In this document: piece after piece, positions 1-64,000 of the stretch
Layout: each line of letters begins with the position of its first letter
How positions within the stretch are numbered: position 1 is the first letter of the stretch
Source of the DNA: Candidatus Micrarchaeota archaeon
GTDB taxonomy: Archaea; Micrarchaeota; Micrarchaeia; Anstonellales; Bilamarchaeaceae
Assembly: GCA_038046765.1 (NCBI GenBank)
Contig: JBBSVN010000003.1
Span: 1 to 64,000, forward strand
Direction of reading: 5' to 3'
DNA: 64,000 bases
Made by a program: the position numbers and the translations under genes
Notes under the pieces: generated by a model
Told to the model about the DNA's origin: nothing
What the model saw: the letters and a program-made list of their open reading frames with translations, nothing else
Database searches by the model: none

Positions 1-175
1 CGCCGCGGTAAAACCAGCGCCTCGAGTGGTACCCACGAATATTGGGCCTAAAGCGCCCGTAGCCGGTTTTTAAAGTCTTCTGTGAAATGATGGAGCTTAA
101 CTCTATCGCGTGCAGAAGATACTTCCAAACTTGAGAGCGGGGGAGGGCAGGAGTACTCCCGGGGTAGGGGTAAAA

Positions 176-216
176 TAGTTTTTAGTTCCCAAAATTGGGT
201 TCTATAACTTTTATTA
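176..216 (+). other. 41-nt hairpin intron in 16S rRNA (690-loop region)
   Basis: Removal restores GGGGTAAAATCCG. AT-rich hairpin; BHB helix GTAA(170-173)/TTAT(211-214) with 3-nt bulges. Confidence 0.85.
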
Positions 217-291
217 TCCGCTGAGCCTGGGAGGACTACCAGTGGCGAAGGCGCCTGTCCAAAACGCGTCTGACGGTGAGGGGCGAAAGCG

Positions 292-327
<36 letters not shown>

Positions 328-432
328 CGCTGTAAATGATGCTGACTTCGGTGTTACCCAGGAGTAATCCTGGGTATTGCTGTAGGGTAGCTGTTAAGTT
401 AGCCGCCTGGGGAGTACGATCGCAAGATTGAA

Positions 433-482
433 AAGCTTTTGATAACGAATATACTCTAAAAATTATCAAGAGTCATCAATAC
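433..482 (+). other. 50-nt hairpin intron in 16S rRNA (about E. coli 908)
   Basis: Removal restores TGAAACTTAAAGG. Canonical BHB ATTG(427-430)/CAAT(477-480) with 3-nt bulges; inner stem GCTTTTGATAA/TTATCAAGAGT. Confidence 0.92.
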
Positions 483-521
<39 letters not shown>

Positions 522-651
522 TGCTACGGTTCAATTGGATACAACACCGGGAACATCACCATTGGCGACGGCAGTATGAAAGCCAGACTAAAGATCTTGC
601 TTAACGAGCCGAGAGGTATTGCATGGCCATCGTCAGCTCGTGGTGTGAATT

Positions 652-683
<32 letters not shown>

Positions 684-1404
684 TGCCTTTAGTTACTAAC
701 TTCATCTGCGGATGAGGTGTACTCTAAAGGGACTGCCCGTGCTAAATGGGAGGAAGGAGTGGTCGACGGTAGGTCAGTATGGTCCGAAACCGATGGGCTA
801 CACGCGGCATACAGTGGATAAGACAACGGGCTGCGACTCCGAAAGGAGAAGCTAATCCTCTAAACTTATTCGTGGTCTGGATCGAGGGTTGCAACTCACC
901 CTCGTGAAAATGGAATCCCTAGTAATCGCGGGTCATCAACCCGCGGTGAATGTGTCCCCGCTCCTTGCACACACCGCCCGTCAAGTCATCCAAATATCTT
1001 TTCGATGAGACTTAGGTTATTGCCTAGTTCGAATCGAAAGGGTGTGAGGAGGGCTAAGTCGTAACAAGGTATCCGTAGGGGAACCTGCGGATAGATCACC
1101 TCATAAAAATTTTATAATCATTGTGTGCAAAAAGCGCGAAATTCATAAAAAAAGATCGCGTGAAGAATACGCTAATTCATTATACATTTAATTTCCGTCA
1201 GTAAAACTTGAAGTGTAAGAAAATAACTTTTCTTATTTTATTATTTAATAATTAATTAATTTTTAATTTTATTTATTTAATTTTAGGATTAGCGATAGCT
1301 AGGTTTAACTATTTAATTTTTAAAAAATTATCTTTTAGAACTAGTTTTTAATTTTCGTCTTTCTTTTATTTGATTTCTTGCCGACTCTTAAACTCAGTAA
1401 AAAA

Positions 1405-2067
1405 TTATCGTATTATCTTTAACTTAGGTGCTCCTCTAACTGTTGGTATTAGTTCTTTTTCTTCCTGCTTAGGCACATCTAAATGATCTAATTGGTGCAC
1501 ACTTCTTTGTCCAAGATTATTCGCTACTGTTATCCTGTCCGCAACAAATTGTATGTGTGCATTGTTTAATTTAAATTGTAGTTTTCTTACTTCTGGATCG
1601 TTTAAATCTAACGGAAGTCCGATGTGAACTATTTCATCGATCGTTGGAAAAGGCTTAGATGCAAGTTCTTCTGCTTGCCGTAAATCACTTCTTGGCATTG
1701 CTTTTCTAAAATATAAACTGCTAGTTATTTCTCTAATCTCTTCTGGAAATCCTTTCAATCTCTCCGAAGTCTCTTCGTCTCCAAGTGAAATCAATCTTGG
1801 AAAAATTCGAAGCTCTGGTTGCACCTCTAAAAGAGCTACTGCTGCTTGGTAATCTACTGGTTCGAATATGCCTAATTGAATTCCTAATGGTACAAGCAAA
1901 TTGTCTTTTAGTGTATCCCTAATATAGTACTTCCTATCTTCAAGTGGAAATGTTCTTGAGAAAGGACTGAATATAACTCGTTCTGGTCTTACTTTAACGT
2001 AGTCTCCAATTAAACCTGTAAAAATTTGGCCTCTTGCTTTTAAATTATGAATAAAGCTATTTTTCAT
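1405..2067 (-). CDS. hypothetical protein (orphan)
   Basis: 220-aa ORF with upstream TATA-like TTTAAATA; no recognised motif. Confidence 0.75.
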   Translation of the reverse strand: MKNSFIHNLKARGQIFTGLIGDYVKVRPERVIFSPFSRTFPLEDRKYYIRDTLKDNLLVPLGIQLGIFEPVDYQAAVALLEVQPELRIFPRLISLGDEETSERLKGFPEEIREITSSLYFRKAMPRSDLRQAEELASKPFPTIDEIVHIGLPLDLNDPEVRKLQFKLNNAHIQFVADRITVANNLGQRSVHQLDHLDVPKQEEKELIPTVRGAPKLKIIR

Positions 2068-2119
2068 GTTACCACAAATATATAATTATAGCAACATTAT
2101 TTAAACATTGCTTTTATTT

Positions 2120-2911
2120 TTATTCTTTAACCCCCACCAATACATACTTGTGAGTAAAAACTGGATTTAACATATCTGTAGAAACATCGTGTGGGTATAT
2201 GTTCCTTTCTTTTACCATTATCTTGTATCTATTTTTTAGTAAGTCTTCTAATTGATCTAGTTCTTCCTCTAGGTGGGTCGTTGAAATAATCAAACCACCG
2301 GGTTTATGTACAGAATATGCAGAATCAAATATGCCTTGCCAAACTAAATAATTATGCCACACTTCCGGATGCGATGCAACAACAACGTCAAATGGTTCCT
2401 TCGTTATATCTGCTACTAGTCTTGCGTCCATGCAAAAAAATTGATAATTTGGCTTTGGGATGTACTCGTAAGTAGAAAAATCTAAGGTAACATTATCTTT
2501 TATTGCGGATTCAATAGATTCTTTATCTAAATCTATCCCAGTGAATTCTACTTCAGAACTATCTGCGCCACCTGGTTTTTTTCCAAAATGTCCACTTAGT
2601 ACAAGTGCTTCGTAAGAAATCCCGCAACCAACACTTAGAATTTTTGGTTTTTCTCCAACTGGCAACTCCTCAAGAGGAACATACGTTTCTAGCATTTTTT
2701 GATAAAGTTTTCTTCCTTCGCCAACCTTCCGTGCTTTCTCTCGTAGTTCCTTTAATTTTGGGTATATACTTAGATCATCGTACGCGGTCTTTTGAAATTC
2801 GTAGGATAAATCTATTTTCAATCGAGGTTGAGTTTTGAGCCTATTATAAAGCGTTATACACATATTACTCAGAGAAGGTTTATAAATACTCTTTTTAGCA
2901 TTTTTAATCAC
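2120..2911 (-). CDS. class I SAM-dependent methyltransferase
   Basis: ILSVGCG motif I, GIDLD, FDVV, KPGG. Confidence 0.85.
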   Translation of the reverse strand: MIKNAKKSIYKPSLSNMCITLYNRLKTQPRLKIDLSYEFQKTAYDDLSIYPKLKELREKARKVGEGRKLYQKMLETYVPLEELPVGEKPKILSVGCGISYEALVLSGHFGKKPGGADSSEVEFTGIDLDKESIESAIKDNVTLDFSTYEYIPKPNYQFFCMDARLVADITKEPFDVVVASHPEVWHNYLVWQGIFDSAYSVHKPGGLIISTTHLEEELDQLEDLLKNRYKIMVKERNIYPHDVSTDMLNPVFTHKYVLVGVKE

Positions 2912-3705
2912 TATATCTCCGGTGCAACCCGCATCGCCCGAACTAAATGCTTAGCCGCTTCCTTAAGATTAAGTTCTCCGCCCTTTACGTAAAAGCCCCG
3001 TCTTCTAGCAATTGCAGAAACTACATCGTGATAATAATTAGCTTTACTTAAGTCAATGTCATATTTTTTCTCGAGCCATCTTCGAAGGATGTGGCTTTTT
3101 AGAATCTTTTCAGCGAATTTAACTGCATAATCATCTACTTCTTTAGTTTCGCTAACGTTTAACGCGCCTTTAATTGCTAAATTTAATTTTTCTTCCTTAT
3201 CTCTATGAATGCCTCGATAATCGCTAATAATTAAATCTGGTTGGACTTTTATCCATTGGATATTTCGAGTTGTCCCAGCAACTGGAGAAACTCTAGCTGG
3301 GCTTCTTTTTGATAAGAAATTTACTAGAGAACTTTTTCCTACATTAGGGTATCCAATTAAAAGTGCTTTAGCTGGTCTGTTCTCTGTTTTTGATAAAATC
3401 AGTTCGATTAAACTTATTCGGTCTCCACCGGTTGCTCTTGTTGCACTAAAATAAATTCCTTTATTTTCTAGTTTAATTCTTGGAGCGTTTTGTGCTAATA
3501 GATCTTCTTTGTTTGCAATAACAAGTAATTTTTTACTACCTGATATTTTTTCAATAATTGGTAATTTTGTTCCTGCAATGTCTCTAGCATCTACTATTTC
3601 CATGACTACGTCTACTCCCCGAATCATGTCTTTAAGCATTTTCCACTTTGGGGGTAAGTAGTTTTTACTATTTACATCTATTTCATATCCTCTTGCGTTT
3701 TTCAC
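2911..3705 (-). CDS. circularly permuted ribosome-biogenesis GTPase (RbgA/YlqF family)
   Basis: DARD, NKED, GYPNVGKSS, GTTR in permuted order. Start placed at GTG 3705 (track extends to 3762). Confidence 0.88.
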   Translation of the reverse strand: MKNARGYEIDVNSKNYLPPKWKMLKDMIRGVDVVMEIVDARDIAGTKLPIIEKISGSKKLLVIANKEDLLAQNAPRIKLENKGIYFSATRATGGDRISLIELILSKTENRPAKALLIGYPNVGKSSLVNFLSKRSPARVSPVAGTTRNIQWIKVQPDLIISDYRGIHRDKEEKLNLAIKGALNVSETKEVDDYAVKFAEKILKSHILRRWLEKKYDIDLSKANYYHDVVSAIARRRGFYVKGGELNLKEAAKHLVRAMRVAPEI

Positions 3706-4038
3706 GTATATACTAGCTACGGCAGTATATAAAATGCTTCTGATGAATCTGTGTATAAACAAAACAACTCTTTGAATATTTTCTACAACTTTTTAGCAAT
3801 ATTTTTACATGTTTTTTACCGCTTTTTTATAAAATGTTTTCTCCCGAGAAAATTATTTGCGCCCTTTTTTACCTGTAAACAACAACTGATCATATACTAC
3901 TAATAGTATTAAGTTCCTATTTAATCAACTACTAATACACATTTTCATTTCAAGAACCTTTTTATATATTTTCGCATTAGTTACTGCTGCACAAAAACAA
4001 AAAGAGAAAAACGCGTTTGTAAACGCGGGCGGTTAAAG

Positions 4039-4305
4039 GTGAATCCTATGGTAAAAAAATATGTATTATTTACAACTCCAACATGCGTAGCATGTCCACC
4101 AGTTAAAAAATATTTAGCTGAACTAGAAACAAAAGGAATGCTTAGTGGACAAAATTACAATGTGGCTAGTGATGAAGGCTATGAGCAAGCAGTAACATGC
4201 AATGTGACAAGGTCACCAACAGTAATCTTCTTTGATCAAAACAATCGAGAAGTAGCTCGGGCAAACAACGTAAGCGAAATCAAAAGCATAATATACGATT
4301 ATTAA
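4039..4305 (+). CDS. thioredoxin/glutaredoxin-like redoxin, probable RNR reductant
   Basis: CVAC motif, SPT cis-Pro region, directly upstream of RNR. Confidence 0.85.
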
Positions 4306-4321
4306 TTTAGGGGTAAAACAG

Positions 4322-7300
4322 ATGACAGAAAACCTTATTGACAAGATAAAATTGGCTGGAATGGTTAGTACACTTAGGGTAAATGGTGGAGGGTTAATCG
4401 TACAAAGAGTTTTTACAAAAGATAATATCGATCCGTATTCTACTGTTGAATACGAACTTAGGTCATCTACAATTAGAAACCCCGACGGAAGTGTTGTTTT
4501 CGATTTAAAAAATGTTGAAGTTCCAAAATTCTGGACGCAGGTTGCGACAGATATTCTAGCTCAAAAATATTTTAGAAAAGCAGGAGTACCTCAATTTAAT
4601 CCTGATGGTTCTGTTAAAATAGATGAAAGCGGAAAAATCTTAACGGGTAGTGAAACCAGCGTAAAACAAGTCGTCAAAAGAATGGCTCATTGCTGGAGAT
4701 ACTGGGGAGAAAAATACGGTTACTTTTCTTCACCAATTGATGCGCAGGTATTTGAAGATGAAATCGCGTACATGCTACTTCATCAGATGGCCGCACCAAA
4801 TTCGCCACAATGGTTCAATACTGGACTAGCTTTACAATATAATATTACTGGTACTTCACAAGGGCACTCTTATGTTGACCCATTAAGCGGGCAATTAATG
4901 ACTTCCACAGATGCATACACACATCCACAAGGCCATGCTTGCTTTATTCAATCTTTAAACGATGATTTAGTTAATGAAGGAGGAATATTTGACTTAGTAG
5001 TTCGGGAAGCAAGAGTATTTAAGTACGGAAGCGGAACTGGGTCAAATTTTTCCATGCTAAGAGGCAAATCAGAAAAACTAAGCGGTGGCGGAAGCAGTTC
5101 TGGATTAATGAGCTTCTTAAAAATATTCGATCGGGCTGCTGGCGCAATAAAATCTGGTGGAACCACTCGTCGTGCCGCTAAGATGGTAATTGTAAACGCT
5201 GACCATCCGGAAATCGAAGATTTTATTATGTGGAAAGTTGAAGAAGAATCAAAAGTTGCAGATTTGTACACAGGAAGCAGGTTAAATAGTACGCACTTAA
5301 ATAAAATTATTTCAATTGCAGCGAAAAATAATACAACGGATTGGAGGTCTAATGTCGAACTTAAAAAATCAATAGTTATGGCACTAGCAAATAATGTTCC
5401 ATACTCTTATGTTATGCGTGCTTTACAATTATTCGAACAAGGTAAAACTGAATTTGACCTTGATGTTTTTGATACTCACTATGAAGGAGATGCATACAAT
5501 ACCGTAAGCGGACAAAACAGCAATAATACTGTTCGAATTACTAATTCATTTATGGATAAAGTAAATTCAGATGCTTATTGGGATTTAACTGCCAGGACAA
5601 ACGGAAAAGTAATGAAATCGCTTAAAGCAAGAGAATTATTTGATAAAATTGCTTATGCAGCTTGGGCATGCGCTGACCCTGGTTTACAATTTGACGATAC
5701 TATTCAAGAATGGCACACATGCGCAAGCGATGGTAAAATTAATGCAACAAATCCATGCAGCGAATACGTATTTTTAGATGATACTGCCTGCAATTTAGCA
5801 AGCATCAATTTAATGAAATTTTTAAATGATGAAAAAGGAGAATTAGAAGTTGATAAATTTTTACATGCAACGCGGCTTTGGACAATCGTATTAGAAATAA
5901 CTGTATTAATGGCACAATTCCCAAGTAAGGAAATTGCGATGAAAAGTTATGATTACCGGACCCTTGGTTTAGGGTATGCGAATCTTGGTACTCTATTGAT
6001 GGTTTTAGGAATTCCTTATGATAGCGATAAAGGAAGAGCAATTGCTGGAGCAATAACTGCGATAATGTGCGGTGAAAGTTATGCAACAAGCGCTGAAATG
6101 GCAAAATACTTTGGTCCATTTAAGGCATATGAAAGAAACAGCAAACACATGCTTAAGGTAATTCGAAATCATAGATTAGCCTCTTATAATGCACCTGTTT
6201 CAGCATACGAAGGACTATCTGTTACCCCTATGGGAATTGATCCAAAATTCTGCCCAGAATATTTAATTAAGTCTGCTCGAGAATCCTGGGACAAAGCTTT
6301 AGTTGAAGGAGAAAGGCATGGGTTTAGGAATGCTCAAGTTACAGTTATCGCTCCAACTGGAACAATCGGTCTAGTTATGGATTGCGACACTACTGGTGTT
6401 GAACCTGATTTTGCAATTGTCAAATTCAAAAAATTAGCTGGAGGCGGATACTTTAAAATTGTAAATCAAAGTGTCAAGAGAGCATTAACTAAACTAAGCT
6501 ATACTGACGCGCAAATAAAAGAAATCGAAGATTATTGCAGAGGACATGGTACTTTACTAGGTTGTCCACACATTAATTTCGAATCTCTTCGAGCTAAAGG
6601 TTTTACTGATGATAAATTGCAGTTAGTTGAAAAACAAATGCTAGGTGCGTTCGACTTATCTTTTGTGTTTAACAAATTTACGCTTGGTGAAGATTTTTGT
6701 GTACAAAAGCTTAATCTTACAATTGCACAGTTAAATGATCCAAAATTAAATGTTCTTGAATCTTTAGGTTTCACACAAGACCAAATAAAAGACGCAAACG
6801 ATTTTGTTTGCGGAACTATGACTATTGAAAATGCACCTCACTTAAAAGAAGAGAATTATGCAATTTTCGATTGCGCAAATAAATGCGGAAAATATGGTAA
6901 GCGTTACATCCACTATGATGCACACTTAAAAATGATGGCAGTTGTCCAGCCATTTATATCTGGTTCAATAAGTAAAACGATAAACATGCCTCATGAAGCA
7001 TCTATTGAAGAAGTAAAAGTTGCATACATGAAAAGTTGGAAACACATGCTTAAAGCAATTGCACTTTATCGGGATGGAAGTAAACTTTCACAACCATTAA
7101 ACAGCGTAGCTAAAGAAGCAAATGAACTTCTTGCATTAGTGGGGTCAGAAGAAGATCAAATTAATGAACAAGTTGATGCAAAACAATTGCATGAGGAAAT
7201 ACTTGTTAGAGGTCAAAGAAGAAAGCTCCCAACAAAAAGAGAAGGTTTTGTTCAGGAAGCAAGGATTGCAGGACATAAAATGCATCTTCGAACTGGTGAA

Positions 7301-7861
7301 TATCCAGATGGCGAATTAGGAGAAATATTTATTGATATGTACAAGGAAGGGGCAGGATACAGGTCTATACTAAACTGCTTTGCAATCGCTGTTAGTAAAG
7401 GTTTACAATATGGTGTACCTCTTGAAGAATTTGTTGAAACATTTGCTTTTACCAGATTCGAACCAAGTGGTGCAGTAATGGGAGATGAAAAAATCACAAA
7501 CGCAACAAGTATGCTCGATTATGTGTTTAGAGTACTTGAACGCGATTATTTAGAAGGCGGAAGGAAGAAGGACACTTCTGTTAGTGAGCAGGTGCTAAAA
7601 CCGACTCATAGTGTAAAAGCAGTGGAAGCTCATGCTTCAAGTACACATGTCTTAAGTACTGCTATGCCTAAACTAGGAGAATCAAAAAGTACGGGCACGT
7701 CAACATCAATTCCGATGTCTTCAATTATTGTTGCAGTAGATAATGCTAAACTTCAAGGTTATACTGGAGAATCATGCGGCAGATGTTCTAGTATGAAAGT
7801 AAAAAGAAATGGAGCTTGCAGTGTATGCGTTGATTGTGGAGAAACGACGGGATGTAGCTAA
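4322..7861 (+). CDS. nrdJ: class II (adenosylcobalamin-dependent) ribonucleotide reductase
   Basis: [38 protein letters not shown]-terminal Cys cluster ending TTGCS. Confidence 0.96.
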
Positions 7862-7900
7862 AGCGTGTCTTACTTCTCTTTAAAATTCTGTAAAAACACA

Positions 7901-8614
7901 CTATCTGATGGTTTTAGGATCCGTCTTAGGGAGATTGTCGCAATCCAAAGTTTTAAAGTTATTTTTACCACTTGGGGAGGTTAATTCAATTTCATAATCC
8001 TTTCCAGTAGATTTAATTTTCACCTTAATATTTGGACCAAAACTATCGACATTAAATTTACCCATAAATCTGCTTACTAACTGTCCGTCCTTAATGCATT
8101 CAACATTTTGTTCCACAAACTTTCTGTCTAAACATCTCATGTTTCTTTGTCCATCTTCAGTTTGACAATAAATCTGGTTGATTTTTTCTTGTTCTTTTTG
8201 TTCGTACTCATCCTCTTTTTTATCTATATATTCACAATCCCATACGCTTGTTTTGGTTACTTTGCCACTATCTGATTTAAGTTCTAAATCTCTTCTTTTT
8301 ACACCTTTATCGAAAGTTATTCCTCGAACGGTTAATTTCATAAATTTCGAAAATGCTTGTCTATTTATATATTGAAAATCTCTATACGATCCATCCTGGT
8401 TTGCACATCTAATCCTGCTTTCTGCTAATGGTACAGTATCTTGACAAACTAAAACCGTGCCTTGGCCCATCTTTTCACACCATTTGTCTGGATCGTTAAA
8501 CTGTTTTTGTAAATAGTCATTCTTTGGTTTTTTGCATCCAAAAATTAAAGTAGCAGCAATTGCAGTTGTAACTACTAGTTTTGTAATTCTTTGAAATGAT
8601 AATAATCTAGACAA
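7901..8614 (-). CDS. putative Cys-rich lipoprotein (orphan)
   Basis: Hydrophobic N-terminus with lipobox-like IFGC; GGTGA RBS before TTG. Confidence 0.7.
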   Translation of the reverse strand: MSRLLSFQRITKLVVTTAIAATLIFGCKKPKNDYLQKQFNDPDKWCEKMGQGTVLVCQDTVPLAESRIRCANQDGSYRDFQYINRQAFSKFMKLTVRGITFDKGVKRRDLELKSDSGKVTKTSVWDCEYIDKKEDEYEQKEQEKINQIYCQTEDGQRNMRCLDRKFVEQNVECIKDGQLVSRFMGKFNVDSFGPNIKVKIKSTGKDYEIELTSPSGKNNFKTLDCDNLPKTDPKTIR

Positions 8615-8751
8615 AATCTCACCATTTATATTTAGTCATTTAATCTTTAAATATCTATCTCTTTTAACCAGAACTAGCGACTTTTGCATAAAATAAGTGT
8701 TAATTTATAGAAAAATATATATTTATAAATATTTTTATTCACATTTAGCTA

Positions 8752-9321
8752 ATGGATAGTATAAGAAGAAGACATACTCATAGAACTCCAAGGCCTAATA
8801 CTACTGTTGTCGAAGAAAGTTCGGGTCCCAAATCACTTGCAGTTTTTTGGAGGATAATGCCATTAAAATCAGACCCAATTACATTAAGCAAAACAGGTAT
8901 AGTTGGAAAATTAGAATTTGGATTTCATATAGAACATAATAACTTGGACTCCATCTGGCGATTCTATCTAAGATTGGAAAGTACAATTAAGTCGGTTAGG
9001 GCTGCAAAAAGAAGATTAATTTTTTCTATAAAGGATGCAGTAATTCTATCGCTTTCTAAAATAGCTGAAATTGATTTTATTCATTCTGATTATCGTAAGT
9101 CATATCATTATCTCGATTTAGATCTTGCTGCTAGAACCTCTCCTTTAGTTTTTTTCAATGTATTAACTATACTAGCTAAAATAAAGCAACAAACTAGAAA
9201 ATATAACGGCCAAGAGCTTTTAGCTTCGAATCATGATGGTGTTAACTCTCCCCCAAATCAGGGGATGGTTTATCTAAGCTCCGAAGAACTTGGACTTATT
9301 TCTGCCAATGATCAAATATAA
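8752..9321 (+). CDS. hypothetical protein (orphan)
   Basis: 189-aa ORF with upstream TTTATAAA; Arg-rich N-terminus. Confidence 0.7.
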   Translation: MDSIRRRHTHRTPRPNTTVVEESSGPKSLAVFWRIMPLKSDPITLSKTGIVGKLEFGFHIEHNNLDSIWRFYLRLESTIKSVRAAKRRLIFSIKDAVILSLSKIAEIDFIHSDYRKSYHYLDLDLAARTSPLVFFNVLTILAKIKQQTRKYNGQELLASNHDGVNSPPNQGMVYLSSEELGLISANDQI

Positions 9322-9355
9322 AAAAATAAAAAACAAAAAAAAAGAAAAAAAGAAT

Positions 9356-10186
9356 TTATTGTATCTGGTATTGCGTACTAACAGTTGCGCTAACTTCTAT
9401 TTCTCCACTAGATAGTTGTGTCGGTATGCTTGAATCCTCCTTCATCATCGCTAATCCGCTATAACCATAATTTCTTGGTGCGTAATTAAATGTTGAAGTT
9501 TCGCTTCCCATAATCGCTTTTCCTAAAGAAACACCAAGTCCATCAGCAATGTTTTGTGCCTTTAATTTCGAACTCATGGCTGCTTTTTTAAGAAGTGCGC
9601 TTTCAAGCTCTCTTCGAGTCTGTTCTTGTAATGTAAAACTAATACCATCCACAAAAGTCTCATTTACGCCTACACTACTTCCGCTATCGATTACGTTGCC
9701 GCCTAATTTAAGGTCAGTTAGTTCAATTGAAATTGTTTGAATTGTCTGATACCCTGCCAGATAAGATTGATAATAACTCGAAGTGTAACATTTAACATCT
9801 CCAGACTCGCATGGTTTTTGTTTATACACCGGTACAACCTGATAAGACGTTGTCTTAATGCTCTTTTCTGGAACGCCTATTGAAAGCATTTTTGTTTTAA
9901 AGTTACTCACTAAAGCCGCGTTATCTGATTGCGAAGTTTTAGCATCTTTTGATTCTGTTTGTATCCTAAATGCAATTACTAATAAGTCTGGACTAACTTT
10001 CTCTGTTGCAGTTCCAGAAACCGAAATTTTGTTTAACTGCTGTGCATTATCTGAGTTTAAATAAATATTTGGAGCGGATTTAGAAAGTAAATATGCGCCG
10101 CCTAATATTGCGATTGCAATGATTATCGCGATTATTATTCCTTTTGAGCCGTTACCATAAACGATTGGATTGTCTTCTGTTGCCAT
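9356..10186 (-). CDS. SIMPL (DUF541) domain membrane-anchored protein
   Basis: N-terminal TM; ISVSGTA..VSPD, IADGLGVSLG, GEIEVSATV pattern. Confidence 0.88.
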   Translation of the reverse strand: MATEDNPIVYGNGSKGIIIAIIIAIAILGGAYLLSKSAPNIYLNSDNAQQLNKISVSGTATEKVSPDLLVIAFRIQTESKDAKTSQSDNAALVSNFKTKMLSIGVPEKSIKTTSYQVVPVYKQKPCESGDVKCYTSSYYQSYLAGYQTIQTISIELTDLKLGGNVIDSGSSVGVNETFVDGISFTLQEQTRRELESALLKKAAMSSKLKAQNIADGLGVSLGKAIMGSETSTFNYAPRNYGYSGLAMMKEDSSIPTQLSSGEIEVSATVSTQYQIQ

Positions 10187-10268
10187 TTTATCACCAAGTT
10201 AGCTACAGCTAAGGATTAATAAAAGACTTTTGGTTTAGTTCGGAATCTGCCTAAAAGCAGTAAATTTA

Positions 10269-10550
10269 CTAATCGACTAATTTTGGTCCGATAAATTTCT
10301 TATTCTTTACAAACTTTGCATTAGAAAAAGAATCAAAATGTTTTTGTTCCCAGATATCATCTCTTAACTCTCTGCTTTGCCGGATTACATTTACCGTTGG
10401 TTCAACGTTTGTTACATCGATCTCGTCCATTTTATTAAATGCAGTTAATATTTCTTCCAGTTGCGGTACTAATATTCGTACTTCTTCTGTAGTTAGTCTT
10501 ATTTTTGCATTTGCCGCTGCCTTTAGTAATGCTTCTTTATGATCCGTCAT
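10269..10550 (-). CDS. gatC: Asp/Glu-tRNA amidotransferase subunit C
   Basis: AKIRLTTEE...LEEIL...IDVTNVEPT...LRDD...FIGPK. Confidence 0.85.
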   Translation of the reverse strand: MTDHKEALLKAAANAKIRLTTEEVRILVPQLEEILTAFNKMDEIDVTNVEPTVNVIRQSRELRDDIWEQKHFDSFSNAKFVKNKKFIGPKLVD

Positions 10551-10561
10551 TTTTTCACTTT

Positions 10562-10708
10562 TTACTCTTTTTTATCTAGACCCTCTTTTACTTTATAAGC
10601 TCCTCCACTTATTGCAGCTATACATAAAGGACATGGCCCAAGAAATGCTGCTTCAGCTAATGCTGCGCCTATTAATGCAACACCTGCTGCTATGTCGTTT
10701 TTATTCAT
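10562..10708 (-). CDS. 48-aa small membrane protein with CPLC motif (not in ORF track)
   Basis: Manual translation MNKNDIAAGVALIGAALAEAAFLGPCPLCIAAISGGAYKVKEGLDKKE; ends 11 nt before the gatC ATG. Confidence 0.7.
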   Translation of the reverse strand: MNKNDIAAGVALIGAALAEAAFLGPCPLCIAAISGGAYKVKEGLDKKE

Positions 10709-10758
10709 AAAAAAATATGTCTATTAACTTTTAATAATCTACGGTTTTTAATAAATCT

Positions 10759-11655
10759 ATGGCTTTGCTCAACAAAACTATTTTACTATTATTTATATTT
10801 TTAATTAGTTTACAAACACTTTCCCATTCACAGGAAGTTAGGATTGGTACTTATATAATAAATGCTGGCAAGTTTGACCCTCAAAGCGGAAGCTACACTG
10901 TTGATTTTTATCTTTCTATGCAGTGCGAAGTAAATTGTTCAGCAAATTTTGAATTTGCAAATGGCAGATCTACAACTGTTGATAAAATCACTGATCTACC
11001 GAATAACAAATTCTATAGGATACAAGCTAATTTACAAAATTCTCCTGATTTTAGGAAATTTCCATTTGATAGCCAGGAATTAACTATTGAAATAGAAGAT
11101 AAAACAAAGACCAAAAACGAACTTGAATATGCAATAAATGAAAAAGAAACCGGAATTTCAAAATCTGTCTCATTTATTGGCTGGGATTTAAAAAACTGGA
11201 GTACAAGGGTTGAATCTATTGAATACCCCGTTTATGATGAAGTTTACTCAAGGTATATATTTTCTATAAATCTGCAAAGAGAAAGCCTTTCATCTCTTCT
11301 AAAGGTATTCTTTCCAGTTATGCTAATTCTCTTACTTAATTTCTTTGCACACTTTCCAAATCCAGATAAGGTTGCAAGTAGAATTACATTGCACACCTCC
11401 TTTATCATTGCAGCCGTAATGTTTCATGTAGCAATCGGTAACCAATTGCCTCCTTTAGGATATTTGACTCTAGCCGATAAATTTATGTTTGCAACCTACC
11501 TTTCATTAGGTTTTAGCATGCTTTCTTCAATAATTATACTTGAACTGGTGGAAGAAAAGAAAGAACAATTGGCTAATACAGTACATAAATTTTCAGGTCT
11601 TCTTAGCGTAGTTCTTTGGGTACTTGCCATGATAATCGTATATTTAACAAGATAA
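10759..11655 (+). CDS. prokaryotic pentameric ligand-gated ion channel homologue (GLIC/ELIC-like)
   Basis: Signal peptide, VDFYL, FPFDSQEL Pro-loop, GW, LQRE pre-M1, LPPLGYLTLAD M2-M3 loop, four TM segments. Confidence 0.85.
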   Translation: MALLNKTILLLFIFLISLQTLSHSQEVRIGTYIINAGKFDPQSGSYTVDFYLSMQCEVNCSANFEFANGRSTTVDKITDLPNNKFYRIQANLQNSPDFRKFPFDSQELTIEIEDKTKTKNELEYAINEKETGISKSVSFIGWDLKNWSTRVESIEYPVYDEVYSRYIFSINLQRESLSSLLKVFFPVMLILLLNFFAHFPNPDKVASRITLHTSFIIAAVMFHVAIGNQLPPLGYLTLADKFMFATYLSLGFSMLSSIIILELVEEKKEQLANTVHKFSGLLSVVLWVLAMIIVYLTR

Positions 11656-11888
11656 AGCCCATACTATTCCAACTAAATCGCGCATGTTAATTCGTTAAGG
11701 TCTACGCTCGTTCATACCCAAGAGCGGAGATTATCCACTCAAAAAGCCCATTTCAGTGTAGTTCCTAATGCATTAATTAGCGGGCTTTAATTGTTTTGGT
11801 ATGGCAGGACACATCTGTTTTAATTATTTCTTTTTTTGCTTAACTATGTCCTATTTTAAACATATCTAAATAATGATATATTGATTAC

Positions 11889-12242
11889 ATGCTTGATCAA
11901 ACAGAAACAAGGAAAAAAAATCCTGAAAAAAAGATTCTAAGGCACATGTTTTCAACATTTTTGTTGTGGTTACTTTCAAAAAAGGAACTGCATGGCTATC
12001 AGATAATGAAATTGCTAGAAGAAGACCATGGCTATAAAGTAATATCTGCAAATCAGCTTTATCCTATGCTAAATTTTCTTTTAAAAAACAATTTGATTTC
12101 AAAAGTAAACAAACAACAGGGTAAGCGAATCAGAAAGGTTTATTTTATAACGAAGCAAGGTCTGAAAAAACTGGAACTTTTAAAAGCAAAAATGAAAAAA
12201 AGTTCACTTAGAAGTCAATTTCTAAAAGAAATGATTGCGTGA
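11889..12242 (+). CDS. PadR-family transcriptional regulator
   Basis: LHGYQIM...LYPML...RKVYFITKQG. Confidence 0.92.
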   Translation: MLDQTETRKKNPEKKILRHMFSTFLLWLLSKKELHGYQIMKLLEEDHGYKVISANQLYPMLNFLLKNNLISKVNKQQGKRIRKVYFITKQGLKKLELLKAKMKKSSLRSQFLKEMIA

Positions 12243-12922
12243 TATTTATGCATCAAAATTCTATTCTTTCACTAAAAGATATATGGAAAATTTATACAAT
12301 GGATGGCGAGGAAGTTCCAGCATTAAAAAATATAAATTTAGATATCAAAGAAGGTGAATTTATAAGTATCCTTGGGCCATCTGGGAGCGGGAAAAGTACA
12401 CTATTGCATATTATCGGTCTTTTAGATGAGCCTACTAAAGGCCAAATATTATTAAACGGAAAAAATGTAAGTACGCTTACTGAAAATGAACGTGCATATA
12501 TTAGGGGAAAGGAAATTGGTTTTATTTTTCAAAGTTTTAATTTGATTTCAAATTTAACTGTACGTGAGAATGTTGCTTTGCCCTCCCTTATATATAATCA
12601 ATCACAGGAATCAGCCAATGAAAAAGCAGAATATATCCTACAGATGGTTGGAATGCATGATCGGTTAAATCATTATCCAAACCAGTTAAGCGGCGGTCAG
12701 AAACAAAGGGTTGCTATTGCAAGGTCTTTAGTTAATTCACCAGAAATAATTCTTGCTGATGAGCCAACTGGAAACCTTGATTCAAAAACTGGTGCTGATG
12801 TCCTAAATATGCTTATTGAACTTAATAATAAAGGCAAGACTGTTGCGATAATTACTCATGACCAGTCAGTAACTAAGCTTACTAAAAGAACTATAAAAAT
12901 AAAAGATGGTGAAATTGTATGA
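12239..12922 (+). CDS. ABC transporter ATPase (MacB/LolD type)
   Basis: [27 protein letters not shown]. Confidence 0.95.
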   Translation: MIFMHQNSILSLKDIWKIYTMDGEEVPALKNINLDIKEGEFISILGPSGSGKSTLLHIIGLLDEPTKGQILLNGKNVSTLTENERAYIRGKEIGFIFQSFNLISNLTVRENVALPSLIYNQSQESANEKAEYILQMVGMHDRLNHYPNQLSGGQKQRVAIARSLVNSPEIILADEPTGNLDSKTGADVLNMLIELNNKGKTVAIITHDQSVTKLTKRTIKIKDGEIV

Positions 12923-14406
12923 ACTATAATATTAAAAAATTATTTGTTTTGTTGGTTTTGATTTTTTCCTTATCCTTATCCTTTTCTACTCTTACAATCG
13001 ATAGTTACAAAACAGTACCTGAATTGCTTAAACCTGGTCAGGAAGGAATTATACAAATTACCTTGAAAAATCCGCCTCCATCTTCTACTAGTTCTGCAAG
13101 TGCAATATACGACATATCTGCTTATTTTAATGACCTAAATGGTATAGTTTATACTACGCAAAGTCCAGTTTTTGCCGGAACTTTGGATAGTGGCGGAAGC
13201 ATCATCATAACTGCTGGATTTAAAGTTTCTCCAACTTCAAAAGGAGGGATAATTTCCGCACCATTTTACATAACTCAAAAAGACTCCTCTTATAGGCAGA
13301 ATGTAGTTATTCCAATAAAAATTTCAAACCCGCCATTTATTTCAATGAGTTCTGATCGTTCCACTGTAAAAAGTACTGATATTGTAAAATTAACTCTTAC
13401 AAACAATGGCGGAAGTACGACAAAAACCTCGCTAAAAATAAAAGAAGGAAGTGATTTTTCTTTTATCGGGTATGATAGTTATTATATCGGAGATTTATCG
13501 GGAGTCAAAACCTTTGAACTTAATTTTGATTTTAGACGCGCTAATGAAGGTGTAAACAGTATTCCTCTGGTACTTAGCTATCAGGAAGAAAATGGAGACA
13601 TATTAAATGAAACAAAATATCTTTCTTTAACCGTTAAAAAAGACAAGGCAGATATTTTATTTACTCAAAATTCAGTAATATTAACTACAAAGCAATCTGC
13701 GCTCAGTTTAAATCTTAAAAATATCGGAAGAAAATTGGAAAATCTTAGGTTAGTTTTAACTGATACAAAAATAAAGCCCACTGAATCTAAAGAAACCAAG
13801 ATTGGGGATATTGAATCTGGCGAATCAAAAAATATCTCAATAAATGTCTTTGCGGAAGTACAACCCGGAGTTAATAATATGAATATTAGTTTGAAATGGG
13901 TAGAAGATGATGTAGAAAAGGAAGAAGAATTTTCCATTCCTATTTCAATTTCTTCAGATGCTGATGTAGGTATTTATCTTGATGCTAAACCATCACCTTT
14001 AATTTCAGCAATGGATCATACTCTATCTATTCTGGTGTCTAATATTGGTTCTTATAAAATTGAAAATGTAGAAGTTTCGCTTGATCGGGCAGATTTCTTC
14101 GAGATTTTAAATGCGCAAAATTCACAGTACATAGGAAGCCTTGAAAATGATGATTTTAGTACTGTGCAGTATAAAATAAGGTTAAATAAAGTTTCTGCAG
14201 GAAACTATCCGTTAAATGTCCTTGTCAAATATAAAGACAAGTCTGGTTCATGGATAAATAAAAATATCTCTACAAGTGTGGGGATAAGAAGTGCTGATTT
14301 TGCACAGAAACAAAACACTAACCCCCTGATTTATATTGTTGGGGCAGGTCTGGTTCTTGGAATCGGATATTATTTCTACAAAAAAAGATTTGTAAAGAAA
14401 GCATAA
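12919..14406 (+). CDS. COG1361-type surface/S-layer-like protein
   Basis: Signal peptide, repeated beta-rich N-x-G/YIG units, C-terminal TM; lies between ABC genes. Confidence 0.78.
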   Translation: MNYNIKKLFVLLVLIFSLSLSFSTLTIDSYKTVPELLKPGQEGIIQITLKNPPPSSTSSASAIYDISAYFNDLNGIVYTTQSPVFAGTLDSGGSIIITAGFKVSPTSKGGIISAPFYITQKDSSYRQNVVIPIKISNPPFISMSSDRSTVKSTDIVKLTLTNNGGSTTKTSLKIKEGSDFSFIGYDSYYIGDLSGVKTFELNFDFRRANEGVNSIPLVLSYQEENGDILNETKYLSLTVKKDKADILFTQNSVILTTKQSALSLNLKNIGRKLENLRLVLTDTKIKPTESKETKIGDIESGESKNISINVFAEVQPGVNNMNISLKWVEDDVEKEEEFSIPISISSDADVGIYLDAKPSPLISAMDHTLSILVSNIGSYKIENVEVSLDRADFFEILNAQNSQYIGSLENDDFSTVQYKIRLNKVSAGNYPLNVLVKYKDKSGSWINKNISTSVGIRSADFAQKQNTNPLIYIVGAGLVLGIGYYFYKKRFVKKA

Positions 14407-14421
14407 ATCTTAGGTGCTGTT

Positions 14422-15651
14422 TTGAAATCATTGGAAATAATAAACTACGCTATAAAAAGTTTACGGCATCGGGAACTGCGTTCTTACCTTACGATTATAG
14501 GAATAATTATCGGTATCGGTGCGGTAGTCGCACTGCTTTCTATTGGGCAGGGTTTTAGCGATGAGGTAAACAAGCAACTTTCTAGTTTTGGATCAAATAC
14601 AATTTTTGTTGCACCCGTATCAGAATCCCAGACTTCAAACTTAGCATTTACATCTCCTGGAAGTATAACTACTTCTGGAAAGCTTTTTGAGAAAGATGCT
14701 GAAAGGCTAAAGAAGATTGGCGAAATAGATACAATCTCAAAAGTAGTTAGCGGTAGAGGTTCAATTGGCTTTAAGGAAAAACAGATAACTTCTACTGTAC
14801 AGGGAATCGAACCAGGTATATTTGAGAAAATTACTACGATTGAAATCGAAAACGGACGGTTTTTGGTTGAAACAGACCAGCGGGTCGTTGTTATCGGTTC
14901 ATCGATTGCAGACGGTTCTTTTGACCGGAATATCATCGGGGTAAATAGCTTTATTACAATAAATGGAAAAAAATTTCGGGTTGTTGGTGTTTTGAAAAAA
15001 ACTGGCGGTGGTTTTGGGCCAAGTTCTCAATTGGATACAAGTATTCTGGTTCCATTTAAGGAAGCTCAAAATCTTTTTAAGGAGAACCTCGCTGAAAATG
15101 AAGTTGGTTCACTGGCTATTAGCGTTAAGGACGGGACGAATATCGATGATGTGTCTGATCAGATTACTTTAGAAATTGCAAGCTCACACAAACTTCGGGT
15201 TGAGGACAAGGACTTTAGCGTAATAAACCCAAAAACAATTCAGGAAAGAATCGGAAGTATTATTGGCCTAGTTACTATGTTTTTAGGTGCTGTTGCAGCA
15301 ATCTCCCTTATTGTTGGGGCAATTGGCATTGCCAATACTATGTTTACCAGTGTTCTTGAGCGAACAAAAGAAATCGGTGTCTTAAAATCTATTGGAGCTA
15401 CAAATGACAATGTTCTGCAAATTTTTGTTTTTGAAAGCACTCTGCTTGGTGCTCTTGGGGGTTTAGTTGGTTCTGTTCTTGGCCTTATAGTAGTTTACTT
15501 ACTTAGTTTCTTTGCAGTTCCAGTTTCAATCAAATTTGAGATCGTTGTTTTTGGGACTATTTTTTCTGCTTTAGTTGGTTTTGTTTCTGGGTTTATTCCT
15601 GCAAGAAATGCTGCAAGACTTTCTCCTGTTGATGCGTTAAGGTATGAATAA
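14422..15651 (+). CDS. ABC transporter permease (MacB/FtsX type)
   Basis: RSYLTIIGIIIG, ERTKEIGVLKSIGA, PARNAARLSPVDALRYE. Confidence 0.95.
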   Translation: MKSLEIINYAIKSLRHRELRSYLTIIGIIIGIGAVVALLSIGQGFSDEVNKQLSSFGSNTIFVAPVSESQTSNLAFTSPGSITTSGKLFEKDAERLKKIGEIDTISKVVSGRGSIGFKEKQITSTVQGIEPGIFEKITTIEIENGRFLVETDQRVVVIGSSIADGSFDRNIIGVNSFITINGKKFRVVGVLKKTGGGFGPSSQLDTSILVPFKEAQNLFKENLAENEVGSLAISVKDGTNIDDVSDQITLEIASSHKLRVEDKDFSVINPKTIQERIGSIIGLVTMFLGAVAAISLIVGAIGIANTMFTSVLERTKEIGVLKSIGATNDNVLQIFVFESTLLGALGGLVGSVLGLIVVYLLSFFAVPVSIKFEIVVFGTIFSALVGFVSGFIPARNAARLSPVDALRYE

Positions 15652-15667
15652 TTTTTACTTTCTTGTC

Positions 15668-16180
15668 TTATTCCCAGTTTGAGCGTAAAAATTTTGTTTG
15701 TTCTTGTTTTTTACCTCCATTTAAGTCATCGCTTACTTGATAAATGACCCAAAAAAAGTTAATAGCTCCATTCTTCTCTTCTATCGGACCGTCCCAAGAT
15801 GCTTCATCGTTCCAGCCATAAAAAATGATTTTTCTTGTCGGACCATACGGTTCTGTTTTCCACTTTTGCCAGTCTTTTTCATCTATGCGCTGTATTTGCC
15901 AAGTGCCAGAAGAATCCGCAAGTGTCCATGAACCATCTAGTTTTAATTCTAAAATCCGCGTTGGGGCATAGTAATTTTGTATGCTTTCTCCAGCTGCTGT
16001 TTCGATATACTTTATACTGGCGTTCCTCCATTTTCCAACTATATCCGAATTTTCGCTACTCGGGCTCAATTTTTCTATTATGTTTTCCATCTTTTTTGAA
16101 TCTGGATTTTGATTTTTATCACCGGTACATCCATAGATCAAGATAGAAAAAATTAAAATTAGTAAAAAGAGTTTGTTCAT
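15668..16180 (-). CDS. putative lipoprotein
   Basis: Lipobox-like IYGC after hydrophobic stretch; IVGKW motif. Confidence 0.7.
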   Translation of the reverse strand: MNKLFLLILIFSILIYGCTGDKNQNPDSKKMENIIEKLSPSSENSDIVGKWRNASIKYIETAAGESIQNYYAPTRILELKLDGSWTLADSSGTWQIQRIDEKDWQKWKTEPYGPTRKIIFYGWNDEASWDGPIEEKNGAINFFWVIYQVSDDLNGGKKQEQTKFLRSNWE

Positions 16181-16205
16181 TTATTCTTTCACCCTTGCTA
16201 TAGAT

Positions 16206-16784
16206 CTAATCTCCTACTACAAATTTATTTAAAATTTCTTCCATTACTGCTTTGTATCTATCTATCTTGCTCTTTTCAATCGCATAATTTAGTCTATAAA
16301 CCCAAGGTCCATTCCTGAAAAATACTGTCTTATAATACATAATTGAATTTGTTTCTGAATTTGGTCCTTCTATTTCTATTACATACGCATCTCTGTTTTT
16401 GTATAATATATTTTGTTCTCTAATTATCTTATCGTTCGCGCTAGCAAGGTTTAGTTCGTAATTTTTAAATTCTTCTGAATTATTTTCCAATCCTTTCCAT
16501 ATCTCAACTAAAAATCCATCACTTATCTTATCGTTTTGATCCTCAAGAACAGAACTAAATTCGAATATCCCATTTTTACTCTGATCAATTTTCCATCCTT
16601 TGGGATAGTAAATAAAAAAATTAGGTGAGGAATAATATGTATATTCTACTGCTGTTTTAGGGCTTACATTCGCAGTTGTATTTGTAGTCTTTGTAATCCC
16701 ATTATTATTTGTGTTATTTGTCTGTAAACACCCAAAAATCAATAAGAAAATACATAAAACTGATGTTAAAGTTAGATTTTTCAT
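16206..16784 (-). CDS. putative lipoprotein, PsbP/Mog1-like
   Basis: IFGC lipobox, FFIYYPKGW, C-terminal EILNKF. Confidence 0.65.
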   Translation of the reverse strand: MKNLTLTSVLCIFLLIFGCLQTNNTNNNGITKTTNTTANVSPKTAVEYTYYSSPNFFIYYPKGWKIDQSKNGIFEFSSVLEDQNDKISDGFLVEIWKGLENNSEEFKNYELNLASANDKIIREQNILYKNRDAYVIEIEGPNSETNSIMYYKTVFFRNGPWVYRLNYAIEKSKIDRYKAVMEEILNKFVVGD

Positions 16785-16834
16785 GTTTTTTTCTATAACT
16801 TAACATTTAAAAGGTTAGTTTTTGTTATTCGCTT

Positions 16835-17170
16835 ATGGTTTATGAGTTTCTTACGTCTTTTTTGGATATTTTTTCCCTGTTGCTTGATATAGTTGGCTTA
16901 TTGCTACTCTTATTCTCCTCAATTTTAACTGTAACTAGAATCGTGAAAGCTGAAATAAAAACAAAAGAGACTTTTAAGGAAATTGAAAATATAAAACGTA
17001 TTTTTATTCAAAAAATTATTTTTGCACTAGATTTTTTTCTTGTTGCTGATTTAATTAAATTAGTTCAAGTTTCAAGTATAACTGAGGTAATTTCTTTGGC
17101 TGCGATCGTATTAATTAGAACAATTTTAAGCTGGTCTTTAAGTAAAGAAATACACCTGCATCAAGAATAA
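16835..17170 (+). CDS. DUF1622-like membrane protein
   Basis: ALDFFLVADLIK...LAAIVLIRTILSWSLSKEI. Confidence 0.85.
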   Translation: MVYEFLTSFLDIFSLLLDIVGLLLLLFSSILTVTRIVKAEIKTKETFKEIENIKRIFIQKIIFALDFFLVADLIKLVQVSSITEVISLAAIVLIRTILSWSLSKEIHLHQE

Positions 17171-17205
17171 CTGTCCCAACTAAGTTACTCCATATAAATT
17201 TTATT

Positions 17206-18456
17206 TTATTTCCCGCCCATTGTCTGATAAATCAGATATGCGTTAAAGAGCAAAATGACTAGTGCAAATACACTCGCAGCAATCGTCGTTATTTTTTTAT
17301 TAACAAATTCACCCATTAGTTTCTTGTCGCTAGTATAATATATCAAAGGAATTAATGGAAGCGGAATCATTAAACTTAGTATAATTTGGCTGTAAACTAA
17401 AACCTGTAATGGTTCGATTTTTAGTAATATTGCAATTAATAACGGAATTACATTTATTACACGTGTAATTAATCTGCGTACAGTTGCGCTAATTTTAAAA
17501 TCAGTCAAACTTTCCATTATACTTTGGCCAGCCAAAGTTCCGGTTATTGAAGAAGAAATGCCTGCAGATAATAGTGCGACTGCAAAAACTAAAGATGCTA
17601 AAGAACCAAATAATGGTGTAAGTGTTTTATATGCTTCTTCAATAGTTGCGACAGTTATGCCATTAGCGAAAAATGCCGCCGCTGCCATAATTAATATCGC
17701 TGCATTGATTAATCCTGCAACAAAAAGAGAAGATATATTCTCAACTATGTGGTAATTTAATGCTGTTTTTTTATCGAGCCCATTCCTGTTTTCCCTAAGT
17801 TTATTTTTAAGTAACCACGAATGGACAAATAACGCGTGAGGCATAACGGTCGCTCCGATTATCCCAACTGCATAAATTATTGTTTCCCCTGTTAGTTTGG
17901 GAGTTATTGAGCTTAAACCAATCAGGGTTATATCTGGTCGTGTGATAAAAAGTTCATAAATATACCCCACACCGATTACAGATACGAACAATATGAATGC
18001 ATACTCGAGCGTACGAAATGTTTTCCTTGTTAAAAATAATAATAAAAGTACATCTAAGATCGCTAAAAAAGTCCCAATCAAAAGCGGAATTCCAAATAAA
18101 AGGTTAAGCGCTACAACAATTCCTAAAAACTCAGCTAAGTCTGTTGCAATTATTGCTATTTCTGCTAACAACCAGTATAAAAAAACAAGGAACTTATTTT
18201 TCCACTTAATTTTTACAACTTCTGCTAGAGAGTAACCTGCAATTCCAAGTTTTCCAGATAAATACTGAAATAACATTGCCATAATGCTAGATAACCATAC
18301 AATCCAAAGTAGGTCGTAGTTAAATTTCGCACCAGCACTAATTGAGGTTCCCCAGTTACCTGGATCCATGTATGCTACGCTAACTATAAGGCCAGTACCA
18401 AAAAATGCCCAAAACTTCTTATCTATTAGTATATTTTTTAGTGTGTTAATATTCAT
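17206..18456 (-). CDS. mntH: NRAMP-family divalent metal transporter
   Basis: YMDPGNW, GATVMPHA, GTLAGQ, RRLITR. Confidence 0.93.
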   Translation of the reverse strand: MNINTLKNILIDKKFWAFFGTGLIVSVAYMDPGNWGTSISAGAKFNYDLLWIVWLSSIMAMLFQYLSGKLGIAGYSLAEVVKIKWKNKFLVFLYWLLAEIAIIATDLAEFLGIVVALNLLFGIPLLIGTFLAILDVLLLLFLTRKTFRTLEYAFILFVSVIGVGYIYELFITRPDITLIGLSSITPKLTGETIIYAVGIIGATVMPHALFVHSWLLKNKLRENRNGLDKKTALNYHIVENISSLFVAGLINAAILIMAAAAFFANGITVATIEEAYKTLTPLFGSLASLVFAVALLSAGISSSITGTLAGQSIMESLTDFKISATVRRLITRVINVIPLLIAILLKIEPLQVLVYSQIILSLMIPLPLIPLIYYTSDKKLMGEFVNKKITTIAASVFALVILLFNAYLIYQTMGGK

Positions 18457-18671
18457 TTATCAAAACCTTTGTAGCCGTCGATCTTACCCATCTCTCCGGT
18501 CAAGTTTGTTTACTATCTGGTAATATGCCTCTACGGTCTAATTCTTCATAAAAAAGTTTTATACATAAAACTTTTTATATTCCTATGTCTAATTCTAATG
18601 TGTATATCTATGTTTGTTTTTAGCTAAAATTTTTAAATATGTTTTTAAATATTGCCTAAATATTTACTCTC

Positions 18672-20804
18672 ATGCGATTTTCTTATCTGTTAATTAGCTT
18701 TTTGATGATTTTGTCGGTTTCTTTTTCGGTTTCATTTCCTGATTATGCAAAATATCTTTACAAATCAGAAAATGTAAATCTAACCTCTATTGAAAACTTT
18801 ACTATTAATAGTAGCAATTATTCTTTGGTAAAATATTCTGGTGCACCTATTTTGCTTTACAAAGATGATCTTTTACTAAATGACGTAACTCAGATCACAT
18901 TTGCAATACAGACCTACTACAAGAATACTTTTTATGTAAAACAAAGTGAACTAGATACTATTCGGGATTTATTGCTTAATTACAATCAAAGTAGGAATGA
19001 CGGTGGAAAATTCAAATCTCCCCCTAGCGAAGAATACGCTTGCAGAAACGCATTATTATTAAACGGTTTTAACTATGGTGGAACCAAGATCTATTGCGAC
19101 AGTACGGAAAATTGCAGTAAAATTGCAGTGATATTTTATACTGCGCCATATACTGAAGGAGTAAGAAGACAATATGATTTAGCTACAACAACTAATCTGC
19201 TTCGGGCCTTTGCAACTGCAAGTTATGGCAATGATCAAATACTAACTAAAAATTTCCTTCTTTTAGATAATCTTTCAGAATCAAATATAAATAATTCTTT
19301 AAGTCAGATTTCCTCATCAGTTACTTTGTTAGGCCAATATAAAAATACTATTGAAGGTACTGTTTTTAGGACTCCAGTTGGAGATTCCAGGGGAGCAGAC
19401 TGGCAAAAATGTATTGTACAAAATTGTTTTGGTATCTGTCCAGACCTATCTTTTAATGGATCTGCCCTAAACACTTTAAATGCCAATATTACTTCATTAA
19501 TATCTCGAATCGGCCCTTATATAAATTATCAATCTGTTGCTCAAAAGACCTACTCTTCTACTACTTCAAGATTGAACTACACTGAAACTGAAAAAATGTC
19601 TTTATACTATACAAATGTATATCTTCCTCTGTTTGATGATGCAACACAAACTGCGTCAGATGCGGATTCTGTGCTATCATTAATCCTAAGCACCTCTCTT
19701 CAAAATAAAGTTGGTAGATTAAAGGAGTTATCCTTATCAATAAATAAAAGCATTTCTGGAAGAAACTTTACCTCTATTGAAGCTGACTTAGATGAGTATT
19801 CTACGTTAATTTCTAACATAAAATCTACATTGCCAAAAGTGCAAACATACTACAATGCAACGATAACTGCTAAAAAAGAAACGGATGTAGAAATATTTAA
19901 ATTATATTCTCAAGAACTCTCTGCAGATTCCAAAACAAGATTTGACAAAGTTAGAAGTTATGTTTCAAGCTTAGATAATCTATTTAAGAGTGGTAGTGCA
20001 TCTGAAACACAATTATCGACTCTTGCAGAAAGTTATAAAAATGCAACAAAAGCCGCCAGTGCAATAAATCAGGCTGAACAATCTAAACCTATAAGTATTT
20101 TATCCAAATTCAGAACATTTTCAAGAAATGTAAATAGTGCGTTAGCCTCAAGTTTACCTTACTTCAAATTGAACAATTCATCTGTCCTTAATAATCGGCC
20201 TATTGTGTTTGGGAGTTTGTCTACAGCAGTATTCGTATCCTTGTTTGCGGGTGTTGTTTTTCTATCTGTGGTATACTATACTATAAGGGGACTACCAAAA
20301 AGTTTACTAAAAAAAGCAATATTCGGAATTATCATAGGTGTTCTTTTGTTTGGTGCATTATTAATCTCCGCAATATTCCATATCTACTTGGAAAAAACAG
20401 TTAATTTGGCCCAACTTAACGAGTTCCTAATTGATCTAAAAGACCAAAAAGAAGTATTTGTGTTTGTTGATACTATAAACTCACCGAGTAATGATACCTC
20501 TAGTGACATGGTTAAATGTGGTTTATCATTAGCAGATAACCTAAGAAATAAATCAATTTCATCAACTGTTTATCAATATGATGGGGCTGTATGTTCCTTA
20601 ATAACAAAAGATTCCCGAATTGAAATTGCAGTAAACCAGTGCGTTGCCAATACTAAATCCAATGCTGCTTTTGTAATGCGATACTCCGGGAATCAACCAA
20701 GTTCAGTTTTTACAGCTATCTTTGATGTAAAATCATATCTTGCTGGAGACCAGCTTTATTATAAATCTTGCGCGATAAGTGATTTAGTAGCACAGCAAAA
20801 GTAA
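18672..20804 (+). CDS. large secreted/membrane protein of unknown function
   Basis: Signal peptide, many N-x-S/T sequons, paired Cys, two TM segments near C-terminus. Confidence 0.75.
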   Translation: MRFSYLLISFLMILSVSFSVSFPDYAKYLYKSENVNLTSIENFTINSSNYSLVKYSGAPILLYKDDLLLNDVTQITFAIQTYYKNTFYVKQSELDTIRDLLLNYNQSRNDGGKFKSPPSEEYACRNALLLNGFNYGGTKIYCDSTENCSKIAVIFYTAPYTEGVRRQYDLATTTNLLRAFATASYGNDQILTKNFLLLDNLSESNINNSLSQISSSVTLLGQYKNTIEGTVFRTPVGDSRGADWQKCIVQNCFGICPDLSFNGSALNTLNANITSLISRIGPYINYQSVAQKTYSSTTSRLNYTETEKMSLYYTNVYLPLFDDATQTASDADSVLSLILSTSLQNKVGRLKELSLSINKSISGRNFTSIEADLDEYSTLISNIKSTLPKVQTYYNATITAKKETDVEIFKLYSQELSADSKTRFDKVRSYVSSLDNLFKSGSASETQLSTLAESYKNATKAASAINQAEQSKPISILSKFRTFSRNVNSALASSLPYFKLNNSSVLNNRPIVFGSLSTAVFVSLFAGVVFLSVVYYTIRGLPKSLLKKAIFGIIIGVLLFGALLISAIFHIYLEKTVNLAQLNEFLIDLKDQKEVFVFVDTINSPSNDTSSDMVKCGLSLADNLRNKSISSTVYQYDGAVCSLITKDSRIEIAVNQCVANTKSNAAFVMRYSGNQPSSVFTAIFDVKSYLAGDQLYYKSCAISDLVAQQK

Positions 20805-20822
20805 TCAAATAAGGTTAATTTC

Positions 20823-21449
20823 ATGGAACAAAAAACATTAATTACGGGCGCATTAGTAGTGCTGTCTTTGTTTCTAATCTATCTCTTCTTTTTCCAGGAA
20901 CCTGATTTATCTATAAACGACATACTTAGGGATAAGACAACACCTGGGCAATTTGTTTCCGCAGTAATTTCTTCTAATAATATTTATATTGTTCAAGACT
21001 TAGTAAACTCAAATGAAAGCGTTCGTAAAAATATTCAACAATGTGGGATTGACTTTGCCGGAAGTGCTGGTTTAGCGACAAAGGATAAAAAGATATTTGC
21101 TTTTGAAGATGGAAAGTGTTATCGATTAGATAATTCTCTTAGTGTACCTATCAATAAATGTCTTCTAGAAATAAAGAACAATCTTGATTCGGTTGTTTTT
21201 TACATAAAACAGGGACAAACCTCAACATTCTATAACCAGGGGATTCTGGTTGGTCTAGGTCAAAATTATTCTAGGGGGGACTGCAATGTTAACTTCGTTA
21301 ACCTGTCTAAATCTTCAGTTGCATCAAGTTCGAATAATGCTTCCGATATAATAAGAGAAATCGCTACAGACGTGATTAGGGATCCACGTAACACTAACCA
21401 AAGCAGTACTAATACATCTGCAGTTAGTGTTCAAAATCAATCAAAGTAA
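20823..21449 (+). CDS. membrane-anchored hypothetical protein
   Basis: N-terminal TM; Cys spacing resembles the C-terminal domain of the upstream ORF. Confidence 0.72.
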   Translation: MEQKTLITGALVVLSLFLIYLFFFQEPDLSINDILRDKTTPGQFVSAVISSNNIYIVQDLVNSNESVRKNIQQCGIDFAGSAGLATKDKKIFAFEDGKCYRLDNSLSVPINKCLLEIKNNLDSVVFYIKQGQTSTFYNQGILVGLGQNYSRGDCNVNFVNLSKSSVASSSNNASDIIREIATDVIRDPRNTNQSSTNTSAVSVQNQSK

Positions 21450-21542
21450 TAAGCTAGTTCTGTAGAAATGTTCTTAGAAATGTCGGAGTTTTACTGATGC
21501 AGATTGGTAAATGGGTCTACAAAGCCAAGCTAATCCACACTT

Positions 21543-22745
21543 CTATTTCTTATATCTTAAGAAAGCACCAATTCCAGTAAATCCAGCTAAAAATTGTGAC
21601 CCTTCAGCTGTTTTATCAGAAATCATTTCAACATCAATACTGCTCTCTCTTGCTAAATCAATTATATAATCTACAACAAGAACTGATTTTTCAACTCTTA
21701 ATTCTCCTTTGCACTTGGTGCAGGAGATTCGTTCAGGTTCCTTTTGCATGCTTACAACATCCAGCGTTTCGTTGCAACTATTGCACTTATATAAATAAAC
21801 TGTGCTTTGCAGTTCTTCGGATAGTAATATCTTTTCTGCTTGCCTTATCATTGTTGCTTCCTTTACTTTTTCATAACCATAAAGTGCAAGACCATTTTTT
21901 GATATTTCCTTAATAAAATTATCTATGACTTGTTTTTCCCTTATTGCTTCTTGTTCAGCAATCAAGTTTTCGCTTTTAGATAGAACTTCTCGTATTCCAT
22001 ATTCATCTGTATACCCTGTATCTACCATTCCTAAGATTTTTAATTGATAATTATACGGTTTAAGCTTCATGAATGAATCTTTTGCAGGGCCAGGTCCTCC
22101 AACGATTATCCCCTTAACCTTACCTAAGAAACATTCGTCCATATACTCTCCAATTCTTTTATGGTAGTACTCTATAGATTCTTCAACTAAACGTTGGTAT
22201 CGTCGTTGTGATTGTCCTCCTTTTGAAACTTTGGCGTGGGCCATTGAAACTAATTTCTTTAAAATTTCGGTATTTTTACCTCTTAAAATTGCAAGTGTGG
22301 CTTCTCGACCATCCATTACAACTAATCCATATGCATCCTTTGTCTCAATCATATCCTCGAGTGGTTGTATAAAGAATTTATTATCGCATCTATACGCACT
22401 TACATTTAATTCAAAAGGTGGCTCAACAGAAAAAACTTCCATTTCAATCTTAGCCGAGTTATTGCTGGTATTTCCGCAAAATACTGCTAGTCCGTTTGGC
22501 GGAGTTGATTTAAACATTTTTAGATAGCCAATCATTCGTTCTAGTGCGCCCATAACATTTGTTTTTGTAGACTTAGATTTGATGTTACTCGCTTGGCCTA
22601 GTTCTTCTCTTAATTTGGCTGATGAATCATGAATTGGCGCTCCTTTGGCAACATATAAACTAATAAGTTCGGTACCGCTACCTTGAAATGCCCTAAGTTT
22701 TCTTAATAATTTTTTAAACTCGTATAATTTTTCACTTTCGCTCAT
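21543..22745 (-). CDS. prf1: peptide chain release factor aRF1
   Basis: GTELISLY, NIKS, YRCDNKF, GGQSQRR; start set at ATG 22745. Confidence 0.97.
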   Translation of the reverse strand: MSESEKLYEFKKLLRKLRAFQGSGTELISLYVAKGAPIHDSSAKLREELGQASNIKSKSTKTNVMGALERMIGYLKMFKSTPPNGLAVFCGNTSNNSAKIEMEVFSVEPPFELNVSAYRCDNKFFIQPLEDMIETKDAYGLVVMDGREATLAILRGKNTEILKKLVSMAHAKVSKGGQSQRRYQRLVEESIEYYHKRIGEYMDECFLGKVKGIIVGGPGPAKDSFMKLKPYNYQLKILGMVDTGYTDEYGIREVLSKSENLIAEQEAIREKQVIDNFIKEISKNGLALYGYEKVKEATMIRQAEKILLSEELQSTVYLYKCNSCNETLDVVSMQKEPERISCTKCKGELRVEKSVLVVDYIIDLARESSIDVEMISDKTAEGSQFLAGFTGIGAFLRYKK

Positions 22746-22826
22746 AGTATATTGATGCCCTTTACTCTTTAAAAACCCTAATCCTAAGTCTACTATTTTA
22801 TATTCTTTTTCTTTGTAACTAGTTTT

Positions 22827-24458
22827 ATGCATACTTACGTTAAAAGCGGTTTAATAATTAGTTTTTTGTTATTTATTCTTACTTCTGCCTCTTCATCTGA
22901 TTGGTTTTATGGGACCGGTAGTTCAATTACTGCCGAGCCGCTCGTTTTTCAAAATGGGATAATCATTGAAACAGAATCCGGTATGCTTTCTTTTTTAGAT
23001 CAACAAGGTAATAGCCTTTGGAATACAATGCTGGAAAAATATCTAAATTCACCATCTATTTATCAAAATGAGCTTGTTGTGTCAAGTACAAATTGTAATA
23101 TCTTCTTTGTAAAATCCGATGGGGCTATAAGAAAACAAATCCCAGTAAAGGCATCTTCATTTAATCCAAAAATTTGTTTTGGAACTTACGACTCCGATCG
23201 AGTATATATAAGTTCTAGTGCGGGTTTAGCAGTTATAGAAAAAAATAATAGTATAACTCCGCTTTATTTAGTTAATGCCACGCTAACTAGACCATTTGTA
23301 GATAACAGAAGAATTATTTTTGGTGCAGATAATAAATTAATTTCCATAAAACCATCCGGCGAACTAATCTGGTCAAGCTCCATTGGTCAGGTCTGGACAT
23401 CAAAAGTAGTTGTTTTTTCAAATACGTTATATATCGGTTCAATTGATGGGTCAGTTTATGCTTTTAATATAATTGATGGCACTAAACTTTGGCAATTCCA
23501 AACAAACGGCTGGATTACGGGTAATGTATTATATAATAATGGGGTAGTCTATTTTGGAAGCCTGGACGGTTATTTATATGCTGTTAATTCGGTAGATGGA
23601 AAATTGATCTGGAAAACTAGAACTGATGGCCCAATCTCTGCAAGTCCTATAGTTACAAACTTCGCCGGAAATTTGGCACTTATTGCTGGTTCGGATAGTG
23701 GATCATTATATGTTTTTGAAAAATCATCTGGTAAGATACTTGCAAGATTTCAAGCACGAAATACTATTGGCGGTGTTGCAAGCATAGATTCAAATATTTA
23801 TATCGCCTCAAAAGAAGGAACTATAAATCAGATAAATTCAATGCAAGGTTGTACAATAAATGAGCCCCCTGACTTAACGCAAGTCGGATTTAAAGAAATT
23901 GCGATACAAGGTGCAGCCGTATCTCAAGGTCAGGCCAATAATGTTAATCTTTTCTTAAATGGTAATCTTCTATCTAATACTCAATTAAATAACAATCTTT
24001 GGACTTATTATCTAGACCCACAAAATTTAAAACCGGGGTTAAATACTATCGAGTGCAATTTTGGTAATAGTCCTTCTTCCACTGGACAAAAACTTAATTT
24101 AAGAAGGTCTACTTCACTAGAAAAAGGAGAATTCTTAGTAACTTATCCATCAAAAGTAAAAGAGGGCGCATCAATTAATGTTTCTGTAGTTGATGCGGTT
24201 GATGGTTCAGTAGTACAAAATTTTGCAATCGATTTTAATAATAAGAAATACACTTCAAATGGAAATATTACGTTAAGCGTTCAAACTCCTGGAAAATATA
24301 TTTTAACTATAAGTAAAACTGGTTTTAACACGAAACAATTCGTAATCGAAGTTGGATCACAAAACGATATTGTAACTCAATTATTACCATTCATTCTAGG
24401 TATTCTCGCGATTATACTAATTTATCAAGTATATAAAAAATTCATAAAGAAAGAGTAA
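22827..24458 (+). CDS. PQQ-like beta-propeller surface protein
   Basis: Repeated YIGSIDGSVYA/YFGSLDGYLYA..GKLIW motifs; signal peptide and C-terminal TM. Confidence 0.88.
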   Translation: MHTYVKSGLIISFLLFILTSASSSDWFYGTGSSITAEPLVFQNGIIIETESGMLSFLDQQGNSLWNTMLEKYLNSPSIYQNELVVSSTNCNIFFVKSDGAIRKQIPVKASSFNPKICFGTYDSDRVYISSSAGLAVIEKNNSITPLYLVNATLTRPFVDNRRIIFGADNKLISIKPSGELIWSSSIGQVWTSKVVVFSNTLYIGSIDGSVYAFNIIDGTKLWQFQTNGWITGNVLYNNGVVYFGSLDGYLYAVNSVDGKLIWKTRTDGPISASPIVTNFAGNLALIAGSDSGSLYVFEKSSGKILARFQARNTIGGVASIDSNIYIASKEGTINQINSMQGCTINEPPDLTQVGFKEIAIQGAAVSQGQANNVNLFLNGNLLSNTQLNNNLWTYYLDPQNLKPGLNTIECNFGNSPSSTGQKLNLRRSTSLEKGEFLVTYPSKVKEGASINVSVVDAVDGSVVQNFAIDFNNKKYTSNGNITLSVQTPGKYILTISKTGFNTKQFVIEVGSQNDIVTQLLPFILGILAIILIYQVYKKFIKKE

Positions 24459-24483
24459 TTTCTGACATTAATATGTGTCTTGT

Positions 24484-24621
24484 CTAGCCAAAGATAAATC
24501 CTACTGCCGCAATAGTACCTACTACTAATGTTGCACCTATAATTAATGCTACGGCTAATATTTCATGCATACATACGTTTTTCTTGTTCTTTTGACATTT
24601 CTTTGTAATCTTGCAAATCAT
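24484..24621 (-). CDS. 45-aa small membrane protein (not in ORF track)
   Basis: GGTGA RBS, then MICKITKKCQKNKKNVCMHEILAVALIIGATLVVGTIAAVGFIFG. Confidence 0.65.
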   Translation of the reverse strand: MICKITKKCQKNKKNVCMHEILAVALIIGATLVVGTIAAVGFIFG

Positions 24622-24732
24622 ATTTTCACCTTTAACATAAAGCTTTTTTGCCTTTAATGTTTTATTATATGATTATATATGTATCTAAAAGTATTTAAAT
24701 GTTGTGGTTTTTGGTAAATTTATCTGTTTGAG

Positions 24733-24930
24733 ACCTGACTTTCGCAAATACGATTTCGCTTACGTCGATGCGAAAATGGTTAAGCATCAGGTTACGTCGA
24801 GACTGTTTCCACTACATTTTTCTTCGTTTAGAAAAATTAGCAGATTTTTCTAATACTCGCAAAGACGACTCTTTGCGAGAAAGTGCGAAATCTCCGCGTT
24901 CGTCGTAAAGATTTTTTGAGTTTGCGAAAT
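24733..24930. repeat. GC-enriched multi-hairpin intergenic element
   Basis: Inverted repeats TTAGAAAAAT/ATTTTTCTAA (24828-24853), CTCGCAAAGA/TCTTTGCGAG (24856-24879) and TTTCGC/GCGAAA; TTACGTCGA occurs twice. Confidence 0.55.
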
Positions 24931-25053
24931 TTGGGTGAGAAAGAAAGTATACTTCCAAATCCCATAAAAGATAATATATCAAAAAGAAAAAAAATAACAA
25001 TTTCTGCATTAGGTTTTCAAAAGAAGGATCTTTACAGAATTATTCATAAATAC

Positions 25054-26298
25054 CTATTTTTCAGCAAACTTATGCATATCTCTTTTTATAAAATAAAAAT
25101 AGAAAAATGCCCATGCACAAAACATTACTATACTTGCAGTTATTATCGGGAGAGTTTTATCTATTGATACAATTACTCCTGCTATTAATGGTGGTATTGC
25201 CTGACCTAAGGCTTGTATTGACTGATTTATTCCAAGAACTTCTCCTTGGGATTTTTTATCGCTTAAATTAGATATTAATGCTGTTGAGTTTGGATATGTT
25301 AACCCATTTGATATTGAAATAAGTGGCATAACAATAAGAAACATTATTGGATCGTTTGGGATTAATATTACTAACAATGCGATTGCAAGAACTAATATTG
25401 AACTTTGTAGAATGTGGTGAGGTGAATACTTTTTAACGAACTGTCTATTAATTAAACCCTGCGTTATCGCAATCCAAATCCCAATGTACGCAAATATGTC
25501 GCCTATCTGTGACTGGTTGAAGTTAAATTTTTGAACTAAATATACCTGAAAAAATTGTGTGAAGAAACTAAAACCAAATGTTATAAGGAACACTACTAAG
25601 AACATAATTCTTAAATTTGGCATTGTTAGTGCTTTTTGGATGTTTTTAATTCCCATAAATACGTTTATCTTAGCATCTAGTTTATGCTTCAATGTCTCCT
25701 TAAAATTTAAACTCATTATTATTATGTTTAACAAACAAAGTGCTGCTGCAAAGAAAAATGGGGTTGAAAAGTTAAACCATGGGGCTAATGTTGAGTCAGA
25801 TAATTTACCTCCTATAAATGGCCCTAGTATAAATCCCAAACCAAAAACCATGCCTACCATGCCAAAATTCTTTGCCTTTGATTTTTCATCGCTAAGGTCA
25901 GAAATTGCTGAAAGTGCTATTGATATATTCCCGCCAGTAAATCCGTCAATTAATCTCGCAATAATCATTACGTCTAGTCTTCCTAGTACAATTCCAATTG
26001 CGAAAAGTATATATCCAAAAAGTGTTCCAACTAAGGAAACAAGTAGCATTTTTTTCCGGCCATATCTGTCAGATAATCCGCCCAATATCGGTGCACCTAT
26101 AAATTGTGCTAAAGGATAAGATGCTATAACAAGTCCAAGTAGTAGTGTTCTTTGTGCCATAGTATACTCTACTGGCAGCAAGCCTGGCCCTCCGCTTAAA
26201 AAAAGAGGGGCGAAAATAGGTATGACAATACCTAATCCAAGTAGATCAAGAAACACTGTAAAATATATGGGTAAAAATGAGGTTTTAGTTTCGTTCAT
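25054..26298 (-). CDS. MFS efflux transporter (TetA/DHA1-like)
   Basis: GGLSDRYGRK motif A, GFILGPFIGG motif C, about 12 TM. Confidence 0.93.
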   Translation of the reverse strand: MNETKTSFLPIYFTVFLDLLGLGIVIPIFAPLFLSGGPGLLPVEYTMAQRTLLLGLVIASYPLAQFIGAPILGGLSDRYGRKKMLLVSLVGTLFGYILFAIGIVLGRLDVMIIARLIDGFTGGNISIALSAISDLSDEKSKAKNFGMVGMVFGLGFILGPFIGGKLSDSTLAPWFNFSTPFFFAAALCLLNIIIMSLNFKETLKHKLDAKINVFMGIKNIQKALTMPNLRIMFLVVFLITFGFSFFTQFFQVYLVQKFNFNQSQIGDIFAYIGIWIAITQGLINRQFVKKYSPHHILQSSILVLAIALLVILIPNDPIMFLIVMPLISISNGLTYPNSTALISNLSDKKSQGEVLGINQSIQALGQAIPPLIAGVIVSIDKTLPIITASIVMFCAWAFFYFYFIKRDMHKFAEK

Positions 26299-26340
26299 CT
26301 TTGTAAATGCGGTTTATAAATTTTTAAACACACCCTTTTC

Positions 26341-28113
26341 TTACTTAACAGTAACGCTCTTAGCTAAATTTCTTGGCCTATCTACATCTCGATTTAGGAG
26401 AACTGCTGTGTGATACGCAATAAGTTGCATTGGAATTACTTCTAAAAACGGATACAATACATCCTCGTCTAGTTTTGGAATTTGTACCCAGATGTTAAAT
26501 GAAGGGTGTGCCTTGTTACTTATTCCGATTACATACGCCCCGCGCGCTTTAGTTTCAAGACCATTGTTCAAAGTATCAACCATCGTATAATCTTCCGGAG
26601 CCAGTAAAATTACCGGAATTCCAGGTTCAATTAAAGCGAGCGTTCCGTGTTTTAATTCTCCAGCAGGCATTCCTTCAGCATGGATATAACTTATTTCTTT
26701 TAGTTTTAATGCGCCTTCAAGGGCTAGCGGAAAATTAACTCCCCGTCCAAGCATATACACATGGTTTTTAACTTTTAAGTACTCAGCTATTTCTCTTGCT
26801 TTTTGATCAAAATAAGGCAAGTTTTCTTGTAATGTTTCAGAAATTTTTTCTATTTGTTTAACTGCATTTTCCATTGAACCATTAAGGTTGCTTGCAATCA
26901 AATAAAATGCAAGAACCTGATTAGTAAATGCTTTTGTGCTAGCTACTGCAATTTCTGGACCGCAATTTATGTAAAAAACTTCCTCGCTTTCACGAGCTAG
27001 TGTAGAAGATGGGACATTTACTATGCTGATTATTTTTATTCCTTTTTGTTTTGCTTTTCTTACGCATTCTAAAACGTCAGCAGTTTCGCCGCTTTGAGAA
27101 ACAGCTAAAATTACTGTATCTTTATCTAGGTTATCTACAAAATAGCTAAACTCATGTGCCATCATCACATCTAAATTGTAGTTAGCAATCCGATTTAGCA
27201 TGTGTTTTCCTATTACTGCCGCGTGCCTGGCTGTTCCGCATGCAATCGCAATAACCTTTTTATTTTTCATAAAGTTAGCGAGTTTTTCTGCTGCATTTGT
27301 GTTTAAACCAAGTTTTAATGTTTGCGGTTGTCCAAATATTTCTTTTAACATGTAATGCGGATAGTTATCAAGCTCTGCCCCGTCTGCTACCCAATCTATG
27401 GTTATTGGTTTTTTCTCAACATTTTCATTTTTGAAACTATTGTAAAATAAAAGTTTAAAATTATCGTTGCTGTCTTTTTTTGCGTGTGCGATTTCCCCCT
27501 CGCTTAAATAGATTGCTTTGTTTGTCTGCTTAAAAAATGCGAGTGGATCACTTGCAAACATAATACAATTATCTGATAAACCAACAACTAAGGGGCTCTC
27601 GTTTTTCATCGCAACCATTTCTTTTTCATGTTTAGATGAAATCGCAACAATTGCAAATGAACCTTTTATTTTTCCTGAAACAATTTTTGCTTTTTCAAAA
27701 AGGTTACCTTCTGCTTCTTCAAATAAATGTGCAACTACTTCGCTGTCTGTTTGGGATTTAAACGTATGATCTCTTTTTATTAAGTCTTCTCTTAATTCCA
27801 AATAATTTTCGATTATTCCATTATGAACTATTGCGATTTCTTCTTTGCAATCTGTGTGCGGGTGCGCGTTCTGGTCAGTAACTCCTCCATGTGTTGCCCA
27901 TCTGGTATGGCCTACGAGTACATCTGAGACTCCTTTTTTTGTTGCAGAAGTTATTCTTCCTTTTTTCTTTTCAACATTCAGGCCGTTTTGGTCGTAAAAA
28001 GCATATCCCCAGCTGTCATAACCTCGGTATTCTAGAGTTTTTAGTCCACTTACTAGTTCATTAATATGAGTATCAGTTGGTTTTAATTTTAACATTCCAA
28101 TAATTCCGCACAT
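26341..28113 (-). CDS. glmS: glutamine-fructose-6-phosphate aminotransferase
   Basis: MCGIIG, GHTRWATHG, SQSGETAD, PRNLAKSVTV. Confidence 0.98.
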   Translation of the reverse strand: MCGIIGMLKLKPTDTHINELVSGLKTLEYRGYDSWGYAFYDQNGLNVEKKKGRITSATKKGVSDVLVGHTRWATHGGVTDQNAHPHTDCKEEIAIVHNGIIENYLELREDLIKRDHTFKSQTDSEVVAHLFEEAEGNLFEKAKIVSGKIKGSFAIVAISSKHEKEMVAMKNESPLVVGLSDNCIMFASDPLAFFKQTNKAIYLSEGEIAHAKKDSNDNFKLLFYNSFKNENVEKKPITIDWVADGAELDNYPHYMLKEIFGQPQTLKLGLNTNAAEKLANFMKNKKVIAIACGTARHAAVIGKHMLNRIANYNLDVMMAHEFSYFVDNLDKDTVILAVSQSGETADVLECVRKAKQKGIKIISIVNVPSSTLARESEEVFYINCGPEIAVASTKAFTNQVLAFYLIASNLNGSMENAVKQIEKISETLQENLPYFDQKAREIAEYLKVKNHVYMLGRGVNFPLALEGALKLKEISYIHAEGMPAGELKHGTLALIEPGIPVILLAPEDYTMVDTLNNGLETKARGAYVIGISNKAHPSFNIWVQIPKLDEDVLYPFLEVIPMQLIAYHTAVLLNRDVDRPRNLAKSVTVK

Positions 28114-28230
28114 ATCTGCACCTCGATTATAGAACGTTCTAGCGAAGTCTTTTTAAACTGTATCTAAATTAATTTTTAATAGTATTAAAAAAATATTTGT
28201 AGTAGTAGATATAGAAAACTAAATTCGTGG

Positions 28231-29136
28231 TTGTTGCATATGAAATTACTTTCCGATGATGAAAAAATGCTTAGCTGTGTTGAACTTAAAGAAGATCAAA
28301 TAAATGTTCTTTCTAGTGACAGAATACAAATACTTAAAATGTTAAGTTCCCGGCCTATGTATCCAGCTGAAATCGCCCGCATGTTAAAAATTCAAATACA
28401 AGCCGTTTACTATCATATTAAAATTCTAAAAGATGCTGAACTTATAAAATTCTCAGGTTACGAAGAAAAACAGGGTGCAATAGCAAAAACTTTTTCTATT
28501 AATTCAAATGCAATTGCAATTGTAATCAATGAAAAAGGTTGGAAAAAATATTCTCCAATAAACAGGTCTATTCCAAAAATTATTTCTCCCTTTATTAATC
28601 ATGATATTTTCGACGCAAAATTTGTTCTTGGTTCTCCTGAGCCTCACGGCAAATACAGGGCACGTGGAAGTGAATTTACCGTACTTGAATTAGCAATGTT
28701 GTTTGGTAATTATGCTGCATTTTATCCGCCAATTTATCTTCTTGATACCCAGATTCAACAAAAAAATCTTGAAGAAAATCTTATTCTGGCAGGAGGGCCT
28801 AAGGTAAATACTATTGTAGAAAAAATAAATAGCTCTTTAAAAATCGGGTTTACCTTGGATATGACCAGAATATATAGTAAACTATCGAAAAAAACTTACG
28901 GGGGGAATGTCGGTCTAATTGAACTTATGCAAAATCCTTTTGACAATAGTAAATCTATATTAACTATAAGCGGGTTAAATCATGCAGGTACGAGGGCAGC
29001 TACGCTAAGTCTAATAAAAAAACTTAAAGAGGTTGAGCAAGGTAATAGCATAAATTCAAATATTTTGGCTAAGGTTGTCGAAGGATTCGATGAAGATGGG
29101 GACGGAATCGTTGATAATGTTGAAATTTTAGAATAA
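28231..29136 (+). CDS. ArsR-like wHTH transcriptional regulator, divergent from glmS
   Basis: RIQILKML..YPAEIAR..VYYHIKIL N-terminal HTH; C-terminal NLILAGGPKVN domain. Confidence 0.8.
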   Translation: MLHMKLLSDDEKMLSCVELKEDQINVLSSDRIQILKMLSSRPMYPAEIARMLKIQIQAVYYHIKILKDAELIKFSGYEEKQGAIAKTFSINSNAIAIVINEKGWKKYSPINRSIPKIISPFINHDIFDAKFVLGSPEPHGKYRARGSEFTVLELAMLFGNYAAFYPPIYLLDTQIQQKNLEENLILAGGPKVNTIVEKINSSLKIGFTLDMTRIYSKLSKKTYGGNVGLIELMQNPFDNSKSILTISGLNHAGTRAATLSLIKKLKEVEQGNSINSNILAKVVEGFDEDGDGIVDNVEILE

Positions 29137-29152
29137 AAATTTTAGAATTATA

Positions 29153-29458
29153 TTGGAGGTGTTATATTTGGAACCAAAAGAATTTGAAAAAAAACTTCGG
29201 GACTTTATGAAAAAAGAAATGCCTGATTATCATTATCAGCTTGCCGTTTGCTATACTAGTGGGAAAGTGTCTCCTGACGGGAACATACAAATAACAAATC
29301 AGATTATTGGTTTTGATACGAAACAAGTTCCGTTTTCTATTGCGCACGCGCTTCTTAAATCTCTTGAAACTTCAGTCAATTCGATGTTACTTGGAATTTA
29401 TGGACCTATGACTACTAGTGCAATTAAGGAAAAATTTGATAATTCGATGCATCGGTAA
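29153..29458 (+). CDS. hypothetical protein
   Basis: 101-aa ORF directly after the regulator. Confidence 0.6.
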   Translation: MEVLYLEPKEFEKKLRDFMKKEMPDYHYQLAVCYTSGKVSPDGNIQITNQIIGFDTKQVPFSIAHALLKSLETSVNSMLLGIYGPMTTSAIKEKFDNSMHR

Positions 29459-29584
29459 TGCTAAAAAGTTGATTATAATTATTAATCATCAACTTTTATG
29501 TATAATTTTACTTATTTTCGTTTATTTTCTCCAACATCTTAGCAAAAGCTTTATAAATCTTTTCTTCGTTTGTTATTTCCCTTC

Positions 29585-29822
29585 GATGTTTTTTCGGATG
29601 GGAAAAAGGACAATTCGGTTGCCCTGAAAATGGTGCGACAATACCGGCCTCTATCTAACATTATGGCCATAAATATGAAGACTGGACTATAACTCTTCAT
29701 ATGAAACCCCTGTTAGGTAAGCATTGTGTATCTGCGCGAAAGAGATAACCTTTAAAGCGAACGAATGGGTTAAGATTTCAATCCGTAGTCGTTTAAGGAA
29801 CTGCTTTCACCGAGTCCAGTTT
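29585..29822 (+). ncRNA. candidate structured ncRNA with long-range pseudoknot (family not recognised)
   Basis: TATA-like TTTATAAA about 30 nt upstream, many nested helices, loop-to-3'-end complementarity, T-run after; no credible ORF. Confidence 0.6.
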
Positions 29823-29856
29823 TAATTAATTTTTTATTTAATAACCTGTGATTTTG

Positions 29857-30048
29857 ATGGCAAAATTAAAGAAAAAATTAAAAGTAAAGTCTTCTTCTAA
29901 ACCTAAATTAAAAACTAAGTTAAAAAATAAGAAAAAGGGTAAATCTGTTTCTAAAAAACAATTGGCATTAAAGTATCGTGGACCTAGTGGAAAAAGTAAA
30001 GCTTCAAAAGTAGCTAAATTAGTTAAAAGGGCTACTGGGTTAGCTTAA
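29857..30048 (+). CDS. 63-aa highly Lys-rich basic protein
   Basis: MAKLKKKLKVKSSSKPKLKTKLKNKKKGK...; no acidic residues. Confidence 0.7.
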   Translation: MAKLKKKLKVKSSSKPKLKTKLKNKKKGKSVSKKQLALKYRGPSGKSKASKVAKLVKRATGLA

Positions 30049-30543
30049 TTTATGTTTTCTTAAATCTGGACTCCTATCTGGTGATTTTCTACCTCTTAGT
30101 AGAGTTTCTAAATCTCCAAACCTGCATTCTTTCGTTAGTGCCTTTTCAATACTTAATCTGCAGCTTTTAAGTTCCCTTGCCTGAGTTGGTGTTAACTCAA
30201 TGTCTCTTCTTCTAATTTGTTCTCCCACTTCTCTAAGCTTCTGTTCAATACTTGCAGGGACATTGTCTAGTTGTGCAAAATACTTGAATATTACGATCAT
30301 CTTGTTCGTGCTTCTATCTAAAACTTCTTTCAATTCCTTTTCTTGCTGAGAAGTTAAGATAATCCCTCTTTTTTTAACCTCCATTGCCAATTCAAACGCA
30401 GCCTCATGAACTTCTTTGTATTGATCCAAGATGTTTTTAGCTCTGTTCAAAGAAATTTCTTTTACTATTTCATCAGATTTTTCCTCATCTTTGATTAGAA
30501 TCCAAAGTGCTCTTATATGTCCTACAATTTCAGCATTATGCAT
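30040..30543 (-). CDS. hypothetical helical protein (orphan)
   Basis: 167-aa ORF, GAGG RBS, internal repeat (RGIILTSQQEKELK / RDIELTPTQARELK). Confidence 0.72.
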   Translation of the reverse strand: MHNAEIVGHIRALWILIKDEEKSDEIVKEISLNRAKNILDQYKEVHEAAFELAMEVKKRGIILTSQQEKELKEVLDRSTNKMIVIFKYFAQLDNVPASIEQKLREVGEQIRRRDIELTPTQARELKSCRLSIEKALTKECRFGDLETLLRGRKSPDRSPDLRKHKLS

Positions 30544-30635
30544 TAGAAAACCTCTATTTGTAATGTAAGTTTTTATGATTCAATATATTTAAATAACTAC
30601 CAGATACCACAAATGTACTTATTTTTATTGAAAAA

Positions 30636-31346
30636 TTAGTAAAAATCCATTACACGTGTTCTTTCGTTTACCATGTTTGTTACTGCACGCCAATTCCAAC
30701 TTTGTATATCCTTTAATCTAGATTCTTCCAAATCCCCTACAAATAATCGTTCTATTCTGAAATCTCTTTCCAATTGTTTCAATTCATCTTTTTCATCTTC
30801 ATTAAGTTTGATCAGGTCCAATTTTAGTTCTATTATTGCATTTATTATTGTAAGAATTCGAATTACTTTTGTTTCGTAATTTCCTATAGAACTTCCAGAA
30901 ATAACTAATGGAATTTCCAGTTTGAATATTCCATCTATAGCCGTCCTTAGTTTTCTAATTTCGTATACTGCCCCTATTTTTTCTAATAGCATGAAGTCGT
31001 AAATTGGAGTCACAAGGTTAATCGGTTTAACCTCGTTTCTGGTTACATCAAAGTCATTTTCTACTATAAAATGACCTCCTCTAAGTATGTGTGCAGCTAT
31101 TTCTGCAGTAGTGACTTTATGGCCATAATCCCATGCTACACTTAATCTATCTTTTTTAACTTCTGGGTAGAAACTATCTAGATAATGCGCTAACTTTCTA
31201 CGCTGTGCCATTAGTTCCTGGTATTCTCTTCCATCAAAATTTACAAGCTTAATTCTACTCGTTTTTCGTCCTGCAACTGAACCTGGAAATATGGATATTA
31301 AACTACTTCTTGCGCCATTAGCAACCTTAGTCTCTGTTCTCACCAT
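30636..31346 (-). CDS. hypothetical protein (orphan)
   Basis: 236-aa ORF with upstream TTTAAAAA. Confidence 0.72.
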   Translation of the reverse strand: MVRTETKVANGARSSLISIFPGSVAGRKTSRIKLVNFDGREYQELMAQRRKLAHYLDSFYPEVKKDRLSVAWDYGHKVTTAEIAAHILRGGHFIVENDFDVTRNEVKPINLVTPIYDFMLLEKIGAVYEIRKLRTAIDGIFKLEIPLVISGSSIGNYETKVIRILTIINAIIELKLDLIKLNEDEKDELKQLERDFRIERLFVGDLEESRLKDIQSWNWRAVTNMVNERTRVMDFY

Positions 31347-31713
31347 AATTCTATTTAATTCCTATCCGTTTTTAAATACACAATATAATTTTATTAGTAA
31401 CATATTAATGTGCACTTTGTCTTTTGCATTTTTATTCTATTGATTTTAAGAAATAAATTTAAACTTTGGTTTATTCTAGCTTAGTCTATTTCTGATCTTT
31501 GCTTATCTGCAAATGCGATAAAAGTCTTCAAGATCGTTATTTTTTAAAAGGTGAGAATGAAGAACAATTTGTCTTCTCTGTCCATAATTCTGAAAGAATT
31601 TAATTGTTTTAGTCCATAAAAATGGACAGCTTTAAATTACCCTTATTGTTAACTGGAAATGCTCGCAAAGAAGGCTTAGGTTTAGGGATGGTTTTAATAC
31701 TATAACTTTTTAT

Positions 31714-33144
31714 CTAAGCTTTCTTAGCCTGGTACAAATGTATTGCCTTTCCTAAAGCAGCTTCAGCCGCTTCTCCAAGCGCTTCTGGGAATGTTGGATG
31801 TGGATGAATTGTCAAAGCTAAATCCTCTAATGTCATTCCCATTTCTAAACCTAATCCTGCTTCGCTAATTAAATCGCTAGCGTTCGCTGCAACAATGTGA
31901 ACTCCTAAAACCTGTTCGGTTTTTTCATCAGCGATTACTTTTACAAAACCTTCGCTCTTACTTACGCTTACTGCACGGCCTAAGGCAGTCATCGGGAACT
32001 TTCCAATCTTTAATTTGTAACCTTGTGCTATCGCTTCTTTTTCTGATAAACCAACATAAGCGATTTCAGGATCAGAGAAAACAACTGCAGGGATAATACT
32101 CGTGTCGAATGCGCTTTTCATTCCACAGATTACTTCAGCCGCAACTTTGCCATCCATAAATGCTTTATGTGCTAGCATCGGTCCATCAACGATATCTCCA
32201 ATTGCATAAATATGGTAGTCATTTGTTTTTCTTTGTGCATCAACTTTTACAAATCCTTTTTCATTTAACTGAACCTGTGTTTTTTCTAGTCCTAAATTTG
32301 CTGTATTTGGTTTTCGTCCTACTGCGACTAAAACTTTTTGTGCTTCAATTGCGACCATTCCTAAATCTTTCGAGTTTATCGAAACAGTCGATTTTAAATC
32401 TCCTTTTTGTATTCTTTCTGGAGTTGCGCCCTCATAAAGATCGATTCCAAGTTCCTTCATTTTAGTATAAACTGGTGCGACTATGTCCCGATCAAGTTGC
32501 GAAAGTAAAACGCTTCTTGCGATCATACTAACCTTTGTACCTAATTTTGCATAGAGCATTCCCATTTCAATTGCAATATATCCCGCGCCTAATACGATCA
32601 TGGATTTTGGAATTTCCTTTAGTTTTAACGCATGAGTTGAATTAATTACAATGTTTCCATCTGGTTCAAAACCCGGCAAATATGTGGGACTCGAACCCGT
32701 TGCTACGATCGCTTTTTCAAATTCAACATAAGCAGTTTTTTCTTCGGTGGTTATTGAAACTTTCCTAGATGAAACAAACTTAGCCTCTGCATTAATCAAG
32801 TTTATATTATACTTCTTAAATAATCCAGCAATTCCGCCTCGTAATTGTTCTATATTTTTCTCCTTCCATTCTTGAAGCTTTGCATTATCCATCTTTACAT
32901 CCGCACAAATAAGTCCGAATTTAGCACCTTTCTTAGTCATTTCGTACTGGTTTGCGGCATAAATTAATGCCTTAGAAGGAATACAACCATGATTTAAGCA
33001 AATCCCGCCTAATCCGTTTGGGTCTTTTTCGATTACAGTTACTTCTTTTCCAAGTTGTGCTGCTCGTATTGCTGCAACATATCCGCCTGGTCCTCCACCA
33101 ATTACTGCGATTTCTGTTCCTGCTGGAATATCCCCTACTACGAT
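31714..33144 (-). CDS. lpdA: dihydrolipoamide dehydrogenase (probable ATC start)
   Basis: GGGPGGYVAA, GGICLNHGCIPSK, HPHPTFPE; N-terminus matches family MVVGD if ATC at 33144 initiates. Confidence 0.96.
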   Translation of the reverse strand: MVVGDIPAGTEIAVIGGGPGGYVAAIRAAQLGKEVTVIEKDPNGLGGICLNHGCIPSKALIYAANQYEMTKKGAKFGLICADVKMDNAKLQEWKEKNIEQLRGGIAGLFKKYNINLINAEAKFVSSRKVSITTEEKTAYVEFEKAIVATGSSPTYLPGFEPDGNIVINSTHALKLKEIPKSMIVLGAGYIAIEMGMLYAKLGTKVSMIARSVLLSQLDRDIVAPVYTKMKELGIDLYEGATPERIQKGDLKSTVSINSKDLGMVAIEAQKVLVAVGRKPNTANLGLEKTQVQLNEKGFVKVDAQRKTNDYHIYAIGDIVDGPMLAHKAFMDGKVAAEVICGMKSAFDTSIIPAVVFSDPEIAYVGLSEKEAIAQGYKLKIGKFPMTALGRAVSVSKSEGFVKVIADEKTEQVLGVHIVAANASDLISEAGLGLEMGMTLEDLALTIHPHPTFPEALGEAAEAALGKAIHLYQAKKA

Positions 33145-33330
33145 AAAAATCACCTAAGAATTAAATTGATGTTATTTATTAGAAAAATGTTTCCCTCTAA
33201 ATAAATAAAAAGCAGTATGGTGTGGGGTTAGGTGAATGACGAATTTACATAGACACTTGTGTTTTTAATTTATTTCTAAATATACTTTATAATAATACTA
33301 ATAGAAGGAATATTCGTACAAGGTGAACTT

Positions 33331-33699
33331 ATGAGTTGTCCATTTCATCGAACAAAACCTACAATAATAATACCTGAAAAACAATCGAACTTTTCATCGT
33401 TAGCTGTTCTAGCATTTGCCAGCCTTTTAGCAGTTCCTCTTTTTGCCGGAGGACGTAGAGAGGAAAAACCCTTTTCAAAACACGCTGCAAGTGAATTTTG
33501 CTATGACGTCAACAGTTTTAGCGTAAGGAAACCCTCTACGGCAAAACAAAATGCAGACGCAATACATTTAAATATTTTTAACGCACCAGAAGATCTTGTT
33601 TTTCCAGCTATAGTTACTACTCAAGTAGGCACCAATGTAACTGCTCGGATTGAAGGAAAAACCTATTCATTTAGTGTATGTTCTAGTCATAAGCCTTAA
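33331..33699 (+). CDS. hypothetical exported protein (orphan)
   Basis: GGTGA RBS; one hydrophobic segment. Confidence 0.65.
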   Translation: MSCPFHRTKPTIIIPEKQSNFSSLAVLAFASLLAVPLFAGGRREEKPFSKHAASEFCYDVNSFSVRKPSTAKQNADAIHLNIFNAPEDLVFPAIVTTQVGTNVTARIEGKTYSFSVCSSHKP

Positions 33700-33747
33700 A
33701 CCTAACAAAATCGCAAGTAATAAAAAGCAAAAAAACTAATTATCTTT

Positions 33748-34428
33748 ATGGATAGTGATGGGGATGTTGTAGTAAGTAAAGAAATGCTAAAAGCAATAGG
33801 AGCAGACACTAGGATAAATATTTTAAAAGCATTAAAAGAAAGACAAAAAACTCAGAGTGAACTTGCTACTGAACTAAAATTAAGCCCTCCAACTGTGCTA
33901 GATCATGTCCAACAATTGGAAAATGCAAAACTAATAAAGAGATCAGAAGAGTCAATAGAAAGAAAATGGAAATATTACGAATTAACTTCAACTGGTAGAA
34001 AGTTGGTTGAACGAAAACGCATAAATATGATTTTTCTTTTGTCCGCTTTGGCACTATTTGTAATCGCTGCATTTGCACTATTTTATACTAATCCGTTTAG
34101 TGTTCAGGGATCAAATTTCGTTTCAGTTAGTCAAAAATCCTTTGCACCAATAGAAGTAAATAGTGAAATAATTCCTACGTCTAATCAAATTTTTGTTATT
34201 GAAAAATCATCTGGAACAAGTACGGATTCCAATGCTGAGTTTCTAAATAATCAGACTTCGCAAAATTCTTCTGTTAGAACCCCTGCCGAGGCACCCCCCT
34301 TATCCAGATCAGTTATAACTGAACCTCGGGACCAGCCGTCTCCTGGAGTAAATTCTCCTGAACCTGCCCCAGCCATACAAGAAAATAATACTAATTTAAC
34401 AAACCACACACAAAATAGCTCGGGATAA
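33748..34428 (+). CDS. membrane-anchored ArsR-family wHTH regulator
   Basis: DTRINILKAL..SELA..SPPTVLDHVQQL..KWKYYELT, then TM and low-complexity tail. Confidence 0.85.
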   Translation: MDSDGDVVVSKEMLKAIGADTRINILKALKERQKTQSELATELKLSPPTVLDHVQQLENAKLIKRSEESIERKWKYYELTSTGRKLVERKRINMIFLLSALALFVIAAFALFYTNPFSVQGSNFVSVSQKSFAPIEVNSEIIPTSNQIFVIEKSSGTSTDSNAEFLNNQTSQNSSVRTPAEAPPLSRSVITEPRDQPSPGVNSPEPAPAIQENNTNLTNHTQNSSG

Positions 34429-34507
34429 GTTCTATAAATTCGTTTGTTTTAATTATTTAATACTATTAAACTTGTTTTTGAATATACTTATAGGGGTGTT
34501 TTTTAAA

Positions 34508-35983
34508 ATGTCATTTGAACAAAAAGAATTCAAAAAACCAGAATTTACAAAAATAAATGATTACATCTGGGAGATTCCAACTAGTTTTAAACAAGGTATG
34601 CGTGTTCCAGCAAGAATTTACGCAACAAAAAAGATACTCGATGCAATAGATTTACATGTTTACGATCAAATTACAAATGTTGCAACGCTACCTGGAATTG
34701 TAAATCATGCCTATTGTATGCCTGATGGCCACTCTGGGTACGGATTTCCAATTGGCGGAGTAGCTGCAATGGATATTAACAATGGCGGAGTAATTTCGCC
34801 AGGAGGAATCGGGTTTGATATTAATTGCGGTATGCGTTTAATCACTACAAATCTAACTATAAAAGATGTTCAACCGAAACTAAAAGAATTAATCGATCTT
34901 TTATTTAAGCGTGTTCCAGCTGGAGTTGGAAGCGAAGGATTTGTAAAAATGAACAAAACTGAATTTAGGCAGGTTATTGAGCAAGGAGCCAGGTGGTGCG
35001 TAGACAAGGGCTACGGTTGGCAGGAAGATTTGGAAGTAACTGAACTAAACGGTTGCTTCGAAGACGCAGATAATACAAAAGTAAGCGGCAAAGCCGTTGA
35101 ACGTGGTATGAATCAAATCGGAACACTTGGTTCAGGAAACCATTACCTAGAAATACAACATGTAAAAGAAGAAAATATAATCGATAAAGCGCTTGCTAAA
35201 AAATGGGGCATATTCCCAGATCAAATCGTTATTATGTTTCATTGTGGTTCACGTGGTTTTGGTCACCAGGTTGCAACTGATTATCTTAATCTTTTCTTAA
35301 GTGTTATGGAAAGTAAATACAAAATAAAGATACTCGATCGAGAATTAGCATGCGCTCCGTTTAATTCTCCTGAAGGCCAGGATTATTTTAAAGCAATGAA
35401 ATGCGCAGTTAACATGAGTTTTGCAAATAGGCAAACAATCGTTCAAAGAATAAGGGAAGCATTTTCAACTGTTTTTAAGGTTGATTCTGAAAAACTTGGT
35501 ATGAAACAAGTTTATGATATTGCACATAATCGGGCTAGCGTTGAAAAACATTTAGTTGATGGATCATGGAAAGAATTAGTTGTGCATAGAAAAGGAGCAA
35601 CCGCAGCCTTTGGCCCAAATCGACCCGAAGTTGTTGCTAAATACCGAGAAGATGGTCAACCAATCATGATCGGCGGAAGTATGGAAACTGGAAGTTACTT
35701 ACTTTCTGGTTTAGAATCTGGTGCTCAAACCTGGTACACAACAGCGCATGGTAGCGGACGAACGATGTCACGAACACGAGCTAAAGGCCAGTTTAGGGGA
35801 GACGAGCTACTAAAAGACATGGAAAAGCGAGGAATTTATGTTAAAAGCGTTTCAAATGCTGGAGTTGCTGAAGAAGCGGGCGCTGCATATAAAGATATTG
35901 ATGAAGTAATCGAAGCAGCTCATCTAAGCGGAATATCTAATAAAGTTGTTAAATTAATTCCGATTGGGAATGTTAAGGGGTAA
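34508..35983 (+). CDS. rtcB: RNA-splicing ligase RtcB
   Basis: MPDGHSGYGFPIGG, GFDINCG, GSGNHYLE, HRKGAT, HGSGR, EEAGAAYKD. Confidence 0.98.
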   Translation: MSFEQKEFKKPEFTKINDYIWEIPTSFKQGMRVPARIYATKKILDAIDLHVYDQITNVATLPGIVNHAYCMPDGHSGYGFPIGGVAAMDINNGGVISPGGIGFDINCGMRLITTNLTIKDVQPKLKELIDLLFKRVPAGVGSEGFVKMNKTEFRQVIEQGARWCVDKGYGWQEDLEVTELNGCFEDADNTKVSGKAVERGMNQIGTLGSGNHYLEIQHVKEENIIDKALAKKWGIFPDQIVIMFHCGSRGFGHQVATDYLNLFLSVMESKYKIKILDRELACAPFNSPEGQDYFKAMKCAVNMSFANRQTIVQRIREAFSTVFKVDSEKLGMKQVYDIAHNRASVEKHLVDGSWKELVVHRKGATAAFGPNRPEVVAKYREDGQPIMIGGSMETGSYLLSGLESGAQTWYTTAHGSGRTMSRTRAKGQFRGDELLKDMEKRGIYVKSVSNAGVAEEAGAAYKDIDEVIEAAHLSGISNKVVKLIPIGNVKG

Positions 35984-36001
35984 TAAATTAAGGGATAACT
36001 C

Positions 36002-36934
36002 ATGGAAACAAGCATGGATCATTCAAAAGATTTAAGCAATTTGGAGCGTATTCCAATTACTCTAGTTACAGGTTACCTTGGTTCAGGTAAAACAAGTTTG
36101 CTTAAGCATATCCTAGATCGATCGAAAAAGAAAATCGCAATAATCATGAATGAATTTGGTGATATTGCAATTGACTCAAAAGTAATTAAGGGTAAGAATG
36201 TAGAAATAGCAGAGCTATCTGGGGGTTGCGTTTGCTGTTCGATGACTGGCGAATTTGAAGCCGCAGTAAAAGAAATTATTGAATTAGCAAAACCCGAATG
36301 GATAATTCTAGAAACAACAGGAGTAGCTGAACCTAGTTCACTAGTTTTTGAAATAGGAAATGATCTAAATCAAGTTCGTTTAGATGCAATTGTTACTATC
36401 GTTGATGCTGATGCGATGCTAAGGTTTCCTCAATTAGGTCATACTGGTAAAGAACAGATACAAATTGCAGATATCATTATCTTAAATAAAATCGACTTAG
36501 TTGACGAATATCAAATCCAGGATGTTATTGCCAAAATTCAGGAAATAAATCCTAATCCAAGAATAATCATCGCAAAAGCAATTCGTTCGAAAGTTCCTCC
36601 TGAATTTCTATTTGGGTTAAATCGGGATCATATAATGCAGGAACATAAAAAACACAACAATGAAACTGAAGTTTTCGTATTTGAAGAGGACATTCACTTA
36701 AATAAAGAAAAATTAGTAAAATTCTTAGAACATCTTCCAAAGGAAATTTATCGTGCAAAAGGATTTATAAAATGTGAAAACAAAGAAACTTACCTTTTAA
36801 ATTACGTTGCTGGAAGATTTGAATTAGAGCCTTTTGCAGCTAAATCAACTGAATTAGTTTTTATTGGAAAAGATGTTTTAAAGCACGAAACAGAAGTAAA
36901 AAAAGCGTTGCAGAAATGTAAACTTACTAAATAA
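36002..36934 (+). CDS. COG0523/CobW-family metallochaperone GTPase
   Basis: GYLGSGKT, NEFG, GGCVCC, ETTGVA, NKID, RAKG. Confidence 0.95.
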   Translation: METSMDHSKDLSNLERIPITLVTGYLGSGKTSLLKHILDRSKKKIAIIMNEFGDIAIDSKVIKGKNVEIAELSGGCVCCSMTGEFEAAVKEIIELAKPEWIILETTGVAEPSSLVFEIGNDLNQVRLDAIVTIVDADAMLRFPQLGHTGKEQIQIADIIILNKIDLVDEYQIQDVIAKIQEINPNPRIIIAKAIRSKVPPEFLFGLNRDHIMQEHKKHNNETEVFVFEEDIHLNKEKLVKFLEHLPKEIYRAKGFIKCENKETYLLNYVAGRFELEPFAAKSTELVFIGKDVLKHETEVKKALQKCKLTK

Positions 36935-36966
36935 TCAATCCAAGTCGATAAATTAAAGTTGATATA

Positions 36967-37404
36967 ATGCCTTACAAATTTTTTGATGATGTTGCAATTG
37001 CAGATGTTGCTTTTCTAGCTACTGGAAAAACAATCGAAGAAATGTTTGAAAGCGCAGGACAAGCGACAACAAACACCATGGTTAGTGACCTTAATTCAAT
37101 TATACTAAAAAAAGAAATTGTTTTCGAACTCAAATCAAACAGCCTAGAACAATTACTCCATGATTTTTTGCAGGAACTCATATTCTATAAAGATGCAAAA
37201 CTTCTTCTGTTTAAAGAATACCAGTTAAAAATAGAAGAGCGTTACAGTCAGTTCTTTTTATCTGCTAAGTTAAAAGGAGAAAAACTTAATATGAAAAAGC
37301 ATGATCTAATCGTTGATGTTAAGGCAGTTAGCTGGCATATGTTTAAGATAGAAGAAGATAAGGAAAATAAAGAATGGAATGCTTTTGTTGTTTTGGATAT
37401 TTAG
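36967..37404 (+). CDS. archease
   Basis: Y.FFDD..ADV, DVKAVSWH, C-terminal VVLDI. Confidence 0.93.
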   Translation: MPYKFFDDVAIADVAFLATGKTIEEMFESAGQATTNTMVSDLNSIILKKEIVFELKSNSLEQLLHDFLQELIFYKDAKLLLFKEYQLKIEERYSQFFLSAKLKGEKLNMKKHDLIVDVKAVSWHMFKIEEDKENKEWNAFVVLDI

Positions 37405-37405
37405 T

Positions 37406-37828
37406 TTACTTAAACGGATTAACAACCGTTATCCAAGGTATTCTCTTGAAGTCTTTTTCGTTTTCTGTGATTATTATATCTATCTTTGATTCTTCCATAG
37501 AAGCAACAATAAGTGCATCAAAAAAATGAATTCCAAATTCATCTACCAATGCATTCGCTCTTTGAATCGTTCCTATGTTAAAAAATAAAATATTAAATGC
37601 TATTTTATAATCCGTTATCCTTGTATTTATGTCTAATCCTTTTATGTTATATTTACTAGTTAGTACATTGGAAAATTCTGATAAATTCTGAATGCTAATA
37701 AAAAGATTTCTTTCATTTACACTAGAACTAATAATATTGATCGCTAACTTTTGCTTTTCAGGGTTTTTGTCATCTTCTGCGTAAACTAATATATTAGTGT
37801 CCACTAGTTTTCTTGATCCTTGGTTCAT
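37406..37828 (-). CDS. vapC: VapC PIN-domain toxin
   Basis: VDTNILVYA, QNLSEF, FFDALIVA, ITENEKDF, VNPF; start set at ATG 37828. Confidence 0.92.
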   Translation of the reverse strand: MNQGSRKLVDTNILVYAEDDKNPEKQKLAINIISSSVNERNLFISIQNLSEFSNVLTSKYNIKGLDINTRITDYKIAFNILFFNIGTIQRANALVDEFGIHFFDALIVASMEESKIDIIITENEKDFKRIPWITVVNPFK

Positions 37829-38078
37829 AAAGTTCTTCTCGGCTTGTGTATCCTTTAAAGCCAATATGCATCCCTTTGCGCATTCTTGAGAGCATTCTTT
37901 CTACTGCTGCTTGTCGTTCATGCTCTTTTTTTAAGTTGTTAATATAACTAGAAACTGCCTCCCAAATAAAGTCACTAAGAGAGCCCTTTTTCCCTCCCAT
38001 TACCTCTTGAGCATACTTCCTAATCTCGTTTTCTTTTTCTTGGCTAACAGAAATCATTATATTTCCCATGAGTATCAA
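37794..38078 (-). CDS. VapB-like antitoxin
   Basis: Small RHH-like ORF overlapping vapC, with SREELYE near the C-terminus. Confidence 0.8.
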   Translation of the reverse strand: MILMGNIMISVSQEKENEIRKYAQEVMGGKKGSLSDFIWEAVSSYINNLKKEHERQAAVERMLSRMRKGMHIGFKGYTSREELYEPRIKKTSGH

Positions 38079-38108
38079 CTATATATATCTATGGAAATAC
38101 TTATATAT

Positions 38109-38510
38109 CTATTTATTACCCTCTTTCTCGTTTGCCTGTATAAGTGCCTTTTTCAAAACCTCCAGACTCATTAAAGCACATTTTAATCTTGACGGGTTTT
38201 TGCTTAAATCTATTTTTATAATCCGCAAAATATCTTCTTTTTCATACTTTGCCAAGTCAACTAGCTTTTTACCTTTAATTTCTTCTGTAAGTAAACAAGC
38301 AGTTGCCTGACTTATTGCACAACCAGAACCTATGAATTTTGCTTCTTCTATAACTCCATTTTTTTCATTTACCCTAAGAAACAGTTCTATTTTATCTCCG
38401 CAAAGTGGGTTGTAGCTTTTTGCGGTTCTATTGGCTCCATCTAGCTTTCCAAAGTTTATTGGATTTTTGTAAAGTTCTAGTATAAAATCTTGATAAATAT
38501 CGTTTGGCAT
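38109..38510 (-). CDS. sufU: SufU/IscU-type Fe-S scaffold / sulfur acceptor
   Basis: NPLCGD, GCAISQA, RLKCA. Confidence 0.93.
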   Translation of the reverse strand: MPNDIYQDFILELYKNPINFGKLDGANRTAKSYNPLCGDKIELFLRVNEKNGVIEEAKFIGSGCAISQATACLLTEEIKGKKLVDLAKYEKEDILRIIKIDLSKNPSRLKCALMSLEVLKKALIQANEKEGNK

Positions 38511-38554
38511 CTTATCAACTCAGTTGCTACTGGCTACTTGCCACATGCTAACTG

Positions 38555-39523
38555 CTAATCAATATCTACATTAATTCCCTTTTCATCTATTTCTGTTTCT
38601 TTTTTCAAAAATTCTTTGTAAGTTGAATCTGTTTGACTTAATGTTTTTAATTTTCCCTCTTCAAGATATTTTGGATCGATGTACCTGAATTTTTTTCTAA
38701 GTTTTAACTGTGGGGTTTCCAAATTTACCTTGTAGTTAATTTTATTCTTAAGAGTTTGTAAAAATTTTAAGATGTGTCTATTGCCACTACTCTTAAGTTT
38801 CTCTAATACATATTCATCATCCTGGTCTAAATCTTCTAAGGTGATAATTTTCTCGTTAAGCGCCCGTTTCAAACATTCTGACATCAAATAATATCTTATT
38901 GTACTTTCCGGTCCTCCCCAGTGTTCACGATGGCACTTTGAGAATAAATACGCAAACTTTGTAGCTGTTTCTTTTGAAGAAAATACGATCGCACCATCGT
39001 GCACGATCAAATTATCAAAACATTCCTTCGCTGTTTCTTTACTATGTTCATAGTATATTTCCCTAAGTGCATAATCTATCCTGTCAGCACATAATTCGCC
39101 CTTTGGCTGCTCGAGCAATTTAAAATTTTCCAGGTTCGCCATTTTTCTAGGATTAAATCCATATTTCTTAAGTATGCTAGAAATTTTTGTTCTAAGTATT
39201 ACTTTTTCATGTATGCTGTCCTGATAACCTTCTTTAAGCGGGTCTCCTATAGCCCAATCTGCTATATGCGAAAAAGCAGTGTGAGAAACATCATGAATTA
39301 ATCCTGCGGTTTGTTCTTGTATCTCTGCGCCTAGTTTACGTAATAAAAGCATTACTCCAATTGAATGCTCGTATCTGGAATATCCTTGAAGATGGTAATA
39401 CTTTTTTGGTAAACCGTATTGCGAGATTTTCTTTAATCTTTGCATTGGTTTAGACTCTATTAGTTCTATTAAAACAGGCTCTTCTAGTTCATAGTCTCCA
39501 TAAATAAAATCAGAAATTTGCAT
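38555..39523 (-). CDS. HD-domain phosphohydrolase
   Basis: RYEHSIG, LIHDVSHTAFSH, ADRIDY. Confidence 0.92.
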   Translation of the reverse strand: MQISDFIYGDYELEEPVLIELIESKPMQRLKKISQYGLPKKYYHLQGYSRYEHSIGVMLLLRKLGAEIQEQTAGLIHDVSHTAFSHIADWAIGDPLKEGYQDSIHEKVILRTKISSILKKYGFNPRKMANLENFKLLEQPKGELCADRIDYALREIYYEHSKETAKECFDNLIVHDGAIVFSSKETATKFAYLFSKCHREHWGGPESTIRYYLMSECLKRALNEKIITLEDLDQDDEYVLEKLKSSGNRHILKFLQTLKNKINYKVNLETPQLKLRKKFRYIDPKYLEEGKLKTLSQTDSTYKEFLKKETEIDEKGINVDID

Positions 39524-39526
39524 GTT

Positions 39527-40747
39527 CTAAACCTTAAAAACTTTTTTTACTTCTTGTATTGCCCCAAGTAGTTTATTCACATCCTCTTTCGTGTTGTATA
39601 AATAGAAACTTGCTCTTGCACTAGCTGGGATTTTCAAATAGTCATGAAGTGGCATTGCGCAGTGATGACCGCTTCTTATTGCAATATTAAGTTCATCTAA
39701 TATTGTTGCAACATCGTGTCCATGAACACTTCCGATATTGAATGCTATTGCACCTACTTTCTTATTTGCGTTTTTTGGTCCCAAAACTTTTACATTTTCG
39801 ATCTGATTAATTTTATCTAGTGCGTACTTTGTAGTCTCTTTTTCATGTTGTTCGATTTGATCAAGTCCTATATTTTCTAAATACTCTATGGCACTACCTA
39901 AACCAATCACCTGTGCAATTGGCTGTGTTCCTGCTTCAAATTTATATGGCAGTTTGTTCCAAGTGCTTTCGTAAGTTTTTACCTCACTAATCATTTCGCC
40001 TCCGTAAAAGAAAGGGTCGCTTTTTTCTAATAATTCCTCTTTAGAATAAAGAATGCCGATTCCAGTTGGACCTAGCATCTTATGGCCTGAAAAACAAAGG
40101 AAATCACAATTCATTTTTTTTACATCAATTTTCATATGCGGTACGCTTTGCGCGCCATCTATAACTGATACGGCTCCTGCTTCATTTGCCATCTTACATA
40201 TTTGATTTACATCATTTATTGTTCCTAAAACATTTGATGCATGTGTTAGTGCAACGATCTTTGCTCCTTTTATTTTATTTTTTAAGTCCTCATAATCTAA
40301 TTCATAATTATTTGTTATTTTTACAACTTCTAATTTCGCGCCAGTTTTTTTAGCGAGCTGCTGCCATGGGACAAAATTACTGTGGTGTTCCATTACGGAT
40401 ATTACTATCTTGTCTGGTTTTTTTACAAATTTTTCCCCATAACAACGCATTACTAAGTTTATTGCATGGGTAGTTCCGCTAGTATAAATTATCTCCTTTT
40501 CACTTTTTGCACCAATAAAATCTCTTACTTTTTCGCGGGTTTTTTCGTATTTTTCAGTTGCAATTTCACTTATTTTGTAAACGCCCCGGTGTACGTTTGC
40601 GCTAAATTCCTCATAGTATTCATTCATTGCAGATATAACTTTTTTGGGTTTTAGTGAAGTCGCTGCAGAATCTAGGTAAACCAACTCTGGGTTTTTTTCG
40701 AATATTGGAAAATCCTTTTTAATCTCATTTAAATTCATGGAAATCAT
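39527..40747 (-). CDS. sufS: cysteine desulfurase
   Basis: YLDSAATS, SGHKMLGPTG, RSGHHCA. Confidence 0.97.
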   Translation of the reverse strand: MISMNLNEIKKDFPIFEKNPELVYLDSAATSLKPKKVISAMNEYYEEFSANVHRGVYKISEIATEKYEKTREKVRDFIGAKSEKEIIYTSGTTHAINLVMRCYGEKFVKKPDKIVISVMEHHSNFVPWQQLAKKTGAKLEVVKITNNYELDYEDLKNKIKGAKIVALTHASNVLGTINDVNQICKMANEAGAVSVIDGAQSVPHMKIDVKKMNCDFLCFSGHKMLGPTGIGILYSKEELLEKSDPFFYGGEMISEVKTYESTWNKLPYKFEAGTQPIAQVIGLGSAIEYLENIGLDQIEQHEKETTKYALDKINQIENVKVLGPKNANKKVGAIAFNIGSVHGHDVATILDELNIAIRSGHHCAMPLHDYLKIPASARASFYLYNTKEDVNKLLGAIQEVKKVFKV

Positions 40748-40795
40748 CTATTCTAATCAGATTATAATATATAATCTTAGAGCGATAATTTTAAA

Positions 40796-40811
40796 ATTAG
40801 GCGTGCCTAAT
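40796..40811. promoter_or_regulatory. palindromic operator in the divergent suf promoter (DtxR/SirR-box-like)
   Basis: ATTAGGC-GT-GCCTAAT, matching TTAGG-N4-CCTAA. Confidence 0.6.
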
Positions 40812-40891
40812 ATATTACTATAATTACTATTTACCTAAGATATTAATTATAGGGTATATCTATAATTTCTTAAAAATCGGTGAAATAATTT

Positions 40892-41632
40892 ATGTTTGAA
40901 ATAAAAAATTTATTTGTTAACATTGGTCCAAAAAAAATTATTGATGACTTAAGTCTTAAAATCAACGATGGCGAAGTACATGCGATAATGGGGCCAAACG
41001 GTGCTGGAAAAAGTTCCTTAGCTAATGCGCTTATGGGTTATCCAAAGCTTGAAGTCAGCGGTCAAATAATTCTGGATTCAGATGATATTTCTAGTTTAAA
41101 GGTAAATGAACGCGCGCAAAAAGGGCTATTTTTGGGATTTCAAAATCCGCAGGAAATTGATGGTGTAAACGTTTATAATCTGCTTCGAAAAGCTAAGTTT
41201 GGTGAACAGATCAAGGATAAAAAAATAAATATGGAAGAAATGTTAAAACTCCAAAAATCTGTCGAAGAAATCACCTCTCGTCTTGGTATGGGTAAGGAAT
41301 TTATTAAGCGAGACCTAAATGTCGGGTTTTCAGGTGGAGAAAAGAAACGAAACGAAATGATTCAAATGATATCTTTAGATCCTAAGGTAGTTATTTTAGA
41401 TGAAATTGATTCTGGGTTAGATATAGATGCATTAAGGCATGTTGCAAATGCAATAAATCAAATGCGTTCTGTTGATAAAAAGAAGTGTTTCTTGCTTATT
41501 ACTCACTATGACAGAATTTTAGAACATCTAAAACCGGATTTCGTTCATGTAATGGTTGCTGGAAAAATCGTTCGTAGTGGTGATTATACTCTTGCTAAAG
41601 AAATAGAAGAGAAAGGGTATAAAGAATTTTAG
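40892..41632 (+). CDS. sufC: Fe-S assembly ATPase
   Basis: GPNGAGKS, GFSGGEKKR, DEIDSGLDID. Confidence 0.97.
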   Translation: MFEIKNLFVNIGPKKIIDDLSLKINDGEVHAIMGPNGAGKSSLANALMGYPKLEVSGQIILDSDDISSLKVNERAQKGLFLGFQNPQEIDGVNVYNLLRKAKFGEQIKDKKINMEEMLKLQKSVEEITSRLGMGKEFIKRDLNVGFSGGEKKRNEMIQMISLDPKVVILDEIDSGLDIDALRHVANAINQMRSVDKKKCFLLITHYDRILEHLKPDFVHVMVAGKIVRSGDYTLAKEIEEKGYKEF

Positions 41633-41633
41633 G

Positions 41634-43049
41634 TTGGTACTAATGACAGAAGGAAAAGAAGCTTTGGAATCTTTAAGTAATTACAAGCTAGGTTTTAGCG
41701 ATGACATTAAATATACTTATAGTACTGCGTTAGGCCTAGATGTTGGCACTGTAAAAGATATTTCAAAACACAAAAATGAACCTGAATGGATGCTTGAAAA
41801 AAGACTCCAGGCATACAATATTTTCATTAGTAAAAAAATGCCTGATTGGGGGGCCGATTTAAGCGGAATTAACTTTAAGGATCTTACTTACTACAAAAGT
41901 GTTAATGATAAGAACGTTGATGCTTGGGATATGGTTCCGGATAAAATTAAACAAACTTTCGATAAGATAGGAATTCCCGAAGCGGAAAAGAAATTTTTAA
42001 GTGGTGCCAGTGCGCAATACGATAGCGAAGTAGTTTATCATAATTTAAAGGCCGAGTGGGAAAAACTCGGTGTCATATTTACTGATATGGATAGCGCAGT
42101 TCGGGACTATCCGGAAATTGTCAAGAAGTATTTCGGTACAATAATTCCTGCAACCGATAACAAGTTTGCCGCATTAAACGGTTCAGTTTGGAGTGGCGGT
42201 AGTTTTGTTTATGTTCCAAAAGGAGTTCATGTTCCAATCCCACTTCAAGCTTACTTTAGGATAAACGCGGAAAAAGTCGGTCAGTTCGAAAGAACGATTA
42301 TTATTGCTGAAGAAGGCTCGAGCGTACATTATATCGAGGGTTGCAGTGCCCCAATCTATTCCGCATCTTCATTACATAGCGCCGTAGTTGAACTAATCGC
42401 AGAAAAAGGTGCACACATAAGATATACAACGATCCAAAACTGGAGCGATAATGTTTACAATTTAGTTACCAAGCGGGCGGTTGCTCATGAAAATGCTCTA
42501 GTTGAGTGGTTAGATGGAAATATCGGCTCAAAGGTCACAATGAAGTATCCTAGTATTTATCTAAAAGGAGAAGGCGCAAGGGGCGAAGTTATAAGCGTAG
42601 CTTATGCTGGAAAGGGACAACATCAGGATGCTGGAGCAAAAATATTTCACATGGCTCCAAACACAACCTCAAGAATAATTTCAAAAAGTATCAGTAATCA
42701 TACTGGCAGAACCAGCTATAGAGGAATGGTTAAAATTCTAAAAGGGGCCAAAAAATCAAAGTGCTATGTTCAATGCGATGCTTATATGCTCGATAAGGAT
42801 TCAAGAAGCGACACTTATCCAAACATACAAATTCAGGAACAAGATGCTACGGTTGGTCATGAAGCCAAAGCAGGAAAAATTAGTGATGAAAAATTGTTCT
42901 ATTTAATGTCTCGTGGGCTAAGCGAACAGGAAGCTTTGCAAATGATTGTAATGGGATTTATCGAACCTTTTACAAAAGAACTTCCGTTAGAATATGCAAT
43001 TGAGCTTAATCGGCTTATACAAATTCAATTAGAAGGTGCAGTGGGTTAA
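41634..43049 (+). CDS. sufB: Fe-S assembly protein SufB
   Basis: GQFERT, YIEGCSAP, LPLEYAIELNRLI. Confidence 0.97.
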   Translation: MVLMTEGKEALESLSNYKLGFSDDIKYTYSTALGLDVGTVKDISKHKNEPEWMLEKRLQAYNIFISKKMPDWGADLSGINFKDLTYYKSVNDKNVDAWDMVPDKIKQTFDKIGIPEAEKKFLSGASAQYDSEVVYHNLKAEWEKLGVIFTDMDSAVRDYPEIVKKYFGTIIPATDNKFAALNGSVWSGGSFVYVPKGVHVPIPLQAYFRINAEKVGQFERTIIIAEEGSSVHYIEGCSAPIYSASSLHSAVVELIAEKGAHIRYTTIQNWSDNVYNLVTKRAVAHENALVEWLDGNIGSKVTMKYPSIYLKGEGARGEVISVAYAGKGQHQDAGAKIFHMAPNTTSRIISKSISNHTGRTSYRGMVKILKGAKKSKCYVQCDAYMLDKDSRSDTYPNIQIQEQDATVGHEAKAGKISDEKLFYLMSRGLSEQEALQMIVMGFIEPFTKELPLEYAIELNRLIQIQLEGAVG

Positions 43050-43054
43050 TTAAC

Positions 43055-44194
43055 ATGTTTTCAAGACTTTATCAGGAATATGTTACAATGATTTCAAACT
43101 CAAGAAGTGAACCCGAATGGGTATTAGAAGAACGTTTGCAAGCATTAAGTGCAATTGACAACTTTATTGAAGAAGATAAAAGTCAGAAACTTGCAAATGA
43201 CCTCACTTTTCTTTTTGAAAAAACAAAATCAATTAAAGGAGCTAAAAAAGAAATTCTTGAACATGAAAATATTGGGTTCCTTTCACTAGGGGAAATTCTT
43301 AATAGCAACAAATCAGAATTCTATCAAGAAATATTTCTCAATCGTTTTAATCATTCATTTAGGAATCCCCAAATGGCATTTCTAAATGCTTTTTTTACTG
43401 ACTGTACTTTTTATTTCGTTGATGATAATACAAATGCTCAAATTGCAATCGACTCCCTTTCTGGCCTCAGCCTGAACTTTTTTATACTTGGTAATGATTT
43501 AGATTTTGATTTAATAAACTCCGTAAGTGGTCTAACTATGCAATCAAATGAGTTATATACTGGCGAAAATTGCAACGTTAATTCTCTTATTTATCAGGAT
43601 AACTGCAAGCAAAGTTTCGTTTCCCAAGTAAATCTAATAAATAATTTTAGTACTGTTCACGCTAATGCTTGCTGGTTCGGTGGGGGAAGCGGGGAAATAT
43701 ACAATAAACTTATTGGTACAAATGCCAATGGTTATGACTTAGAAATATTTGTAGCTGATGCAGATAACAAATTACAACTAAATTCTGTTCTTGAACATGC
43801 TCAGTTAGGTACTAAAGGAAATATTCACATCAAAGGAATTGGTAAAGATGTTTCTAGTTCCAAATCCAATGGGATGATAAAAATTAATAAAAATGCTCCA
43901 AAAAGTGAGTCATTTTTGGATCAACACGTAATATTACTTGGTCCAAACGCTATTTCGGAGGCTAACCCAGACCTCGAAGTAGAAAATAACGATGTTTCAT
44001 CAAGACATGCTGCAACTGTGTCTATGCTTGATGAAGATAAGCTTTTTTATCTTAAATCAAGAGGTATTGAAGAAGATTTGGCAAAAGACCTGCTCGTACG
44101 TGGATTTCTTGAGTCTGCAGTAAGAAAAATTAAAAGCGAGCATATGCAAGACTATGTTCTTGCTGTCCTTGAGTCAAAATTGCAAACACAGTAA
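43055..44194 (+). CDS. sufD: Fe-S assembly protein SufD
   Basis: P.LEV.NNDV..RHAATV, LFYLKSRGI. Confidence 0.88.
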   Translation: MFSRLYQEYVTMISNSRSEPEWVLEERLQALSAIDNFIEEDKSQKLANDLTFLFEKTKSIKGAKKEILEHENIGFLSLGEILNSNKSEFYQEIFLNRFNHSFRNPQMAFLNAFFTDCTFYFVDDNTNAQIAIDSLSGLSLNFFILGNDLDFDLINSVSGLTMQSNELYTGENCNVNSLIYQDNCKQSFVSQVNLINNFSTVHANACWFGGGSGEIYNKLIGTNANGYDLEIFVADADNKLQLNSVLEHAQLGTKGNIHIKGIGKDVSSSKSNGMIKINKNAPKSESFLDQHVILLGPNAISEANPDLEVENNDVSSRHAATVSMLDEDKLFYLKSRGIEEDLAKDLLVRGFLESAVRKIKSEHMQDYVLAVLESKLQTQ

Positions 44195-44323
44195 TTTTAG
44201 TGATTTACATTAAATTTCCAAAAAACCACTAGTTTAAAAACTTATCCTCGAATATTATATATAACTAGTCTTATCTTTAGTCACGTTCTTAAATGTGGCG
44301 AGGCGTAAGCCGGAGGTTTTGAA

Positions 44324-44683
44324 ATGAAAAAAATAAAAAAAGTATTTAAAAGCAACAACGTTTTATCTGCTCTTATAAATAAACTTAATATGAGCCAAAA
44401 CGCAATATGGAAAAAGGTAGCTTATGAATTAAATAGGCCAAGAAGGAGTCAGGTAGAAGTAAACCTAAGTAAGCTTTCTACGATTGTAAAAGAAGGAGAT
44501 ACTGTACTTGTACCAGGGAAAGTTCTTGGATCAGGAAATCTTGATAAAAAAGTCACGATTGCAGCATTTTCTTTCACAAAAAGTGCATCAATGCTTTTAG
44601 CGAAAACTGGTTCTAAACAGGTTTCTTTTGAAAAACTTCTAGAATCAAATCCATCTGGAAAAGGAATTATTATTGTTAAATAA
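44324..44683 (+). CDS. rpl18e: 50S ribosomal protein eL18
   Basis: VNLSKL, VPGKVLGSG. Confidence 0.96.
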   Translation: MKKIKKVFKSNNVLSALINKLNMSQNAIWKKVAYELNRPRRSQVEVNLSKLSTIVKEGDTVLVPGKVLGSGNLDKKVTIAAFSFTKSASMLLAKTGSKQVSFEKLLESNPSGKGIIIVK

Positions 44684-44695
44684 GGTGTATTTGGA

Positions 44696-45109
44696 ATGTT
44701 AACTATTGACGGTAATGGTCTGGTATTAGGAAGAGTAGCGACACAAATTGCAAAAAAATTAATCCAAGGGGAAGAAGTTCACCTTGTAAATTGTGAAAAA
44801 ATAATTATCACTGGAAATGAAAAAGAAATAACTGAACACTATACTCAAAGAAGAAGGTTGCAGAACAAAGGTACTCCTGAAAAGTCGCCTGTGTGGCCAA
44901 AAGTTCCTAATTTACTTGTAAGAAGAATTATTCGAGGTATGTTACCATGGAAAAGTTCTAGGGGTAAAATTGCTTTTAGACGATTGCGTGTTTATGTTGC
45001 AAATCCAAAAAATATGGCTGCGGTTACAGTAGATGTTGCAAAACCAGCTTCGATTTCAAAGTTTATAACTATAGAAAATTTGTGTGTAGCCTTAGGTTAT
45101 GCAAAGTAA
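44696..45109 (+). CDS. rpl13: 50S ribosomal protein uL13
   Basis: VLGRVA, RRIIRGMLP. Confidence 0.96.
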   Translation: MLTIDGNGLVLGRVATQIAKKLIQGEEVHLVNCEKIIITGNEKEITEHYTQRRRLQNKGTPEKSPVWPKVPNLLVRRIIRGMLPWKSSRGKIAFRRLRVYVANPKNMAAVTVDVAKPASISKFITIENLCVALGYAK

Positions 45110-45126
45110 AATAATGGTGAATACTT

Positions 45127-45804
45127 ATGGTTGAAGAATCTAAAGATAAGAAAACAAAAGAAATTAAGGAACAAAAGAGACCAAGAAAAGTAAAAGATAC
45201 AAAAGATGCTCCAAAGGAAGTGTCTAGTGTTTCTGTAGAAACAAAAGAAAACCTTTCTGTTGCTACTCCTGTTGTTCATTCAAAAGCTGCTTCAATAAAC
45301 GATCAAGTAAAAGAAGTTAAAACAGAAGCTAAAACCGAAGTACAACCAGTACCTCAAGAAGAGAAAGCTAAAAAAGTTCCAAGAAAAAAATCAAAGAAAT
45401 CTGACAAAGCAACAATAAGTAGAGGTAAGCGAAAGGAAAGTGTTGCAAGGGCCACTGTTGTAAAAGGTAAAGGTCAGGTCAGAATAAATCACAGGAGCTT
45501 GGAGTCTTATTATAATAATAAGTATGTTCGTGCGATTGCAATCGAACCACTTCATTTACTAGGAGATCGATCAAAAGAAATAAACGTTTCAATAACGGTA
45601 AATGGTGGCGGAGTAATGGGTCAGGCTCAGGCCGCAAGAAATGCAATTGCAAATGCTCTGGTAGGGTACTTTGAAGATGACACATTAAAACAGATGTTTA
45701 TTAACTTTGACCGAACCTTGCTAATTGAAGATGTAAGGCGTGTTGAGTCAAAGAAATACAAGGGTCCAAAAGCAAGAGCAAGATACCAAAAATCTTACAG
45801 GTAA
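45127..45804 (+). CDS. rps9: 30S ribosomal protein uS9 with long N-terminal extension
   Basis: GKRKESVARA, GGGVMGQA, ARARYQKSYR. Confidence 0.96.
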   Translation: MVEESKDKKTKEIKEQKRPRKVKDTKDAPKEVSSVSVETKENLSVATPVVHSKAASINDQVKEVKTEAKTEVQPVPQEEKAKKVPRKKSKKSDKATISRGKRKESVARATVVKGKGQVRINHRSLESYYNNKYVRAIAIEPLHLLGDRSKEINVSITVNGGGVMGQAQAARNAIANALVGYFEDDTLKQMFINFDRTLLIEDVRRVESKKYKGPKARARYQKSYR

Positions 45805-45876
45805 TCTGTTTTCTGGATTTTTATTTATTTTTTATTTTATTATCTTTCGCAAGTTTATATTTGAGGTGCAAATACG

Positions 45877-46074
45877 ATGGAGTTTCCAATACGATGTTTT
45901 ACATGTGGTGCAATAATCGGCGATTTATACGAACAGTATAAAAACGGTTTAAAAGCAAAAAGTACTGCTGAAGAAACATTAAATAGTATGGGTATCGATA
46001 GATACTGCTGCAGAAGAATGTTCATTTCACACGTTGAATTAATTCAGGGTATATCTAAGTACTCAAGAATTTAA
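45877..46074 (+). CDS. rpoN: RNA polymerase subunit Rpo10 (N)
   Basis: PIRCFTCG, RYCCRRM. Confidence 0.97.
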   Translation: MEFPIRCFTCGAIIGDLYEQYKNGLKAKSTAEETLNSMGIDRYCCRRMFISHVELIQGISKYSRI

Positions 46075-46103
46075 CTGTGCTTGTATTTCCCTTTTATTTT
46101 TAA

Positions 46104-46221
46104 GGGGCTGTGAGGTAACCTGGTATCCTGCAAGCTTGGGGTGTTTGTTATCTGTGTTCAAAAGTTATCGTTTCCAGAACCCAAAACTGAAAACAGAAAA
46201 CTGATTTTCACGGCGGCCCCA
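46104..46221 (+). tRNA. tRNA-Pro(GGG) with 45-nt intron (46163-46207) in the T-loop; CCA not encoded
   Basis: Acceptor GGGGCTG/CGGCCCC, anticodon arm CAAGC-TTGGGGT-GTTTG, T-arm CTGTG-TTCAAA[intron]T-CACGG; usual position after rpoN. Confidence 0.92.
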
Positions 46222-46333
46222 TAAATTTAATATAATAAACTAGAAATAATTCACATAAAAATAAGTTAATTTTTTAAATTTCATGTTTATATCTCGCGGT
46301 CAAACGCGATTTATTAAAGGAAAGGTGTAACAT

Positions 46334-46966
46334 ATGGCTGAAAAACCAACTATGCTTGTAAAGCAAGAAACTTATCTGTAAGCGGGGGTACATATAGGTA
46401 CCAAAATAAGGACTAATGATATGGAAGAATTCATCTTCAAAAGAAGGGATGATGGCCTATATATATTAGATTTAAGAAAAGCAGATGAAAGGCTTTTACT
46501 AGCGTCAAAATTACTTTCAAAATACAAACCAGAAGATGTATTAGTAGTAGCATCACGTACTTACTCTGGTAATCCAGCAAGTAAATTTGCAGCATTAACT
46601 GGCGTTGACTTAATTAGAGGAAGATTTATACCTGGAACTATGACAAATTTAGACTACAAAAACTTCAAGGAACCAAGTGTCATTTTTGTATGTGATCCAA
46701 AAGGAGAAAAAGAAGCAATCGTAGAAGCTTCTAGGAATGGAATTCCAATTATCTCATTAGCAGATACAGATAACGAAACAAAATTCCTGGATTTAGTAAT
46801 TCCGATTAATAATAAAGGTAAAAAATCTTTGGCATTGGTATTTTATATATTATCAAGAGAACTTATGCTTTCACAAGGTAAAATAAAATCTTATGAAGAG
46901 TTCCCACATGAAATCTCTTACTTTGAGCAGACTGAAGTGCCAAAAGAAGAACCAAAGAAGCAATAA
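46334..46966 (+). CDS. rps2: 30S ribosomal protein uS2, interrupted by in-frame TAA at codon 16 (46379-46381)
   Basis: MAEKPTMLVKQETYL*AGVHIGTK continues in frame into the track ORF (GRFIPGTMTN, PINNKG). Confidence 0.93.
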
Positions 46967-47035
46967 TTTTATCTTTTTTTATTTTCTATTATTTTTTTAT
47001 TGGTTTTATTTTTCTGGTTTTATTTCGTAGAAATT

Positions 47036-47698
47036 CTATAATATTTTTTCTATTTCCTCCAATTTTTCTATTTTAAATTTAGCTTCCGATAAATCTAAGT
47101 TTTTGTTTATTTTTGTGATTAATGCAATACTTTTCATTCCTGCTTTATTTGCGCCTTTTATTCCAGCTGGAGCATCTTCAATTACAATACATTCTTGTGG
47201 TGCGATCTCAAGTTTCTTGGCTGCCCTTAGAAATATTTCTGGATTTGGTTTGCTATTTTTTATTTCATCTCCTGCTACGATTATATCAAAAAATTCTTCT
47301 ATTTTAAGACCAACAAGAACCATCTTAATCCATCTTCTTGGTGATGATGATGCAACAGCTAGTTTGAGATTCTTTGTTTTTAAATTTTTGAGTAATTTCT
47401 GGAGTTTTTTATCCTCTTTTAAGTTTTTTTGTAGTATTTCCTCATAAATAGGTCGTTCGATTCTTTGGAGTTCTTCGACAGTCGTATTTATATTATACTT
47501 TTTTATAATTTCAGTCCAGAATGCTCTTTCGTTCCAACCTAAATATTCTATCAATTCCTTTTTTGTTATTTTATGTCCAAATTGTTTGACTGTTTGTATT
47601 TCGGCCTTAAAATGTAAATCTTGGGAGTCAATAAGCACACCATCCATGTCGAAAATTATTGCCTTTACTATAAATTCTTTCATAATCAGGCTGTACAT
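47036..47698 (-). CDS. HAD-family phosphatase (beta-PGM/CbbY-like)
   Basis: FDMDGVLIDS, ASSS, KPNPE, IEDAPAG. Confidence 0.93.
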   Translation of the reverse strand: MYSLIMKEFIVKAIIFDMDGVLIDSQDLHFKAEIQTVKQFGHKITKKELIEYLGWNERAFWTEIIKKYNINTTVEELQRIERPIYEEILQKNLKEDKKLQKLLKNLKTKNLKLAVASSSPRRWIKMVLVGLKIEEFFDIIVAGDEIKNSKPNPEIFLRAAKKLEIAPQECIVIEDAPAGIKGANKAGMKSIALITKINKNLDLSEAKFKIEKLEEIEKIL

Positions 47699-47734
47699 TT
47701 ATCTTTTTTAAAACGTTGCTTTGTCGGAGGTTTT

Positions 47735-48472
47735 CTAGTCAAGTTTTATGTTCTTTCTCTTTTCCTTATACCCCCATTCTAAAAGTGTTTTCAAATTCTC
47801 TACATCTGCAGCATTATACCTAACTAATTTGTCCAATGCTTCTAAATCGTTGTTCTTTTTGTATTTTTTCCATAGAATTACTGCGTCATAACCATTCATT
47901 CCTTTAAGATCATCTTCTCTTTCTAAACCAAACTGCGCTTCTATTTTTTTAAGTCCGCCCCGAACTCCTAATGAAGATAATAAAAATCTGGTATCAACAT
48001 GTAAACTTGGGACTTTTGCTTGCGGGATATCTCTTCTTATAAAAGGAATATCAAAGAGTGATCCGTTAAATGTTACGACCATTTCGTATTCTTTAATATC
48101 CTCTACAAATTGATCTAAGTTCTTCCCATGAACATAACTGTGCGTTTTACTTCCGTCAAATAATCCAATTACTGTTGTATAATCTCTGTGCTTAGAAATT
48201 CCAGTTGTTTCAATGTCTAAATAAGCGATTTTATTAAAATAAGGAAATGCTCGCCATGCTTCTCTTCTAGGTAGGGTGTTTCCAAAATATTCCGCGTTCT
48301 TGTTTGCAAGTGCCTCCCTAGATGCATGGATAATTGCGCAGTGTTCTATATGATCTTGCGAATTAGAAAAATTATCGATGTAGTCATTCCAGTTTTTAAC
48401 ACCATTTTCCCATAATGCACGTTCTTTTTTCTCTCCGAATTTTGGTAAATGAATAAATGTATTTTCTAGCAT
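47735..48472 (-). CDS. RNase H-like (YprB-type) exonuclease
   Basis: YLDIETTG, TFNGSLFDIP, GGLKKIE, YNAADV. Confidence 0.9.
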   Translation of the reverse strand: MLENTFIHLPKFGEKKERALWENGVKNWNDYIDNFSNSQDHIEHCAIIHASREALANKNAEYFGNTLPRREAWRAFPYFNKIAYLDIETTGISKHRDYTTVIGLFDGSKTHSYVHGKNLDQFVEDIKEYEMVVTFNGSLFDIPFIRRDIPQAKVPSLHVDTRFLLSSLGVRGGLKKIEAQFGLEREDDLKGMNGYDAVILWKKYKKNNDLEALDKLVRYNAADVENLKTLLEWGYKEKRKNIKLD

Positions 48473-48511
48473 ACGGGGGATTAAGCAGATTAGAATTAAA
48501 TATCTGTTTAC

Positions 48512-49081
48512 TTAATTTTTGCTTTTGGAAGGGTTATAAAGATCAAATCGAAAACTTACTGTTTCTCTTTTGGGGTCTTTATTATAAATGAGGTTTTCGA
48601 CAAACCCATTCTTTCTATAGAAGCGTAATGCGTGTTCATTTTTCTTTGAATCCACTGTTATAAATCGCGATGCTATATTCTCTTGGCTATTTCTAACAAT
48701 TCCGATTATTACTTCTAAAATTGTTTTTCCCAGTCCTTTTTTGGCATATCTTTCATCTACTGCAAGTCTACCTATTTTTACAGAAGGGAATGATTTATAC
48801 GGAATTCCTGCAGCTTCAAACTTACTTCGTTCTTCATCTGCTAATCTTATTGAATCGGTTTGTAGCGAAAAGTAACCTATGATCTTTTTTTCTTCGTATA
48901 TTATCAATGTTGATTGGGTAACCATCTGTTCTCTATGTTTTTCTAGTTCTTCTCTTAAAAATTCGTCTAAATCTGTATTTCCACAATTAAAATCAGATTC
49001 TTTTATTAGTGGACTTAGCAGTTGGGTGTATTTGACGAAACTTATTTTGTTAAAATCTAAAGCTTCGTCCATTTTTATCAC
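48512..49081 (-). CDS. GNAT acetyltransferase toxin
   Basis: FNCGNTDLDEFL, PSVKIGRLAVD, RFITVDS, FYRKNGF. Confidence 0.88.
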   Translation of the reverse strand: MIKMDEALDFNKISFVKYTQLLSPLIKESDFNCGNTDLDEFLREELEKHREQMVTQSTLIIYEEKKIIGYFSLQTDSIRLADEERSKFEAAGIPYKSFPSVKIGRLAVDERYAKKGLGKTILEVIIGIVRNSQENIASRFITVDSKKNEHALRFYRKNGFVENLIYNKDPKRETVSFRFDLYNPSKSKN

Positions 49082-49090
49082 TAGCTAAAG

Positions 49091-49246
49091 CTATTCTTGT
49101 TTCTTAATATACTTCTTGTAAGCTTTATCCGCATTCTTTAGTAGTTGCTCTTTTTTTTCGCTGTATTCCACATTTTTTAAAGATGCGATAAATGCTTCTG
49201 CATCTTTGCCATGTAAAACAGGAGTTGATTCTATTGGTTTAGCCAC
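49091..49246 (-). CDS. 51-aa putative antitoxin of the GNAT toxin (not in ORF track)
   Basis: AGGTGA RBS, GTG start, MAKPIESTPVLHGKDAEAFIASL...; directly upstream of the GNAT. Confidence 0.8.
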   Translation of the reverse strand: MAKPIESTPVLHGKDAEAFIASLKNVEYSEKKEQLLKNADKAYKKYIKKQE

Positions 49247-49330
49247 ATATTTCACCTATTTATAATATATAATTATAATCTTTAGTCTATTTAATGGTTG
49301 GTTTAGTTAAAAATTAAAATTAGATGTGAA

Positions 49331-49433
49331 CCGCACAAGCCGCACAAGTTACCCTGCCGAATCCTATACGGATATACGCAATCAAACATTGCGTATAGAT
49401 CGAGACCGGAACGCTTCATGGTCTCGAGATATT
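49331..49433. repeat. multi-hairpin intergenic element
   Basis: CCGCACAAG tandem; TATACGCAAT/ATTGCGTATA; TCGAGACC/GGTCTCGA; ends GATATT. Confidence 0.6.
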
Positions 49434-49584
49434 TAATCACAATATATTCAAGCAATACTTATTTAAATCCAGAGAATTTTATTTAGTTATTTAAAATTCT
49501 CTAGCTATCAAAATATTAAACATATTTTGACATATTTTTGTTTTTTACAGAAATTGACAGAAAGAGAAACTGCTTATTTTTGAT

Positions 49585-50652
49585 TTATCCAAGCTTTCTT
49601 ATAGCTTTAGCCAACTCTTTTGCATCTACTTCAAACATATGTGATTTGTATCTATCTGTTTTATTCAAATAAAGTTTTCCAAATGCCCCAGTAATTTCAA
49701 CTCCTCGATCTCCTCTTAATTCTTCAAATGTTTCTCTTTTAACTACATGCCATTTCCTAAAATCAAAGAATCCTAAGATTTCCTTATCTATGAACCAAAT
49801 TGTATTGGTTTCATGGTCATAGTAAGGCGGTGCGGCATCAAACCAATTCTTATTTGGTGAAATCGTTAGCGGGTGCATCTCCATTTTCTTTCTTTTGTAA
49901 TCCTTAAAAATCAGTCTAAAAATTATTTGGTCTGTTTGGACTAGATAACTCTCATTTTGTAGGTCCGTTATCTTAACTATATTTGGTCTGCCAGATTCAA
50001 AAATAAATTTTTCACCAGTTTTAGTGTTAAATATCCATAATCCGGTTGCGGGCACAGAAGCTGGCCCCGGAAATCCTATGATCATACTACTAGATCCAAT
50101 TAAAACATTTTCTTGATCTAAATTTACAAAACCACGAAAATCTGTAAATCCATCTATTTTTGGTTCTGTTTGTAGTCCATCTCCAAAAATTACAATTTCT
50201 GTAAATCCATCTTGACTGTACTTTACTGTAAAAAAATTTCCGTTTCTATCAAAACCTAATAATCTTGATATAACTAAATCTCCTTCTCTGACAAAATTAA
50301 CCCCCCATGCTTCACTAACTATTTCTGCCTCTCTAAATTCCTTTGGTCTAGAAATTAAATAAGAAAGTCTTGGGTCAATATAATCTCCAGTTAATGCAGG
50401 CATAGTTTGCTCATGAATTAATCTGGGTTCTGTTCCTTCTTTTTCTAATTGGTAACATCTTAAATTATGTGCAAAAAAATCTTCTTTTTCCGCTTCATTT
50501 GCATTTTTGTGTTTTTCTAGTACTTCTTCGATTCTTAGTTTTGTAAGTTCGTCTTTGTATTTTCTAGTCATTACAATTAAATCCTTTGGCCTTCGTAATA
50601 CGATGTCTAACTGTTCACCAACAAAAAGTTTTTTTAAATTAGGTCTAGACAT
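49585..50652 (-). CDS. hypothetical protein (orphan, beta-rich C-terminal part)
   Basis: 355-aa ORF, no recognised motif. Confidence 0.75.
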   Translation of the reverse strand: MSRPNLKKLFVGEQLDIVLRRPKDLIVMTRKYKDELTKLRIEEVLEKHKNANEAEKEDFFAHNLRCYQLEKEGTEPRLIHEQTMPALTGDYIDPRLSYLISRPKEFREAEIVSEAWGVNFVREGDLVISRLLGFDRNGNFFTVKYSQDGFTEIVIFGDGLQTEPKIDGFTDFRGFVNLDQENVLIGSSSMIIGFPGPASVPATGLWIFNTKTGEKFIFESGRPNIVKITDLQNESYLVQTDQIIFRLIFKDYKRKKMEMHPLTISPNKNWFDAAPPYYDHETNTIWFIDKEILGFFDFRKWHVVKRETFEELRGDRGVEITGAFGKLYLNKTDRYKSHMFEVDAKELAKAIRKLG

Positions 50653-50762
50653 AAAATCTCTTTAAATAAAACTTCTTAAAAATTAGCGTTTTTTATTTCC
50701 TAGAGCACCTTCCCCAAATATTCTCCAGTATGCGTCCCGCTCCTATTTTCCCATTCCTGTAT

Positions 50763-50917
50763 ATACTCGTCCAAATAAGTTTTACCGATTCCCAAATCTG
50801 AGGTTATAGAAGTTGGACGAGTATGTCATGAAGAAACGTCTTCATGAGCATGCTCGCGAATCCGTCTGGTGTTCGCGACATAGATCGAGTCGAGTTTTTT
50901 ACTTGACTCGGGATATT
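50763..50917. repeat. four-hairpin intergenic element
   Basis: ATACTCGTCCAA/TTGGACGAGTAT, TCATGAAGA/TCTTCATGA, TCGCGAA/TTCGCGA, CGAGTCGAGT/ACTTGACTCG; ends GATATT. Confidence 0.65.
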
Positions 50918-50970
50918 GTTACTTAACAATTCCCATTTATATCTAAAATTGGGTATTCTCATTACCCATT

Positions 50971-53790
50971 TTATTTTCTCAACACCTTCTCTAAGTAAAA
51001 TCCAGTATGCGTTCCTGCTTTTGCAATATCTTCCGGCGTACCTTCTGCAACAACTTTTCCTCCCATATCTCCGCCTTCAGGACCTAAATCGATAATCCAA
51101 TCCGCGCTTTTTAATACATCAAGATTATGTTCGATAACTACAATGCTGTTTCCCTTATCAACTAGTCTCTGTAATACGGTTAATAACTTATTAACATCGT
51201 CAAAGTGTAATCCAGTGGTTGGTTCATCAAGTAAATACATTGTGTTTCCTATTCCACGCTTAGATAATTCTGTTGCTAATTTCACACGCTGCGCTTCCCC
51301 GCCTGATAAAGTTGTTGCGCTTTGACCTAATTTTATATAACCTAATCCAACATCCTTAATCGTTTGAAGTTTGTTGTTTATTGATGTAATATTTTGGAAA
51401 AATTCTTGTGCTTCATCAACACTCATTCCTAAAATTTCTGAGATATTTTTACCCTTATAAGTCACTTCCAACGTTTGCGAGTTATACCTTTTACCTTTAC
51501 AAACTTCGCACATTACATAAACATCAGCTAAAAAATGCATTTCAATTTTTATCATTCCATCTCCTTCACAGCTATCGCATCTTCCTTCTGCTACGTTAAA
51601 TGAAAACCTTCCGGGCGAATAACCGCGCGTTTTAGATTCAGGAGTGTTCGCAAATAAATCTCGAATTGGAGTAAATAAACCAACATAAGTAGCTGGATTG
51701 GATCGTGGTGTTCGGCCAATTGGGGATTGATCGACTTGAATTATTTTATCTAAGTGTTGCATTCCCTTTACATTTTTGTGTTTTCCTTCCCTTAATTTAG
51801 TTCCATTTAATGCAAATGATAACCTGGGATACACGATATTATTTATCAAAGAGGATTTACCAGAACCAGATACTCCGCTTATACAAACAAAAATACCTAG
51901 TGGTATATTCACATCAATATTCTTGAGGTTATTCTCACTAGCTCCTATTATTTCAAGCATTTCTTTAGGCTTTCTTCTTTCCTTAGGTTTAGGTATTGAT
52001 TTTTTACCTGATAGATAAAGTCCGGTTATTGATTTTTCATTATTCATTATATCTTTTGCAGTTCCTTCTGCTACAACTTCCCCTCCTTTAATTCCAGCAT
52101 ACGGACCCATATCTATAATATGATCTGCTTCAAACATTGTTTCTTCATCGTGTTCAACAACTACTAAAGTGTTTCCTAAATCTCGAAGTCTTTTTAGTGT
52201 TCCAAGTAGCTTCGAATTATCTCTTTGATGTAATCCAATCGATGGTTCATCTAAAACATAGACAATTCCTGTTAAATTCGCTCCAATTTGTGTTGCTAGT
52301 CTTATTCTTTGTGATTCTCCACCTGATAGCGTTGCACTTTCGCGTGAAACTGTCAAATAGTTTAATCCTACATTTTCCAAGAACTCTAGCCTTGAATTAA
52401 TTTCTTTTAAAATTGGAGTTGCAACCTTTAGTTCGCTTCCAACTAGCTTTAATTTTACAACAAAATCTCTTGCTAAATTTATCGGCATGTCACAAATTTC
52501 CATTATATTTTTGTTTCCGATTAAAACCGAAAGCATTTCATCTTTAAGTCTTTTACCCTTACATTTAGGGCAAGTTTCTTCTCTCATATATTTGGCAATT
52601 TCTTCTTTTCTGCCCTCTGATTCCGTTTGATGGTATAGCCTTTGTAATTGGGGGATAATTCCTTCAAAATTTCTTTCATATTCGTAAGTAGAACCCCGCT
52701 TACTCTCATACCTAAATTGCATTTTATCTTTAGTTCCATACATTATTATATTTAATTTCTCCTCTGGTATTTTAGCAATTGGTTCATCAATTTCAATTCC
52801 AGAATTTATTGCTACTTCGCGAATTTGTTGTAATCTCCAGCCTGCTTCCATTAATCTTCCATAACAAACTATTGCTCCATCAATTATTGATTTTGTTTTA
52901 TCAGGAATTATTAAATCAACATCAAACTCCATCTTAAATCCTAACCCATGGCATTCCTGACACGCTCCAAACGGAGAATTGAATGAAAAATCTCTTGGTT
53001 GGATTTCACCTAAAGAAATTCCATGTTCTGGGCAGGCGTTTTTCTTTGAATATATTTTTTCTGTTCCTCCAATTTTTGCAATCATGACTCCGTTTCCTTC
53101 TTTTAATGCTGATTCTATCGCTTCATGGAGCCTTTCTTTATTTTCAAGTTTGAGCGTTATTTTATCAATAATTGCAGAAATGTTTTGCTTTTTGTTCTTA
53201 TCTAAATCGTTAGGCATTTCTTGTTCTATACTAATTAATTCTCCATTAACATAAACATTGTAAAGACCGGTTTTCTTTAGTTTTTCAAATTCTTTTTCAA
53301 AACGCCCTTTTTCTCCCCTAGCAATTGGCGCAAGTATTTCAATTTTTTCATCAAGTTTTACGCTAGAAAAAAGATTTTCTGCAATTTCATCTGGTCCTTG
53401 CTTAGAAATTTGTTTTTTACATATTGGGCAGTGCGGAATACCGACACGCGCATAAAGTAATCTTAAATAATCATAAATTTCAGTAACTGTTCCAACTGTT
53501 GAACGAGGATTTCGAGAGGTTGTTTTCTGGTCTATTGAAATCGCTGGAGAAAGCCCTTCAATGCTATCAACATCTGGTTTGTTCATTATTCCTAAAAATT
53601 GCCTAGCATATGGAGAAAGAGATTCAACATACCTGCGTTGTCCTTCAGCGTATAAAGTATCAAAAGCTAAAGTTGATTTGCCTGAACCAGATAATCCTGT
53701 AATAACAGTAATCTTGTCACGTGGAATTTCTACACTTACGTTTTTGAGATTGTGCTCTCGTGCGCCTTTAATTATGATTTTGTCTTGGAT
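50971..53790 (-). CDS. uvrA: excinuclease ABC subunit A (probable ATC start at 53790)
   Basis: Frame extends upstream of the track ORF through [10 protein letters not shown] and [15 protein letters not shown] signatures and Zn fingers. Confidence 0.97.
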
Positions 53791-53819
53791 GGTTTCACCT
53801 AAGTTACTTATGTTTTACT

Positions 53820-53933
53820 TATTGACTTAAGCCTCGCTAGTCTTGCGTAATTCTTTAAGACGCGATTCGCGATGCATTTTCAACACGAAGCGTGTTGGAA
53901 AGCTAGTGAACGAAGTTCACTGGATATTGACTT
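53820..53933. repeat. 96-bp hairpin element flanked by 9-bp direct repeats TATTGACTT
   Basis: Direct repeats at 53820-53828 and 53925-53933; hairpins CAACACG-AAG-CGTGTTG and AGTGAAC-GAA-GTTCACT. Confidence 0.65.
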
Positions 53934-54025
53934 TAGCATTTCTTATTTCAATATATGTAGGTCAATTAAGGTATTTATAAGGTTTTATTTTATTAGTTGT
54001 TTTTATTTTTATTACTTTGCCAGAA

Positions 54026-54595
54026 TTAGGATTTTATATGTAAAACTTGTTCTATCTTAGAAACTCTTTGTCTAAGTTCAAGCATCTGCTCAGACATTGT
54101 CTGGTCAATCTTTTCTAATCTTTTGTGGTTACCTGCAAAACCATGTTCAAGTTTTTCATCTATACTTTCTAGTTTTTCATTGGTTTTATCCAACTTATTA
54201 TTCACATCAGAAAACCCTTCTTTATTCTCTGTTCTTGCCTCTCTCATTTCTCTAGTCAAATTATCTAAATGAGCTGCTGCAACATCTAATCTTTCTGCAT
54301 TTTCTTCTTCATAAGAACCACGCAGAACTTCAAACTTTACAAATTCTGGTTGTTCAACTTCCTGTTTTGTAATCTGTTCAACATTAACCAGTTCTGTTCT
54401 GATATTAATTTTTTTAAGAAATTCTTCAGTAACTAGTCTGTCCTTATGTTGAATGATAATTTCTACAGATTCATCAGCATCTGCTAGGTTTTTTACAGTT
54501 CCTTTTATTTTTAATTGCCTAGCTACCCTTTCTACGAATGCACGATAGCCGACTCTCTGGACAATTCCCTTTACTAAAAGCTTAAGCGTTCGCAT
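54026..54595 (-). CDS. acylphosphatase with C-terminal coiled-coil
   Basis: GIVQRVGYR, GTVKNL, then heptad-like tail. Confidence 0.88.
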   Translation of the reverse strand: MRTLKLLVKGIVQRVGYRAFVERVARQLKIKGTVKNLADADESVEIIIQHKDRLVTEEFLKKINIRTELVNVEQITKQEVEQPEFVKFEVLRGSYEEENAERLDVAAAHLDNLTREMREARTENKEGFSDVNNKLDKTNEKLESIDEKLEHGFAGNHKRLEKIDQTMSEQMLELRQRVSKIEQVLHIKS

Positions 54596-54697
54596 AATAA
54601 TCGTAAGTTAATTAACTACTTAGCTTATATAAAAAGATTCCTATAATTCGTCAATAAACGTAATTCTGATTATGGCAAGTCAAGAAGTCTTATTGCG

Positions 54698-55216
54698 TTA
54701 CTTTACTAGAATTATCTTTTTCTCGAAAAAATTACTCTCCAAGTTCCCGGTAATTCTTTTTCCAACTATTTCATATCCATTTTTTAAATAAAATTCATTT
54801 AATTTTACATAATACGATACGGCATCAAAGCGAATATAATAAATTCCCATCTCCCTGGCTTTTTGCTCAGCAAACTTTAAGAGTTCTGTTGCTACTCCCT
54901 TGTCTTGGTATTTTGGCAGTACTGCTAAAGCAGAAACATAAATTGCAGAAGCAATTTCATCGTTCCAAAACTTTTTGTCATTTTCATTATAATAAAAAGG
55001 AGCGAAAAGACTAAGCGTAATTGTTCCAACCGCTAAATGTTCATAATAAGCGATATAAACTTCTTTTTCTTCTATTCTCTTTATTACTTTTTCTTTTGTG
55101 TGTCCACCTTTCCAATGATTCATTGCTTGTTCGGCTAACCAATCTGTACAAGTCGATAAGATATCAAAAATCGCTTTCCAATCGGTTGATCCAGCTTTTT
55201 TGATAAAATAGGTCAT
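54698..55216 (-). CDS. GNAT acetyltransferase
   Basis: LAVLPKYQDKGVA, LNEFYLKNGY. Confidence 0.9.
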   Translation of the reverse strand: MTYFIKKAGSTDWKAIFDILSTCTDWLAEQAMNHWKGGHTKEKVIKRIEEKEVYIAYYEHLAVGTITLSLFAPFYYNENDKKFWNDEIASAIYVSALAVLPKYQDKGVATELLKFAEQKAREMGIYYIRFDAVSYYVKLNEFYLKNGYEIVGKRITGNLESNFFEKKIILVK

Positions 55217-55230
55217 GTGTCCTTCGCCCT

Positions 55231-57153
55231 TTATTTCTTGAGTTCCCGAATCTTATCTCTTATTGCAATCGCTCGCTCAAAGTCCAGCCTTTCAGCTGCA
55301 CTTTTCATTTCCTCTTCAAATATTTGAATCATTTGTTCTCGCTGTTTTGCATTCATTGACTTAGGAATTGCTGCTTCGATCTCCGCGTCATCCAAGTCCT
55401 TGGGAATCGGTTTAATTATCGTTTTAGGAGTTATGCTGTATTTAGTGTTAAATTCTATTTGCTTAGTTCTCCTTCGTTCGGTTTCTGCAATGGCCTGCTT
55501 CATCGCGTCTGATTTTGAATCAGCATACATTATTACCTTTCCATTAGCATTTCTCGCTGCTCGTCCAATCGTTTGAACTAGTGATTGTGTTGAACGCAAG
55601 AATCCCGTTTTATCAGCATCAAGAATTGCAACTAATGAAACCTCTGGAATATCTAATCCTTCTCTAAGTAAATTAATCCCGACTAGTGCGTCAAATTTCT
55701 TAGCTCGCAGTGCCCGAATTAGTTTGGTTCGCTCCAGCGTTTCAATCTCAGAGTGTAAATAACGCACATTCGCGCCTTTTTCATGCAAATATGCAGATAA
55801 ATCTTCGGACATTCTTTTAGTTAACGTAGTAATAAGAGTTCGTTCATTTCGTTTGGCTCGTTCTTTCACTTCATTTAGTAAATCATCAATCTGCCCTTTA
55901 GTTGACCTAATTTCTATCTCCGGATCGATTAAACCTGTTGGTCTGACAATCTGTTCAACTATCTGCTTAGAATTCTTTAATTCGTATTCGCTAGGAGTTG
56001 CTGAAACAAAGATTACGTTTTCCATAAATTTTTCAAACTCTTCAAACTTTAGCGGTCTATTATCAAATGCACAAGGAAGCCTAAATCCATTTTCAACTAA
56101 TGCTTTCTTTCTAGTGTAATCTCCGCTATACATTGCATGTAATTGCGGAAGTGTTACATGTGATTCATCAATAAATATCTGGAAATCTTTTCCAAAGTAG
56201 TCTAGTAAACAATAAGGTCTGGTCCCAGCCATCCTGCCATCAAAATGTCTTGAATAACTCTCTATTCCCGAGCAGTATCCTAGTTCACGAATCATTTCTA
56301 AATCATACTTTGTTCGTTGCTCTAATCTCTGGCGTTCAAGTGGTTTTAACGTTGGAGCGTATTCTAAGAGTTCTGCTTCAATTGCTTTTAGTGCCTTTTC
56401 TTTTTCTTCATCTGAAATAACAAAGTGTTTAGCTGGTAAAAGTAAATAGTTTGAAACATTATTTTTTCGTCCAGTAATAACATCAAAGAATTCGATTGCG
56501 TTTATTTTTTCATCTTCAAATACTATTCTTACGGCATTATCAGAAAAAGGAGGTAATACTTCAAGTACGTCTCCCCTAAATCTAAATGAACCCTTACCTA
56601 GCACTGAATCGTTGCGTTCGTACTGCATTTTAACTAAGTTATACATCAATTCCTTTCTCTTAAAATTCATTCCAAGTTTAAAGTCAATTCCCAAACTTTC
56701 ATAAGTTCCAGGGTTTCCTAAACCATAAATACATGATACAGATGCAACGATTACTGTTGGTGCTTTAGAAAGCAGATAAGATGTTGCCTGAAGTCTAAAT
56801 TCTTCTATTTTTTCGTTTATCTGTGATTCCTTTTCCAAGTAAGTGTCTGTCTGGACAATATAACTTTCAGGCTGATAATAATCATAGTAAGAAATAAAGT
56901 AGCCTACTTTGTCTCGAGGGAAAAACTGCTGAAATTCTGCGTAAAGTTGAGCTGCTAAAGTTTTATTATGTGAAATTACAATTGCCGGTTTATTTAATTT
57001 AGCAATTACATTCGCCATTGTAAAAGTTTTTCCAGAACCAGTAACTCCTAGAAGTGTTTGCATTCCTGGTTTTTGTGCTCCTCTAAAGAGTTTTTCAATT
57101 GCCTGGGGCTGATCACCCGCTGGAGCGTAAGAAGATTCTAAGGAAAAATTCAT
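55231..57153 (-). CDS. uvrB: excinuclease ABC subunit B
   Basis: GVTGSGKT, YYDYYQPE, DESHVT, GRAARN, C-terminal UVR domain. Confidence 0.98.
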   Translation of the reverse strand: MNFSLESSYAPAGDQPQAIEKLFRGAQKPGMQTLLGVTGSGKTFTMANVIAKLNKPAIVISHNKTLAAQLYAEFQQFFPRDKVGYFISYYDYYQPESYIVQTDTYLEKESQINEKIEEFRLQATSYLLSKAPTVIVASVSCIYGLGNPGTYESLGIDFKLGMNFKRKELMYNLVKMQYERNDSVLGKGSFRFRGDVLEVLPPFSDNAVRIVFEDEKINAIEFFDVITGRKNNVSNYLLLPAKHFVISDEEKEKALKAIEAELLEYAPTLKPLERQRLEQRTKYDLEMIRELGYCSGIESYSRHFDGRMAGTRPYCLLDYFGKDFQIFIDESHVTLPQLHAMYSGDYTRKKALVENGFRLPCAFDNRPLKFEEFEKFMENVIFVSATPSEYELKNSKQIVEQIVRPTGLIDPEIEIRSTKGQIDDLLNEVKERAKRNERTLITTLTKRMSEDLSAYLHEKGANVRYLHSEIETLERTKLIRALRAKKFDALVGINLLREGLDIPEVSLVAILDADKTGFLRSTQSLVQTIGRAARNANGKVIMYADSKSDAMKQAIAETERRRTKQIEFNTKYSITPKTIIKPIPKDLDDAEIEAAIPKSMNAKQREQMIQIFEEEMKSAAERLDFERAIAIRDKIRELKK

Positions 57154-57185
57154 AGAACATTATTAACAAATGATAAATAAAAAGA

Positions 57186-57731
57186 TTAGCTTATATCTAG
57201 TCCATAATTTTCCAAGCAATCTAATATTTGATTTTTAATGTCGTCATTTTCTTTTCTTTCTAATATATTTGTGTAATTTCCCTTTTCGAGTGCTTTGCTA
57301 AATAATTCTTTATAAATATAAAATGTACCATTTAATTTGTCTTTGTTTTTAAAAATATATTCAAATATAAAATAAATTCCTTTAAATTCTAATCTATTTT
57401 TATAAAATATAATCTTTCTTATAAATTTAAAATCTTCGGTAAGTATGTTGCCATTACTTTCTGATGCGTGATATAAACAGGCTTTTTCTCCTTTACCTGC
57501 ATTTACTTTTTTACATATATCCAGAAATTTTTCATCTGGTTTATTTTTAATTTGGGATATTATTAAATCCTTCAAAATATGCTCGACTTCTTTGTAATTT
57601 TTTAGTTCTTCTTTTACTTCCTGTGGGATCTGTACTTCTTTAAAATGGCTAAAAAAATTGTGTGCTTCTAAATCAATTAAAAGTCTAATCGCACAAGTAT
57701 CGATATAAGTTTTATCTACCATGTTTATCAT
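57186..57731 (-). CDS. PIN-domain protein
   Basis: YIDT, IPQEVKEEL, GKGEKACL, ILTED. Confidence 0.72.
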   Translation of the reverse strand: MINMVDKTYIDTCAIRLLIDLEAHNFFSHFKEVQIPQEVKEELKNYKEVEHILKDLIISQIKNKPDEKFLDICKKVNAGKGEKACLYHASESNGNILTEDFKFIRKIIFYKNRLEFKGIYFIFEYIFKNKDKLNGTFYIYKELFSKALEKGNYTNILERKENDDIKNQILDCLENYGLDIS

Positions 57732-58059
57732 TCTTATATTTTTTCCTTGAACTAATAAATTTGTTTACTGCTTTTTTTATATTTGTAAATTTTATTAAAA
57801 ATACATATGTTAAAAATGCCAAAAAATAAGCATCATAGCTTATTTTCATTTCTGCTGCTTCTTTTTCCATTTTTTTTACAAGGAATACTGGCAGCTTAAA
57901 GTTATGTGTTTTAGTTAAAGGTCTGTCTGTTTCTCTGATCATTGTTATATTTTCTGTCATTGGTACTCTGTGTTCGTAATCTTGCTTTATCTCTAAATCT
58001 TTACTCTGATCTTTTGTATATATTTCCCTTTCAGAAAAGTAATTATTCATATTTCTCAC
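57712..58059 (-). CDS. hypothetical protein, possible ribbon-helix-helix
   Basis: THNFKLPVFLVKKMEKEAAEMKIS resembles RHH; overlaps both neighbours. Confidence 0.6.
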   Translation of the reverse strand: MRNMNNYFSEREIYTKDQSKDLEIKQDYEHRVPMTENITMIRETDRPLTKTHNFKLPVFLVKKMEKEAAEMKISYDAYFLAFLTYVFLIKFTNIKKAVNKFISSRKKYKNDKHGR

Positions 58060-58627
58060 TCTCTAATTTTTCTCTGACATCTTCTAATTCTTTTATTAGT
58101 TCCTTTAATCTTTCGATGCCTATTTCAAAATCTATATTTTTTCTTATATGCCTATCTTGAGCGTCAATTACGTTGAATTTTAAGTATGCTAACATAGCTA
58201 TTTTCTTTTTTTCAAATCGACTATCATTATTCCTAGTATTTATTGACCACATAAATTCATCTAATATAGATGTCGAAACGTAAGCTCCTTCTTCATATCT
58301 ATTTTTTAATTTTAGTTTTTCTATCAATTCTTTTATTATTAACTGATACTCATCCGTTTTTTTTGTTTCTTTTATTATTGCACTAAAATCCTCTTTGTTA
58401 TCTTTAATTAGTATTGGCGCTACGGTTCCGATTATATATGGGGCATATTTATCTAATTCATCTATGTTTAGACCAAGTTCCTTGATCGTTAATCTGTTTA
58501 TTACTAAGCTTACTCCGAAAGGTGCGTATTTAATTTTAATTCCATTTTTTTCTCCTAGTTTTATCAAGTTCCCAACAATTTTTTTCAAATCAGTTATTTC
58601 ATCCAAGTTTTTTATTGATTCTGCCAT
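58043..58627 (-). CDS. hypothetical protein
   Basis: 194-aa ORF with AGGTG RBS; first of three overlapping genes. Confidence 0.72.
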   Translation of the reverse strand: MAESIKNLDEITDLKKIVGNLIKLGEKNGIKIKYAPFGVSLVINRLTIKELGLNIDELDKYAPYIIGTVAPILIKDNKEDFSAIIKETKKTDEYQLIIKELIEKLKLKNRYEEGAYVSTSILDEFMWSINTRNNDSRFEKKKIAMLAYLKFNVIDAQDRHIRKNIDFEIGIERLKELIKELEDVREKLESEKYE

Positions 58628-58953
58628 TTACACACCTTGCTATAACATTCCTTAGTCTATAAATCTAACAATATGTTATATTTATATTATTACTTGTCAT
58701 AAATCTTAAAATATCTGTTTAATCCTTAATCATCCTAAATACTATATTTGTTCATTTATTATATAACTTTGTGTCCTTCTTTTGTTAACTCCTTTCAAGT
58801 CATAAAATTATAAAAAACGAAAAGAAGTGACATATATTTAAAAACGTATTCCGACACATTAGTTGTGTAATTCATTTGTCTTTAGTGTAATTTTTCTAAA
58901 AAATAAAAAAAAATTAAACAAACAAAAATACAAATTAACTTAGAGGTAATGCT

Positions 58954-60351
58954 ATGCAAACTGAACACGCACCATTTGTACTAAGAGATGGGGAATTGAT
59001 CCCACCAAACGCGAATACTCTGAATCTTTCAAGTCCTACTGCTAATTATGGTGTAATCTGTATAGATGGGATGATTGCTACTATTAAAATTGTTGACGAT
59101 AAAATTTATCTTGTTTTTCCTGATTTTGGGGCTCATCTAGCAAGGCATATTTTAAACAGTTCTAGATCGGTTAGAAATGTCGATGACGAAGATTTAATTA
59201 GTTTAGATCGGGCGATAAACCTAGGTCGGTCTTATGAATCTCACCCTTCTTTAAAACTAACTCTTGAAAAGGGAAAACAACTTGATTTTCAAATATATAT
59301 GGAAAAATTTGTAAACTTATTTTTCCGATTAATTTCAGAAGGATTTGGTCAATCTAATTATATTCGTCCAATAGTAGTTCTATCAAATTCCCGTATGGAT
59401 GATGAGACAATCCCTAATGATTGTGCAATTGATGCTTCATTATACAAAGCAAATTATTCAGTTATTCCGATGTATTGGCCAGCAATACTTGGCCCCAGAC
59501 ATCCATCTTTCCCTGGTTATTCTCTTCTTGTCCCTCAAAACTATTTAGCACCAGCTCCAGATACTTCAAAAATTCAATTTAAAGCTGGTTCTACCTATGA
59601 CCCAACTAGAAATCCTGGTGTAGCAGAAAAAAATAGGCATAACGGATTGTTCGGATCAGGCAAATCTTATCTTGCAAACGATATTGTTCTAATGGATTAT
59701 ACAAGAACTCGTTTGTCGGAAGGAAGCGGGTCTAATTTAGTTTTTGTTTCTCCAAGCGGAACGTTCTTTAGTCCAAAAATTGACGGAACTGTTTTTCCTG
59801 GTCTAACACAGAAATTTGTACATCAGGATTTAGTTCAAGGTGAAGTAGGCCAAACCTTCGGATGGAAATCAGAATATCGAGATATTTATTTATCTGAATT
59901 AGCCGAGCTTTCAAAAACAGGTCATGAACTATTTTTAACTGGAAGTGCTGCTGGAATTATTCCCGTTAGAAAAATTATTCTGCCAAAAGTCAAGAATCCA
60001 ACTTCTAAAGATGACCTCGGTATGTTTGATTTTAAATCTGGAAGAGAAACTTTAACTGCAATCGTACGTGATGCTTATCAATCTTTTAGCATAGGTGAAG
60101 CGTGCGATATTCAACATGCTGGAAAGAAAGTTCGGATGACTGGATTTGAGTCTGTTCCATTAATGATCGAGCTCCCTCCAGAAGTTGCTCAAAGAACTTT
60201 GGAAAAATTAACTCATTTTAGCCCTAACTTCGAACCAGTTTCGCGTCCACTAGATCAAATAATGCGAAGCGGAAGAGTAACTCAAATTAATTCTTTAGCT
60301 AGAAATCGTGTCGAAACAGTTTCTGGAAGAAGACAAGCAGCGTTAAGGTAA
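58954..60351 (+). CDS. divergent fold-type IV PLP enzyme (branched-chain aminotransferase-like)
   Basis: NYGVICIDG, FKAGSTY (catalytic Lys), SEGSGSN, FPGLTQ, LFLTGSAAGIIPV. Confidence 0.8.
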   Translation: MQTEHAPFVLRDGELIPPNANTLNLSSPTANYGVICIDGMIATIKIVDDKIYLVFPDFGAHLARHILNSSRSVRNVDDEDLISLDRAINLGRSYESHPSLKLTLEKGKQLDFQIYMEKFVNLFFRLISEGFGQSNYIRPIVVLSNSRMDDETIPNDCAIDASLYKANYSVIPMYWPAILGPRHPSFPGYSLLVPQNYLAPAPDTSKIQFKAGSTYDPTRNPGVAEKNRHNGLFGSGKSYLANDIVLMDYTRTRLSEGSGSNLVFVSPSGTFFSPKIDGTVFPGLTQKFVHQDLVQGEVGQTFGWKSEYRDIYLSELAELSKTGHELFLTGSAAGIIPVRKIILPKVKNPTSKDDLGMFDFKSGRETLTAIVRDAYQSFSIGEACDIQHAGKKVRMTGFESVPLMIELPPEVAQRTLEKLTHFSPNFEPVSRPLDQIMRSGRVTQINSLARNRVETVSGRRQAALR

Positions 60352-60352
60352 A

Positions 60353-60778
60353 TTAAGCCTCAATTTTATTCTTAATTTCTTTAGCAAACTTTGATCTAAT
60401 TTCAATTCCAGGATCGGGATCCCGGTTCCATTCTATTTTTACTTTATCATCCTTAAAACTTGGAATTATGTATATTTTATAATGAGCTACGAGATTATAT
60501 CCTTCTTTAGAAATATCATCATCTGATAAATGCGTTATTGCGACGGGATTACAAGCTTTCCGAACTGCTTTTGAAATATTCTTTGTAACAATAAAAAGAT
60601 GCGATGCAAGCGTGTCTGGTAAATCTATAAAATTCTCATAATGTTTCTTTGGAATAACAAGAACATGGTATTTGTTAATTGGACTTTGGCTTATTACAGC
60701 ATAACAAATATTATCATGGTAAATAATCGCTTCTTCATCCTTATATTTACAAAACACGCAAGTTTTTTGTTTAGTCAT
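60353..60778 (-). CDS. HIT-family protein with degenerate triad
   Basis: CVFC, PINKYHVLVIPKKH, VAHYKIYIIP. Confidence 0.85.
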   Translation of the reverse strand: MTKQKTCVFCKYKDEEAIIYHDNICYAVISQSPINKYHVLVIPKKHYENFIDLPDTLASHLFIVTKNISKAVRKACNPVAITHLSDDDISKEGYNLVAHYKIYIIPSFKDDKVKIEWNRDPDPGIEIRSKFAKEIKNKIEA

Positions 60779-61661
60779 TCAGCATCATCTTAACAATAGC
60801 CTTCTGCGTATATAATCTATTTTTAGCTTGCTGCCAGATTACGCTGTTTTTACTATCAAGTATTTTTTCAGAAACCTCCATCCCACGAAATGCTGGTAAG
60901 GGGTGCATTAAAACAACATCTTTTGGTGCCTTACTTAGCATTTCTTCATTAACTTGATAACTTAGAAAATCCTTCATTCTTTTAGTGGATTCTTCTTCCA
61001 TTGTTTCTTTTATCCAAGGTGAAACATAAATTATGTTTGCACCGTTTAATGCTTTTGAAATGTCATTTGTAATTTCAATTATTGCGTGTTTTTTAGCTTC
61101 TGTCAAATACTTTGCATTTGGTTCATAGTTTAGCGGGCTAAGGAACGTAAAATTCAGTCCCAATTTCGTAGCTCCAATTAGTAATGAATTAGCAACATTG
61201 CTTGTCGGTTCACCGATAAAAACAATCTTGTTTCCTTTTTTTAATTTTCCTAATGATTTTAGTGTGTATAAATCTCCTAGAGCCTGACAAGGATGTTCAA
61301 CATCGCTTCCAGCATTTATTATTGGAATTTTAGATTCTTTACTTAGTTCAGCAAGCATATCATGCGGAGTTAACCTTGCAATTACTAATGAAGCGTATTG
61401 TTCCAAAGCTTTTGCTGCATCTTTTAGTTTTTCTCCACGAACTAACTGCGTAAAACCATAATCTAGATGAATGAATCCGATTCCGCTTTCTTCTAATGCT
61501 GCTGCAAATGATACAAGCGTCCTAGTAGATGGACGGTTAAACAATAGTGCAGCGAGTTTTCCCTGCCTTTCTAATTTTTTATCTTTTAGTTCATCTGCGA
61601 GCGTGAATATTTTTTCTATTTGATTTTTATCTAAATCTAACATTGAAATTAATGATTTCAT
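60771..61661 (-). CDS. carbamoyltransferase (OTC/ATCase superfamily)
   Basis: PSTRT, RGE, INAG..HPCQAL, MHPLPAFRG.EV, QAKNR. Confidence 0.9.
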   Translation of the reverse strand: MKSLISMLDLDKNQIEKIFTLADELKDKKLERQGKLAALLFNRPSTRTLVSFAAALEESGIGFIHLDYGFTQLVRGEKLKDAAKALEQYASLVIARLTPHDMLAELSKESKIPIINAGSDVEHPCQALGDLYTLKSLGKLKKGNKIVFIGEPTSNVANSLLIGATKLGLNFTFLSPLNYEPNAKYLTEAKKHAIIEITNDISKALNGANIIYVSPWIKETMEEESTKRMKDFLSYQVNEEMLSKAPKDVVLMHPLPAFRGMEVSEKILDSKNSVIWQQAKNRLYTQKAIVKMMLND

Positions 61662-61744
61662 GATTTTTCACCTAAAGATAATTTAGAGGTTAATACTTTT
61701 AAACAATGATTTAAATCATTAGGTTTTAAAATTGTTTCAGTTAA

Positions 61745-62746
61745 ATGTTATTTATGGGAGCAGTAACTAAAGAAGCATTTAAACGCCGAGTTGAAGATGT
61801 AAAAGTTGCAAGAAGAATGTTTGATATTACTAGCCTTAAATTTGATCCTTATCTTTTTGATATAGGTGGTCAAGCAGATATTTTGTCTGCAACAGATACG
61901 CTTACTGCAAAGCGATATGCTGTTAAACTTTTAAGGATCACAAGTCCAAGTTCTATCTTAAGTTTCTCTGTTGAAGCTAAGTTACTTATGCGATTGGAGC
62001 ATCCTTTTATTAGCATGGGAATAACTGATTTAAGAACCTTAGAAAATGATCCACCTGAAATTAAAGAACATTTAGTATCCAATCACCTGATTATGGCTCA
62101 GGTTATTCCTTCGCCATATATAGTTATGGAATTAATCGAAGGCATGGATTTACATGTTCGTAGGGGTAGCGGTTTTATTTCGATTAAAAGTTGTGTTGAG
62201 ATTACAATAAAAATCTGCAAGGCAGTAAGCTATTTGTTTTCTAAAGGAATTTTACACCGAGACCTAACACCAGATAATGTGATTGTTGATGATATGTTTA
62301 ACCCCACTCTGATTGATTTTGCACTTAGTGGGGCATGTGCTGAAAACTTCCGTGTTAATCCATTTCATCTTCCAGAACCAAGTGCTTTTAAAAAGAAGTA
62401 TAATAGTATAATTGGCGCAGACGAATACCTTGCACCTGAAAGAGGTCCACCAAATTTTGTAATTGACGATGTTCGGTCTGAAATATATTCTCTTGGTGCG
62501 ATTTTGTATTTCTTGATTGCCAAACGTCCACCTCATTTAATGCGAACTGGTATATTGGACACTGATTTTTCTATTGCCAAAAAAGAAGATATTCCAAGTT
62601 TTTATTCTGTAGGCCAGGGAAATTTAGTTCCACCTAAACTCGAAGAATTAGTCAGAATCGCTTTAGAATACGATCCAAAAAATCGATTTCAAACGCCTGG
62701 TGAAATGATTGCCGCGCTTAAATCGGTTTTAAGAGAGTGCATGTAA
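61745..62746 (+). CDS. Hanks-type Ser/Thr kinase-like protein
   Basis: GGQADI, AVKLL, HRDLTPDN, DFA, YLAPE, IYSLG. Confidence 0.88.
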   Translation: MLFMGAVTKEAFKRRVEDVKVARRMFDITSLKFDPYLFDIGGQADILSATDTLTAKRYAVKLLRITSPSSILSFSVEAKLLMRLEHPFISMGITDLRTLENDPPEIKEHLVSNHLIMAQVIPSPYIVMELIEGMDLHVRRGSGFISIKSCVEITIKICKAVSYLFSKGILHRDLTPDNVIVDDMFNPTLIDFALSGACAENFRVNPFHLPEPSAFKKKYNSIIGADEYLAPERGPPNFVIDDVRSEIYSLGAILYFLIAKRPPHLMRTGILDTDFSIAKKEDIPSFYSVGQGNLVPPKLEELVRIALEYDPKNRFQTPGEMIAALKSVLRECM

Positions 62747-62853
62747 TTTCTTACGGTTTATCAGATTTTTCTAATAAAAAGTATAAGAAATGTTGGGTTT
62801 TTTTAAGATTTAGCAGTATTTAACATTTTCATAATTATCCTTTTAAATGTTGG

Positions 62854-63501
62854 GTGAAAAAACTAAACATGTATAAAAAGAAATTATCAAACCCAAGTTT
62901 CGTCATCTTAGTAATCTTACTGATATTATACATTTTATTTTCAGAGACCCAATCTCTAGGTACATTTAAAACTTATATAGAGCCATTGCTAATACTATGG
63001 TTTTTAGCCACTCTGATTATTCATTGTTATGAAGAATACGTTTTTCGAAATAATCTAATTAATTCTCTGTCTTTTTTAGAAAAACTGAATTTTAAAAAAG
63101 TAGATTCTAGAGAGTTATGGTCTGGTATTTATCGTAATCGAACCTTTAATCTGAGCCTAAAAATTTTTAGACCAACTAAATTCGCTCATTTCTATTACTT
63201 AAGGATAGACACACTAAATAAACGAAATAATCTCACGCTTAAAATCCAGCCTATTGATTATAAAAATAAAACGATTGAATCGAAATATAGTTATATCGCA
63301 CCAAGAATTGAAAGTTTGGGTCTTTTTTCTAAATTTTCAACAGTATTGCCATCTTTTACCCTTCCTAATTCTATCCTAGAATTCTTTGTAATTTCTGAAA
63401 AACAAACTTATTTTCTTCTCCCAGAAAACTTATTTGATGAGGTAAATTTAGTCGAAGCTTTGAATATCATTTGCGATATAATGGATAAAGAAGAACTTTG
63501 A
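62854..63501 (+). CDS. hypothetical membrane protein
   Basis: Two N-terminal TM segments; GGTGA RBS. Confidence 0.65.
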   Translation: MKKLNMYKKKLSNPSFVILVILLILYILFSETQSLGTFKTYIEPLLILWFLATLIIHCYEEYVFRNNLINSLSFLEKLNFKKVDSRELWSGIYRNRTFNLSLKIFRPTKFAHFYYLRIDTLNKRNNLTLKIQPIDYKNKTIESKYSYIAPRIESLGLFSKFSTVLPSFTLPNSILEFFVISEKQTYFLLPENLFDEVNLVEALNIICDIMDKEEL

Positions 63502-63508
63502 TATATCA

Positions 63509-64000
63509 TTACTTCCTCATAACAATTATACTTTCCCTTACATTTATTTTTTTAGGTTTAACATCTGCTAATCTATTAGCTGCTACAATTATTTCGACTT
63601 CCTTAAATCCAATTCGTTCTGCCATCTCTGCTAAAACTTCATCAACTAAAACATGCGTTTCATAAATCACTGAATTAGCTACATTAAAATAGCATGCTTT
63701 ACCTGGTTTAAGAATTCTATGAATTTGTTTTAGCGTTAGTTCCATATCATAAAAATAAGTTCCAATTATCGGTATTTTCTCTCCAATTTCCCCAACTTCT
63801 GGAGGCATCTTTTCAATTTTTTTATCTAACGTAATAAATGATCGAACCATTTGTGTTCTTGTTTCTTTAGTAATCTCTTTACTCATTCCAAGCAAACTTA
63901 ATTCTAATCCGTAAACTTTAGAATAATCAATATTATTTAGATATGGGGGCGAAGTTACGATTAAGTCAACACTTTCGTCTTTAATACTCTGGCAAATTCT
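63509..64000 (-). CDS. amino (probably N4-cytosine) DNA methyltransferase, 5'-truncated by window edge
   Basis: Frame is open to the window edge: VDLIVTSPPYLNNIDY, RILKPG, RESII. Confidence 0.88.
   Translation of the reverse strand, partial: RICQSIKDESVDLIVTSPPYLNNIDYSKVYGLELSLLGMSKEITKETRTQMVRSFITLDKKIEKMPPEVGEIGEKIPIIGTYFYDMELTLKQIHRILKPGKACYFNVANSVIYETHVLVDEVLAEMAERIGFKEVEIIVAANRLADVKPKKINVRESIIVMRK

Follow-up and report, generated by a model that had tools for sequence, protein, structure and literature searches.

A circular, pseudoknotted RNA of DPANN archaea with a splice motif at its ends and a proposed basic peptide partner

To our knowledge, large conserved noncoding RNA (ncRNA) classes are rare, and those whose descriptions we found are bacterial. 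The OLE, raiA, ROOL and GOLLD RNAs are linear and are held in Rfam. Among small circles, HDV has a basic antigen, and viroid-like circles are rod-like. The archaeal bulge-helix-bulge (BHB) motif is described as a 4-bp helix between two 3-nt bulges (PMC5829648, PMC4731332), and the BHB-made circles presented in the reports consulted are rRNA intermediates, tRNA and leader introns, and a permuted universal RNA of one genus (PMC4731332, PMC7714728, PMC12918454).

We analyzed a window of 64,000 nucleotides, the start of contig C3 of an archaeal host genome (G000, 1.5 Mb, 90% complete). The host is a Micrarchaeota-type DPANN archaeon, as a genome from its family has a locus in common with a record labeled Micrarchaeota. 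The window carries the gene of an RNA that appears to be a dedicated class over three phyla, with a circle as its mature form and a tertiary fold that uses the ligation junction. Processing of this kind has been described before, and the novelty apparently lies in the RNA itself, in how it folds and in its partner. The reading we favor, at a probability of about 0.65, is an accessory, splicing-matured circular ribonucleoprotein (RNP) module of DPANN archaea, whose biochemical function we infer. It would give EndA and RtcB, the presumed enzymes, a further class of substrate, and would offer a compact pair of RNA (206 nt) and peptide (about 50 aa) in host-dependent archaea, whose RNA biology is barely described.

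Splice motif and circular RNA at the locus

On one side of the RNA gene is a 101-aa ORF that matches no known family, on the other a 63-aa basic ORF (Table 1). The TATA-like box named in the preliminary description was present where it had been placed, as were all the strings quoted there, and a TATA-like word occurred within 80 nt upstream in 144/206 loci, counted in AT-rich DNA without a shuffle control. Transcription is expected to start near 29575-29581, and the T-rich trailer might act as a partial terminator. Window positions 28231-29136 hold a 301-aa ORF in which an ArsR-type HTH is fused to an S-layer-C-like domain.

Table 1. Positions of the RNA gene and associated features in the window
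Feature	Position	Strand	Remarks
Archaeal TATA-like box	29550..29557	+	Position conserved in alignment A1
5' exon/leader	29576..29607	+	Local hairpin in host genome (fold)
Short outer helix, AAA with TTT	29605-29607 with 29821-29823	+	Fold; outer helix of homologues usually much longer
BHB, 5' side	29608..29614	+	GGAC strand 29608-29611, 3-nt bulge 29612-29614; predicted cut 29613/29614
Mature 206-nt circular RNA	29614..29819	+	236-nt contigs (206 + 30), joint 29819->29614, 0 mismatches
P1, 5' strand	29615..29619	+	Pairs with 29809-29813; capped in circle by 7-nt junction loop
P2 hairpin, GRAA tetraloop	29621..29634	+	Covariation, mutual information (MI) up to 0.76
P3 arm	29635..29737	+	Covariation; P3a 29635-29648/29721-29737, P3b 29654-29660/29711-29717, P3c 29673-29680/29695-29702
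P3 arm loops	within 29635..29737	+	Conserved CUCU/UAA internal loop, large internal loop, apical loop L3
PK1, L3 strand CUGGAC	29682..29687	+	Kisses junction loop GUCCAG (29814-29819); compensatory changes, 3/6 pairs
PK2, strand in P3b/P3c internal loop	29705..29709	+	Pairs with 29767-29771 in L4; compensatory changes, 5/5 pairs
P4 arm	29738..29808	+	Covariation; GAAAGAG/CU(G)CUUUC helix, UA bulge, distal helix, loop L4 29767-29779
AUAA/AA internal loop of P4, conserved	within 29738..29808	+	Candidate peptide site
BHB, 3' side	29814..29820	+	GTCC strand 29814-29817, 3-nt bulge 29818-29820; predicted cut 29819/29820
T-rich trailer, start of 3' exon	29820..29841	+	Sequence
63-aa Lys/Arg-rich ORF, motif GRxPSxKxKxSKVxKL	29857..30048	+	GTGA 29848-29851 upstream; proposed circle partner
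RtcB ligase gene (expected ligase)	34472..35983	+	PF01139, E 8e-166

The two flanks of a homologue pair and enclose, in order, GGAC, a 3-nt bulge, P1, GUCC and another 3-nt bulge. All four pairs of the central splice helix were present in 68/72 loci and three of the four in the other 4 (74 loci were taken, 2 of them unparsable, with one duplicate pair). Its 5' strand varied almost only by wobble. Such G-U wobbles (e.g., 52 U-G at one splice-helix pair), together with the GRAA loop, favor the + strand, as had been proposed earlier. The flank duplex (n = 206) averaged -12.8 kcal/mol with a locus's own flanks versus -6.5 ± 0.19 with swapped flanks, and the outer helix reached -8 kcal/mol or lower in 155/206 loci versus 59.6 with swapped flanks. 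At the window locus, the outer helix has merely 3 contiguous A-U pairs, which would fit a relaxed-motif enzyme of the ARMAN type, an endonuclease type described as tolerating relaxed motifs (PMC5829648). In L100, L128 and L148, changes in the splice strand were accompanied by changes in loop L3 and in the 3' strand; in L132, the splice helix changed alone. Two members, L127:1501-1709 and L195:494-693, had an unpaired 5' splice strand and no good splice helix; the L127 RNA, which has a TATA-like word near the core and a compensated PK1, is possibly a linear form.

The host genome contains an EndA gene as a two-repeat 409-aa frame and a second, 175-aa frame. RtcB is not a conserved neighbor of the RNA, as no RtcB cluster occurred among the recurring neighbors within 1.5 kb. 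Two inserts, of about 42 and 50 nt, interrupt the host SSU rRNA (window 1-1104), and at least two AT-rich ones interrupt the LSU rRNA (G000:C15:22669-25819), one of the latter apparently in the H89 loop; these inserts are probably BHB introns. ARAGORN found 8 tRNA genes in the whole host genome, or 12 with introns allowed, alongside the two EndA-type frames, and since 8 is the count in a genome that is 90% complete, the tRNA genes of the host are suggested to be heavily disrupted.

BHB cleavage falls after the second bulge base. From this rule, an excised piece of 206 nt (29614-29819) was predicted before the RNA contigs were examined. Ten RNA runs from 7 studies contained part of the stretch, the best of them holding 0.27 of its words, about 206/701 nt. 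Contigs were examined in four of the ten (X1, X4, X6 and X9), leaving out X2, X3, X5, X7, X8 and X10, of which X5, X7, X8 and X10 held small shares of the stretch. The aquifer runs X1 and X4, two samples of one study, each yielded one 236-nt contig with the predicted joint, at depths of 15 and 115. The position of the joint is ambiguous by 2 letters, which leaves the circle unchanged. In X4, a relative's contig also passed from the 3' end into the 5' start, and X6 (freshwater, another study) held two contigs with a relative's 3' end ahead of its 5' start; the 8 contigs of relatives in X9 (peat) displayed no junction. The leader, trailer and ORF were covered by no contig in the 4 runs, which is no measure of level or absence. 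Assembled contigs reveal neither strand, ends nor level. The host genome has one copy of the RNA's 3' word, and the junction pattern had 0 matches in JGI metagenome contigs versus at least 120 stretches for the looser linear pattern. The X1/X4 study, from which alone the window's own circle comes, is possibly the source campaign of the host genome.

Because the joint exactly matches the prior prediction, reverse-transcription template switching at paired ends is unlikely. Four features that characterize a BHB-spliced RNA were found: the central helix with its bulges, the outer helix, a circle at the cut sites, and EndA and RtcB in the host. It is very probable that the circle is made via the BHB motif, and that this is a real structured RNA is virtually certain. 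The ncRNA of ~235 nt originally proposed is real and present in RNA libraries, but its mature length is 206 nt, and its 3' end is the splice and ligation junction, with the joint seen in RNA contigs, not a terminus before a T-run.

Distribution and covarying fold

The RNA has homologues in three phyla, Micrarchaeota, Nanoarchaeota/Woesearchaeota and Iainarchaeota. BLAST against 61 genomes gave matches in 19, lying inside the RNA in 13 other genomes (69-90% identity) and in AT-rich flanks only for the rest. An exact three-block pattern matched 59 stretches in GTDB contigs, every one labeled archaeal (Micrarchaeota, Iainarchaeota, Woese-, Pace- and Nanoarchaeota, unlabeled archaea, and 6 'Methanosarcinales'). 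The 'Methanosarcinales' labels (6/59) were treated as wrong because both genomes so labeled that were checked belong, by GTDB-family placement, to a family common to Woesearchaeota-type genomes. Covariance model R1 was searched in the RNA's own phylum, the phyla of G180 and G181, and the family of G182; with the center genome counted in each, carriers numbered 17/151, 14/151, 12/101 and 30/61 genomes, respectively. Other archaeal phyla and bacteria were covered by the strict three-block pattern only, and pattern searches for the RNA in viral contigs, phages and plasmids gave 0 matches. Since RNase P RNA was detected in 59 of the same 61 genomes of the carrier family, the patchiness of the RNA is real and more than incompleteness.

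Up to 4 copies occurred per genome (G184), and head-to-tail tandem copies 15-21 nt apart were seen in L110/L116 (G184), L063 and L200. A 105-nt mini version (23 bits) at L103:2559-2663 (-), ~0.9 kb from a full copy, has splice-motif-like ends and the P2 hairpin and lacks the long arms. On a 69-sequence RNA tree, whose backbone is unresolved and on which the phyla are not cleanly separated, the phylum labels needed 10 changes versus 24.5 when shuffled. In 3/4 genomes of genus g7, one of them with the other peptide type, the same gene lay no more than 17 kb from the RNA; the contig region was the same, and no clean empty site was found. These observations fit old vertical descent with frequent loss, and transfers are also allowed. 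Apart from the basic ORF, no neighbor recurred in more than 6/107 loci in a survey that excluded ORFs below 70 aa and loci below 2 kb. Reverse transcriptase genes were present in 27/61 genomes of the family of G182, many as frames of 320-430 or 560-600 aa; they occurred in 18/30 carriers versus 9/31 non-carriers, a weak and not obligatory link.

Three model-guided alignments were merged into 211 distinct rows, 164 of them below 90% identity, with rows of more than 40 gaps dropped. The single-sequence fold was weakly better than chance (z = -1.76; 8/200 shuffles equally good). The covariation pattern is that of a four-way junction built from P1, the hairpin P2, the three-segment arm P3 and the arm P4, with two pseudoknots. 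In alignment A3 (97 distinct of 100 rows, one row being a weak 23-bit partial match), 95.4% of the cells paired, compared with 29-42% in slid controls, and 53/59 pairs showed double changes, matched by 0/500 shuffles. The stems were fitted to the alignment model, so their support counts lean upward; both pseudoknots lay outside it. At one PK1 pair, the 164 sequences showed C-G 149, A-U 6 and U-A 3 times, and at another A-U 158 and G-C 5 times, variation that is lowered because the search patterns fixed some PK1 letters. The best PK2 pair (MI 0.57) was U-A 108, C-G 33, U-G 8 and A-U 5 times. The sense circle contained no ATG-started frame over 20 aa.

The preliminary description had drawn an interrupted rod pairing end to end. 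Because covariation backs some of its helices and rejects the rest, about half overall and most of those in the rod, the fold is now read as a four-way junction. Retained, on 164 sequences below 90% identity, are the TCGG(T)/(A)CCGA pairing, the apex helix (29654-29660/29711-29717), the hairpin (29673-29680/29695-29702) and the CTGGAC/GTCCAG pseudoknot, which is PK1. The TGAAA/TTTCA pairing had an MI of about 0, and its strands belong to the GRAA hairpin and the GAAAG/CTTTC helix (MI 0.22-0.41). TGGT/ACTG was likewise near 0 and found no support, CGAC..TAC/GTAGTCG paired in 23-54% at 6/7 positions with an MI near 0 for CGAC/GTCG, and TATCT/AGATA and the palindrome went without covariation support. 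The RNA call itself, for which covariation among homologues had been named as the check, pseudoknot included, holds on the double changes and shuffles given above. PK2, the BHB ends, the circularization and the linked basic ORF were absent from that description.

Within the window, Rfam matched only the SSU rRNA, with two chance matches in the region, and 10 metagenome loci and 4 tandem loci gave chance matches far below the cut-offs, which keeps the proposed novelty of the class. The RNase P, SRP and 5S motifs reported as missing from the locus are indeed accounted for on other contigs, as is the LSU RNA: the sole host match to RNase P RNA (RF00373) lay on C5 (48 bits, under cut-off), the match to SRP RNA on C2 (75 bits, under cut-off; tandem copies of the RNA gave none, with neither a normal nor a permuted form seen at the locus), the 5S RNA on C4 and the full LSU on C15, and likeness to a 5S or 23S piece was not above shuffles. 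Group I introns have a P3/P7 pseudoknot around P4-P6 and a bulged-A G-binding site. The RNA had no Rfam match to them and its covarying topology differs, PK1 being 6 contiguous pairs, in line with the earlier failure to find group I motifs. An OMEGA/TnpB omegaRNA was rejected, as a TnpB-like ORF (by sequence reading) lay near only 2/107 loci and splicing removes the variable 3' flank, and so was a Y RNA, the Ro60-type TROVE protein being found in 0/61 genomes. Type III toxin-antitoxin systems combine a short-repeat RNA array with an endoribonuclease toxin; here the RNA is a 200-nt unit, mostly single, and the partner has no nuclease family match. A viroid-like or retrozyme circle was set aside on the lack of a ribozyme match, a junction not found in JGI metagenome DNA and a reverse transcriptase that is not obligatory. 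Among the literature matches listed, titles and abstract starts contained no description of the RNA; the tables of circular-RNA surveys made from metatranscriptomes (e.g., 10.1101/2022.07.19.500677) may include it without annotation.

Conservation in three phyla, covariation, presence in RNA libraries and the lack of an Rfam match support a structured RNA that stands alone and belongs to an undescribed class, the first of two options originally offered. The other, a long leader, holds only in part. The RNA does lie, as an intron, within the leader of the transcript that carries the small ORF, but what is conserved is the circle cut out of it.

The basic peptide downstream of the RNA

The 63-aa ORF belongs to a family of Lys/Arg-rich peptides of 36-110 aa with invariant R, S, K, K and K. 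Downstream of 194 RNAs with enough DNA (17 loci were too short), the basic ORF was found in 167, a different, Cys-rich basic ORF in 3 and neither in 24. Among 61 genomes, 28 had RNA and peptide and 30 had neither; 2 had the RNA alone, which in one of them sat at a contig end and in the other was diverged, and 1 had just a weak peptide match. Three two-copy genomes had two RNAs and two peptides each. In the own phylum (151 genomes), the 9 genomes with the peptide were all within the 17 with the RNA, and in 7 of the 8 peptide-less RNA genomes the RNAs were diverged and lacked the AUAA/AA loop of P4. By regular expression, the peptide lay beside 159/172 loop-bearing RNAs versus 8/22 loop-less RNAs. 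P values for the co-occurrence of RNA and peptide overstate it because kin are not independent. An RNP of the circle with the basic peptide, whose binding is predicted, is likely.

The host has a stand-alone peptide paralogue at G000:C16:32766-32924, with a TATA-like word upstream, and since no RNA adjoins this second gene, a strict one-to-one rule of RNA to peptide is disfavored. The peptide matched no Pfam, NCBIfam or PDB family, and the ESM Atlas gave unnamed clusters only (best 0.87). A second partner family of about 66-75 aa, with an N-terminal four-Cys motif (MVCPKL start) and a Lys-rich tail, lies downstream of the RNA in L048, L101, L130 and L137 and replaces the usual peptide after diverged RNAs. 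In L004, 38 nt past the RNA, an early stop truncates the basic ORF to 11 codons.

Proposed mechanism, rival readings and known systems

A single precursor comprising the short leader, the structured RNA and the small basic ORF would be transcribed from the TATA promoter. The RNA ends fold as a BHB, both bulges of which the tRNA splicing endonuclease would cut, and RtcB would close the 206-nt circle that the RNA contigs show. Cutting would remove the leader GGAC and free GUCC, after which the junction loop could kiss L3, in an order that we infer. Because the 3' GUCC is engaged first in the splice helix and, after ligation, in the pseudoknot, closure of the circle may complete the fold; PK1 and PK2, with pairings backed by covariation, would lock both arms, so that the compact fold could be completed only after splicing. 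The basic peptide, from read-through or from a ligated-exon message, would bind the circle, with the AUAA/AA loop of P4 as the probable site, as suggested by the tendency of loop and peptide to vanish together. The least certain step is that the RNP may act in trans, long-lived and with a fixed binding target, like OLE, raiA or 6S RNAs; such a binding or scaffold role is put forward tentatively, at slightly under even odds. The RNP might be a scaffold or decoy for stress or dormancy and not an essential housekeeping RNA. Against the circular RNP module stand the members without a good splice helix (L127 and L195), the 3 A-U pairs of the window's outer helix, the 24/194 RNAs without a basic ORF in cis and the second host peptide gene without an RNA.

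The compact double-pseudoknot architecture could also suit a splicing-activated catalyst, either a ribozyme or a small RNP with the RNA as its catalytic core, in which the peptide helps folding. Of 208 columns, 73 are at least 90% conserved across 36-90% identity, a count partly inflated by the search patterns; the RNA has no variable single-stranded guide, its core (P1, PK1, GRAA, CCUCU and L4) is kept in peptide-less lineages, and its tandem-A internal loop may resemble the substrate dock that J4/5 forms in group I introns. We nevertheless consider this reading unlikely, as no Rfam ribozyme matched, even with tandem copies exposing permuted forms, the ends are explained by protein enzymes and no substrate is evident. 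Rather doubtful, too, is the idea that the RNA represents a novel and, within DPANN, old class of circular ribozymes or catalytic RNPs activated by splicing; if true, the active fold would be completed only once the tRNA-splicing machinery closes the ring. A cis-regulatory leader intron, whose fold senses a ligand or the peptide and gates splicing and the ORF with the circle as a by-product, has a precedent in the BHB intron reported for the HVO_1309 5' UTR (PMC7714728), and would agree with start codons 4-14 nt past the splice site in several members and with the mutual exclusion of splice helix and PK1. It is decidedly unlikely, given the 24/194 copies without such an ORF, the completion of PK1 across the ligation junction and a 200-nt conserved tertiary fold that is large for gating a 50-aa peptide.

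In a toxin-antitoxin-like pair, a harmful peptide that binds nucleic acid or ribosomes would be neutralized by the pseudoknotted RNA. The peptide occurs almost only in RNA-bearing genomes, RNA without peptide occurs, the RNA lies upstream of the ORF, three tandem cases are known and the spread is patchy; but a covalent circle makes a poor labile antitoxin, the 36-110-aa peptide has no nuclease family match and the complex fold is retained where the peptide is missing, which leaves this reading very unlikely. Patchiness (30/61, 17/151, 14/151 and 12/101), up to 4 copies per genome, no neighbor common to more than 6/107 loci and an RNA tree that fails to separate the phyla cleanly could likewise point to a selfish or mobile element, retrozyme-like or viroid-like, spreading via the circle. 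Neither the junction nor a permuted copy was found in DNA, the RNA pattern searches were negative for viral contigs, phages and plasmids, reverse transcriptase was not found in 12/30 carriers, the tree clusters by phylum (10 changes versus 24.5 shuffled) and the contig region is shared in 3/4 genomes of genus g7, so that we hold such an element to be highly improbable. That the RNA imitates functional centers of 23S rRNA (H69, H89 and the A-loop), or is a remnant of them, was suggested by short look-alike words seen by eye and by H69 as the best local match for L3 windows in one 23S, but is far-fetched: the best host 23S match was reached in 19/60 shuffles, not above chance, the H69 match in two other 23S rRNAs was equaled by 22-31/100 shuffles, the lowest shuffle count (3/100, among 16 windows) lay outside those centers, and the H69 loop of the host 23S is unlike the loop of the RNA.

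Compared with known systems, the circular RNP module resembles the OLE RNP, the raiA motif, ROOL and GOLLD, as found described, in having a complex conserved fold with unsolved biochemistry, and OLE in having small dedicated proteins; those RNAs are bacterial, whereas the present one is archaeal and has no Rfam match. With viroid-like circles, retrozymes and HDV, in the accounts found, it shares a small structured circle and, with HDV, a basic RNA-binding protein; unlike them, it has a chromosomal gene, a branched fold, no known self-cleaving ribozyme and a protein encoded outside the circle. The circular omegaRNAs of IS200/IS605 elements in Halobacterium are also archaeal, circular and pseudoknotted ncRNAs but, as presented in PMC12558985, come with TnpB and a guide and without a BHB. 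Archaeal BHB introns and circular pre-rRNAs are reported with the same splice motif and a circular product (PMC7714728, PMC12918454), and the 46-nt HVO_1309 5' UTR intron also sits in an mRNA leader (PMC7714728); in contrast to those introns, as these reports describe them, the intron here is conserved, covarying and pseudoknotted, with short, variable exons and no tRNA or rRNA flank. The closest case among the systems considered, ahead of the HVO_1309 intron and the circular pre-rRNAs and then the circular omegaRNAs, is the permuted circular SRP RNA of Thermoproteus tenax. It is, as described in PMC4731332, a universal RNA whose ends have been relocated in a single genus, whereas the present RNA has no Rfam family, spans three phyla and has its own peptide, and the host SRP RNA is normal. 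The two are alike in having their own TATA promoter, a short leader and a leader/trailer BHB, and the T. tenax RNA is reported to be circularized by EndA and RtcB with a ligation junction that forms a functional loop, as proposed here (PMC4731332).
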